Part shown: piece by piece, positions 1 to 64,000 of the stretch
How positions within the stretch are numbered: the first letter of the stretch is position 1
Layout: each line of letters starts with the position of its first letter
Notes under the pieces: model-generated
What the model saw: only the letters and a program-made list of their open reading frames with translations
What the model was told of the DNA's origin: nothing
The model's database searches: none
Program-made: the position numbers and the translations under genes
Assembly (NCBI GenBank): GCA_002269645.1
Contig: NIVC01002826.1
Location: 73,731 to 137,730 of the forward strand
Reading direction: 5' to 3'
DNA length: 64,000 nucleotides
Origin: Macrostomum lignano
Taxonomy: Eukaryota

Positions 1-165
1 GGATCGCTGATAAAAAAGCGTAATGTAAAAAATAAAAGAAGCTTCATGTCGAAGTTAAGAGATTCATTTGGGAATCCCTACGATGTTGAGGCTTGCAAGG
101 AATTGCTATAATGCTGTAGTAGTGCTATAATGACTCTTAGAGAGAATTACTGAAATTTCAATGCT

Positions 166-227
166 TTAGGGTTAGGTTAGGGTTAGGGTTAGGGTTAGGG
201 TTAGGGTTAGGCTAGGGTTAGGGTTAG
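166..227 (+). repeat. Interstitial telomeric repeat (TTAGGG)n, about 10 units
   Basis: ttagggttaggttagggttagggttaggg... with one TTAGG unit and a degenerate ttaggctaggg stretch, embedded in non-telomeric sequence on both sides. Confidence 0.9.
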
Positions 228-1485
228 AAGGTTGACAGATATTTTTAGATTTCCAAGGCTTATTGGGGCATTGCTGAGATGTCAAGGGGGGAAGTTGATA
301 TGTTAAAGCTTGTGGGGGAGATAACTGACATGTCAAGGCTTACAAGGTTTGACAGGAGATTTTTTAAGATTTCAAGGATACATGTAGCTTATTAAAAAAA
401 CGTGTATTGCATTTCTTTGGCTCCCCAACGGGGGGCGTAGATTGCTAGTGACCTCTAAATCTCTCTATGGCGACCTGCATGACTCCCTACGGTATAATGA
501 TCTCCCAGACGATACCTTGACCCCACCTGATAATGAATATGACTTTCTGAATGCTGGCAACTGCTTACTGGACCTCCTCATTCACTGCCGATCTTTCGTT
601 GTGTACTTTGCGCATGCGCCCCATACTTCTACAGTACATGTACGAGTATATTTAAGGTGCCCTACCTGTACATAAGTACCTGAAGTCTCCAATATCATTC
701 GAATATGGTGGAGTCACAACAGAAGCGGCAGAGTTTCATTTCTCTTACTTCTCATTTTGGATAACAGTACAGAGATAACCGTGAAAGCAGCTACAAGATC
801 AAGACATAAGACTTTGGTGTTGTGTGATTTAATTTAATATATCGAATATTTTTATTTACCCAAATCACCCTTCGCTTTCATTCATTCAAAACGAGTTTTT
901 GTTCCAACGAGTTTACACAAAGCAGCAGAAAAATAACTTAATTTTTATTTTGATACGGTACAATGGCCAAGACCAGTCACCATGGGATACGATAGGGGGG
1001 CGCGGGCGGTTTACACCCGAGTTTCGGGTTGACAAAAGTACAGAAAATAGTTTTCATTCTGGACTTACAGAACTTTTGAATAGAATTATCAATGTATAGT
1101 TATGGATGCAGTTCTGCACAACCAGTCACCCTAATGGAGATGATTATTGATTTGGAGTTTGACCAGGTCTATTTGGAATTCGCGAACTTGTCAATTTTGG
1201 ACAAGTTTCATTCCTTGGATCGGAGATCGACAGGGGAGCAATAAGTTTGAAAACCTGATTTTTCATTTTCAAGTACTAGAAGCTATTCTTACCTTTTTAG
1301 AAGTTAGTGGACTGTGGAGAATTGAAGGAGAGAAGAAGAGACGTTGGAAAACAATTTAAAAAACAAAATGTGTGTTTTACTTTTGTTATACTGCATCAGT
1401 TTGTTAAATTTTAATCGCGCCTATTTGAACAATTTAAATTCGTGCGCGAATTGTCTCTGAGAGGCTGCGCTAGCAGGGCGGGACA

Positions 1486-2550
1486 TCAGATGACCGCGCA
1501 GCACACGTTGCCGGGCTGCTGGTCCTTGACGTTCTTGTTCACGTCGCCCTCCTTGCCGTTGGCGGTGGCCTCGCCTTCTTTCTTCTCGCCGCCCTGACGA
1601 GTCGCAATTTGGGGGAGTTGGTATTATTCGAGATTAGGTGTATAAAATGGTGCATTATTTGTTTCGGGTCGGGTTAGAAATGCCAATACATGTAATAAAG
1701 TCACAATGTGTACATTTTTGCCGCAGTGGAAATGGTAGACTTAGTGATCTACGAAGCTAGATGTACGCAGCAGGTGCATTGAAAGGGACAGCTGTGTTAA
1801 AAAATGTGATAAGCTTGATGAAGACGCTTAGCGCTAAATATCTTGTGCTTTGAGAGTGAAATCCATCAATTATCGAATAAAAATCACCTGTTGAATTTCA
1901 CCTCCTCTTCGAACTGATACTATTATCTCACCTGTTCGTCATTTGGTGTTGCACTGTCTGGCTTTTGGGATTCCTGCATCCGGGATGCGGTTTGCGATGC
2001 GAGATTGGTCACGGATCTGCATTTTGTTCCCTTTAACAGCCTGGGGCTTCAATAGTAAAATTAACGGGGCCACTCACCTCTGCAGCAGCGGGCGTCTCTG
2101 CCGGCTTCTCCTCAGTCGCCGGAGCCTGCGGGAGTTACACGAGGGCCGATTTGGGGCTGCTCAAGGAGGCCAGTGAGATCAGAGAGAAAGCAAAGCAAAG
2201 TGCTTTCCACCCGGGCAGTCGAGAGAGTAACATCAATCTTGCTTGGTCACAAAAGCAACAAAGGGGAAAAGGAAAAAAGTTTTCTTTGTCAACTCGGTCA
2301 TACAATCGTAGTTGAAACACTTCAAATCTTTGCAAAAGGAAATTGGAAATCGGAAGAAACTCTGCAAACCGCAATAAAAGATCTATCAGCTTCACATGAA
2401 GATGCTGTTACATTTTATCAGCTTTACCTCAGCCTCAGGGGCGGGAGCTGCAATAATTATTGAATTAGAAATGAAAATCCACTTCAATCAACAGCACTTG
2501 TCATCAACTCACTGCAGAGAGTCACAGTACTCACCCGCTTCCTCTGACAT
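1486..2550 (-). CDS. Small acidic 63-aa protein with C-terminal CC/CaaX motif, four short coding exons
   Basis: Exons 2550-2535 (16 nt, donor GTGAGT), 2447-2428 (20 nt, ttgcag/GTAAAG), 2125-2078 (48 nt, ccgcag/GTGAGT), 1593-1486 (108 nt, TGA). Phases 1,0,0 join in frame: MSEEAAPAPEAEAPATEEKPAETPAAAEGGEKKEGEATANGKEGDVNKNVKDQQPGNVCCAVI*. Confidence 0.8.
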
Positions 2551-3325
2551 TATTCAGGAAGTTCTTGCTGGCGTTCTCGCTGAAGCAATCAAGCAGAAAC
2601 AGTCGCTAAAGAAGAGAAGGTGGCTGGCGGCGTTGGTGGTGGCTGGAGGGAGGGTCGAGTTTTGCTCCGCGCGCCGCGTTTCATATCCTGGTCGAGCCGC
2701 TTCACTGAGGGACCCTCCTTCGCTCGGGGCGAGAGAGGGACAGAGGGGAAGAAATCGATTTGAGATCGGGCTGTGCGCGCACACGGCTACTCTGGCCATA
2801 TCTACACTGCAGCATTTGGCTGGGAGCAACTTCTCTGCAGCAGCAGCGGCAGCAGCAACAGCAGCTGTTTAGCGAAGAGTTTTCGGGGCAGCCCTTAAGA
2901 GCTGGAGGGCTGCGGGGAGTGTCCATAACTTCTGTTGCTACATTCCCTTCCCGTGTGTGTGTGTCTCCCCTCTATTATCCCCCCAGCCGGGAATCGATTT
3001 CTGTGCACTGCTGGGGCTGAGCCCGGGGACCTGCATATGGCGACTGCAATGCTATTTGGACCGCACTGCATACTAAGCCCGCCCACGTGTATTCAGAAAT
3101 TGCTGCTAAGTCTGCAGTGCTTAGATCTGTCTCGATCACTCTCTCGCACAGTTTGAAGTTGGACAATTGGACTTTTCCTTCTCTCTCCGAGATCAGCCCA
3201 CTGTTATAGTTTAGTCCGGACCATCTTCGTATTCGAATAGCTCTCAAGGATCATGCATCTTATCATTGCCTGTTGCTTTTTGGAAAATAGTGCAGTTGCG
3301 GTTGCAAGCTAATGTGATACTGCTG

Positions 3326-3406
3326 ATGAGGCTATTGCTGATGGGGCTATTGCTGATGAGGCTATTGTTGATGAGGCTATTGCTGATGAGGCTATTGCTG
3401 ATGGGT
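3326..3406. repeat. 15-bp minisatellite (GAGGCTATTGCTGAT), about 5 copies
   Basis: Direct tandem copies; same unit and orientation as 4822-5160. Confidence 0.9.
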
Positions 3407-3410
3407 CTAC

Positions 3411-3645
3411 GAAGTTTGCCAGCCGACGTTTGCCAGCCGACGTTTGCCTGCGGGACGTTTGCCTGCGGGACGTTAGCCAGCCGACGTTTGCCAGCCGACG
3501 TTTGCCAGCCGACGTTTGCCAGCCGACGTTTGCCAGCCGACGTTTGCCAGCCGACGTTTGCCAGCCGACGTTTGCCAGCCGACGTTTGCCAGCCGACGTT
3601 TGCCAGCCGACGTTTGCCAGCCGACGTTTACGGCCAGCCAACATT
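3411..3645 (+). repeat. 14-bp minisatellite (GCCAGCCGACGTTT), about 16 copies
   Basis: Tandem units with occasional GCCTGCGGGACGTTT variants. Confidence 0.95.
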
Positions 3646-4426
3646 AAGTCAGTGAGTGAAAAATTTGATACTGAAATATTCGCAATTTAGCGGTTTGAAA
3701 AAAACCGGTTTTTAGTCCAACATTTTCGCAAGTATAAAAGTTCGAAAACAAAATCTATACAAATTATGCAGTTCATCAATCTAGCATCTAGTTTAAGAAT
3801 AATTTCTTTGAATGTGAAAATATTATAAAGTTTACTTCTGACAGTTTTGTATCGCTTTTCCCAGTTTGAGATGTTTGATTTTTGATTTGCGAATGAAGAC
3901 GCGCAAATTTAAACGAGAATCTCCAGCGAGCCAAGTTTTGGGCAAATAAAAGACCTGCTGAACGATAATTCTGGCTTATATATTTCCCAGTTCATTGGGA
4001 GATCCAAAAGTAAGCGAATTAATTCCAATGATGCTTGTCAAGTGCACGCTGTCATGGCCAAAACTCCGTTAAGCAGAGTTTGGCTTTTGAGTTAAGTATA
4101 GGCGAGACTAGGCCAATACCATTATGGATGTCTCAGTCTTTTCCCATTTAGCTTGTAAACATTTAGCTTGTTTGGCCAAGATGGAAAGGGCCGTTCCATG
4201 GCATTCATAGGCATCAACTGTGACGGTGGAAACTCCTATTTTGTATTTGACCTTCCTATTTAGGCAGAAAAGAGCAACAACTTCAATAAGCCTGAACAGT
4301 AGTTTGTTAGTAACCTGCATATTTATTAGCAGTGTAGGGAGCGAGCTGGAATTAGATTCGTGCTGTGTCCACAGTTTTCAAATGCAAGTACATGTAGGCC
4401 TAGAGAGGGCATAATTCTTTAATCAA

Positions 4427-4810
4427 TTGCCGCCTGCAAATGTCCGGCAGGCAAACGTCGGCTGGCAAACGTTGGCTGGCAAACGTCCCGCAGGCAAACG
4501 TCGGCTGGCAAACGTCGGCTGGCAAACGTCGGCTGGCAAACGTCGGCTGGCAAACGTCGGCTGGCAAACGTCGGCTGGCAAACGTCCCGCAGGCAAACGT
4601 CGGCTGGCAAACGTCGGCTGGCAAACGTCGGCTGGCAAACGTCGGCTGGCAAACGTCGGCTGGTAAACGTCGGCTGGCAAACGTCGGCTGGTAAACGTCG
4701 GCTGGCAAACGTCGGCTGGCAAACGTCGGCTGGCAAACGTCGGCTGGCAAACGTCGGCTGGCAAATGTCCCGCAGGCAAACGTCGGCTGGCAAACGTCCT
4801 GCAGGCAAAC
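4427..4810 (-). repeat. 14-bp minisatellite (AAACGTCGGCTGGC), inverted relative to 3411-3645
   Basis: Reverse complement of the 3411 unit, including the AAACGTCCCGCAGGC variant. Confidence 0.95.
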
Positions 4811-4821
4811 ATCGCTATCCC

Positions 4822-5160
4822 ATTGCTGATGAGGCTATTGCTGATGGAGCTATTGCTGATGAGGCTATTGCTGATGGAGCTATTGCTGATGAGGCTATTG
4901 CTGATGGAGCTATTGCTGATGAGGCTATTGCTGATGGAGCTATTGCTGATGGAGCTATTGCTGAGGAGGCTATTGTTGAGGAGACTATTGCTGATGAGGC
5001 TATTGCTGATGAGGCTATTGCTGATGGAGCTTTTGCTGAGGAGGCTATTGCTGATGAGGCTATTGCTGATGAGGCTATTGCTGATGAGGCTATTGCTGAT
5101 GGGGTTATTGCTGATTAGGGTTATTACTGATGGGCGATTGCTGATGGGCGATTGCTGATG
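4822..5160. repeat. 15-bp minisatellite (GCTATTGCTGATGAG/GGA), about 20 copies, degenerating at the right end
   Basis: Tandem units; source of the ADEAI and MRLLL ORFs. Confidence 0.95.
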
Positions 5161-5199
5161 GGGCCAATCAATATGCTGACAAGGTGGTAATTGGACAAA

Positions 5200-6250
5200 A
5201 AACAGAGGGTCAATAATATTAATAATGATAATCTCATGCCCCGCGCCGACCACACAAGTGGCCAAAACGGGAGGGGGGCGTCAAATCGTGCTCTTCAGGG
5301 CAAGGTCTCTGACGTGCTTCACGCCGGCTGCCTGGATGGCTGCTCGCGCATCATCGAAAAGACGGTCGATGCGCCTGCGAGGTCCCTGCGGAGTCCACAG
5401 CAGGACGTCCTGCAGCGGCTCTGGGCAGAATTCTTCGGCCCGGATGACACGCCCGGCAAGCCGCAGACGTCGCTTGCGCTCAGCAGGACAGAAGGCCGCG
5501 TCAGGCGCTCTCGCTGGTACAAGGAGTCGGTCGTCTCGCTGCCAGGGCCGCGGCGGGCGCCGAACGCGGCACGAACCAGAGCCGCGTGCGCCGCGTCGAG
5601 CTGCCTCTCGAGCGCCCCGGTCAGCGTCCAGGTCTCAGCATTGTACAGGAGGGCGGTCTCGACAACAGCCTGGAACAGCTGGGACCTGGCGCTGTCCGAA
5701 AGGGCCCCGAGAGCAGCACCGCTCGAAAAGATCGAAAGGCAGCCCAGGTCTTGCCGCGCCGTCTCGCCAGGTCGTCGCTCACGTCTGGCACCAGCCCGCC
5801 GAGGTAGAGGAACTGACAGCACTTCGGGAGCACCGTCCCAGGGCCGTCGCCGTCTGAGTCGTATCTCGGCGGGTAGATCGTGGGGCACCATCAGCACCTC
5901 GGTCTTTTTGGCGTTGAGGACGAGACCGACTCTCGCAGCCGACGCAGTCAAGCCATCCAGCAGCCGTTGGGCGCCTTCGGCCGTCGTAGACAGCAGGGCG
6001 AGGTCGTTCGCGTAGCCGAGGAGGGACAGCCTCTTCTCCGAGTGTCGCCGACTGGTGCGCCTTTGCAATAGAAAGCCTTCTCAGCGTCAGATGTTGGTTG
6101 CCAGGCAAGTTGCAGTTGCTCGACTGTGCGTCGGGCTTCTCAGACCTCCGAGTCGCTCGCCCAAACCGGAAGTCGCCGTGACGCGGGTGCCTTGGTCTTG
6201 CAGGGCGCGGAAATATCTTCTTCTGGGGCGATGGAGCGGTCAATGCAAGT
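5200..6250 (-). mobile_element. RTE-like non-LTR retrotransposon fragment, copy 1 (apparently internally deleted, frameshifted)
   Basis: GFLLQRRTSRRHSEKRLSLLGYANDLALLS (YADD variant), LVLNAKKTEVL, VETALLYNAETWTL thumb motif; 3' end followed by an ATT-rich tail near 5215-5235. Confidence 0.85.
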
Positions 6251-7289
6251 GCTAATCGAACTAAATTTTTAATATCATTTAAATTTCAAACATAAAAAGC
6301 TATTTTTATTTTCAAAGCTGACTACTGGACTAAGATGATATCAGTAGTCTCGTGCGCCAACTTTACGAGGTATTATTCTTTGCATTGTTGTTGAGACCAA
6401 CATTGAAATGAGGTATAGGAATTTAACAGACATTCAATCCTCTACTTGAACGCAAGTCTGCACATTTAGCAGTGTTCTAAATGTAATTTTTATGATTATT
6501 TCTGCCAAGCCCGACTATAAACTGAAATTTTGAATCGCACGGCTCACTAAGCATGGAGGGGACTCCGCTGAGGAGCTGGGAAAATTGAATTTCACTTCGA
6601 ATAGCTCGAGCCCCCCCCCAGTTTCTCCCGTTCTCTCTAAGTTTTTAGCCTGCAAGCTCGCAGTTTTTTCCAGATTCCTTCATCTAAATTCCCGCCATTT
6701 CCTTCCCAGCACTCCCTTTTCTTAGTTTGTACTTTTCACCCTCCCAAGAGGGGAGAATTCCCCCTGCGGCTTGCGTTATCTCAGACTCGCTGAGCAGAGG
6801 GAGAGAGAGGAGAGTTAGATAGCTCAGAAACTATATAGCCTATAGGAGCTCAGAAGACGCGATCAAGAGGCTGCGGAATCAATGGGTTTGTAGAATTTTG
6901 ATTGACAGGCCTCTTGGCGCTCTGTAGCGATTGCAGACTCACGCGCGCTCCGCGATGCTGCATGGCCTCAGCTGTGTCCTTACTTACCCACTGGGAATGC
7001 CACTCCCCATTGTCCCAGTAGTGCGCCCTGACATGCACTGAATGCAATTCAATATGCTCACTCAGACCCGCTGACAATGAGCTGCCGAGAGAGAGCTCTT
7101 CGCGCTAGAAGCTGTGACGATGCAGCTAGCTGGAAATCTTCTGTTAACCTAGCATTCATTTGAAATGGTGCTGCCTGAGATTCTGCATTAATAAATTATA
7201 ATGCTTGGACCGTGAGCCCGTGTGAGTAAGTAATACCATTCCTGCATGCACCACTTCTTGAACCAACCGCTTTACCGGGGTCTGATACC

Positions 7290-7395
7290 CGGTCTGAGTG
7301 GACTGAGTCGGTTGGGTCTGAGTGGACTGAGTCGGTTGGGTCTGAGTGGACTGAGTCGGTTGGGGTCTGAGTGACTGAGTCGATTGGGTCTGAGT
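7290..7395. repeat. 24-bp tandem repeat (GGGTCTGAGTGGACTGAGTCGGTT), about 4 copies
   Basis: Direct tandem copies. Confidence 0.85.
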
Positions 7396-8020
7396 GCAGA
7401 AACTAGATTTACGCTCGTATAACTTTCTGTAAGACCGAGTGAGCTGCACTCCTTCTCAAGTTCCAGTTTTGTACGGCCAACCAATACAGTTTTAAAAAAC
7501 GTGCCAAAGGCAAACCAACCGTTTGTAAGGCGGAGGGAGGCCCGCATAGAAACAAAACAATCTGCAAGCCATGCAGCGACTACTATAAATTGGAATTAGA
7601 TAAAGACTTGCTCACACCTGTTTTGAGCAGAGAACTGCAACAAGGCGGAGCAAAAAACGATTATAATTTTTTTTAATTTTTTTAATCTGCTTTCTTAGCG
7701 CCATGGGGGTGGGGTTGGGCTGTAACCAGCAGCTCAAATAGTTGACTCAGTTCCACAAACTCCCGACAGGCCACTGCAGGCCCGAGAAGCGCTCTGTGCC
7801 CCGCCGAGACTGCTGCGTCTCATAACTGGCCCGTGCCTGTTTAAATCTCAACAGCGGCTCAATGGTAACCGCATCTGGCTCTCACGTCGGCGTCACGACC
7901 CCTGGTTCAGTTTATTCGGGACTTCCATACGAAAATTTCGTCAGGGTGCCTACAGGCGTCCTGCAATCATTAATATTGATGACATGCTGTGAGAAGACAA
8001 TGCATTGTGGCTACATCAAT

Positions 8021-8210
8021 CAGGAGTCGGAAACTTCGGCCCTCGGGTCCTTTGAAACTTCACAATAGCAATCCGGCCCGGTCTGTGTCTCTTCTTATCT
8101 CTCTTCTCAGTTCTCTCCTCTCTCTACCCTCTCCTCTCTCATCTAGCCCGCAGTAATGATCTAGATTCGTTATCTGACCCCTGACGTAAAAAAAGCTCAC
8201 CGACCCCAGC
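8021..8210 (-). mobile_element. Degenerate hAT-type MITE, same family as 47946 and 51114
   Basis: caggagtcggaaac end plus gggtcctttgaaacttcacaatagcaatccgg, the reverse complement of the subterminal block in the other two copies; CT-rich core; degenerate second end tcaccgaccccag; no clear TSD. Confidence 0.6.
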
Positions 8211-8896
8211 CAGATCTACTTGATCGGCGGCAGAAAATGTGATCTTTATTTGACTTGAAAGTGAGATTAATTCAAAAAAAATCGTCCAACCAAACCTGAT
8301 AACTTGAATAAAATTAGTTGCAGAATTTTCAGAATTTTTGGGTGCAAACTGAAAACATGCAGACAGCTGTCGGGAAATGGCCGGGGGAGCCCATGGGGCC
8401 CTGAACTCCACGACTCTCTATACAAGCCAAATTAGGTTTAGATGGGCCTCTCCGTCTCTCTTCTCTTCTCTTCTCTCTCTAATGAAGAGACTGCTTGGCT
8501 GTGATCATTTCTTTGAATTCTCTACTCAGCACTGATAAGCAGAGCATGCATGTGAGCACTGAGCAGTTCTAACTGATAAATCATTCAGGCTTGCGGTATC
8601 TGTTCAAGCATTTGGGTGGACAGACAGGAACTTAGAAGACGTTTAGAACCTTAAGCTTGACACTAAGGTACACTAAGGCGGTCCTAGAAAAATCATTTGC
8701 TGTCGCAGTCTTCTCTTCTTCAAGCCTTCTTCATTTGGCTGCTTTAGTTTTGTTTTCAGTTTACAGTGTTTCTTAAAGAAATGTATTTAATCTAATATTA
8801 AAATTTTGATATCTTTCCAAAGACTAGAAACGTAAAAGCCCATATGACTTTTATTGCGATCTGAACTCAGGCTTGGCAAGGGTTTTTGTTTGGAAA

Positions 8897-9428
8897 GCGC
8901 CAGCACCAAGGGGCGCCAGCACCAAGGGGCGCCAGCACCAAGGGGCGCCAGCACCAAGGGGCGCCAGCACCAAGGGGCGCCAGCACCAAGGGGCGCCAGC
9001 ACCAAGGGGCGCCAGCACCAAGGGGCGCCAGCACCAAGGGGCGCCAGCACCAAGGGGCGCCAGCACCAAGGGGCGCCAGCACCAAGGGGCGCCAGCACCA
9101 AGGGGCGCCAGCACCAAGGGGCGCCAGCACCAAGGGGCGCCAGCACCAAGGGGCGCCAGCACCAAGGGGCGCCAGCACCAAGGGGCGCCAGCACCAAGGG
9201 GCGCCAGCACCAAGGGGCGCCAGCACCAAGGGGCGCCAGCACCAAGGGGCGCCAGCACCAAGGGGCGCCAGCACCAAGGGGCGCCAGCACCAAGGGGCGC
9301 CAGCACCAAGGGGCGCCAGCACCAAGGGGCGCCAGCACCAAGGGGCGCCAGCACCAAGGGGCGCCAGCACCAAGGGGCGCCAGCACCAAGGGGCGCCAGC
9401 ACCAAGGGGCGCCAGCACCAAGGGGCGC
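8897..9428. repeat. Perfect 17-bp minisatellite (GCGCCAGCACCAAGGGG), about 31 copies
   Basis: No variant units seen; explains six overlapping ORFs in the track. Confidence 0.97.
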
Positions 9429-12400
9429 ACGACAGTCACTAAAACAGTCATTATCTCACATTCAAGACTACCAATATACTTTTCGAAGCCTTTTACTTTT
9501 GGTTGCATTTGACTTGAGGTTAATCTAAAAGTCTGAATTGAATTAATTTCTTTGCTGGATGCGAGAAAAAGCGAAAGCACACAAGCAAAATTGAGCCTTC
9601 AAATAAATTGTCCCATAGAGCAACGAGTGTTTTGCAGAGAGTCTTGCCTGGGCCTGGGACTGCATGGGACACAATCATGATCGTCTTATGATCTTCAAAT
9701 GCGATCAAATACTAGAATGCCGCGGGGTCCAGAGCCGCGCTCTGAAGCTTATGGGGGGGGGCTCAGCTTTATAGACGGTTGAATTTTTTTCCTAGTTTTT
9801 CTGCTTTTAGCCAAAAATCCGAGAGCAAAGTCGGGGGACGTTCTTATTATAGAGTTTCAGACTATAAATATTGAGCAGAACTCATCAATTCTCTTAAGGC
9901 AGCAGTAGACGAGAGGAAGGTAGCAGTGCAGGCGGGAGGCGGTTCCTTCTCCCATGGCCAATGCACCGAAATCCCAACACCCTTTTTCTCCCTGAAATTC
10001 TGGAAGCAAGCTAGTTGTTAAAATATTCAAGCGCATATAGCGGGGGGCTGCAGAGCGGTATGAAAGAAAGAAAGTGAGAACGAAGCCATTGCTGTGACAC
10101 GAAATCCGCGACTCTCTAAAGTCCGGACTGCATGGGGGGCTGAGGCCGGGCTGCGCACGGGGAACGGGGGGGAGGGTATGTGGGACGGGGACACGCGAGG
10201 GCCGTTGCTAATGGTTACGCAGATCTTACCTACTAAGCTCCCCCCTATCCAAACACAATGGGGCCCAGAGCTGAGCTGTGTGAGGGCGGCAGCTGCAGTG
10301 TCTGCAACTGCTGGATTCTGTCCTCCCAATGGCCCAGCCAGCCATTGAAGTGAATATGGTAGACAAAAAAGCATCCGGGCATTTCTTCCAACTCGCCTAT
10401 TGTCAATGTCTGAATTATGGGAACAATGAGAATTTTTAATATTCTATTATTCGCTTGTATTTCTTTTCATAGTTCAAAGAAATAAACAATAATGAAAAAG
10501 CAGGCATACTATGATAATAAAAGGGCCGCCAGTGCGACCTTTGACTGATTTACTTAGGCAACAAGACCTGCTACCAGGTGGGCGTTCAAGCAACAGAATG
10601 CAATGCGGCATTCACAGTGAGCCAATTGACTAGGATTTTCGTTCAACAGCGTCGTTCATTCCTCTATCGGACATCATTACCTGACAGTATTAGAGTTGGA
10701 AAACTATTTAAAAATGATAGTATTTATGTCCAATATTGTCAGGTAAGACGTCGTCAATAATCAACAGAGGATCAAATAATTATTGTATCATTTGTATGGG
10801 AGGGATGAAAGGCTTGGTGCAAAACAAGTGAACTGATCTTTTATATTGACCTATATATACTAGAAAAAATTACCTTGTAAAGGGTATAGATCTATAAATA
10901 ATCAGTGAGTGAGCCGTTATGAGTCTCATACACTTACCTTGAGTATATATATACTTTACTTGATTGAGAATAAAAGCAGACAAATGCTGAGAGTGGAGCC
11001 AGCTCAGAGTCAGCCAGTCTGGGGAGAGGACAGGGGGGCTGACCGGACCTGCATTTTAAGGCCTTCTCTGTACCCAAGGGGTGGAGAGGTGGGGGGAGAG
11101 AAGGGGGCGGGAGCTGACAGGTAGACCCAGCTGGCCAACCAGAACGGCACACACACACACAGTTGGGTGCAGAGATGGGGTCCTGCTCCGGACAGCCCCA
11201 ACTTTGTGCTTGCGTTGGAAGAAAAAAAAGAAAAAAATCAGGCAAATAAAATACCAGCAGTCCTTGGACAACTTATAGTATAAAAATATGCAAAATCTGA
11301 AAGATCAAAAGATTTGAGCTAGACACCACTGTCGAAATTGACTCGCCAGGGAATATTGGAATCGCTTGTACCACCTCTTATATACATAGTTCGAACTTCG
11401 AATACTTTTCGCAGCCATAAATTAAATAGCCGAACCCATGGCAGAAGTAGAACAAAGAATAAAATACAACTGTAATATATCCTACAGAGACCTGCAAGTG
11501 CGTAAATACGTCCTGTAAAGCTGGCAGGGTTATTGTTGTTATGCTTGAACAAGTCAAGAACAAGAAGCAATCTGGGCCGAGCGATCCGAGCACTGATAAA
11601 GCGGCATTCCCAAAAAAACTGGGTTTGAAGACTTCAGCCCCAGCTGTCTTGTCCAAAGACAAAGTACTCGTTAAATTCCCAGCCGCAAAAATTCTTCCTA
11701 CAGGCAAAACCTTCCAATATACCTCTCCTCCTCTAAGCGGAGACACTCAAAACTGGGAGTGGAAATGGGATTTGCCAATTCCTGAGTTAAAGGGAACGGA
11801 GATGGAGACGAGAAGCTGAGCACTCCATCGTGCACGCAGGTGGAGGACAGTGGGACTATGGGGTTAGTCGATCGGTTTTGCCTAGTCTCATGAATCTCTC
11901 CCAACCTCTCCTCCACTCCGCTCCCTCCTTTCGGTTGTGCGCGCATCCCGCCAAGTGCATGCAGTACGCAGAGGGGCAGAGAGGAGCGGTGGCCCCCGCT
12001 GCTTGACTCCCCTACCCCCTTGACGTCCCTCAAGGCCCGCAACTCCAAAGCAAACCCAGCTCTGTCAGGCGGGAGCAGCACTGTAAAGAATGCTGCAAGC
12101 GATTAAACGATTCCGTGCAGACACCCCCCTGCAGCCTCAGCTCCTCGTTACTATTTATGCCTTTAGTTGACGAGTACGCGGATCGTTTTATGGATCGTAC
12201 GGGACATTTGCAAGGTGGGGCTCACCGGTCAATACCTTAATAACGAGATATGAATGCAGGTTGTGGGCGTTGTCGGTCTGTATGAGTAAATATAGTCTTA
12301 CAGGCCAAAGCATGATCCCACAGATCGATCAGTCAACTCAACCATTGCCCCTTTATGCTTTTTAACTGTTCTCTAACCGTAGTCGACAGCAAGCCATCTG

Positions 12401-13235
12401 TAGCGATGATGCGTTGGCTTCTACTATACTGGCTTGCAGAATGCAAGATGCAAAAAACCGACTCAAGCATCTCCATTCTCAACCTTGAACTGAACTAAGA
12501 CAGGCACATGGCAGAGACAATGGAGCATGTCTGGAGCAAGAAGTAGCTGAGAGCTACACAGTATAAAAATAAGTTAGCTAAAGCGAGAGGGAAAGAGCCG
12601 GCCTAGTCGAGAGAAACGGCAGCTGCAGTTGGTTTATCCCCCGCAGTTTCAGCTGAGAGATTGGTGACAAAATATAGAATGTAGGGAAGTGAAGAGCGAG
12701 CGTGCTTAGGGGAGCGGTGTGCCTGTGCTGCAGCTGCCATTGTTTGGCTGCTTAGTACCCGGCTCAAACGCACAATAGGCCGGTTGTCAAGGCAAACAAT
12801 AGCGGCAGCAGAAGCTGTCTGGAGGACTCAACTAACTGCATGCTTTGAGCTTCTACTCAAGTAACTAAAAGCGGGGATGCTTGGCTCATGAGCTGGGGTA
12901 TTGCGACTGAAGGCACTGTTTTCCTACCCAACCCTTCATCTCCATGCATTTCCCGCACAATGCATTCATCAGCGATGGTTATAGCTGCAATGCCTGGCTT
13001 TACTAAAATTTCCTACTCTACTGAGCACTCTCATCATTCTATGCTAGCAAACAAGCAGATACTTGACACATCCATTTAGCTGTATTCTATAGCATAGCGC
13101 AGGACAGATAGATGGAAATAATGCAAGAAGATGTTTTAAATGGTAAAAACGAAACTAAAGGGAAGCAAATTTAGCGCAGGGCAAGTGCAGTAGGACGCCA
13201 CACTCGGTTTATTTAGAATCGCTACTCCAGCCATT

Positions 13236-13530
13236 AGCAACTATTAGCAACAGCAGCAGCTGGTGTCTGTGGCCATAACCCCGGGGTTCAGACCATAGAC
13301 TGTAGCTTCTGCTGCTCTCAAGAATTAGCAACAGCAGCAGCTGGTGTCTGTGGCCATAACCCCGGGGTTCAGACCATAGACTGTAGCTTCTGCTGCTCTC
13401 AAGCGTTAGCAACAGCAGCAGCTGGTGTCTGTGGCCCTAATCCCGGAGTTCGGACCATAGACTGTATAGCTTCTGCTTCTCTCAAGCATTAGCAGCAGCA
13501 GCTTGGTGTCTGTGGCCCAAACCCCGGGGT
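13236..13530. repeat. 81-bp tandem repeat, about 3.6 copies
   Basis: ttagcaacagcagcagctggtgtctgtggccataaccccggggttcagaccatagactgtagcttctgctgctctcaag recurs at 13325, 13406 and, diverged, near 13488. Confidence 0.9.
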
Positions 13531-14527
13531 TTTCGGGGCTTCGGAGACGGCAGCTAAATACATTAGCGAATTGCTGGAGTGAAACTTCTGGGTAATACAT
13601 GTATTAGCATCGGTGCTCAAGAGCCTATAACAGTAAATTCTAGTTAGCTCATTTCTAAGAAAATAAGAGTCGACCGGTACATGCAGCTTTTTTTAATAAA
13701 GATATTGGGTGTACACTGCGTTCCTGAAACCCTTTGACAACTCATTATTTTACCTGAGCACGAGTTATATAATTTGTCTCCGGCAGATTGTCCCACCTGA
13801 CTACCTTCTAGCCTAGTCATGAAGCCAACGTAAAATCGATGTCGCAAACCAACACAGTTATTTTGGTATGTTTTCGACTTTGTATTCGAATCGACATAAA
13901 CATTCGAATTCAGCCATATTTATATAACAGGGCATAAGAATAATACTGATCTGGTTCGCTGAGCTGGTCATAAGCATGAAAGCTCTGGCTAAATCAAGGA
14001 GAACATACACTAAGACCCTGAGTTCGCCTGTTCAGGATAATTTATAACTTTTGTTTTAACATCTGAGGGTGCATAACACAGATTTTATCACTGCCACAGC
14101 AAAGACATTAGCGCTACAGCAGTCAATAATTGATTATTACTCAAAGCATCGAGCAAAATGCATTGCACAAAACTTCGCTGCAGGATTATATTAACCTACA
14201 TGGTCACTTTTACATAGAAGGTTTGACATTTTAGCAATAAACAACACAGCCTTTAGAAAATTCGCCAGCTTTTCATGTGTTCAATCATCAATCAGTTAAA
14301 AATTCACGCCGATATGTTTTTGTTTAAATTTGATGCAATTTTACGAAACAGTTCCGTCTGTTCCGAGCATGGAAGACAAAATAAAACAAAAAGGGATAAA
14401 AATATCAAAGCCTAAAATCAAAATGCACAATTAAGGATACTATAAAGAAAATTCGGATTAGCCTACTCTAAGTAGCACGAAGCACTTTTTTGCTTTTCAA
14501 TTATATTAGAGAACTGGAAATTCAGAT

Positions 14528-14877
14528 TCAGTTGGAAGCCGAACTGTACAACAGACAGGCGGCCACTGCAATGTGCAAGCAGGCCAGGTACACAGCAATG
14601 GCAAGGCTGGGCCAGGCTGACCAGAACCGGCAGGCCAGGACTCGGCGGCGTCTGAACTGCGGCCGCGGCAGCTGCCGCACTCGCGAGGCCTGCGCTGGGG
14701 CTGGTGGCGGCTCTGCAACAAATAAATCAGCTTCATCTGCTTCGCTGGCGTCAGAGACGCCTTCAGATGCAGCAGCGTGTCGCAGCTTCACCAGCTGGTC
14801 GATGGCAAGTCTCAGACGGAGACGGAGCCCCGCCAGCTCCAGTGGCTGGTTGTCTACACACAAAGTCTGCGTGGCAA
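14528..14877 (-). CDS. Putative terminal exon of an unknown tail-anchored membrane protein
   Basis: GC-rich island next to AT-rich DNA; acceptor ctcag at 14880-14878; reads ATQTLCVDNQPLELAGLRLRLRLAIDQLVKLRH...RRRRVLACRFWSAWPSLAIAVYLACLHIAVAACLLYSSASN* (basic cluster then hydrophobic C-terminus). Upstream exons uncertain. Confidence 0.4.
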
Positions 14878-16564
14878 CTGAGGTCAGGAGTGTTACACAA
14901 TGGTACAATAACAGATTTCAACATGCAATTGTTGAGTATTGTGAGACATTCCAACTTTATTTCTTTCATTTTTCAAATTGGCGATTAATATTAAAAAGAA
15001 TGCTTAGAACTATCTTATATCTAAAGCTGAGTGGATCGATTGATCAACTGGTAGACCAGGTTTAACGCATATATTAATACTATAATCACAAATTATTTTA
15101 ACATTAAGTTTTAAAGAGGCTTAATAATTATATGTTAAACACTAGCTCTATCATTTAGTTTTAAAAATCTACAAAAAGTATATCCTTTGTATAAAAATTT
15201 CCAAGCAGTTTTCTAACTAAATGTATATATTTATTAGCATATAGGACAGGCAAGTACTTCCCCTGTCTAAATTATTCTTTTCAAATAAAAGTTACTATAC
15301 TGTGGTTTATAAATTTTGTATTTATTACAATATTAATAATATTAATATTTACTAATAAGCAATTTTTATTATTAATTTAATTATTAATTAAAGCATTATG
15401 CTATGAAAAAAATTGTTCTTTATATTTAATAAAGCATTAATGTTAAATAAAATTATGTAAATTTGAAGTAATTTAAAGTACTAAGATACTGCCATAAAAT
15501 TCTTTTTGCCAGGTAAAAATTATAAGTATAAATGCATTGATTCAATTCTTAGTAAATTTTGAAACGAAAATTATCTCATGTCAAAGTTTACCTGTATATT
15601 GTATATTGTATATGTGTATATGTATATTGCTAGTTTGTTAAATTCGGCATAGACAATTTAGTTCAATGCAATGTGTATAATTTTCTATTAAGGCAACAAA
15701 ATTTATAATATATTAGCAAATATAATCAAAATTAAATTAATAGATTAATTTGGCTCTTAGTCTTAGTTAATATTCATTTTACATATGATAAAAAATCATG
15801 CCATCAGTGATAAAACCACTTATATCCAGTTTTATATTTATTTGAGCACATAGTTAGGCTATAATCAATATTAACTGTTATTTAGACTGGAAACATAAAT
15901 AAAACTTAAATGAAGAGGGAGAGGAATAAATTTTCCAAAAAATTAATTGAAAACGTGCCCGTGTGAAATTTAAAGTTTGCCGAACAAACTTATAAGAGCG
16001 TAGTGAATATTTCTAATCTAGTAGGCTTCTGACCTAAGAAGTGTCCTTAGTTAGTTGATCAGGCTACATAGCCTAGCTGGAGCATATAAAAGTAAAAAAA
16101 AGCAATTCAATGTTTTTCAGTTGTATTGGTGGCTGGTTGTATACGCTACTTGTACTTTAAGTGTACACGCTACTTGAGTCTTGAAACAATTAGGTAGACT
16201 AATAAACTATATCACTTATTGAAATCGCGGAAAATCTGCAAGTTAAAAATTCGCTGATGCAATCAATATAACTAAAATTCGATTCTTACCATGGTCGGCG
16301 GACACTGGAAGTGGAAACACATTATTAGATTGGATAAATGGTCAATATATAAAAACTGGTACTGTAAATCACCAAGATTCATTAAAGATTGAAAATGAAA
16401 GTAGAGACCTTTGAATAGTTAGGTCCGTGTCGGATCCAGCGGCCGTCCGGAGCTAGGGGATCAGGGACAACTGACAAGGACCACTATATAATACAGTGGT
16501 GCTTGATCAGGGACCCACCACTTTACCATCTGAAGCGCTGTGTTACGCACTCTTGCAATGTATG

Positions 16565-16635
16565 ACATACCATACCATACCATAATATACCATACCATGG
16601 TCCATACCATACCATACAATAGCATACCATAATAG
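16565..16635. repeat. Imperfect (TACCA)n microsatellite
   Basis: ataccataccataccataatataccataccatgg... Confidence 0.8.
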
Positions 16636-16814
16636 TATGACAATCAATTACATATACTTATATACTGTGCTGGTGGCCCTTGGTGCCAAGTACACCGTCC
16701 TCCAGGCTTTTCCGAGTCACCCGTTCTGCGTCTTAAGCTAGATTATTGTGCCCCGTTTACATGTACATGCATCGTTTACAGATCACACGTGTATAACTGT
16801 GTTATATGCATGTA

Positions 16815-19800
16815 CGAGGGGGTCCCAAAGGTTCCCGGAATGTCTAACGTAGCTCTTCAACGGAGCCATGAAATTTCACGCAATTGTGTCAAATGAAAGT
16901 GATGGGTTTCGACCTTCGGGCTCCTTGTTAGGGAAGCCTTCGGGCCTCAGGCTCAGAAATAAATCAATTAGAGACCTGGCCCCCCACTCCTGTCAGATGG
17001 TCAGCCCCATGGTAGCTTGATCGTGTGGCGAGCAGTCTAGGTCCTATTGCTAAGAGAGGGACAGCGAGAGACGAGCAGGGAGAATTTTGAAAGTAGAAAT
17101 TAGCTAATCCGCAGATCAACTAACTTGCTGCCACCAGCCCGTGCGCCCTGGCTCACCACACCGGGACTCTCGAAATCGGGCTTCCGACTAGAAGGGGCTT
17201 TGCACTTACCTGCCAACTAGTGTCTTTTTGCTGTCAATCTCGAAGTCATAGCCGATGATAAGGGACACTGCTGGACTAGATCGCGTTGGCCATGCAGGTA
17301 CAGAGGGGACTTGTGCAGGAGATTCTTGCGGTGGCGAGTCTATGGGGTAGCTACATGTACTATTACATTGCTAAATACGAAGATATGTACTTTTAGCCTT
17401 CAACGCGCCAACTAGCCTCTCATAGCGCTGATGATAGGCTAACTCGAACTTCAGAGACCGCATGATTCATTTACCCGAGCCGCTTGGCTACCCTAGAGTG
17501 CACAAAGTACATCTCTGGCGCCGATTCTGCACTTTTGGCAGTTTTGCTCACTGATTTGTTAGATTGGTCGACTGAGAACTGCCTTGCCATTGGTCCACTG
17601 TGACCGGCGCCTACTAGCTTAGCTACTCATCTGAGCCATCGGCGAACAAAGAAATAAAGCCGACAAAGATAACTGTTAGATTTAACCTTCTCCTTAGTTC
17701 ACTTCACACTTTAGATTGAATTGGAGTCTTAGACTACTAGCAGTATTATTGAATGATTCCTGCCTCAGCAACAGCACTACTGAACAAAATGAGCAAAAGT
17801 GTGCGCCTAATTCAGCTACTGCACCAGGGGACAGAAAAGGGATCACCCAATCAAGCAAGTCTAGGTAGCCTCTCACCCAACCAATCAGAAACTCAACAGC
17901 CGGAGACCAGGTATTCCACAGTGACCGAATCGGCTCGATGCTCTGCAGCTGTAGACTCGGGATGATGCTGTCACAATCTTCGCTGTTAGCTAGCAGGTGA
18001 TGCTCTTAACTGGATGTTCGCTGCTGTCGACCGGGGGACTCGTCCTTGATGATGATGGGGGAAGTTGCAATCCGGGGATCAAGAAACGACGGTCGTGCTC
18101 CGGGAACCAGAAGTTGCGCGCTGGGCCCGAGCCAAAGTAAGAAGAAGTTGCGTCCGAGCGGGCCAAAAACTCCGGTTTAAATAGCCGCCAACTGGACCGC
18201 AGTTTGTTATAACGGAACACGTCGATTCTGATTGGCTGAGCCGTTTTGTTAAAATGAGCGCCGAATTTTCTGATTGGCTAAGCTCGTTGCTACCCAGAAT
18301 CACGTGACCGAGAGATCCTATCAGTTCCCACAGGGTCGTAAAAAGATGACAGGTGCGGCCATAAAACACTCAAAATCGCAACAAAATGATTTATGACTTT
18401 TCGCGTAGGATTGACAGAAATTAATGAAAAAATATACATTAGAAAGCTCTTATTAAATAGAAAGTGAAGATAATGAAGAGAAATCGCTAATCGCTAATCC
18501 CAAGGTACTTTTTAGGGGTAAAACGCATAGCTGTCAAAGCTGTCACACGCTTGAGTGAATCCGAACAATAGGCTCTGACCTCATAAATCTTGATGGCCTG
18601 TCAAAATGATGAGAAAAAAGCTACCGCCCGCATCCTCTCAGACCATCTGGCGCCCGCTTCAACACTGAGTGAGGCGCAGGTGGCTGTCAGATCAGCTTCG
18701 AAAGCGATGATTTATGACCCAAAAAGCTGCGCCTATGTTATTATGACTACTAGTATGGCCAGACATTATATCTAGTATAGATTCTATGAAAATTCGCAGA
18801 AAAAGGATAAAAATGCCCACTGCTCACTGTTAGTAGGCAAGTAAGTTTAGAGCCCATGTGCTAGCGCGGGATTTGGGAAAAAGTGCGTCCTCATCAAAAG
18901 GAAATTTTGTCACAAAAAAACAAAGTTAAAATCATGTTGATGTCTTTTTTTATTCCAGAGCTGCAGCAAGAGACGCGTGCGCGAAGGTCAGGGGTAGTGA
19001 TACACAATCTCAAAAATCTGTGGCAATGATTTTAAACAATAAAACACAGAACAGTTCATACCGCTGATGAATCATTGGGGCATGCACCAATTCAAAATTC
19101 AAAGCGAATCGTCAAGCTCAACCTGCGGCTTCTCCACGTAGTCACCATTCAGCTGGAAACACCTCTGCTGCCACCTTGAAAGCATGCCGTCGATGGCCTG
19201 AGTAAAAACAGTTTCGATCCGTTGATCGGATGTCTCGCCACCGTGCAAGGATCGACGACCAGAGCGGGGCTGATCATTCACAGCAGACTGGCCATCTCTA
19301 AAGCATTTGATCCATCCGTAAATAGCAGTTTTTTCAGGCTGTTCTCACTGTGGATGGAGAATAAATGCAGTCAGAAATATTTGGCTCCACTCCATCCTAC
19401 TGACCAAAGGGCAAAAATTTGACTTCGGTGACTTTCAAGGCTCTGTTCAAAGAGAACTCATTTTCGCAAAGAAATTTCAAGTTGAAAGCAAGCGCTTGGT
19501 ACGAATTATCTGCACTCGCTCAAAAGCTCACAGATTAGCTTTATGAGCATTTCTGCTTTTTTCCATAGACACTACCACGTCTTTCTGACACGTCAGCTTA
19601 GCACGAATTCAAAATGAAAATATCCAAAAATGGAGATGAAAATTTATTTTCATTGATATGTGATCAGATTGTGTATCACTACCCCTGACCTTCGCGCATG
19701 TTTCTTGCTGCAGCTCCTGAATAAAAAAAGATATCAGCATGATTTTAACTTTGTTTTCTTTTTTGTGACAAAATTTCTTTCATTTGACACCATGGGCGTG

Positions 19801-19845
19801 AAATTTAGACGTTAGACATTCCGGGAACTTTTGGGACACCCCTCG
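16815..19845 (-). mobile_element. Internally deleted Tc1/mariner element with long (about 180-190 bp) TIRs
   Basis: TA-cgagggggtcccaaaggttcccggaatgtctaacgt at 16813 mirrored by acgttagacattccgggaacttttgggacacccctcg-ca at 19845; TIR match continues 18901-19010 vs 19665-19785; transposase remnant at 19281-19099 fuses DQPRSGRRS (N-terminal PRSGRP motif) to WQQRCFQLNGDYVEK (mariner C-terminus). Confidence 0.85.
16900..18896. mobile_element. 1997-bp TG...CA insertion with 4-bp TSD (solo LTR-like)
   Basis: AAAG-TGATG...CATCA-AAAG; removing it and one TSD copy restores the left mariner TIR (atgaaaggaaatttt vs atgaaaagaaatttt in the right TIR). Confidence 0.75.
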
Positions 19846-20089
19846 CACAATGGTCCTTGGAATCACCCCCCCCCCTGCATGCATGTATGCGTATTTTGAG
19901 TACTGTAATCCTTCAAAACATTACACAATGTCTAGTCCACAGAATTTTACTTTAACTCGTGTATGGTCTAGACTGCAGGGACTTCGGGGATACAATCAGA
20001 ATCAGAATAAAATTGTACAGCATCTTACATGCATACTATACAATGCCCGTTTGCATAATAAACAACTTAGAAATACGTCAGTATGTGTA

Positions 20090-20310
20090 GCTGCGCGGCG
20101 CATCTGAAGGCTGCGTACGGCTGTTCAGTCCAAGGACTGGGGGGTCGCCACACACCCTCAATTACCCCAGCTAATGCTGGCTCCCATTTTACAGCTGAGT
20201 GAACTGAAGCAATGCAGAGTTAAGTATCAAGGACACAAACTGTTCCTAGTGGGCGAGAATCGAACCCCCGACCTTCGTCGTGAGTCCGACGCTCTAACCA
20301 CTACACCCCC
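20090..20310 (-). mobile_element. tRNA-derived SINE, 3'-truncated copy
   Basis: Reverse complement closely matches 50124-50365; B box GGTTCGATTC; central cagctgtaaaatggg block. Confidence 0.9.
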
Positions 20311-22102
20311 TACAGTATGTGCATGATACATGGTATAGCTGTTTATTATAACAAACAAGCCATTTCGTTTTAAATAATTATCTTGTTTTTTAAAACAGGT
20401 AAAAATGAAAAAAGACAGAAGGCATCGCAGAGCATATCTGCGAACACATTTGCATAACGTGTTAAAGAGGAAAGGTGTCTGTGTAAAAGCTGGCACTAAG
20501 ACAACACTTAGAGAGATAAATATAGTCGAACATAAAGCTTTATATTTGACAGGCTATCTATTATATCTACAAAAGAAAGGGGAGCCGGATTTAAAATTTG
20601 TGCTAGGAATGATGCAACAGAAGCGCAAATAAAAATATTTATAATTAGAACGACTTAATTTTTTCCAAACATTGATAGCTCGACCCACGAGTCCACGACA
20701 GCAAGTCTAGACTACAGAAATCGTACTAGAATAACTAGATAGGCCACTCAGGCACATATACTTAGTAAATCAGCCTTCTACTTTCAGTTCAGTAGCAAAG
20801 AAGAATACATAAGCTATTTTATAAGAATAAAGGCAGCTGAAATGACTTTGATAAGTTTACAAGCCAAAGCTTGCAGGCGTAAACAACTTGCTAATTGGTT
20901 CAGCAGTAATGTACATTGGCCAGTCCACTGAAATGTACATGGCAGCTTTAGGCTGGAACAACCGAGGAAGGCAATAAAATTTGGGTGGCAGGGCAGGGAT
21001 TGAAGTTCTGTGTGGAGTTTGAGGGGGGTAAGAGCCAATAAATAAGCCTTGGCTTTAAAAATACATTAAAATGCTTCTGTTCAACTTACTACTGAACTGA
21101 AAGTAGCTTACACGCAAATGTGCCTGAGTGGCCCATCTAGTTATTCCAGTATCTGTGGCCCAGACCAAACAAACAATGTGTAAGTAATTTAACTTGAATC
21201 GAGGAAAATTTAGAGCAAATCGTTTAGCGTTAACACATTTTTTAATAAACACGCGAATGGGAAAAATTCAGAGAACAGAAATTTGCTATCGCTGTTGTGC
21301 AATAGAATAGGCCAAAAGCATGGCCAATAATAATAATAGTAGATCATCTTGGGCTTAATAGATCTTCATAGAAGCATTGGGGTGCGGCAGCGATAGGAAA
21401 GGGCATTGATAAATAAATAAACAAATAGTAAACATGGATATTATGCATCAGTTAGAAGCGCATGCGATTGTGCTCAGTCTAAATGGTAGTCATTCATCTT
21501 TGCAACACAAAATCCAGGGGCTTAGAGAAATTTAATAAGCTTAGATCAGTTTATTGAACCGATAATATTGCAGCTTCCCATATTTAGATCTGATTGATGA
21601 CAAGACCGAATGTTGCTGAATAGCCTACTAATAATAAGTAGTAATAAAGAATATAAAATGTAAAATGTTGGATTTTTATTGCACATTCAAAATTACTGCT
21701 GACTGGTAGTTCGATGCAAGGTGCGAACGCAAGAGTGAAAACTGAACTTTGCTTCGATTATAAAAAGCAACATTTGTATACGACTAGTATGCTCAAGTAG
21801 CAGCCCAATAAAACTAAGCATATTATCGATTACCTAGCTATGAAAATAAACTATAATTGATAAAACAGATTGCGAGAGAAATAAAAAAGGTTAACACTGA
21901 GAGACAGACGCTTGGATTAGCATTGCGACAATAATGTAAACAACAGCTAATTTATAATATCTACGAATAATAATATGATATAAAGAGGAACTTTAATTAT
22001 CCCAATTAGCGCACTATCACAGTCACGACAACTTCTATTCTCAATGATTGCTAATCCGAAGCTAACACAACTAGCTAGCCACAAAATTGAATTCGTACTA
22101 AC

Positions 22103-22335
22103 GCACGGAATCGAACCCAGGACACTTCATCACCAGACTCAAAACACCTGACTTTCTCAGCCTCAGCCACTGCCTTGGGGGGAGTAGCCGCGCACGGAAT
22201 CGAACCCAGGACACTTCATCACCAGACTCAAAACACCTGACTTTCTCAGCCTCAGCCACTGCCTTGGGGGGAGTAGCCGCGCACGGAATCGAACCCAGGA
22301 CACTTCATCACCAGACTCAAAACACCTAGCCTCAG
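22103..22335 (-). repeat. 89-bp tandem repeat with a Pol III B box in each unit, about 2.6 copies
   Basis: gcacggaatcgaacccagg at 22103, 22192 and 22281; minus strand reads ...CCTGGGTTCGATTCCGTGC. Confidence 0.85.
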
Positions 22336-22466
22336 TAGAATAGAATTTAAAAGCATACTTGGCGCCAATTTGAATTCTCCTGTCAAACAGCGCACAAAGC
22401 AAGACCAATCAGTAGTATTGTCATAGCAGGTTCGCGCGGACAACCTTCCCCCAGAGCCCGACAATA

Positions 22467-25400
22467 TTAGGCGGCAGAGCTCGGACCGCCAGCAGCGGCG
22501 CCGCCAGTCGCCTGTTCAAGAGCGCCCTCCTGGCAGCAGCGCTTCAGATCGGCCAGGAAGCCCTCGGGAGTGAGGATGTGCGTCCCGCCGACAATCACCT
22601 CCCAGTTGCGCTGCTTAGCGGCCTGGCTAACCTCGTAGGCGCAGCGCATCTCGCTGTAGGTGAAGCCGCCGGCGAAGAATACAATTAGGCGAGGCCCGGC
22701 CGCCTTCTGCTGCGGCCCCTTCTGCTGCTGGTGCCACTGGCCATAGCGGGAGGGCACCGCGCCGCCCGGGCGGGGCCGCTGAGGCACGCTGCCCAGGAAT
22801 GGGAACATCTTCTGGTCCAGGCGGTCCTCGATGGCGTCCTCCATCACGTCCTTGATGAATGGAGTCCAGCGGCTAAGTTGGTATTGGGTGGCGTTCTCGC
22901 GCTCACGGCGGTGGCTCGGCAGGTAGGGCTGCGCGGCCTGCGGGGGGAGAGTGGGAGTTCTTTTACAGACTTGAGTCGTGTGCATGCATAAGGCAGGGGA
23001 TGGGGGTCAGGTGTGTGTACAAAGGATGGGATGGTCATGACATGTGTGTGTACAAAAGATGGGATGGTCATGGCAGTTGTGTGTACAAAGGATGGGATGG
23101 TCATGACATGTGTGTGTACAAAGGATGGGATGGTCATGGCAGGTGTGTGTACAAAGGATAAGATGGTCATGGCAGGTGTGTAGATAGGATGGGGGATGGT
23201 CATGGCAGGTGTGTACATAGGATGGGATGGGGTCATGGCAGGTGTGTACATAGGATGGGATGGGGTCATGGCAGGTGTGTACATAGGATGGGGGATGGTC
23301 ATGGCAGGTGTGTACATAGGATGGGGGATGTTGATGGCAGGTGTGTACATAGGATGGGGGATGTTGATGGCAGGTGTGTACATAGGATGGGGGATGGTCA
23401 TGGCAGGTGTGTACATAGGATGGGGGGTGGTCATTGCAGGTGTGTACATAGGATGGGATAAGGGTCATGGCAGTTGTGTACATAGGATGGGATAAGGGTC
23501 ATGGCAGTTGTGTACATAGGATGGGGGATGGTCATTGCAGGTGTGTACATAGGATGGGGGATGGTCATGGCAGGTGTGTACATAGGATGGGGGATGGTCA
23601 TGGCAGTTGTGTACATAGGATAAGGGATCATGGAAGGTCAAACACCTTACACCACCCTGAAAAAGCACACAAAGGTTTCAGTCACCCAGCTAGTTAAAGA
23701 AAAAATGATTCAGTCGTTCACCTTGCGTCGCCCGCCGTCCATCAGTCCGCCGACGCCGCCTTTGCCGTCCTGAATAACCGGCACGCCGAGATTGGCGGCA
23801 TTCAGCAGTATGGGCTTCTCCTGCTCGGGAATCTGGCCGTGCTGCAGCAGCTTGGCCAGGTTCTCCTCGGACACGCCGGTCTTGTGAATCACGTACAGCA
23901 GAATGATGCGCAGCTTGTCGTAGGCGGTCACTGAGGCGTCCAGCAGGATGGGCACGATGGCGCGCATGTGGTCGCGAACTTTCTCGCCGTCGGCGTCGCA
24001 GCCCATGGCGAGGTCCTGCTCCACCTGGCGGAGGCGGGCAACAGTTGCGTTTAACGAGGGTTCAGAGATGCACAAGGACCATTGGAATTTTCTAGTAGTC
24101 CTTGAGAGTGCGTCAGGCGATCAGGTCGTGAATAAGGGAGGATTAGGGTGTGAATAAGGGCGGATTGGAGACAGCAGGGGTGGATTTGGATCAGTAGGAG
24201 CGGATTTGGATCAGTAGGAGCGGATTTAGATCAGTAGGAGCGGATTTGGATCAGTAGGGGCGGATTTAGATCAGTAGGGGCGGATTTGGATCAGTAGGAG
24301 CGGATTGGGGCTAGCAGGGGCGGATTGGGGCTAGCAGGGGCGCATTGGGGACAGCAGGGGCGGATTGGGGCTAGCAGGGGCGGATTGGGGCTAGCAGGGG
24401 CGGATTGGGGCTAGCAGGGGCGGATTGGGGCCAGCAGGGGCGGATTAGGGCTAGCAGGGGCGAATTGGGGCTAGCAGGGGCGGATTGGGGTCAGCAGGGG
24501 CGGATTGGGGCTAGCAGGGTGGATTGGGGCTAGCAGGGGCGGATTGGGGCCAGCAGGGGCGGATTAGGGCTAGCAGGGGCGCATTGGGGACAGCAGGGGT
24601 GGATTGGAGCTACTAGGGGCGAATTGGAGACAGCAAGGGCGGATGGGGGCAACTAGGGGCGGATTGGAGCTAGGAGGGGCGGATTGGGGACAGCAGGGGC
24701 GGATTAGGGCTAGCAGGGGCGGATTGGGACTAGCAGGGGCGGATTAGGGCTAGCAGGGGCGGATTGGGGCTAGCAGGGGCGGATTAGGGCTAGCAGAGGC
24801 GGATTGGGACTAGCAGGGGCGGATTGAGACTAGCAGGGGCGGATTGGAGCTACCAGGGGCGGATTGGGACTAGCAGGGGCGGATTAGGGCTAGCAGGGGC
24901 GGATTAGGGCTACCAGGGGCTGATTGGGACTACCAGGGGCGGATTGGGACTAGCAGGGGCGGATTAGGGCTAGCAGGGGCGGATTAGGGCTACCAGGGGC
25001 TGATTGGGACTAGCAGGGGCGGATTAGGGCTAGCAGGGGCGGATTAGCGCTAGCAGGGGCACATTGGGGACAGCAGGGGCGGATTGGGGCTAGCAGGGTG
25101 GATTGGGGCTAGCAGGGGCGGATTGGGGCCAGCAGGGGCGGATTAGGGCTAGCAGGGGCGGATTAGCGCTAGCAGGGGCACATTGGGGACAGCAGGGGCG
25201 GATTGGGGCTAGCAGGGTGGATTGGGGCTAGCAGGGGCGGATTGGGGCCAGCAGGGGCGGATTAGGGCTAGCAGGGCGGATTAGCGCTAGCAGGGGCACA
25301 TTGGGGACAGCAGGGGCGGATTGGGGCTAGCAGGGTGGATTAGGGCTAGCAGGGGCGGATTAGGGCTAGCAGGGGCGGATTAGGGCTAGCAGGGCGGATT

Positions 25401-28400
25401 AGCGCTAGCAGGGGCACATTGGGGACAGCAGGGGCGGATGGGATGGGAGTCAAAGACAAGACTCAGTATTGCAATGATGCAATAATGCAACAAGCGTGTC
25501 AAGCACAGCGGGTTTCCCTTCACCTTGCAGAGCTTGTCCACCCGGCCAGTGTAGGCGCGCATGCAGTCCTCAGCCAGATGGAAATGCGTACTGTAAGCGC
25601 TGAGCTCCTTCTGATACTGGGGCATCTTTTTCATCATCTGGGCCAGATCGCGAACCCCCGTGCCGCCGGCGCCCATCCGTTTTGAGTCGGAGAACTGCTT
25701 GAGCTTGGCGGTGACATTCTGGCCAACAACGGCAATGTGCAGGTGGCGCAGCTCCACCCAGAGATCGTCGCGCTCGTCTAGCACAACCTCGCGCTCGCGC
25801 TCGTCTCCGGCTGTGGTGCTCACGTACTTGTAGACGTCGTTCTCGATTGGGATCAGATCGTAGGCCATGGCCTGCGCACGTGTTTTCGGGGATGGCCACT
25901 TTTGGATTCGCAATGCAACTTTTGGAATTATGATGCCATTTTTGGATTCGCAATGCAACTTTTGGAATTATGATGCCATTTTTGGATTCGCAATGCCACT
26001 TTTGAATTCGCAATGCCACTTTTAGAAATTCGAATGCCATTTTAGGATTCGCAATGCTACTTTTGGATTCGCAATGCCACTTTTGGATTGGCAAATGGCA
26101 AAACCTCAAATCAAACCTGGTTTCCAAGAAATGTCTATGGCAAAACCTCAAATCAAACCTGGTTTCCAAGAAATGTCTATGGCAAAACCTCAAATCAAAC
26201 CTGGTTTCCAAGAAATGTCTATGGCAAAACCTCAAAGCAAACCTGGTTTCCAAGAAATGTCTATGGCAAAACCTCAAAGCAAACTTGGTTTCCCAAAAGC
26301 CCAAATTTTTACCTGAAAGGTGAGCTCGTGCAGCAGCGGAGTGACGGGATCGGCCCCCCTGTCCAGCACAATCAACAGGCTGCGATCCTTCTGCGGCCCC
26401 TCGCCCATGGAGGGATCGTCAGCTTTGTACTGCTCCAGCTTGAAGTTGATAGCGTTGGCGAACTGATGGTTGGTCTCGTTGAATGCCCGGTAGCGAATAG
26501 TGGGAAATTCGCCTAGCGAGGCGCACAGGGTGGCGATCTGCTCGGCGATGCGGTCCAGGTGCTGCGCTTTGCCAGCCTGGTTGCCAAGGAAATAATGGAA
26601 AATCGTGTCCGGACTATCCAGACTGAACACCTGGCTCTCGTACGGCAGGAAAGCGATGTTGATCTCTTTCAGAGTCTTAATAAACTTGCTAGTTGGACTT
26701 TTGCACAGCTCGCTAAACAGGTCGTCTGGACAGGCCTCGGTGAAGAACACGTGAGCGGCGCGGTATTGCATTCGGACCCCGCTGAAGTCCGCCATCAGCA
26801 GCTGGACAGATTCGCGGGTCGGCTGCAACAAATAAATTGCTTCTAGGGGCAGTGGTTCGCGTTTCTTGGACACGTCCTCCACCAGGGTGATGCCCTCGGA
26901 CATGATCTCGTGCATGCGGCAGCAGGCGCTGATCATGCGCATTGACAGCTTGTCCACGATCAGCACCTTCCAGTCGCCCTCCTTCTTCAGCGAGTGGATC
27001 ACCTCGCGCATGATTTCTGGTGGGGGATGGGAATCGAAATTCAATGCTTTGGTGTGGAGTTAAGGACTAGTCTCGGACATATATGAGCACAGGTGATTGG
27101 AAGCTATTCATAGTACAAGGATCTGGGAATACCGCAGATCTACAGTATGAGGGGTGGAATATTGCAGATTTAAGGTACAGGGATTTCTTGGGAATACAGC
27201 CGATCTGTAATACGAGGTTCTAGAATATTTTAGATCTATAATATAAAGATATATGAGGATCTAGAAATATTGCAGATCTATAGTATCTATATACTAAAAA
27301 TGATAAGGAACTAAGAATGCCATAGATTTATAATTTGAAGTTGGAATACTGTTGTTGCTTTTTAGTTAAATATTTTATTCTAGCATTCTTAAAATGCATT
27401 TCAAGTCGAAAGAGCTGCTTGACATTTGCAAAAAGCATGTTTTTGAACATTTAATCCCCCCTTAATATTGAGCAATTTCTTAGCCAAGACATATGTACTG
27501 TCATAGAAAAACTTCTAATCGAACAATGCAAGTTTGAAGAAAATTGGTTAAACCATTTTTGTTAAAAATTGATCACACACACATGCACATATAGATAGAC
27601 AATTTTTGGTATATGGTGGATAAATAAATAATATAACTGAGTATTAAGTTTGGTATCATTTTAAAGCATGGAAAGGTTTTGTAGCTTTGAATGAATTTTT
27701 TATGATTTATTTTAAAAAATGCTTCTAAGTTTTATAATTTCTGAACAATTTTATTTATAGAACTATAAGAATAGCCTTTAAATATAAGTGCTACTTGTTA
27801 AATTTTTATAAAAAAGATAAATATATTTCACAATTTGGCATAATAATTTATAAATATCTTAATATTTATTATTAGAAAACTAGACTTCAAAAACAAAAAT
27901 GATTTGAATAAAAATATATATTATACAATAAAAGTTTTTTTATGATTAATAAATTTAATTATACAGTATATAAAAATATTAATTCTTTGTTATAAATTTA
28001 ATTTTTATAGACAAATAAAACTGAGCAATTTGGCAATAAAACTCTATCTTGTTGACTCTAGTCTGGTAAAAATAATGCAAAATAAATTCCAATAAGCTGT
28101 TAATATTATTGTCATTAGTAAGATTTTTGAAAATGAAATACCTAAGTTTGTATTATATCTACAATATGGACTTGGCTACTATTACTTGGCTATACCTTTG
28201 TCTGGCTAACCTAATTGAATTTAAATATCTTTGAGTTAAAAAATACCTGAATAACTGAATTTAATCAACTTTAATAATTCTACTACAACATTATGCATTG
28301 TTTTCTAAATAGGCCCCAGTTCTTTAATCATAAGAAATTAAAGTAATTAAATATATATAGTATTTACATTGTATACCCCTAACAAAAATGAAAAAACACA

Positions 28401-28452
28401 AAAACTTAATAATTGACTACTTACTCGATGCAACAGCCGATTTAAGAGCCAT
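22467..28452 (-). CDS. unc-18: Munc18-1/unc-18/Rop-type Sec1/Munc18 syntaxin-binding protein, 617 aa
   Basis: Exons 28452-28425, 27016-26313, 25871-25524, 24024-23722, 22937-22467, all GT-AG and in phase. Motifs [87 protein letters not shown]. Confidence 0.96.
22995..23630. repeat. 33-bp minisatellite filling unc-18 intron 4, about 19 copies
   Basis: Unit ATGGGGGATGGTCATGGCAGGTGTGTACATAGG with position-dependent variants. Confidence 0.95.
24157..25440. repeat. 20-bp G-rich minisatellite filling unc-18 intron 3, about 60 copies
   Basis: Unit GGGGCGGATTGGGGCTAGCA; left variant GGAGCGGATTTGGATCAGTA. Confidence 0.95.
25895..26290. repeat. Two abutting arrays in unc-18 intron 2: 20-bp units (partly 40-bp dimers), then a 42-bp unit, about 4.7 copies
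   Basis: ttttggattcgcaatgccac-type units to about 26090; GGCAAAACCTCAAATCAAACCTGGTTTCCAAGAAATGTCTAT to 26290. Confidence 0.9.
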
Positions 28453-31082
28453 ATTCAACTCTATGATAATGGGATCAGATAACCAACAAGAGAGAACAAC
28501 AATTTTGCTGAAAATTCGGTTTCTAAAAAAATGTTTATCACATTCAAACGTGTGCAATTTGACTTAGTAAAACTAAGTCATACTAATATATATTATTTAT
28601 CACGTTAAAATGCATCAAAAACAACTAAAATCAATCTCAATTCTTTATAGTATTTTTAGCGCACTAGGAGAAGTCGTTAATTTAATCTATTCGTCATTAC
28701 ATGGTCAAGGACGCGACTAATCAACTATCGTCAAACTAATATGATTTTGCAGTTAATCCTGATACCTACAGAGATTGCTGCAAGACCTATGACCACCTAT
28801 GACCAGTCTTCTGGAGCACTTTGGCTTTGAGGCGAACTAAAAAGTGCACCCTGCCTTGTCAGGATATGATCTTCCTGGCTGTTCGATAATTCAGACATGT
28901 CGCAGGCTTGTCTCTTCTTTCAGAAAAGCTGCATTAGCTGCGAGAGTTGCTCACTGACTGTCTTTCCGCTAGACAAGTCTACTTCTTGCCATTCCGGGAA
29001 GTTGAGCTGTTTTTTTAGGTGTAGCAACAAATTCGCATGCTCTTTTGCTCCATAATCGCGTTTACCGAGAAGCCAAGCTGTGGGAGATCACCGCGAGTGC
29101 GCATTTACGAGAGTTTTCGGCAACTTCTGCAATGGTGAGTTGCTACCACAATCACCTGATCTGGCCCGTCTGGCTGAGGAGATTGAAGTCTGCATCAGTG
29201 GCTATTCTATCAGTTATCATCAGCTATTTTCGACTATTTTCGACTATTTTAGTCGCGCTGCTTCCACGATTGTTTTTTCGTGGATTTTGCCTCAGTTATG
29301 GACGGCTTCTTGGTCGATCTGCACATCAGTTACAAAGAGGCTGCCATCGCTTCTCTCAATTTGCTGCGGTTTCGTGACGGCTTCATCAGGCCCAGGTGGT
29401 TAATTTCTACAGCAACAAATAAGCGGCTGTCCGAATGCTCAACCGTGGCTCTGCTAAGTGTCCCATCATGAATATCATTCTGATGCAGGCCATGGTCTGT
29501 ATGTAGCAAAAGATCAACTTCAAGGTCTTTTGCCTGCCCTCGGTTTTTTCCTTAATTCCCCTCGGTTTAAATAATTTTTCGTTGATAACTCGATCCGCCC
29601 AGCTGTATGCTATGAGAATAAAGAGCTGATATTGCTGATGTGGAAGAGAGGCTGAGGCTCTGTAGCTGAGTGTAGTAAACAATCCTTGAGATAATTATTA
29701 GCAGTAGGTTTAATTAATAGTAGAAATACTTATTAGCCAGACCGCATCAGATGAGACGTGAGGTCCTGAGACGTTTACTTAACAGCAGACATGCATGCAA
29801 GCCCATTTGAGGAGAAAACTTATCTATCTACTTAGCACCAGAGCTCCAGGGGGAATCACTTTGAAAGGCAATGCGATCTCGCACCCTAGGCGAAAGAATT
29901 CCCCTGTGTAAAAGTCCCCGCTCCAGCATTAGTCTAGGCTGTTCAATTGATACCTCGCATAAGAGTCCCTTAGATCAGCCGGGCTAAACTGGTAGTGTCC
30001 TTTAATCTTTTCCCGAAGCTGTCTGGAAGTCTCGTCTCATTAGCAGGATCGACTGTCCCTGGGGGTACTTTTGCGCAGGCGACTGACTGGTGTTGGCGGC
30101 GCATATTTGGCGGCGGACCTTCAAACTAGTAGCCCGGGCTACTAGTTTAGCATATGGTACCTTGGTCAATCCGTCACACTACAAGCTACCCAATATTAAC
30201 TGAGGTGAATTTTCCTAGCGGCCGTACATATCGGCGCTATAAACCGAAGCCGACGCAAGCATAGCGCCTCGGGGGTTACAAAAATTACATTTTAATGAGC
30301 ATGCATAGCTGCTTTGGCCGAATTTTAGCTCGTAGTTCGGTATTCGTCTAGCACATCTACCTGTAGTAACAATTTTACAGTACAGTAACTCAGGTTTCTC
30401 TTTTAGGACAACTCTTCGAGGGACAGGTACTCGCCATCTGAGCTCAACTGGGTAACTACTCGTAGGTAAGCGGCTAACACGCTAGCTTTATTGCTCTCCT
30501 AGCGTAAATCTAAGATGTTTTACCGAGGCGATGGGCTGTTAGGCCAGTGGTAGTCCGGTTGCTAGCGCTTCCTTTTCGGTGGCTGGTCTGGGGGAGTCGG
30601 TCAGTCGGGGACCCAGCTCGCGCGCAACGAATACTCGTTGTCCCCTGATCTTTGACCTATTCTGGTAACTTCAATGAGACTGATCTGGATACCATCGGAA
30701 AATCTGACTCAGCCGCTCCAGACGCTGCCACTGGTAACTTCCATGCTGCCTGCTCAGAGACTGCTGACAAATCCCAGCAAGTTGACGAGAACGCGGCGAC
30801 GAATGAAGTGATGAGAGGAGAATCAGGGCTGACGCACGGAGAATCAGTCGATGAATCAGCTTGAGGAATGGAAACTCGAACAGGAAAGGTGATTGACAAC
30901 TTAAACGAATCTTGCAGATAAATGAGCCCGAATTTCTTTTGCTTAGAAGATCCGATGAACGGTCTTCGATTCCAGTCTTTTTAAAAGCATCCAGTCTTTT
31001 TAATTGACAAAATTTCTAGGTTATTTTTAGTTCGATATCAAATAAAAAAATGACAAAGAAAACGGATTTGAGAAATAGCTAT

Positions 31083-31141
31083 TTGACGTAGCTTGACGTA
31101 GCTTGACGTAGCTTGACGTAGCTTGACGTAGCTTGACGTAG
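31083..31141. repeat. Perfect 10-bp repeat (TTGACGTAGC) x6
   Basis: Directly visible in the sequence. Confidence 0.9.
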
Positions 31142-31399
31142 ATAAAGTTAAATTACCACTGACTAGAGCGGAAGGCCCAAACAAGTTTGTTTATCTGACA
31201 TCAAATAAGGAGGATTGAGTGCAATTGGAGGCGCGACTGAGGAAAGATATAAGATTAGAGAGCCAATCAGAAGCCAGCAAAAGGGAGAGAGATGAGATAA
31301 GAACCAGAAGTTAAACAGAGATAAAAACAGTAAACACAGTGACGATGGCAGTTGAAATCAAGATTCGTAGCTCGTATGAGTCAGATAACTAAGAAATTC

Positions 31400-32700
31400 G
31401 CGACAGGTTGCAAGGAATTTGACAGGGATCCTTCGTGCTAGAGATGCACTCTCGCGCCTTTTTCGTTGGATCCTGTATTGTAGTTCATATATGATCAGGC
31501 ACTGAACTGCTACGACACACCTGGGCCACCAACGGACGGTAACCGTCAGCAACGACAAGCCCTTAGGATGGCGTCCTAAGCCCAGTTCTCTGGAATATGA
31601 TCATTGATGAGCTTCTACAGAATGTTCACCTCGACCCGTGACATCTGGCCCGTCGCCTGAAACATTATATGTAGGTTAGGAAACAAAAACCCAGCAACTA
31701 TACTCAGCAACAGCTATGACCCCCCCCCCTAACAGTCAGTCACGCGGAACAACAGTTAAGCTATGTCTTTAATGCTTGTTTCAGTATAGTGAGTAGGCAC
31801 CACGAGCATGCATGCAAAAGTGCCGTTGCTCGTTGTGGTATCCTAATCACCAGCCGGTTGATGAACTCTTGGAAATTGGGGCAGCTGCTGCCAGGCATTC
31901 AGAATCGCTTGTCGCTTTACGAAGTCCTAGACATGCTCGATGGGGTTCATGTCTGGAGAGAGTTTGACGGCCTGATTAATGTGCGAATTGCGTTAGCGCA
32001 CCCCCCCCCCCCCCAGTTCCCCAGTACTTTGCGCTGGCGTCTGTCGACGGGCAGCCTTCGTACATTTCAGAATCATCGATGGCATGCAAAAATTTTGGGC
32101 CGAATGGCAGCGTGAGGTTAAAGGGGGAAGGGGTTGAGCTGTTATTGAGTCCATTATGCTGAACGATGGGCGTACAGGTTTGATAGCGAGGTCCCTGAGA
32201 CTAACCCCTCCCCGGCGATCATGTTCACCAGCCGAGTAAAAAATGGCATGTTCGCACACTCGAGCTTTACAGAGCGGAAATTCCCCTCTGCAAACCCGTT
32301 GTATGTCAGCCTTTTACACTAAAGGAGACTCTCTAGCGTTTTCCAGAATTAAGTCGTCGCATCAGCAGATGTCCAGCGGAGTTGTGCTTGCAGGATTGTC
32401 AAGGGTATCAGGTAGGAGTGTTTTCTTCTACTCCGATAGCAAGACTGCTCTGCAAGCCCTGTCTAATACTCAACCAACTGGCACAGAGATACACAGTCCA
32501 GCTGGTTCCCCAGACACGCGTGCTACATGGGAAACGATCTCCCGCAAACGTGTGCTGGTTCCATATCCCTTCCGCGATTATCGACAAACAAATCAAAGGA
32601 CTTGGGTGAAAATTCACCACAAGTGCAGATGAAAGAGCATCTCCAACTGCCGCTAATTCCCAGCCGAGTGCCCAAACTGCAGAGAATCCTTCCGAACCAA
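31400..32700 (+). mobile_element. Decayed non-LTR retrotransposon ORF2 with RT and RNase H remnants (R1/LOA/I-like)
   Basis: P*DGVLSPVLWNMIIDELLQ near 31560-31620 (QG..LSP.LWN), AVIESIML thumb remnant near 32140, then FYTKGDS, FYSDSKTALQAL and WFPRHACYMGND matching RNase H motifs YTDGS, SDS..AL.AL and WVP.H....GNE; many stops and frameshifts. Confidence 0.65.
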
Positions 32701-34089
32701 AAATCGGAACAGACAAACAGCCGACAGCCGGAACAAACGATGCTTTTTCTGCAATTACGAGTACTGCTCGGTCTTCAACCGAGACCGGCTTTAACACTTA
32801 GGCTTAACCCATCAATCGATGAAGCGTACCAGCCCGAGAACATTATTCCACGTCCTTCTTCCCTACAGAAGAACACGCTTACAAACAGACTGACAGACCT
32901 CCCTCCGTCCCCTCGTCCAGCCCATTCGGATGCGGGCTCTTCAGGGATTAGCGATATAGACAACGCTCCTCTCCTTGACGTGTCATCGGACCGCCCTGTG
33001 GATGAGTTAAGTAAGTAGTGTCATTATTACTCGATCATCTAAACAAATCTGGCTTCATCCATCATATCGATCTGATATCCATATAAACTCTATCTATCAG
33101 AACTTCTGAGAGCTTGGCTTCTAAAAGTACACTCATGACACGAGGCAGCTCACTTCAGAGGCGACTCACTTAAACTATATGAACGCTCATCTCGAGAGCT
33201 CACCAGGCAGATGGCCGGGCATGGGTTCGTATGCTGTCGAACAAAATAAACGAAAGATAGCTACAGACTGAAAAGGCTCTACACTGCCGATATTTCACTC
33301 GTAAATCAATCTGCAATAAATTAAACAAAATCTTAGAAACAGACTGTTGGCAACAGTGACAGAATATTGACAGGAAATTTTCTGTCCAAGCGGGGCTTAA
33401 AACCCCACCTACTGCTTTATTGATATTGGGAAAGACAGAAAAGGGTGAGATAAAGCTAATTCTAATTTCAGCTGCAGCTGTTCCTAGGAACAAGAATCTA
33501 GAGAGTTCCTACTCTAATCCAATCGCAAACTTTGACTTTCAGAACTACTTAGCCGGTCGGCTTTTCCTGCAATTTTCATGAAGCTGAATAATCTTAAAAT
33601 CCCTTAAGCCTGTGTGGAAAAAGTCGTATTACTGCGCGGATTAGCACGGGAAAATATTGAATTTCCTTGTCGAATTTGGGCTGCGGATGAAGCTGACGGG
33701 AGCAGGTATCTTGATTAAATTGCAATTTAGATTTTCGAATGCAATTTTGGCACCACAGACGTCTTAAGCTTCTGTCTGTTTACAGATTTGGAACCTATGC
33801 AAAACAGCTGCCGAATTTCAAGTCGCTGAAGCAGTCGAGAGGCGTGCGGATTCTGAAAGCAAAAAAGAGCGGCATCCCTACTTGTTAGCCAAATTAGAAG
33901 GCGCTGTTTTTGAGGTCCTGCACCGCCGGTGCTACAAGCGCTAGATTCAGACTATAGCTAAATGAAAAATCAAGTCAGCTTCTTTGACTTTTTTCTTTGA
34001 TTCTTTCCCGCAAGCAGCAATCTCGAATGAAATGGCAAGTAAGGGACCGCCCCCCCCCCCTGGCGCCCCATTACCAGCTGATTTGGCGT

Positions 34090-34560
34090 CCCTTCACAAC
34101 AGCTGTGGTCCCCCTTCACAACAACTGTGGTCCCCTACACAACAGCTGTGGTCCCCTTCACAACAGCTGTGGTACCCCCTTCACAACAACTGTGGTCCCC
34201 TTCACAACAGCTGTGGTCCCCCTTCACAATAACTGTGGTCCCCCTTCACAATAACTGTGGTCCTCTTCATAACAGCTGTGGTCCCCCTTCACAACAACTG
34301 TGGTCCCCCTTCACAACAGCTGTGGTCCCCTTCACAACAGCTGTGGTCCCCTTCACAATAACTGTGGTCCCCCTTCACAATAACTGTGGTCCCCCTTCAC
34401 AATAACTGTGGTCCTCTTCATAACAGCTGTGGTCCCCTTCACAACAGCTGTGGTCCCCCTTCACAAAAACTGTGGTCCCCTTCACAACAGCTGTGGTCCC
34501 CTTCACAAAAACTGTGGTCCCCTTCACAACAGCTGTGGTACCCCTTCACAACAGCTTTGG
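34090..34560. repeat. 23-24-bp minisatellite (TGTGGTCCCC(C)TTCACAACAGC), about 20 copies
   Basis: Tandem units with aataac/aaaaac variants. Confidence 0.93.
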
Positions 34561-36443
34561 TGCCCCTGGTGCTTGCGATCCACATGGCGTCCCCATAAAA
34601 AATCCTGGCTGCATCCCTCCCTAGCCCGGTAGCTAATCAGCTCGGTACAGTACAGTTACCCTCTCTCAGTGGCAGGGGCGACTTTGTGCCGGTCAAAGAA
34701 AGCCCGAATTTCTTTGCTGACGCCTTCCCTCTCTCTATATTTCTGTAATTCTCTCTAATCTCCCCCTCTTGCTAGAGACATTCCGGAGGTATCTTGAATA
34801 ATTGAATAAGCTAGAAATATATTTTCGATCCAGAATCATTCAATTATCTTGAATCAACGAAATATACGAGCGTATATTTACATCTGTCAATGGCGTGGTG
34901 GATGCTAACACGACAGTGCGACAACAGAGCCAAAATATGTTGCGAAAAAGTGCACAGAGGAGAGTAACACAATGCTTAGACGCACTTTTGTGCAAGCACA
35001 CTGATATCACACTTCTTTCTCTCCTCTCCTTCTTCCTAGATCCTCTCACCTTTCCCGGTAAACTCATTTTTAGTATATCTGATCATAGGAGAGTTTTGAA
35101 TTTTAGTATATCGGACTAGCACACTAAGCCCCCCATGGGGGCATTTAAATTCAAAATTCAAACGGAGCGCCCATTGAAAGCATTAAAAAACATCGTTTTT
35201 GATTATTTGAACCAGTTCCAATTCGAACTTTTCATCAAAAATGGTCATCCGTGCCCGCCGAAAAATTATGATTTTTTAAAGCTTTGAAAAAGCTTTGAAA
35301 TTTGAAAAAACTCGGCCTGACGGTTCTTAGAAAAATCAGCCGTCCACACCGATCCCCTAACTGCACCCACTTCCCCATTCTTTGTACCCCGGTCATCTGC
35401 GTGTCTTATCCTGATTGACTGCTCCTCCCTGCTCTGCTCCGTCTCTAGCCTCTGCATTTTAGCTCGTACTGTCTGACTAGGTGTTGATATTTTTGCATCC
35501 AATAGTTGCTAGGAAACAATCGACCATTAGGCACAACCGAAAATAAATAAAAAAGATGTTAGCTGGCGAGAGGGCTAGGCTGAGGGTTACAGCTAGTTAT
35601 AAATAGATCACAACGCATGTATGAAAAGCATTACCATTAGAAAACTTTGTTTTTTTCGACAATTTTATTTGGTTCTGTTTTAATTTTTTAAGCCAAGCGA
35701 ACTGTAAAGCCAGGGAAATTTCGAATGTAATAGTCACATTTATTTTTCGATATCATGGTCACGGTCACGGATAGATATACAGAGATATAGGATTCGCTTA
35801 AACAGACAATTGCAAGTAGTCGAAGTGAACGAGACAAATAAATTTATAAATTGAATAAGTTTATGCGTAATATTTTTTAGTGCAACCTCCTTCCAGTCGA
35901 GAAATCTGGCCCCTGGCCTCGTTGTCTCTCTGGGCTGTCCTTGGTCCATCTTCCGCATGGTTAATGTGTGCCTTGGAAAATTTACTACATTTACCGTACT
36001 TTGATATAATCGAAGAAAAATCTTATAAGCAACACGCTACGAAAATTTTGTACGTTAAAAAGCAAATAAGGATTAAAACGAATTGGGCGAAAACTTAAAT
36101 TTAAACGATAAAACCAACTGACAGACTTTTGAGGTGCATCTTTCTAAGCACAAATTGCAATTTTTCGTGAATTATAACAAATGTACAGTATCATTGTTAA
36201 AAAAGTTGAAAACTGACAATACCCTTGCAGACAAAAGTGCAATAACTTCTTGATCGCTTTTGAAATATTTAGATACTCGTAGTCTTGAAGTAGTTTTCTA
36301 CCGGTAGATGCTTGTAAAATCAAAATAAATTTGTTACTCAAAAAATTATTAAAATCCAGGAGTTACTTCTGCCGCAGCTATGTTAAATAATTAAGGTACA
36401 GAGATAAGCTATATCAGGTAACGATACTAGTTAGATCATATGA

Positions 36444-36785
36444 AGAGATCAGCTAGATCAGCTAGAGAGATCAGGTAGATCAGCTAGAGAGATCAGGTAG
36501 ATCAGCTAGAGAGATCAGCTAGATAAGCTAGAGGTTGGCTGGATCAGCTAGAGGTTGGCTGGATCAGCTAGAGATTGGCTGGATCAGCTAGAGGTTGGCT
36601 GGATCAGCTAGAGGTTGGCTGGATCAGCTAGAGGTTGGCTGGATCAGCTAGAGGTTTGGCTAGATCAGCTAGAGGTTGGCTAGATCAGCTAGATCAGCTA
36701 GAGGTTGGCTGGATCAGCTAGAGATTGGCTGGATCAGCTAGATCAGCTAGAGGTTGGCTGGATCAGCTAGAGGTTGGCTAGATCA
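36444..36785. repeat. 20-bp minisatellite (GATCAGCTAGAGGTTGGCTG) built on GATCAGCTA subunits, just 3' of the GPCR stop
   Basis: Tandem units end 18 bp from the GPCR TAA at 36803. Confidence 0.9.
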
Positions 36786-36802
36786 GAATAATGATGAAGC
36801 AT

Positions 36803-38544
36803 TTAGACAAAAGTCTCTGGAACGGCCCCTTCATCCTGCTTCACTTCCTCTTCGCGAGCGATTCCGGCGTAGTGGGCCAGCTCCGCCGCGGCTCCCGTCC
36901 CGACCGAGGCGTCCCCGCCAGTCAGGCCCTGCTCCAAATTGGCTCCCGATCTCGGCCTCAGCAGCTGCAGCCGGCGCCTCAGACAGTCCGGCACCATGGC
37001 GCAGAATTCCGATCGAAAATTTTCGTTCAAAAAGCCGTAGAGCACCGGGTTGATGCAGGCGGAGGTCTGCACGAACAGCAGACAGAGCGCCTGTACCAGA
37101 GACACGGAGAAGCCGGAGCTGCCATGCTTCAGCTTCTGACCAACTTCAGGCATGGAAGTCTTTGACTCAGAGGAGGTGGAGGAGTCGAGCTTCATCTGCC
37201 AGATCTTGTAATCGCTGTGCAGATTACTAGCTGACAGGGGCAGCCAGGCCAGGCCGAACGTCACCACCACCAAGGCCAGCAGGATGTTCGCCCGTCGCTG
37301 TCGCCTGTGCTCCGCCCGAAGCCGAACTGTCTGAGTTGCCGTCAGCGAGCTCGCCGACTCGTTCCCGCCGAGCAGCCGGCGGCGCAGACGCTGTCGGATG
37401 AGGACAAAGGCGACGAGCAGGACGGTGAGCGGAGCGGCGTACTGCACGCACATCGACACGCAGCTGTAAGCCAGCTTGGCAGTTTTGTCCACTTCGTTGG
37501 CCGTTCGCTCCCAGCAGATGAGCCGGTCCTCGCCAGCCGACACGGTGTTGTCCCGGGTGACGATGCCGAACCAGAGCATCGGGCTGGACATGAGGCAGGC
37601 GGCCAGCCAGGTGAGCGGCAGAGCGAGGCGCATCCGCCGCTCCAGCGTCCGGTCCAGGGGTTGCGTGACTGCCTGTCGAAGAAGTTCACAGGAGTTTCAG
37701 CTAACTGGGTTTCTCCAAGCCAGTTGCGTGTTGTCGCGGCTTCAACTAAGAAACTAAGAAGATGATAGCTTTGCTTGCGATTTTTCAACCCCCCTCCAAC
37801 CTTTGGCGCCTCTCAGTAATTTGCAGTTTCATGATTAACTGCTAATGAGCCTCAATTCTTACAGCAGCTTTGCATTTACTGTTGCGCCTTTTGCCTTTCT
37901 AAACGAAAAAATCGCCAATCTCGTATTTCTTGCTTTTAATTTCGCCAGGCGCAAATCACAGAGCAGCATCTCCGTCAGTCAGACTTTGGTAAGATTTCGC
38001 TTGAGTATATCCGCCTGCAGACAGAACTGGCGAGTGAGGCGACATGACAAAATGATGAAAGAAATTTCCAGTTGCTTTCACAGATCCAGCATTTGTGAAG
38101 AAAATGAATAGGGGTTGACAGGCCTATTCATTTACTTCTTTGCCTTCTCTTTTAGTGCTGCTATCGGTGCAAGCTCATTAGTTCAACTACTTGAACTTGC
38201 ACTCTGTAATCCACGGCTAATTCATTTCAAACTGCCTCCTGTCTCTGCTATTATCCTGTAATGCTTCTTTCGACTCGCAAAACACCATCGGAGTACGGTT
38301 TTTTCTCTGAGAGATGGGTTTCCTGTATCCTGCACAGGCGCTGGATTATCCAACCCTCTTCATCCGCACGCCTGCCTAACAGGTGAGTCGGATTACCTGA
38401 CGCTTGAAATTGCGTCCCTAGCATATAATTAAACACCGACTCGGTAGTCTGTAACAGAGTGGGCGACAAGGCGCACGCGATTCGGCTTTAATACCCGGGT
38501 TTGACGTATAGGTAAGAAGAAATTTAAGTAAACAAAAAGCAGGA

Positions 38545-38587
<43 letters not shown>

Positions 38588-38598
38588 CAGTTAGTTAT

Positions 38599-38679
<81 letters not shown>

Positions 38680-38892
38680 CAGTTAGTTCGTTAGTTTGTT
38701 TGTTTGTTTGTTTTTTTGTTTTTTTGTTTGTTAAATAAATAACTAATCAAACTATTGATTCAAGTTTGGGCTATGTTTAGCGCTTCAGCTAGCATTCCCC
38801 TTGAAAAAGTACAGAATAATGGCATAAAACCATTTGGGTGCCTGCGGTTGGATCCTTCTAGGTTTGCGTTTGTTGAGTGCGTTTAGCGGTGA

Positions 38893-38939
<47 letters not shown>

Positions 38940-39796
38940 CAGTTAGTTCGTTAGTTTGTTTGTTTGTTTGTTTTTTTGTTTTTTTGTTTGTTAAATAAAT
39001 AACTAATCAAACTATTGATTCAAGTTTGGGCTATGTTTAGCGCTTCAGCTAGCATTCCCCTTGAAAAAGTACAGAATAATGGCATAAAACCATTTGGGTG
39101 CCTGCGGTTGGATCCTTCTAGGTTTGCGTTTGTTGAGTGCGTTTAGCGGTGAAGTGTGGTGCGTGTGTAGAGTTGCGCCAGTGTCATTTTGTCTTTTGCG
39201 TGCATTATTCGCTGTACACGCCAAAGTGTATCTAAGCTTACTGTTACTGCTATTCTCGGCAAACTATTTCAGCCCCAAGCTGTGAAACTCACCCGACATC
39301 TGTCTATGGCAATGGCTGTCACGGCGAAAGTGGACGCAAACAGGTTCAGTCCAGTCAGTGCGTTGACGAATTTGCACAGAGCGAGTCCGTAGGTCCAACT
39401 CGTGGTGGAGAAGAACAGCCGGCGGATGTTGCACGGCTGAGTGAGAACGCAGAGCACGAAGTCGGACATGGCCAGGTTGGCCACCAGAAGGTTGTTCACT
39501 CCTTTGCGCATGCTACTGCTGAGAAGTACTACGGCCACTAGCAGGCCATTGCCAACCGCGCCAAAGGCAATGAGGCCCACGAAGGCAAACAGAATAGGTC
39601 GAATTTTCAACAGTTCGCGCTGCGCATAGCGTTCGACTTCGTTGATTTCGCGGTGTAGTTTTTGCAGAGCAGCCGTGTTGTTGTGGCACTCGAAGTAAGC
39701 AATTAAGTGCCTGATGTCGAACAAGTTGGTGACTTGCATGTGCTGGATGCAAGAGGTATTGTCCTCCTGCAGTCTGTCTAGGTTCAGTAAATCCAT
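36803..39796 (-). CDS. Rhodopsin-family neuropeptide GPCR, NPY/NPF-receptor-like, about 457 aa
   Basis: Exons 39796-39293 (donor GTGAGT after DRCR) and 37672-36803. GN in TM1, NLAMSD in TM2, DRC at the DRY position, FGLAWLPL in TM6, ACINPVLYGFLNENFRSEF in TM7/helix 8. Start Met uncertain. Confidence 0.92.
38545..39154. repeat. (TTAG)n microsatellites plus a 260-bp tandem duplication in the GPCR intron
   Basis: gtttagcggtgaag at 38881 and 39141; both copies begin in a TTAG tract and appear identical. Confidence 0.93.
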
Positions 39797-40967
39797 GCTC
39801 TGCAAAATCTCAGGAAATTGAAGATATGTGGGCAAATATTTATATTTATTGATATCCTGTACGGGAAGGCCTCTTGCCAGATATTTGATAGGCGAAAAGC
39901 AAGTTACGCTCGTAGCTTTATTCTCAACCCAGTCTCTCTCAGATTCGCATTGACCGTAATAACTCTCGATTTGGTGAGAAAATGCAGTCCAAGTGGCGGA
40001 TGCAATGCACTCTTACCTGCGTGAATTATCTTAGGTTGCGGAGTAGCAACAGGTAGATGTGATGCGGGAAGCTGGGCAGAACCTATAGGTGTTAATTATT
40101 TGGGCTTGCTGAGTAATCAAGGCTGGAATGACAGCTTATGGAAGGCGAGACTTCCAAGTAGATATGAGAAAACGAGCCATGCGTGGCATTGGATGAGGCC
40201 ACAAAGATCTATCGGCCTTTGCCACTGGAATGCGATTGGCTCAGAAACCAAACCCTGAGTTCTGTCTGGCAATGGCGAAGGATTCACCGTCTCAACATAT
40301 GGGTAAACTGTAAGCGCTTAGTTGAAGAAGTCTCTTAACGACTATGGTGGAACATCGCTTTGTATATCTTTACGAGTAATAGTTGTTATTCTTTGCTGAC
40401 CTTGACCTGTGACAGCCTCCGGTGATAAGACCTTCCCTTGTGACAGCCGCGGCGATTTTCAGTAGCGAAAGCACTTAGTAAATAAAGACTTCTAAATGAT
40501 TGATCCATTAGCCTGCATCCGAGCTCAAGCAAGCATTACGCTCTTGCAGCAGACTGCATCCGGACTGTTTTCGACCGTTGTTAAATACTTTTATTTCTCG
40601 GTTTCTCTCTCTCTCTCTCCTTAATATTATTTCTCATGCAATTGGCTTGATTTGCCTCAGTCTTTTACTTATATGGCTTACAAAACGGACATCAAAAGTT
40701 GAAGGCTAAAGATAGTAGCGCGCGAGCTTCTGGCCGAGAAACTGGACTGAGAGGCAAGCATGCCTATTAATCGAGCATCATAATTTGCTATGCATGGCCA
40801 TGTTATAGCTTTGTCAAACATAAAGACGTCTTAATTACGAGAGTAATCCATATACTAAAAATGAGTCCATATGTTTGCATGTGATCGATTTCAGAAAATA
40901 ACGTCTAAGGATTTAAGGAGCTCCACCCTTATGCAATGCCGGCTTAGGTGAAAAAACAAGATAATCA

Positions 40968-41727
40968 ATGTTTAGCGCTGGGTTTCCCACTGTTTATTCC
41001 CCTACCCTGCTGGTTGGGATTCTATTCCTCTTAGTACACTCTAGTAGAGCTGAGAATGAGCGATTCGGTCAAGGTCTCGGGTGTAGGGGGGGGGGGGGGC
41101 TGTCTCTGAGTGAGAAAGTCCTGGTACGTATTGAATTTAGGTTATCGCGTCTTCTGCGATAGCTGGTTCAGATCTTATTATCGTCTTGCGATGTATCTGC
41201 TGCAGCGGAGCACCCTGCTGACATGCACAGTTCGCGCCGATCGCGGTGTCCCAGATGGCCTTCGTGGTATCCAGGGAAACCAAACTTCACCCTGTTCACT
41301 GAATTGTGCCAAACGAACTGGTCATCCAGCAGAAGCAACAAACAGTTGTGTCGTACGCTCGTACAACAGATTTATAGGTGATGATAACAGGCTGGATTCT
41401 GCCTGGCAGCCATGCAACCCATGCCGGCGAACTCAGAAGTGGCCCACAAAGCTCGGCACGCATATTTTTCTTGTGCTGGCCAGAAACGACTGGACTGTGT
41501 ACTCATCGTGCGGAGGTGCGCTCGAGTTTCTGAAGTTTTTAGAAACCATCATCAAGCACTTCGTCGACTCCTCGGGACCAGGTCGTATAAGAGCTGCTCG
41601 GGCACAGCAGCAGCCAGCAGCGGCTCACCAACAGCACTCGCTGAAGCGCACTGAAGTCACGACCAACGAAGCGGTGCAGGCTTTGCTACAGAAACGGCCA
41701 GGCCAAGAAAATCCTCTTCTGATGTAG
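40968..41727 (+). CDS. Candidate secreted cysteine-rich protein, about 228 aa
   Basis: Signal-peptide-like MFSAGFPTVYSPTLLVGILFLLVHSSRA; a putative 73-nt intron 41068-41140 (GTCAAG...tttag, phase 1) joins it to the 41110-41727 ORF with 8 Cys, NQT and KR/RR sites. The donor is weak. Confidence 0.4.
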
Positions 41728-42675
41728 CTCATTTGAAGGCAACCCTGGACTGTGCGCAACCCCCTGTTTTGCCGACTGGCATGCTGCACAGGCGTGATTT
41801 TAAATCAGTTTTTAGTTTTCAAAGCCGAAGTCAGCTCATATTTAATTGACTTGAACAATGTAACGATATATAAAGGCTTTTTCGGCAGCAATATAAAGTA
41901 CATATATACTTCTACCATAGACGAAGGTGCGGACAGTTTCCAGGAAGCACTTGTTTGAGCACTACAGGTTCGTGACGACTAGCAAAGTCGCAGAGCCGTA
42001 TACATTGTCTGTAAAAGAGAAATCCAGGGTTCTGTGCTTCAAAGCTAGGACAAGGGATCAAATGTAAAGTAATCTCCTGATTCAGTTGACATTTGAGGCC
42101 GCAGTGCGTGCCATGAAGCAAGAGACTAGACAGCTGCACTAGTTAAAAGTGAATTGGACACTGTAGTAGAAGTGATCGAGCTTGAGTTTAAGCACCGATT
42201 GACCCTTTATCTGAATCAAAACAAACTCGCTTCCATGATTTTTTTAAACTACTTATAGACTATTCTCAATGCTAATTTCATATTACCTGGATTCTAGAGT
42301 TATAGCAGCAGTAATATATTTCATTAATTTTATTCTGCTAGACTTTAAAAATCCCTATTCTGTTAATACATTACGATGTATTTCATCTTCAACTTAAATG
42401 CGTATAGAACGCATCGAAAGACTTCAATCTTGATAGAGATTTGCACAGCAATTACATTCCTGCCCCCTCCTTAGAAAGCTGCTGAAAACTCGCAGACTCC
42501 CAGGCGCTAGTCCTCAGTTACCCTCCCGTCTGCATCACTACAAGTGTCCTTTTAAAATGTGTGAAAACAATAATTACTCAAGTGCTAAGGGACTATGAAA
42601 AAGCGTGTTTTTGCTTTGCTTGACAAACATTCAATTCAGAAGAACTGATGATATTAATATTTTGACAGTAAAATA

Positions 42676-43065
42676 GCTGTTGCGTCCACGCGTGGGTCGA
42701 CGTAAACCGGAGAGGCGGTTCAGTGTGTTTGGCTACGCCGATGATCTCGCCCTGCTGTCCTCAACTGTCAAGGACGCCCAGCGACAACTGGACAAGCTAG
42801 TTGCTGTTGCGGCGAGTGTCGGCCTGGTGGTCAACACGCAGAAGACCGTCGTGCTCTGCGTGCCGGACGACATCGAGGCTGCGATTTTGTTCCGAGGCGC
42901 TGATGGACAGGCGACAGAGCTTCCGCGTTGTCAGCAGTCCGTCTACCTTGGCGATCTGGTTCCCCGCGTCCGCGAGGATTTGCCGCGTCGCCGCGGGCTT
43001 GCCTGGGCTGCCTTCCGTTCTGTGAGGGCAGTCTTGCAGTCCGAGGCCTTACCTGACCGCCAGAT
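42676..43065 (+). mobile_element. RTE-like fragment, copy 2, truncated at both ends
   Basis: LLRPRVGRRKPERRFSVFGYADDLALLSSTVKDAQRQLDKL...LPDRQ; near-identical to copy 3; flanked by gctgtt at 42676 and 43066. Confidence 0.88.
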
Positions 43066-43803
43066 GCTGTTACTTGTTGCTGTTTGTTTTGTTGTTGGTT
43101 GCAGAGTGCGCCTTCGAGGGGGGGCTCAGTGTATTGTTTATTAATCTACTTGAATAATCATGAGCGACACTGTTTAGTCTGTTTAAACACTGTTTAAACT
43201 TAATATCCAACTCTGAAGACACGATGTCTGCAGCCCTCCGATCAAAAGACTTTTCCATGAAATTCTCCAGCGTATTGAAACAAAAAATAAATAAAAATTG
43301 AGAGGACCGCAATTAGAAGGTTAGAAATAGCAATAGTGGATATTTATTAAAATTTTACGAAAACTAAGTTGAGAGTAGCCAAGAACAAACCATATTGTGG
43401 ATGAAATTTTAGTGCCATAACAAAACTGAAAAAAGTATCATGTCGTTCAAGACTGAGTATGTAATAAAAACTACGAATGGAATATTTTAAAACAAACGAA
43501 CTCTTGCAGCATTTTTGACCGGAAGAGTCAATGATTTTTAGGGAAAATCTGCCTTAAAAAAGTATTCGAGTTCAGTTAGAACTAAGATAATACGAACGGT
43601 TAGATTTGTTAACATCTAGATAATGGCTAGTGAATTTCATACTTCCTAGAATTTCGAAGCCGCGGCTTTGATTACACGTAGTTGATAATGGCGGATTTTT
43701 TTGAATGTGAAATAACAAACAGTAATATAATTTTAGTCAGTCGGAGTCCGAGAATCATAGCCCAGGTCATTGTGGTTGTTAGCTGTGCAGCTCAGAACCG
43801 TCT

Positions 43804-46800
43804 TTAGTAAACCACCTGTTGGCGAACTTCGATGATTTCATCTTCCAGCACAGCCGTCGGGTCGGGCTCGACGTATATGGGGTACGCCTTCTGCACCCCC
43901 TTCAGCTCCTTCGAGATGAACGACACGATGAAGTTGCGCTCACCGCAACGGACTGGGGTCAGGGTGATGCTGCAGCTGGCTTTGTCACCCGGCTTCACCT
44001 GGCTACAATGTTATCAGTTTAGATGAGTAGCTTGCATTTCATTGACGCTGTGGGTATCTCGAATCCATTTTATCTTATGGCATAGGACAACGTCGCGAAA
44101 TTTGAGCTCTGCACAATCGCCAAGAGCCATACTCGTAAGAGCTCAAAAACGAATATGCTTCATTCCTCCATATTAACCCATAAATTCCAAAGATTTATCA
44201 ATCTTAAAGCTATAAAAGTACTCTTTTAGTGTCTTCTCGTCTCTAGAGCACCCCAAACAATTTTAATTTAACGACTGCTCACCCAACGCTCTTATCCATG
44301 CTCTTTCCGCGCAGTCCCGGACCTTCGATGCTGAACCGGGCGTCGCTCAGGGCGAAGGGCACCGGATTGACAAAGGTGCACTTGAAGTGGAAGGCCTTGT
44401 TCTGACAGACTTCACCCACAATCTAAAAAATGATTAGAATAGCGAATTAGTCAATTAGCTCTAAGCCTAGCATAGAAAAGAAAAAGCAGGTTACAACGGC
44501 AGATGCACCTCAATGTCAAGTTCCGGATTGAACAGGTGCACAATTGTCTGCTTCACCACTTTGTCATTTCCATCGATTCCGACGGCGACAATTTCAATGC
44601 CAACTTCCTCGCAGCCGGCGGAGTTGGTATAGTCCGCTGACTGGATGGCCAGCTCAACAGGAGATGCTGAAGGATATTGATAGATTTTCTAACTTACTTG
44701 ATGCTACCGACTTTTGAAACTGAGGTACACGCAGACACAGGGATACTCACTGCTGCTGCCCTTGACAGTGACTTCACCCTTTTCGAAGGCCAGCTGTCGG
44801 ATGACCTTGCCGTTGTACTGCTTCAAGTTAGCCGCAATTCCAAACAGGATTTTCTTGTCGGTGCGAGCTCCGTTTGTCAGCTCCAGGGTCACCTTAATGT
44901 CGCCGCCAATCACCAGGTACTCTTCCGTGGCAATGTTGAGTTGCAGGTTGCGCCTGCGCTTATTGTCATCGTTGCGTTCTACTTTGATTTGCACCTTCTT
45001 GGAATTCTTGGCCGCCCGGAAAGCTGCATCTTCCTCACGACTGCCCTCTGGGAATTTGTACTGGTCAGTGATGTCTAGACGGTCTTCCGAGCCCACCGCC
45101 TTAGTGCTGATGCTTCGGCCCACCTTGGTCGGATCGGAGTAGAGCTCCTTGTTAGTGCCATCGGCGTTCTTCTGCCAGTGCTTGATACACGCGTTCACTT
45201 CCGCATAGATGAACGGCGTGTCAAAATCGACGTCCAGTTTGCCTTGTTTGATGGCCTTGACTGGGCAGGGGCCGGTGCGGAAGATGCTGTCGCTGCGCTC
45301 CTGCGGTGTTGCGTCCACGGCCTGCCAGCCGTCGAAGTCGCCGCCGAGGTCCGGCCGCTTCATCCACAGATCGTTCCACACGTGGAAGTTCCTGGAGAGA
45401 TAATTTTGTTGGTAAGCATATTTTGAGCTCTAAACCTGATCTAATTCAGTAGCTGGCAAATACATGTATTTTTTTATTTATAATAGTTATTATAGTTATT
45501 ATAGTTGCTTGCGTAATACTCGTAGTTCAACGTAAAAAACATCATTAATTTTATTTAGACTTTCCAAGCTAGCACTCATTGGTGCACTCACTGAATTAGC
45601 TCCCTCTTTTGCATTGCGGATTATCGACTTGTTGGTCCTGTTGTAGTTTGTTGTCATTATTTTTGTTACTTAGTAACTGCCTAGTAACCTAGTAGCTGAT
45701 ACTTTACAGTATATTCATACACAAACCCACCAGATGCTGTCCGAGTTCAATTCAGCGATGGGGGCGAAGGTGTCGTTAAAGAAGCTGTCAACAATCAGGT
45801 TGCAGTTGGTGTCGTGAGCAGAGTCAAAGTTGGTCACACTTCGGGCCGGAATGCCGAGAGCTCGGGCAACTAAGGACAGGAATAGAGATTTTACGGCTCA
45901 GAGGAATCTTCAGATCCCAGCATGTGTCAGTTCACAGTTTAGGTCATTTGAATGGCAGAAAATCCGACTTACGAGACGTCATAAGGCCGGAGAAGACCCA
46001 GCACTGTCCGAACTTTACCGGCGTTTTCGACTCGTAGTACTTGGCAATGATGGCCAGGCTGCCTCTCCATTCGGTTGGCGCCACGCCTCCGGCATAGTCG
46101 CCGCTCCAGTTGCCCACAAGGACGCCGTTGTCGTCGTTGCTGTTGACCAGAGCGGAGAGCGAGCGCGCGACGCTGACGGGGTCGCCCCAGCTGTCGAAGG
46201 GCAAGCCGGACTTGGCCAGCAGATAGTAGGCGCAGTCCAGCACGGGGTCGTCGAACTGCGATGAAAAAGGAATTCAGACTTCAGAGCGCATTGCTAGTTT
46301 GTGCCGTAGACTCTTGGTTCCAGGCTCTGTGCGCCGGTCTGTTACAATTTTCTATTCAACTACATATATATGATTTACCTGACCAAAATTCCACGACTTG
46401 CTTCCTATGCTGCGAGACGAGCCGAAGTACACCCTGCCGGTGCTCTCTAGAACGTACTCCCGACATTCAGCGCCGCTCTCCAAGTAGACGGCATCGTCTG
46501 AAAAAGATTATTCTCTTTGAGCATTAAAACATTTGAGCCTATTCTTGGTATCTTTATCGGATTCGCAAATGGCGAACGAATGACAGTTTGATTCTGGCGT
46601 ACTTTCTTTCTCAACAATGAACAATACATTTACAAACTGAAGTAACCATCAACCTACCCGGACAAAACGGGTTGTAGACCACTGATATGGGAAACTTCAT
46701 GTCGTAGTTGAAGGTGATCTCCAGGCTGCGAGTCGCGTACATCTGCGTGATCCAGTACTTGGCAGTGATGCAGTTCTTGGCAGTGTAGAACACAACCGTC

Positions 46801-48487
46801 ACCTTATTGCTTCCCGGATAGACAATGACCTGTCGTGCGGCAATCCGTGTAAATAATTTTCACAAGCGCAAAACGCTACATGTTATTGAGAAAGAGTTGA
46901 AAACTCTGTCCCTTACCGAGCGCATCTGGATCGGGCAGTGGTAGGACTCGTGGTCGCTGAACCGAGTGGGCTCCTGAAGAGCAGTGGTTATGAAAATATC
47001 AGAATTACTTTTGGGGCTTCAATTCGGTTGATGTCTGAGGTCAAATAATTGGAGAGGAAGTGCTTACGCTTGATAGGGTTAGCCGAAACATACTAAATGT
47101 TCAGAAAGTTCACAAGCCAGTCTCTCATTAGCTAGCTACAAGACTTATTTAAACCTCCTGGTAAAAATATTTAAAAGGGTTAATATTTTAGTTAAAGCAA
47201 AACAAGTTTTATCCGACATGCGCTGTAGTTTTGGTAAACCATTGAAGTGGTCCTAGTTTAATTTCGTTCTTCCCTCTGTACGGAGAACAATCTGGATAAC
47301 GTATTGATAAATTAGTCTCACCTCCTTCAGATGCCAGCTCTTCTGATAGGCTTCGAAGCCGTAGTCATCCACGCTGACGCGGAACGACAGCAAATCGTAG
47401 TCATCGAATACTTCGTCGAACTCCAGGTCAAGGTAAAAGTACTCGCCCCGGCGAACCACCATGCCGCGTCGGTTGGCCACCTGATCGTACTCGACCGTGT
47501 TGCTGCGCTTGCCGCTCTTCACATAACGTGGCACGAAGCGTTTCAAGCGTAGTTCTGAATAAATAAAGAGAGTAAACTATATGTAACACGAAAGCGCTGT
47601 AAAAGGGTAATGGTGTGCAGTTCTGGTCGCCTCTCAACAAATGGAGCTTGAAAAACAAATTCAAAACTTATAGAGAGTTTTTTTGTCAACAAGACACAAT
47701 TGCGTATGATTTCTATTGATTAGTTAAAACCTTTCTGCACCACTACTTTTCAAGGTATTGGCTTCGACTCGTAAAAAATTCGATTTCCAGCTATTTGATC
47801 AGGCTACTACACAAACTAGCAACTAGTACCTGAACGCTGCCCCCATCTGTTATGTGTAAGATGAAGAATTAGTGGAGGCTGAAGTTGTATCAAATTTGGG
47901 GCGAATTCCTGGGTAGCGAAGCGACAATTGCTGCAACATGCACAGCAGGGGTCGGCAAGCTGTTTTGCCTCAAGGGTTAGATAAGGAATTTAGACTATTG
48001 CTGCGGCCCGAATGAGAGAGGATCTGAATAGAGAAGAGGAAATAAATGAGAAGTGAAAAGCTAGATGAGAGATGAGATAAGAGTAGATAAAAAGAGAGAA
48101 GACTAAAGAGAGGAGAGGAGAAGAAAGGAGAGATGTGAGAAAGGAGGAGAGGAGAGATGAGAGAGCGGAAGAGAGGGAAGAGGAGAGAAAAGAGAGAAGA
48201 GAGGAGAGGAGAGAACTGACAAGGGAGCTGAGAAAAGACCAACCTTGAGCAGACCGGATTGCTATGGTGAAGTTTCAAAGGACCCAAGGGTCGGATAAGG
48301 CTTCGTAGGCCGGAGTTTGCCGACCCCTGATGTACAGTATATTTTAACAAATAAAACTCCCGCAAAACTCGCTCGGCTGGCAATCAAGTCCAATTGACTT
48401 ACTGTCTCCATTGTTGAATCCGCTTTTCGTTATTTGCTGCTGCTGCTGCTGCTGCTGCTGCTGAGAGGCACCCTTGGTGTTAGACAT
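43804..48487 (-). CDS. Transglutaminase (protein-glutamine gamma-glutamyltransferase), 741 aa
   Basis: Exons 48487-48403, 47554-47322, 46973-46917, 46829-46658, 46497-46379, 46255-45973, 45869-45731, 45391-44751, 44666-44509, 44422-44283, 44002-43804, all in phase. VVRRGEYF, YNPFCPDDAVY, catalytic GQCWVF, WNFHVW, GWQAVDATPQE; N-terminal Q10. Confidence 0.95.
47946..48329 (+). mobile_element. hAT-type MITE in transglutaminase intron 1
   Basis: TIR CAGGGGTCGGCAA / TTGCCGACCCCTG; 8-bp TSD atgcacag / atgtacag (7 of 8); GA-rich core. Confidence 0.88.
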
Positions 48488-49416
48488 GTCGCCTTTGCTA
48501 AGTAATGAATTCTAATGTAATGTCGAATTATCTAAAAAAAGCACCGAGTTTCTCGGAATCTTGCGCCAGCTTTTATCTGTTCGGCGCTTCTCGTGCTTAT
48601 TTTTCTTTTCTGTTCTCCACCCAGTCGGAGAGAGCGGCAAGCATTTGTCTGCATTCTTCCATCTACTGTGTTGTTGGCTACTCTACACAACTTTTGTGCC
48701 TTTGTGCCGGCAAAGAAAACTGCATACGATTATAGAGACTGGGAGAGAAAGATAGAGATGAAGCACTGTCGGAGAGCTGCAGTTCTATTGTTCACTTGTC
48801 TATGCGGCAAATATTTTGGGCTCCTGAAACTCTGTACGAGGGGCATTCTATAAATTAAGAAGCTGCACTTGGGTTGCGCTTCGAAGCACGTGCCGTGTGT
48901 TTAAGCTGAGCTTTGGCTAAACAGGTTAGGGCGGAGTGTAATAGTTTTCAGATGGATACTCTCGTAGAAAGGCTCAGTTCATTCATTCCATTTTTTTGTT
49001 TTCGACGTCTGGCTACAATGCAAACTCAACGGCTGCTGGGGGGGGGCGCATTTTGCTGAGTTTGACTGTAATTTTGTTGTTGACTGCAAGCGCAGACGGG
49101 CAATCTACCTTGTAGCTCTGCATTTGCTAAGCTGTAATCAGTTTTTGTTAAAATTCACAGAGTTCTAAACTGAATTCTGAAGTGTAAAATTTAATTACGG
49201 TACTCAACGCTTTCGTCACGGTTAGAGTTGTCTTCCGACAAAAATCCTTTATTTCTAGCGTCAACAAAGAAGCTTTTCTTTTTTATCATAGGAGTGTAAG
49301 AATCTAGGCGAAATAGGTAGTTAGTATAGGCTTGTGCAATAATATTACGGAGTAATGTGTGATAATTATTAATTTCAGTTCCCAGGCAGTAAGATGGCAC
49401 TGGACACTAAAGGCTG

Positions 49417-52389
49417 TCACTTCCTCTTGAACCAGCGGTGGCCGACTGTGTCTCCGGCCTGCATGGTCTGAAAATATTGATTTTTGATTAGGAAAGTTCG
49501 GTGAAATATCGGTGAATGGATACAAAATTAGGCAAAAACATAAAAACATTAAACATTAAAATCGCGTACAATAAACTCGTTTTGAACTCAAGCATGAGTT
49601 AAGATATTCAATCTCTTTATTTATTTGGTGAATTAGTTCGAACATGAACATGCACAGCTGAGGTTTCGAGATCTTTTTGTCCAAAATTGCATTTAATGTC
49701 GATTTTTATACTACTTAGTAAGTAGCTAAACCCTCTGTTATAAGCAAATGACTACAATATATTGGAAATTTAGTAACGCACTTCAAGAGGCACAACTTAT
49801 AGTGCTGATGCATAGGCGGCATAGCATGAATTTATTGTTTTTATTTATTATCTATCAAACTAATACTTCCTAAGTAGAATGACGCTGCACTCTCGAACAG
49901 TGTAGATTTTTTGGTAATTTTAGGCAATTTTAAAAATGCTAGAATTTTCAAAATCTTGCATGTGGGCTCGTAAGAAGGGCAGTTTTCTTTTCGCAGTGTT
50001 GTTCAGAATTTGAGTGAAAACTGGTTCAATTCATAATTTAGTCTCTAATGTACCACTTTACACTGAGTCTTCCGACAGACAACAATTAGCAAGTAGTGAT
50101 CTTGGCTAAATCATTTGCTATCAGGGTTTGTAGCCTAGCGGTTAGAGCGGCAGACTCGCGACTTGAAGGTCGGGGGTTCGATTCCCGATCCTTACTGGAA
50201 CAATTTGTGTCCTTGAGCACTTGAAAACTTAACTCTGCATTGCTTCAGTTCACCCAGCTGTAAAATGGGTGCCAGCATTAGCTGGGGTAATTGAGGGTCT
50301 GTGTGGCGACCCCCAAGTCCTTGGACTGAACAGCCGTACGCAGCCTTCAGATGCGCCGCGCAATAGCTGCGGCTGAGCTGTCGGTTGCACATCTGGCCCA
50401 ATTAGGGCAGGTGTAATAAATTATTATTATTATCAGTGTAGATTTAAAGGTTTTTAGGCAAGTTCGCAACAAAGGCACAGCAAGCATTTTATTGATGAAA
50501 ATATGCAAAGTCCCGAAATCACCTGCCGAAAAAATCGACGTTTAATGCAATTATCGAGTCCTCACCAGGAGCATTTCGCCGTTGTCCAATACCTCGCGGG
50601 TTTGCACAATACCGTCGGGTCCGCGCACATCGGCGCCCGGCTTCCCGGCGAACACCAGCAGTTTCCCGTCGCGCCACTCGGCCGTGCAGTCCTGCTCGTC
50701 GCCCTGCGGAGGCTTGAAACGTCGAATGCCACCCAGCTCGAGCTCCTGCTCGACGCTGAAGGCCAGCATCTTGCTAGCGATGCGGATCACCTTGTTGTCG
50801 ACTTTGCTGATTGTCATCGTGGGATTTGCGTTGCTCGACACCTTCTTGACCAGGAAGGAGGCACCTAATTTGGTCAACGGAAGCGAATCGCCGTCAGGGT
50901 AAACTACGGCATCGTCAGACTTTGCTTGAAAAATAATAATTTAAATAATAGTCGGCACCAATCCATATTGTCCCTGCTAAACCATTCAATCGGTTGTACA
51001 TCTAGCGGCGTGTGATGTATACATTCGCAGGGACGTGCATTGATTCGCCGCACTGCTTACTGGGAATTCCTCGTCCGTTGTGTATCGCGCGGGTGTTCCC
51101 CGAACTTCGAAAGCAGGGTCGGCAAAAACTCAATGGCCAGATAGAGAATCTCTATAGATGAGAGGGGGCAGCAGAAAGGACAGGACAGAAGGAAAGGATA
51201 GAAGAGAAGAGAGAGAAGAGAAAGGAGAGAAGGAGAGAATAGAATAGAGAGGATCACAACAAAAGAATACGCGTTCAACGTCACAGGGCGCGCCTCAAGG
51301 CCGAATCGCGAATGAACGCCACGCCGCCGGCCGAATCCGGAGCGCCGGCGTCAGCCAGCAGGCAGTCGACGAAACGCCGAGTGCGGGCCTGCCCCCGCCG
51401 GTAGGGTCCCTGCAGCGTTAGCAGCAGCACCTCCTGCTCAGGCTGTGGGCAGTACGGCTAGGTGCGGATGATGTGGCCTGCCAGCTGGAGTCACCGACGG
51501 CGCAACAAGTCGCTTGGACGGACCAGGCCGGCGCGGTGATACAAAGCCGCGTTGGTCACTCGCTCGTAGCCGATCTTGAAGGCGGCGCGCAGCAGGCCAG
51601 CATGCACCGCATCAACTTGTTGCTCGAGCGACTCCGTCAGCGTCCAGGTCTCGGCGTTGTACAGCAGGACGGTCTCGATCACCGCCTGGAACAACGCCGG
51701 CGCCGCCCTCTGGCGGTCAGGTAAGGCTTCGGACTGCAGGACTGCCCTCACAGAACGAAAGGCAGCCCAGGCAAGCCCGCGGACGCCAGGAACCAGACCT
51801 CAGAGGTAGACGAACTGCTGACAACGCGGAAGCTCTGTCGCCTGTCCATCAGCGCCTCGGCACAAAATCGCAGCTTCGATGTCGTCCGGCACGCAGAGCA
51901 CGACGGTCTTCTTTGTGTTGACCACCAGGCCGACACTCGCCGCAACAGCAACTAGCTTGTCCAGTTGTCGCTGGGCGCCCTCGACAGTTGAGGACAGCAG
52001 GGCGAGATCGTCAACGTAGCCAAGCACGCTGAGCCGACGGTCGTGGGTCGACGTCAACCAGAGAGAGAGAGGATATAGTTAGAGAGAGGAAAGAGCTGAG
52101 ATGAGACCAACCTTCAGCGGGCCGGATTGCTATTGTGAAATTTCAAAGGACCCGAGGGCCGCATAGAGAGGCTTCGCGGACCGGATTTTGCCAACCCCTG
52201 ATCTAAGGGCATCACAAACTTGCGATCTAGCCAACAAACATGTCCAACATCCAAGACATTGAAATAGACCTCAGATTTGAGTCACATCGATTCGCCTAAG
52301 GATGTCTCACCGGCCTTCTCCATGACGGCCTCGATGTTCTCGCTTTTGTAGCCCTCCCAGGTGCCGAACAGAGCAGAGTTCTCAGTCAT
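49417..52389 (-). CDS. Fatty-acid-binding protein (iLBP family), 142 aa
   Basis: Exons 52389-52311 (MTENSALFGTWEGYKSENIEAVMEKAG), 50864-50566 (ASFLVKKVSSNANPTMTIS...GEMLL), 49467-49417 (TMQAGDTVGHRWFKRK*). GTW/SEN signature and the typical phase-1 first intron. Confidence 0.9.
50124..50433 (+). mobile_element. tRNA-derived SINE, near full length, in FABP intron 2
   Basis: A box TAGCCTAGCGG, B box GGTTCGATTCC, CORE/V-like block ttcacccagctgtaaaatggg, (ATT)n tail. Confidence 0.92.
51114..52200 (+). mobile_element. hAT-type MITE in FABP intron 1, interrupted by RTE copy 3
   Basis: cagggtcggcaaa ... ttgccaacccctg ends; subterminal block shared with 48240-48329; GA-rich core on both sides of the RTE. 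Confidence 0.8.
51255..52065 (-). mobile_element. RTE-like element, copy 3, with intact 3' end, 5' inversion and 9-bp TSD
   Basis: AGAGAGGAT at 51246-51254 and 52066-52074; RLSVLGYVDDLALLS ... VIETVLLYNAETWTL ... RRAL*; short TTG-type tail. Confidence 0.9.
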
Positions 52390-52996
52390 ATTGTGATGGA
52401 AAGGTGCCGTTGCTGTTACTTGCAAGCAGAAATTTGGCAACTCTTTTCCTCTTTACAGCAGTCTGTCTCGTACATTTTTGTCCACACTATAAAGAGAGCA
52501 TGGGGAAGAGAAAATCTGACATTTCTTCCCTGGCGCTCTGTTCCCATAAACAGTGAAGTCGTATTCTGCAATTGGTTTTGCAAAGCTGAGCAAGGCCTGG
52601 GAATGAGGAATCCACACCTGCCAGCAAGCTCAGTATATAGGCCTGCTCAGTGAGTTACCATGGCCAACCACGGCATCGCATGAACAATATTATATGGTTA
52701 AAATGGGCGTTGAAATTTCTGTACCTTGCTTTTCTTCTTGGTAGAAATTCATTTTCATGAATACGAGCGTTACACTGATGGTTCAACCTGGGGCGGACTA
52801 ACACATGCAAATGTTTAGGCTTATTCAGGATGAGGGCTGAGGCCATGCAAAATACGGAGACAGACCAACTCGTATGTGATCAACACATGCAGATGCTGTC
52901 AAAACCCAAGCTCGTATTTTATCAACTCATTATATTCACCGCAACTCGTCATTTGTTTTTTGGCACGTTTTTTGAACAACTTAGCTAGCGGTCATA

Positions 52997-54468
52997 CCAG
53001 GGCGTAGCCTGGAGGGGGGGGGACAAAGGGGGCCGCCCGCCCCAAAGCATGCTTTCCAGCAGGCTTGGCGCCCCCCTCCCTCATTTCCAGCAGGCTCGGC
53101 GCCCCCCTTTCCAGCAGGCTTGGCGCTCCCCCTTTCCAGCAGGCTCAGCGCCCCCCTTTCCAGCAGGCTCGGCGCCCCCCTTTCCAGCAGGCTTGGCGCC
53201 CCCCTCATTTCCAGCAGGCTTGGCGCCCCCCCCTCATTTCCAGCAGGCTCGGCGCCCCCCTTTCCAGCAGACTCGGCGCCCCCTTTCCAGCAGGCTCGGC
53301 GCCCCCCTTTCCAGCAGGCTCGGCGCCCCCCTTTCCAGCAGGCTCGGCGCCCCCTTTCCAGCAGGCTCGGCGCCCCCCTTTCCAGCAGGCTTGGCGCCCC
53401 CCCCCTTTCCAGCAGGCTTGGCGCCCCCCCCTCATTTCCAGCAGGCTTGGCGCCCCCCCCTCATTTCCAGCAGGCTCGGCGCCCCCCTTTCCAGCAGACT
53501 CGGCGCCCCCTTTCCAGCAGGCTCGGCGCCCCCCTTTCCAGCAGGCTTGGCGCCCCCCTCATTTCCAGCAGGCTTGGCGCCCCCTCCCTCATTTCCAGCA
53601 GGCTCGGCGCCCCCCTTTCCAGCAGACTCGGCGCCCCCTTTCCAGCAGGCTCGGCGCCCCCCCTTTCCAGCAGGCTCAGCGCCCCCCTTTCCAGCAGGCT
53701 CGGCGCCCCCTTTCCAGCAGGCTCGGCGTCCCCCTTTCCAGCAGGCTTGGCGCCCCCCCCCCTTTCCAGCAGGCTTGGCGCCCCCCTCATTTCCAGCAGG
53801 CTTGGCGCCCCCCCTCATTTCCAGCAGGCTCGGCGCCCCCTTTCCAGCAGACTCGGCGCCCCTTTCCAGCAGGCTTGGCGCTCCCTTTCCAGCAGGCTCG
53901 GCGCCCCCCTTTCCAGCAGGCTCGGCGCCCCCTTTCCAGCAGGCTCGGCGCCCCCTTTCCAGCAGGCTTGGCGCCCCCCCCTTTCCAGCAGGCTTGGCGC
54001 TCCCCCATTTCCAGCAGGCTTGGCGCTCCCCCTTTCCAGCAGGCTTGGCGCCCCCCTTTCCAGCAGGCTTGGCGCTCCCCCTTTCCAGCAGGCTTGGCGC
54101 TCCCCTTTCCAGCAGGCTTGGCGCCCCTCCATTTCCAGCAGGCTTGGCGCCCCCCATTTCCAGCAGGCTTGGCGCTCCCCCCCCCATTTCCAGCAGGCTT
54201 GGCGCCCCCCATTTCCAGCAGGCTTGGCGCTCCCCCCCCATTTCCAGCAGGCTTGGCGCCCCCCATTTCCAGCAGGCTTGGCGCTCCCCCCCCCATTTCC
54301 AGCAGGCTTGGCGCTCCTCCCTTTCCATCAGGCTTGGCGCTCCTCCCTTTCCAGCAGGCTTGGCGCCCCTTTCCAGCAGGCTTGGCGCTCCCCCCCATTT
54401 CCAGCAGGCTTGGCGCCCCCCTAAGAAGTGACACCTCAATCAGAATCCCTAGCTGGCTACGCCCCTGG
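52997..54468. mobile_element. MITE-like element carrying a 1.37-kb internal minisatellite
   Basis: Ends CCAGGGCGTAGCC / GGCTACGCCCCTGG; flanking ggtcata / ggtcatt; the interior 53052-54420 is TTTCCAGCAGGCT(T/C)GGCG(C)n units of about 23-28 bp. Confidence 0.8.
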
Positions 54469-55658
54469 GGTCATTCTAACGCAAGGCAAGCCAAAGAGCT
54501 CAAAGCTTATTTAGCTTTACTAAGCGACTCAAATATTTGCCAAGCCAATCTGTCAATGAGTTGATATTTCCCATTTTCTAATGCTAATTGGAACTGGAAG
54601 TATCAGAATATAAAGCAAATATTCTACTATACTAACCGCAACAAGACCCCAGAGTATTGCTATGGAGACCGGCAGTCTCTATAATAAAACTGCTCAAGAG
54701 AAGGTTAAATGACACAAGAGAGCAGAAATGCTTTAAATTAAACAGCATAGGAATTTTGTGCTAAGTTTTAATATAATTAGTCCGACTTTGCCGACCAGAG
54801 GGCAACAAAGTGAATTGCAGCCCTCCAAACTAGTAAAACTCAAAGAATATTACGCACGCGTAGGAAGGTTTTTTAAATAGAAAAATTGCATTAAAACAAA
54901 AGCCTAGATAAAAATGGCAGGGGGTCAAGTTAAATCGACTGAGTCGATAGAAGAAGCGAAAGAAACGTGCAGAGTGTTGGATTAAATAAAAATGCAATGA
55001 AGAAACTGTCGCGACTTTTTTCTTACTAAAATAAGAGGATGGTCGGCATTGATAATTACGATCGAAGTAAAGTACGAAGGGGTTTGCAATGTTCGCTTCA
55101 GTGCAAAATATGAATTTTTTTGTGTGAATATATCATCAAGTATTTTTAGTAAAGTAGTCACGGGATAATTATTTCAAGTTTACGCATAACTCGATCGTCT
55201 ATATCTCAATAGGCTTGTAGCAGTTTAGGGAATAAAATATTTAAAGTATTAAAATATGACAGCAGGCTTGGTCTCAACGAGACTCGCTTACGAGCATGGT
55301 TTAACCAAAAATGAATGCAAAACTGTTGAAAGTGACGAACATTGAATAACTAATTATAATAATGCGCTCGGAGTCGAAAGACGGGCTGTGAGAATCGCAG
55401 CACTGGGATATGATTATTAAGGTTTTGGGAAGATGGGAGTTCAGCTTTGCCATGGGCTTGAATATTGAATGAGCCTATTCCCGCTTAAAATATTTCAACG
55501 CTTTTAGGGACCAAGAGAGCTAACAAAGCATTAACAATAGGCCAACGCTAACAACAGTCGATTCAATTTTTTTCTTTAAAAACGTTTCGGTGAAAAGTTT
55601 CTACGAGTTAGCAGAGTTAAGACTAAGAGTCAGTATTGGCGAACCCACCCGAGTCTAG

Positions 55659-56793
55659 CTAAGCCAATGACAGCGCGTCTTCCTCTTCATGCCGACGCAG
55701 GTGCTTTGACAGGTGGTCACTGCGGCTGAACATGCGCTGGCATCGGTCGCAGTGAAATCGCTTCTCCCCAGTGTGAGCCCGCTTGTGCCTGGAGAGCTCA
55801 TCCGAACGAGCGAACACGCGACCGCAGGCGGGCCAGTCGCAGCTGTAGGGTTTTTCACCAGTGTGGTTTCGATAGTGCACCTTCAGGTGGGAGCTCTTGT
55901 AGTAGGACTTGCCGCAGTCCGGGTGTTCGCACACGTGTGGCTTCTGCCGACGCCTGGCTTTCTGACGTGTTGCCGGGTGCGGCGGCGACTGCGGCAACGG
56001 CGGCGCCAAAGGCCGCTGAGCCGACGGTGGCAGCGCTCCTGGTTGAGATTGCTGCGTTGGCGCGGAGCGAAGAACCACAACCTTTACTGGCGTGTTCAGC
56101 GGACTGCTCAGTGCCCGCAGCGGAATTAGAAAGGCCTGAATCTCGCCGGCATCTTCATTTTGTATTTGGTTAACCGCGGCATCGTTAGCTTGTCCCAGTA
56201 GGCCGGCGGCGACTCTGGCCAAGGACTCAACGCTGCTGCCGCTGCCGCTACGCGATCGTTTCGCGGCCGACGGCTCTCCATCGACGTCGATGTCGACGTC
56301 ATCGCCAAGCGGGCAGTCGGAGCCCACGCTGGCCGTTGCGCTGTCGGGTCTCTGCGGCGACATGCCAGCGACTGGGGGGCCGCTGACGTTGACATCCCAA
56401 AGCAGCGGGTTCACCACAGAGCAGCTCATCGGCAATGTTGACTGCGTTTGCGGAGGTTGAGCGAATCAGACAGAGTCCGCAAATAAAAACTGCAGTAATG
56501 ACAAGCTACGTTTGAAAACCCGAATACAAGCTAAACCCGTTCGTCCGACTCACCTCAACTAAATCTCGTCCGTCCGGCATCTTGGCCAGTCCTGCTTCTG
56601 TTGCAAAATCGCCGACAAGCAATCCGTCATTTGGCACCGAGGCCTTCCGTATGCGCATCTGGTCATCAGTGGTCAGCTGCTGCTGCTGCTGCTGTATCAG
56701 AGCGGGTGGCAGGCGGTCCAACTTGAACTTCAACCGTCTCGCTGCAGCATTTACAGTTTCAGCGCTCCAGTCAGGCTTAGAGAGCGACTCCAT
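55659..56793 (-). CDS. Kruppel-like factor, KLF10/11 (TIEG/cabut)-like, 340 aa
   Basis: Exons 56793-56554 and 56441-55659 (phase 0, GTGAGT/cgcag); three C2H2 fingers with [26 protein letters not shown] and TGEK linkers. Confidence 0.93.
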
Positions 56794-58005
56794 TCGCTTG
56801 AGGGATTGAATGAATTTGCTATTGCCTCGTTGGTCTGAACAGTTCGGAATACAAGGCGCCAGCCTTGCAAGAGCAGGTATAGTATATTATAAGTTTTAGG
56901 AAAGCAAAAAATCGATGTTTGGAGCCTTGGCGATGCGCCTAGTATTTACTGCAAATACTACGGGGGTGGCAACCAACCCGAGAGAGGCGTATCACCACTT
57001 GGCCTCATGGACTCGGATTCACCCCCAGTCTTCCTCTTCCTCCCTTTCTCTCTCCATTTACATGTACTATCGCTATTCAAATCTTTTAGGGGATTCTCCT
57101 GTATGCCAAAAATAACTTGCCTGTACAATGCGTTTGCTAGTCCTCGAAGCGGCGGCCTTTCGACTGAATAGGCACGCAGTTTACGCGTGATCCACTCCGC
57201 CAACCTCACCCAGCAAGTCCTCTCTCTAACCCGCCATTTCCTCTCCAGTTCCAGCCGAGAGAAATCTCTCTATTTTCTCTCTCTTTCTTCCTCGTCGAAA
57301 ACTTTTTTCTCTGGATCCGAGTAAAGTTTGAGTCCAAAAACGGGTCCACATAGGCATGCACAAGGGGTGGGGGCGATAGAAACGAATTTAGGTGTATGAA
57401 GAGCGCGAAGGCCGCCGGTCAAAAACAAGACGCGGGCCCGGCCTAGCAACAGAAACAGGGGAAAGAGAATGAAGGGCGTAGCTATAGTCCGCTCAAAACT
57501 GGCTGACTGCCCACTTATCCACTCCCCTTGACTGCATAATGTACACCAATGCCCTCATCAGTCCTATAGCTAGTTGTACACCACTAACGGGTGTGTCTAT
57601 GCCAGGACGTTACCCAAGGGTCAACAGAGGGAGAGTCACTCAGCACAGGCGTGCGCAGCCAGCTGTGTTTTTCTCTGCAGCGGCATCGAGAGAGAGAGAA
57701 ACAGGAAGATAAAAGTGCAGCCCCACCAAAGCCGTCGAATTCATGCAGCCCGCCCACGACGCACAGCCGATGGGACCACTATATCCAACAAGCAAGCTCA
57801 CTGTTTTCCTCCTCTCTGCAGCTGGTAAGCTTGATGAAGAGAAGGGGCAGCCAGCTGGTGATGGGTGGTTAGAGAAATCTTTCTAGGAAGTACGCGCGAA
57901 CCTGCTACAGTCTCCTAAGCCTTGCTCGGCTTGGTTAGACCAAAACTGCTTCATTGTATACATGTACATATGCTCATAACATGCATGTAGACACAGGTTA
58001 CATGC

Positions 58006-58818
58006 TGTGAAATTTCGACCTTGTGAAAGCACCCCCGCAACCAGGGGGTGCGCAACTCAAATATTAATTCGAATTCGCTGAAAAATTATCATCGAATATC
58101 GACCCCGCTTATGGGGAATGTGCAAAGCTCAATATTCAAGCAATGCAAAGAATATGCAAAGCTACATCAAAGTGTAGCTGTATAGCTTGTGCTGAGATTT
58201 ACTTGACGACTGTGATAATTAATAACACATACTTGCACAACTCAATTGGAAATATGTACTTGTACACTACATATGTACATGCAAATGTGAACGCTTGATC
58301 AACGGCTACTAATGTAATCAATTACATGCATATGAACATAAGTAGGAATATTTCGATATCTGACTTAGGGTCTCGTCAATCTAAGCAATTTTGCGTGCCA
58401 TGCAGTAAGTGCAACCAGAAATAATTGTTTAAGGGGGCGGATTCTGGAGGGTAAAAGACCTAAAGGTGGGGGGACGGCGGAGGGGATGGGGCTCTGAATT
58501 TTGGCGAAATTCGCTTGGTCCCCCTTTAATTTTTTCTGTTCTGCGCCAAAGGGGGGGGGCGACCGCCCCCGCCCCCTGGTTGCGGGGGTGCTTTCACAAG
58601 GTCGAAATTTCACAATTTCGACCTTATGAAGTCCCTTGCTAAAGTTTTCGATGCTGTGAAATTTCGACCTTGTGAAGTTTCGACCTTGTGAAGTGGTTGC
58701 TATTTGAGTTTTCGATGTTATGAAATTTCAACCTTGTGAAATTTCGATCATGTGAAAGAGGGTGCTTTCGACGTTGTGAAATTTCGAGTTTGTGAACCCC
58801 CCCCCGGTTGCGGCACTG
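58006..58818. repeat. Inverted repeat (58006-58052 vs 58570-58614) plus about 10 dispersed TGTGAAATTTCGACC modules; probable MITE remnant
   Basis: tgtgaaatttcgaccttgtgaaagcacccccgcaaccagggg mirrored exactly; the cluster ends at ggttgcggcactg. Confidence 0.75.
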
Positions 58819-60823
58819 CAGTGTGTGTGCCAGTAGTCGATCAGGGGATTTTCGTCGGCATCCATATAGGACTCTTGAAAATGATCGTTAATTCTATTGG
58901 CATCAATTGCGCCACAAAAACCAGTCCAATGTAAATTTAGAAGTCGAAGTCGACTTAAAAAAGTTTATTATTTCTGATCTCAATTGCTACAAAAAATAAT
59001 ATATTTGGTCTTAAAACCAACAGGTTTTTTTTTGGGTATTTTTTAGAAATCTTAAAAAAATATATTTATTTTTTAAGTTATTTTTATAATTTTTTTTATA
59101 TATTTATTTTACGATAAATTTAAATAATATACTTAATAGCCATTTGAGGTATACCTACCCAGATTATAGTTAAAAAAGCAAAAAATTGTTATGTTTGTTT
59201 CTAAGAACAAACTTCAGTGGCGAATTCAAACGTTTAAAGTGAATTCATCGTTTTCCTAGAAAGACAACCTTAACAATCATCATCGACATCAACCAACCCA
59301 TCTTGCCTAATTTACCAATTGGCAGTGTTTATTCCCATGGTCCATGCCACTAACGACAATATTATGCACACAGCGCCGTGTCAATAATGCTCTGCTTATT
59401 CGCACGGCAGCTAAATTATACATGTAGGAATGGGCCTAGCATGTCAGCATGTGCTTTAACTAAGGACTTTAATGAATGGTTTATATCAAGTGAAAATTTT
59501 ATAAGCTGTTATGATGCATAGCTGTGGAGTCTACTGTATATATAGCTAGTATAGGTCCCTACACTGTATGACTGCAGATTGTAGTCATTTCTAAAATCCA
59601 TTTTTTAATTTTTTCTAATCTAAAGCCAAAGTTTAACTAAAATTTCTAATTTTCCAATTAATAACTATAATGTCCTATTTAGAAATCTTAACAATCAAAA
59701 TTTCCAATTGGTTGCAGTTTTGGTTTTAAAGCCAATCTATACTAGATCTAGGGTCTAGACGACTAGATCATATCCGGATTCTGGAACAAGCAGCTTATCT
59801 TAGTTAAATGTATGCCAGTGCAACACCAAAAATAGAAAATTTCCCTTAAATGTATACTAAAATTTTCTCCTAAAAAGTAATTTAGAAGAATCCCAAAAAA
59901 ATTGCAAGATAAGACAAGTTTCTTAAGAAAGGTTTTTAGGTCTATACGAGGAAGTGGTTTTAAAAAATAAAATTATTTATATTTTAAACAAATAAAATTA
60001 ATCCTCTAATCTATAATAATGATACATAATTAGAGTTTTTAGCAATAACTTTTAATAGTTTTATATAATTTTAATTAAAAAACATTAATTCTATCATTAA
60101 TTCTAGTCTAAAATGAAATCTTTTATAATATTATTATTTTGTTTTTATAATTTTATAAAAATATTAATATTTACATTAAAATTTACATGCTTTCCAAAAT
60201 CTGTTTAGCCTATTATTATACGTAGAAATTTGTATGCCAAAATGATATGATTTTGTATGCCGAAATATATAAGTACCAACTTCAAACGAGGTCATTTGTA
60301 TATTAGAAATTTCTATCATATATGTAACCTTCCAGGGTCTAGCACTAGATGCTATCTACATAAATTATACATATATTTACATATTGCTATTTATATAAAT
60401 ATTTATTTTATATACTATTATGTCTTTTGTGTATATACCTAGAAAAACTACTTATAAGAGCATATGTTTAGTTTTAAAGATATAATAGAATCCTAAAATT
60501 ATAAAGCAGTATCTTAAAAAATTCAGTTGCAATATTTTTATTGCTAGTTTTGGTTTTATGCTTGTCTGAAGCTTTTTAATTTTATAGCTACAGAATGTGG
60601 ATTTCAAGCTATAAATAACTTGCTTTCAAGTATCTAAAAGAATAAAAGTTCAATTTCTCTATACCACTTCTCTACTCTACAATGCATTTCTATAGTACAC
60701 TAGCAGCTCTATAGTATAGAAGGCTAAATCTCCTATGTACAGTCTGTGCTATAATAACTCTAAAGTAAGCTAGTATAGGCAAAAAAGCTTACCACCAATA
60801 TAAGTAAAGCAATTTCCTATCTG

Positions 60824-60976
60824 ATGCCAATGAGCCATCAGAGCAACCTTGTCAGTTCAGGTCCAATGTCTGCCCCAACTGGCACTGGATCTCAGTTGGC
60901 ACCTGTCACTGTTCACAATGTTTACATCTTTGATAAAAATGGTACCTGTCTGTATTTTTGCGAATGGCCTTCGCAA

Positions 60977-61008
<32 letters not shown>

Positions 61009-61366
61009 GCAAAAAGAAGCCTCTGAGCACGAAGATCGTACTCGTCTGATGTATGGTCTCATCTACAGCATTCGCACCCTGGCTGCCAAACTCTGTCCAG
61101 TCGGCGAAATCAAAGACGCCACCTATTTGGCATACGTGACTAGCCAATATAAATTCCACCTGTTGGACGTGCCCACTGGACTGAAGATTGTGCTCAACAC
61201 AGACAAATCTGCCGGCTCCATGCGCCACCAGCTGGAGACCATATATTCTAAAATATACGTTCCGTATGTGGTTCTCAATCCCGAGTGCAACCTCGGCGAT
61301 CCTGTGAGCAGTCGGCTATTTGCTGATAGCCTTACCGAATATTTGCTGACGTTGCAGGCGAAGTGA
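60824..61366 (+). CDS. TRAPPC1: TRAPP complex subunit 1 (Bet5), intronless, with Q12 insertion
   Basis: TVHNVYIFDKNGTCLY, LMYGLIYSIR, TSQYKFHLLDVPTGLKIVLNTD, IYSKIYVPYVVLNP match the Bet5/TRAPPC1 longin family. Confidence 0.93.
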
Positions 61367-62995
61367 AAGTCTTGGATTCGAATGTAGATTTTTCTTATAC
61401 TTTTCATTTCTATATATATACAGGGGTACATCCGTGAGCTATTAATTCATGCGTATATCATGTCGGCTTGTCCCCTAAATCTGTTCATTAAGACTTACTA
61501 AGAATTGGGAGACAACGCAGACAAAATCTGCTGCTTGGCTAAATACGCTGTGCACAGGAAAAAAAACATTGCGGGCAATTCGCTCGCGGGCAATTCTCAT
61601 GAGCCCCAATCCGCGTATGCTACAATAGATTTGCTGCGTCAATTTCGCTTTCATCTAGCCAGTAATTTTTGTTTTGAGCAGGCAAATTCCACAAAGTTAA
61701 TAAATAGTTCTAAATGTTGCTTTGCGAATCTAAAGCAAGATTCGTGTACAATTACTATTCTTTCGCAAAGGTTGGCTTATAATTATCTGTGGCGCAGCGT
61801 AACGACTTTTTCAATTCACTTTTTATTCATGCGCTGTAATATTGTTGTAAAACTCATCAACGTTAGAAAATTAAACACTGATTAATAATAGCGCTGTGTC
61901 CGCGCTATGCTACTAGATGAGGCTTATTTAGTAGCGAATAATGCTTATAGCTACTGTTCTGCTGCATCCAGCTTTTGCTTATACACTACAATATTGATAC
62001 TGAGTTTTTAAGCGTCTATATATATGGAGAATGTTACAAAAGCTTTCGCAAATTGTTAATATGTTTCATTTGAGAGCAAAAGATACATTAAATTTTCTTG
62101 CATTTATTTTTTTTACCACCATTCACCATACTTAGCTTTTTATATAGCTTTTTGTAAGCCTAGGCGTGGAGCTTATGGATATGGACAGTGTTAGGGCTTG
62201 TAGATAGGCTCGTTAGCTACTATCATTCGCCAGGATCATCTTTCTCACCAATTGAGTATAGCAAATTGAGTATAGCAACCATTCTTAATTGATCCATAGT
62301 GGCCATATAATTCGTGCAGATGTACTTTGGATTGGAACCTTTTCTTGCTTAACATGAGGTACTTCTCAAGTGCGCTTAATCGGTGCGGCCAAAGCATTTC
62401 CATTATATAAATTAACTTGTGTCCGAATTTCCTCTAGTGGCTTCCGAGTTTTCAGCCGTGGAATGATTTCTGAACCTGTGCATAATTGCATAATATATAG
62501 GCGTGCTAATTGTGTATGTAACAAGCCCTCTGACTCCGCTTAATGGCAAAGTATGCATAGGCTGATGGCTCGGACTACTAGATTCTTGCTGTATTGTCAC
62601 GCAGTCACCGCAAACCGGATGCCACATCTCGTTCACAATCGCGTGAGAGCAATACTTTTGATTATTTTATGGTTATGCTTTATGTGCTGCTCTATATTTA
62701 GCAGCGCGTCTACCATTGATGAGTTAGACCTCCATGCGCTTGCACTAATTCCCTTTTCCATTTCGCTTTTATCTGGCGACCAACTCGGGTTCTATTTAAT
62801 CCAGAGGGATTTTTAGGTTAAACTAAGCTGCTAAGATTTTTTGGCCGGTCACGTACGTGAGCTTCGAGAAAAGATGTGAACTGTTTGCGTCCGCTCCGGA
62901 CACCGGACCTATAAGCAGACAGCTTCTCAGGAAATTGCATCTGCCGATTTTGAGTCCACTATTCTATAGAGGATTTCAAAGTTAAAATCTACGAG

Positions 62996-63130
62996 TACGA
63001 GGGCTGTCCCAAAATTAGCTAGTGTTTTTTCATTATATCTCTCGTTCTGATGATCCAAATAACGCCCTTTCGTACAATTTTATAGCGGCAAGTCTCTATA
63101 TTATGATCTCATAGTTCTAACATTCTTTAT
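62996..63130 (+). mobile_element. Possible single Tc1/mariner terminal repeat
   Basis: TA-cgagggctgtcccaaaa resembles the 16815/19845 ends; no partner end found in the window. Confidence 0.35.
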
Positions 63131-64000
63131 AACAGACAATCAAAACAAGTTATGAACAAAAGTTGTGATTCGTAAGAGATATTATACTTCAAGTACTTGA
63201 GGTCGGACTCGTGGCTGACTGCCAGAATTGCCAGAATTGCACTTATTCTTATAACGAAGAGGATATATTTTGAAAATTAAAATTCCTTTTGAGGGAGCTA
63301 TTTATATAAATCAAGAGGGCCGAAACTATTGAATATCACCAATTAAACCACTTTAAAGCTCACTTTCAGGGAGGTTATTGACATAAGATCCCCCAGAATG
63401 CAAATAATGTCCCGGAAAATCTATATCTATATCTATATCTAGGGCGTTATCCGATATTACTGAATAGTAGGACCATAGATAATTAAAATACTGCGCTCGC
63501 AGTCCCAAGACTCACAGCTACCACAAAAAATTACCAGTAACTCGACTATAAGACTTACAGCAAGTCAACAAGCTAGCGAGAAAGTACTCCGCGTACTTTT
63601 GATTGAATGTACTCAAACTTTGCTGTTAGACTGCTGTCTAAGAGACGTCTATAGTAAACCTAACGATGAAATCGTATCTTCAGTAAACGTTTTTAACATA
63701 CGATACGATACACTGTACAGGATAATGTTACAGTAAGGTTACAGTCTGCTGATACTGCATGTGCACTTTTATCACTTCCGTTTGCATACAGATGGCTGTT
63801 TGGGAACTCTGGGAGGTTCTTTGACTGTTAATTCGACGCGTGCATTCAGATATTTCATTTTTCACTTTCAATTTCACTGAAACGCCGAAGAAAAAAGGAA
63901 GGCATCTACACGGTGAAAGTACCACAAACGCATGAAGAAAATGAAGTTAACTGCATCTGCATGCCTATATATTTGCAAAAAAGGTTGAGTTGTTTGATTT

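What the first reader, a model, noticed from the sequence alone, without database searches (positions are those of the whole stretch)
1486..2550. Hidden four-exon gene for a 63-aa acidic, lipid-anchored microprotein (…NVCCAVI)
Seen: exons of 16, 20, 48 and 108 nt with canonical splice sites join in frame, and none is in the ORF track. The product is Ala/Glu/Pro/Lys-rich, likely disordered, and ends in CCAVI. Known: CaaX directs prenylation and an adjacent Cys is often palmitoylated. The composition recalls GAP-43/BASP1/paralemmin-type membrane proteins, but I recognise no homolog. Inference: a novel membrane-tethered microprotein; the phase-0/0 48-nt exon could be skipped.
Basis: partly seen in the sequence, partly recalled or inferred. 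Interest (0 to 1): 0.75.

Follow-up and report, generated by a model that had tools for sequence, protein, structure and literature searches.

The report
Unannotated flatworm CaaX-tailed acidic microprotein gene
A small, well-formed four- or five-exon gene in the flatworm Macrostomum lignano probably encodes a 63-77-residue acidic, disordered protein whose CCAVI end should attach it to membranes by lipids, but it has no detectable relatives and no expression data could be checked.

Summary
On the minus strand, exons 2550-2535, 2447-2428, 2125-2078 and 1593-1486 join in frame through GT...CAG introns to give a 63-aa protein ending in CCAVI. This is more than chance. Exon 4 has the codon bias of the window's real genes in the claimed frame only (GC3 0.94). 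The seven best donor sites in 3.9 kb all lie inside the gene. The chain scores about twice the best chain in reversed-sequence controls. A flatworm-type trans-splice acceptor motif lies upstream of the ATG and an ATTAAA signal lies 70 nt after the stop.

The window is Macrostomum lignano. I add a possible in-frame 42-nt cassette exon (1973-1932), which would give 77 aa.

No homolog was found by any search, and the protein is absent from a 15-billion-protein collection. It does not look like the tail of a longer gene.

CAVI fits published prenyltransferase rules, and the neighbouring Cys is a plausible palmitoylation site. Lipidation, expression and function remain inferences.

Verdict: a probable real, orphan, lipid-anchored disordered microprotein. 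This is a new member of the broad CaaX-protein kind, of moderate interest. Whether the Mlig_3_7 transcript catalogue already lists it could not be checked.

The parts
2580..2585 (-). CTTCAG after a pyrimidine tract (gtttctgcttgattgCTTCAG). Candidate SL trans-splice acceptor or cis 5'-UTR acceptor; the first exon base would be 2579. A second candidate, ttctcttcTTTAG, has first exon base 2605.
   Evidence: It matches the M. lignano SL-acceptor motif [T/C]TNCAG reported in PMC8629364. Use of the site is not shown.
2551..2579 (-). Minimal 5' UTR (29 nt) with A at -3 of the ATG and an in-frame TGA at -6..-4.
2535..2550 (-). Exon 1 coding part: ATG TCA GAG GAA GCG G (M S E E A + 1 nt). Donor G|GTGAGT.
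   Evidence: Donor scores 6.9 bits, 98th percentile. All 11 best chains start at this ATG.
2428..2447 (-). Exon 2 (20 nt). Acceptor ttattgCAG, donor GAG|GTAAAG.
2078..2125 (-). Exon 3 (48 nt, phase 0/0), encoding APATEEKPAETPAAAE. Acceptor cccgCAG, donor GAG|GTGAGT, the best donor in 3.9 kb.
1932..1973 (-). Candidate cassette exon inside intron 3 (42 nt, phase 0/0), encoding ESQKPDSATPNDEQ. Acceptor gatgCAG, donor CAG|GTGAGA. Including it gives a 77-aa product.
   Evidence: It gives the top-scoring chain and has the second-best donor in the region. Its GC3 is only 0.36, so coding status is undecided.
1486..1593 (-). Exon 4 coding part (35 codons + TGA), encoding GGEKKEGEATANGKEGDVNKNVKDQQPGNVCCAVI*. 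There is no ATG between the upstream in-frame stop and the acceptor, so it must be reached by splicing.
   Evidence: GC3 0.94; +12.4 bits in this frame only.
1489..1503 (-). Codons for C59-C60-A61-V62-I63. The CaaX box is C60-A-V-I, with the adjacent upstream Cys59.
   Evidence: Prenylation rules.
1410..1415 (-). ATTAAA polyadenylation-signal variant, 70 nt after the stop and followed by a T-rich stretch. It implies a 3' UTR of about 90-100 nt.
   Evidence: It is the only AATAAA/ATTAAA in the 235 nt after the stop.

Best explanation
This is a real, small, stand-alone protein-coding gene of Macrostomum lignano on the minus strand (about 2605/2579 to about 1390). It has four constitutive exons, possibly plus a 42-nt cassette exon. 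The mRNA is about 350-400 nt and may be SL trans-spliced. It encodes a 63-aa (or 77-aa) protein that is strongly acidic (pI 4.3, net charge -8), has no aromatic residues and is predicted to be intrinsically disordered. Inferred mechanism: cytosolic FTase or GGTase-I prenylates Cys60 of the C-terminal CAVI box. RCE1 then removes -AVI and ICMT methylates the new C-terminus at the ER. The protein has no polybasic patch, so the adjacent Cys59 supplies the second membrane signal, most likely S-palmitoylation as in RhoB and paralemmin. The result would be a lipid-pinned polyanionic disordered chain on the cytoplasmic face of membranes. Shown: the gene anatomy and its coding statistics. Inferred: expression, lipidation, localisation and any cellular role.
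For: Exons, phases and product are verified. Exon/intron GC contrast. Codon bias and frame specificity of exon 4. The best donors cluster inside the gene and all acceptors are CAG, which matches the M. lignano cis-splice motifs GT[G/A]AG and CAG for two of three donors and all three acceptors. The chain scores 63-75 bits against at most 34 bits in reversed controls, and ranks just behind the window's known genes. An SL-acceptor-like CTTCAG lies 29 nt before the ATG and ATTAAA lies 70 nt after the stop. There is no donor of 2.5 bits or more in 2560-6986, and no coding-like stretch before any donor up to 17 kb. No Pfam domain is found in any minus-strand frame of 1-3300. Overlapping ORFs on both strands score negative. 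Disorder and charge are computed. GGTase-I accepts Caa[L/F/I/M/V]. In the yeast FTase screen CAVI has a Ydj1 HM score of 3.99, above the predictive cutoff of 3. A single prenyl group usually needs palmitate or a polybasic region as a second signal.
Against: No transcript, junction-read, ribosome or peptide evidence could be consulted. No homolog was found anywhere, so there is no conservation test of the reading frame or of the CC-aaX end. Exons 1-3 are too short to carry their own coding signal. Exon 3 scores -3.8 bits, about the same as a second frame. My splice and codon models are crude. An antisense-to-transposon chain on the plus strand also reached 75.8 bits, so GC-rich DNA can score this high. 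X = Ile is a secondary choice for both CaaX prenyltransferases. The acidic context near the anchor is unusual for plasma-membrane CaaX proteins.
Confidence: 0.5

Rival explanations
1. The locus is transcribed and spliced roughly as modelled, but the small ORF is not translated into a stable, functional protein. It would be a short non-coding or young 'proto-gene' transcript, and the CCAVI end would be fortuitous.
For: There is no homolog in 5.8e9 clusters, 1.84e9 representatives or the metagenome scans. The sequence is low-complexity. Exons 1-3 carry no frame-specific signal of their own.
Against: Exon 4 shows strong frame-specific codon bias typical of this genome's real genes: GC3 0.94 and +12.4 bits, with the other five frames negative. 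The ATG has a good context with A at -3. The frame stays open across three introns.
Confidence: 0.2
2. The protein is made but is not a stable lipid-anchored membrane protein. Either it is not prenylated, or it is prenylated but stays soluble or is bound by a chaperone.
For: Ile at the X position is not the optimal residue for either enzyme. CAVI's Ras-reporter score of 5.0 is far below CAVM's 16.6. Ykt6, which has a very similar C-CAIM end, is mainly cytosolic.
Against: CAVI passes the published predictive cutoff for yeast FTase and belongs to the GGTase-I Caa[L/F/I/M/V] class. Ykt6 hides its lipids in a folded longin domain, and this disordered protein has no such domain.
Confidence: 0.15
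3. Exons 2-4 are the 3' end, or an alternative 3' end, of a longer gene whose upstream coding exons lie beyond 2.6 kb, for example a GTPase with a CCXXX/CaaX tail.
For: Rab-type tails can end in CCXXX. The window starts only 1.4 kb beyond the gene. Introns of about 1.5 kb occur in the neighbouring STXBP1 gene.
Against: An in-frame TGA sits directly before the ATG, with no AG in between. There is no donor of 2.5 bits or more between 2560 and 6986, and no coding-like stretch before any donor up to 17 kb. The intervening DNA is minisatellites and a reverse-transcriptase fragment. No Pfam domain is found in any frame. Exon 4 matches nothing real among 1.84e9 proteins.
Confidence: 0.07
4. Chance. 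No gene is here; the chain is an artefact of picking short exons out of GC-rich patches.
For: Exons of 16 and 20 nt are easy to find. The model was found by eye. My null model is small (two reversed strands).
Against: The score is twice the best null chain. The seven best donors cluster inside the gene. Exon 4 has frame-specific codon bias. The 5' acceptor motif and the 3' ATTAAA are correctly placed.
Confidence: 0.08

Closest known systems
Paralemmin (PALM) C-terminus and RhoB C-terminus (C-CaaX: palmitoyl-Cys next to prenyl-Cys)
   Same: A Cys lies immediately upstream of the CaaX Cys (paralemmin ...CKC-CSIM and RhoB ...C-CKVL, both recalled from memory). The logic of prenyl plus palmitate as a two-signal membrane anchor is the same. 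Paralemmin is also rich in charged, disordered sequence.
   Different: No sequence similarity and no Pfam Paralemmin or Ras-family hit. At 63-77 aa it is far shorter than paralemmin or RhoB (sizes from memory) and carries no domain. It is strongly acidic, with no basic cluster near the anchor.
Ykt6 C-terminus (C194-C195-A-I-M)
   Same: The last five residues are nearly identical in type (CCAIM against CCAVI). Ykt6 is farnesylated on the CaaX Cys and geranylgeranylated on the upstream Cys by GGTase-III.
   Different: GGTase-III recognises the folded longin/SNARE body of Ykt6, and that body is absent here. There is no longin or SNARE domain. Double prenylation is therefore unlikely.
BASP1 / GAP-43 / MARCKS-type acidic disordered membrane proteins
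   Same: Ala/Glu/Pro/Lys-rich disordered composition, and lipid attachment at one end.
   Different: Those proteins are anchored at the N-terminus (myristoyl-Gly or palmitoyl-Cys-Cys; from memory). This protein starts MSEE and is anchored, if at all, at the C-terminus. There are no Pfam hits. The similarity is in composition only.
G-protein gamma subunits and fungal a-factor-type precursors (very small CaaX proteins)
   Same: A size of a few dozen residues, and a C-terminal CaaX box as the main functional element.
   Different: There is no G-gamma (GGL) domain hit. Unlike a-factor precursors, the residues before the Cys are hydrophilic rather than a hydrophobic mature peptide (a-factor features recalled from memory).

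Membership tests
CaaX prenylation substrates (functional class) | Cys at position -4 from the C-terminus, directly followed by three residues and the stop codon | tested here: met
   C60-A-V-I-stop.
CaaX prenylation substrates (functional class) | a2 and X residues compatible with FTase or GGTase-I | tested here: met
   a2 = Val and X = Ile. GGTase-I accepts Caa[L/F/I/M/V]. CAVI has a Ydj1 HM score of 3.99, above the cutoff of 3 in the yeast FTase screen. These are yeast and mammalian rules, not flatworm data.
CaaX prenylation substrates (functional class) | An isoprenoid is actually attached in vivo | not testable with these tools
   This needs metabolic labelling or mass spectrometry.
Paralemmin family | Paralemmin domain (Pfam PF03285; accession recalled from memory) with a C-terminal CxC-CaaX | tested here: not met
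   No Pfam hit at E <= 10. Only the C-CaaX arrangement is shared.
BASP1 / GAP-43 | N-terminal lipidation signal (Met-Gly for myristoylation, or an N-terminal Cys-Cys plus IQ motif) | tested here: not met
   The N-terminus is MSEEAAP, with no Gly2, no N-terminal Cys and no Pfam hit.
G-protein gamma subunit | GGL / G-gamma domain | tested here: not met
   No Pfam hit and no PDB sequence hit.
Ykt6-type longin SNARE | Longin domain plus SNARE motif before CCaaX | tested here: not met
   The product is only 63-77 aa. No Pfam domain is found in the product or in any minus-strand frame of 1-3300.
Rab GTPase (CCXXX tail) | Small-GTPase domain upstream of the di-cysteine tail, needed for REP-dependent prenylation | tested here: not met
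   No Ras-family domain is found in any minus-strand frame of 1-3300. No coding-like exons lie upstream to 17 kb. The REP requirement is described.

The most novel reading that the evidence does not exclude
The product is not a resident membrane protein but the precursor of a small prenylated, carboxymethylated peptide. In this reading the acidic N-terminal part is a pro-region that is cleaved off, as in fungal a-factor-type pheromones. That would be the first lipopeptide signal of this type in an animal. A milder and much more likely version (about 0.4) is that it founds a Macrostomum-restricted family of dually lipidated, polyanionic disordered microproteins.
Probability: 0.02. Interest if true: 0.85.

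Novelty: new member of a known kind. Interest (0 to 1): 0.35.

Why it matters
If real, this is a concrete, easily testable case of a lineage-restricted microprotein that ORF-based tracks miss because its coding sequence is split into 16-108-nt exons. Its only recognisable functional element is a C-CaaX lipidation signal. M. lignano has mRNA injection and transgenesis, and heterologous CaaX tags have already been screened in its embryos. The protein's last ~20 residues could therefore be tested directly, and could serve as an endogenous membrane tag. A lipid-pinned, strongly acidic disordered chain is also an unusual combination, because most CaaX proteins use basic residues next to the anchor. 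It could say something about how charge near a lipid anchor affects membrane targeting. It does not bear on any long-standing open question.

Tried and rejected
- **Protein homology searches.**
  - The search for homologous proteins with the 63-aa protein found 116 word-sharing candidates and none with E <= 10.
  - phmmer of exon 4 against 1.84e9 representatives returned one hit. It is a bacterial protein with six tandem repeats (E 3.9e-8, summed over six stretches, 40% identity), and I reject it as repeat-inflated chance.
  - An exact look-up of the 63-, 77- and 47-aa isoforms in the 15e9-protein collection found none of them.
  - Pfam and PDB sequence searches found nothing.
- **DNA scans.** A metagenome scan with back-translated peptides and with a degenerate PGNVCCAVI* pattern found nothing. 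The first attempt failed because the query was too short.
- **Copies within the window.** tblastn and blastn of the gene against the window found no paralog and no repeat.
- **Source genome annotation.** I tried to reach it through the single-exon Sybindin-like ORF, which is not on record.
- **Literature.** A search for 'CCAVI' returned only noise such as 'peccavi'. 'NVCCAVI' is in no paper.
- **GGTase-I supplement.** The CXXX supplement held only raw read counts that I could not interpret, so I did not use it.
- **Rival genes.** The plus-strand 158-aa ORF 2396-2872 and the other overlapping ORFs have negative codon scores and no Pfam hit.
- **A side guess.** I suspected that a 2-exon gene at 52389-50551 is a fatty-acid-binding protein. 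Pfam does not support this.
- **Structure prediction.** Not attempted.

Full report
**Observation.** I read 1300-2800 on the minus strand and assembled the four claimed exons.
- Exon 1: 2550-2535 (16 nt).
- Exon 2: 2447-2428 (20 nt).
- Exon 3: 2125-2078 (48 nt).
- Exon 4: 1593-1486 (108 nt including TGA).

The donors read G|GTGAGT, G|GTAAAG and G|GTGAGT, and all three acceptors are CAG. The joined 192-nt reading frame gives MSEEAAPAPEAEAPATEEKPAETPAAAEGGEKKEGEATANGKEGDVNKNVKDQQPGNVCCAVI. An in-frame TGA lies two codons before the ATG with no AG in between, so this ATG is the first possible start for this exon. Exon 4 has an in-frame stop 11 codons upstream of its acceptor and no ATG in between, so it can only be translated after splicing. 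None of these frames appears in the mechanical ORF list.

**Is it more than chance?** Short exons are easy to chain, so I tested the signals separately.
1. *Composition.* Exons are 56-75% GC and introns 37-43%.
2. *Codon usage.* I built a codon table from eight confirmed coding stretches of this window, whose GC3 ranges from 0.55 to 0.84.
   - Exon 4 has GC3 0.94 and uses the same preferred codons: GAG 10/12, AAG 5/6, GGC 6/6, AAC 4/4.
   - A codon log-odds score corrected for the segment's own base composition is +12.4 bits in the claimed frame and -9 to -49 bits in the other five frames. Real-exon windows have a median of 9.8 bits. Exon 4 sits at the 99th percentile of 3227 stop-free background windows.
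   - Exon 3 is too short to discriminate frames (-3.8 bits).
3. *Splice sites.* Using a generic metazoan donor matrix, the three claimed donors are among the five best of 157 GT sites in 1300-5200. All seven best donors of that 3.9 kb lie between 1887 and 2534.
4. *Chain enumeration.* Only 45 legal ATG-to-stop chains end in exon 4. The eleven best all start at the ATG at 2550. The claimed chain ranks second.
5. *Window-wide control.* A crude chain finder run on the whole window recovers the known genes first. It then finds this locus at 74.7 bits, against 34.3 bits for the best chain in the two reversed-sequence controls.

One caveat applies to point 5. A plus-strand chain of 75.8 bits at 51.3-52.0 kb is probably antisense to a retrotransposon ORF, so GC-rich periodic DNA can reach this score. 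For the present locus, the antisense frames and all overlapping ORFs score negative.

**Organism and surroundings.** The Sec1/STXBP1 gene at 22.5-27.0 kb (minus strand) is identical to Macrostomum lignano UniProt entries. The exceptions are stretches where those older models look frameshifted. Other genes in the window are a rhodopsin-type GPCR, a KLF-like C2H2 zinc-finger gene, a Sybindin-like TRAPP subunit and reverse-transcriptase fragments. There is also a mir-8 family precursor. The finding's 1.5 kb is unique within the window.

**Gene ends.** Published M. lignano motifs are GT[G/A]AG for cis donors, CAG for cis acceptors and [T/C]TNCAG for spliced-leader acceptors. About 30% of genes are trans-spliced to a 35-nt leader that ends in ATG (PMC8629364).
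- Two of the three donors and all three acceptors fit these motifs.
- A pyrimidine tract ending in CTTCAG lies at 2585-2580, 29 nt before the ATG. A second candidate acceptor has its first exon base at 2605. Either could be an SL acceptor, but use of either is not shown.
- If the leader were added at 2579, its ATG would open a 10-codon upstream ORF whose TAA overlaps the main ATG (TAATG).
- Downstream, the only AATAAA/ATTAAA within 235 nt is ATTAAA at 1415-1410, 70 nt after the stop and followed by a T-rich stretch.
- The predicted mRNA is therefore only about 350-400 nt.

**A possible fifth exon.** Intron 3 contains gatgCAG|GAATCC...GAACAG|GTGAGA at 1973-1932. This is 42 nt, phase 0/0, has no stop, and encodes ESQKPDSATPNDEQ, which resembles the rest of the protein in composition. 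Its donor is the second best in the region, and including it gives the top-scoring chain, for a 77-aa product. Its GC3 is only 0.36, so I leave it as an undecided candidate cassette exon.

**Not the tail of a longer gene.** On the minus strand there is no donor of 2.5 bits or more between 2560 and 6986. No donor up to 17 kb is preceded by a coding-like stretch. The intervening DNA is minisatellite arrays and a reverse-transcriptase fragment. No Pfam family matches any minus-strand frame of 1-3300 or the 158-aa plus-strand ORF.

**Homology.** Nothing was found.
- The 63-aa protein gave no hit at E <= 10 among 5.8e9 protein clusters, and none in Pfam or among PDB sequences.
- Exon 4 against 1.84e9 representatives gave only a bacterial tandem-repeat protein, whose E-value comes from six repeated weak matches. 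I reject it.
- Two metagenome scans found nothing.
- The exact 63-, 77- and 47-aa sequences are absent from the 15e9-protein collection. That collection holds at least the two M. lignano UniProt entries seen. The gene therefore appears to be unannotated there.
- These resources seem to contain no Macrostomum transcriptome assemblies. The best non-UniProt STXBP1 hits were only about 60-65% identical. The absence of hits therefore says little about expression or about conservation within the genus.

**Product and likely mechanism.** The protein is 6.4 kDa, with pI 4.3 and net charge -8. It has no aromatic residues, 73% disorder-promoting residues, and falls on the disordered side of the charge-hydropathy boundary. 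Its only recognisable element is the end: C59-C60-A-V-I.
- Cys60 is a CaaX cysteine with a2 = Val and X = Ile.
- GGTase-I accepts Caa[L/F/I/M/V] (PMC11304957).
- In the comprehensive yeast FTase screen, CAVI has a Ydj1 heat-map score of 3.99, above the predictive cutoff of 3. Its Ras-reporter score is 5.0, like CAVL's 5.2 and far below CAVM's 16.6 (PMC10320760).
- Prenylation is therefore plausible, and the sequence alone does not say which isoprenoid.
- One prenyl group usually needs a second signal, either a polybasic patch or palmitate (PMC9141697). This protein has no basic patch, so Cys59 is the obvious candidate for S-palmitoylation. This matches the C-CaaX ends of RhoB and paralemmin, as I recall them.
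- Two alternatives seem unlikely. Double prenylation as in Ykt6 (C194-C195-AIM) needs recognition of Ykt6's folded body by GGTase-III. Rab-type CCXXX prenylation needs REP binding to a GTPase domain. Neither a folded body nor a GTPase domain exists here.
- Heterologous CaaX tags have been screened in M. lignano embryos (PMC12633465), so a direct test is practical.

The cellular role of a lipid-pinned polyanionic chain is unknown. I commit only to 'C-terminally lipid-anchored disordered microprotein on the cytoplasmic face of membranes', at roughly even odds.

**Comparison with known families.** It would work like the two-signal C-CaaX anchors of paralemmin or RhoB, and in composition it resembles BASP1, GAP-43 and MARCKS. 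It is not a member of any of these families.
- There is no Paralemmin, G-gamma, longin/SNARE or Ras-family domain.
- The N-terminus (MSEE...) lacks the myristoylation or palmitoylation signals that define BASP1 and GAP-43.
- It belongs only to the broad functional class of CaaX proteins, and for that class the sequence criteria are met.

**Verdict.** The locus is most likely a real orphan gene that a contiguous-ORF track cannot see. Missing small multi-exon genes is a common annotation gap, and CaaX anchoring is textbook. Interest is therefore moderate (0.35) and could rise if the protein proves conserved across Macrostomum or has a striking localisation. I could not check whether the transcriptome-based Mlig_3_7 annotation already lists this transcript.

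Noticed in passing
window 10667-10755 (-): A mir-8/mir-141/mir-200 family microRNA precursor (Rfam RF00241, 56 bits, E 1e-9, full-length model match). It lies about 8 kb upstream of the microprotein gene on the same strand.
   Followed up: no
window 166-227: An interstitial telomere-like array, (TTAGGG) x 10.7, at 89% matches.
   Followed up: no
window 3321-3629 and 4436-5164: Two composite minisatellite blocks in inverted orientation (a 15-mer array plus the 14-mer CGACGTTTGCCAGC array, and their reverse complements). They flank about 800 bp, like foldback or transposon ends. Just beyond the second block, at 5319-6243 (-), is an ORF I read as a reverse-transcriptase fragment, although Pfam found no family in it.
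   Followed up: no
window 8897-9428: A perfect (100% matches) 16-mer tandem array, GCGCCAGCACCAAGGG x 33, open in all six frames. It produces many spurious long ORFs.
   Followed up: no
window 22467-27044 (-): The STXBP1/Munc18 gene. The window's exons are 100% identical to M. lignano UniProt A0A1I8FU53 and A0A1I8JPJ6, except for internal stretches where those database models appear frameshifted. The window therefore carries a cleaner version of the gene.
   Followed up: partly
window 52389-52311 + 50924-50551 (-): My crude chain finder proposes a two-exon, 150-aa gene (MTENSALFGTWEGYKSENIEAVMEKA..., 81.9 bits). It reminded me of a fatty-acid-binding protein, but Pfam finds no family in it.
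   Followed up: partly
window 2551-2579 (-): If the 35-nt M. lignano spliced leader, which ends in ATG, is added at the CTTCAG acceptor, it opens a 10-codon upstream ORF (MRERQQELPE*). Its TAA overlaps the main start codon (TAATG), a layout that could couple termination to re-initiation.
   Followed up: partly
window 1311-1293 (-): About 100 nt downstream of the ATTAAA there is a strong acceptor (ctccttcaattctccaCAG) followed 19 nt later by AAG|GTAAGA, which looks like a mini-exon. It could be chance, or an outron/exon of a downstream unit that runs off the window start.
   Followed up: no
window 44704-45381 (-): An ORF containing GWQAVDATPQE, which I recall as the transglutaminase catalytic-core signature. 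Pfam gave no hit for this fragment at E <= 1e-3. The chain finder links it to four upstream exons, up to 48487.
   Followed up: partly
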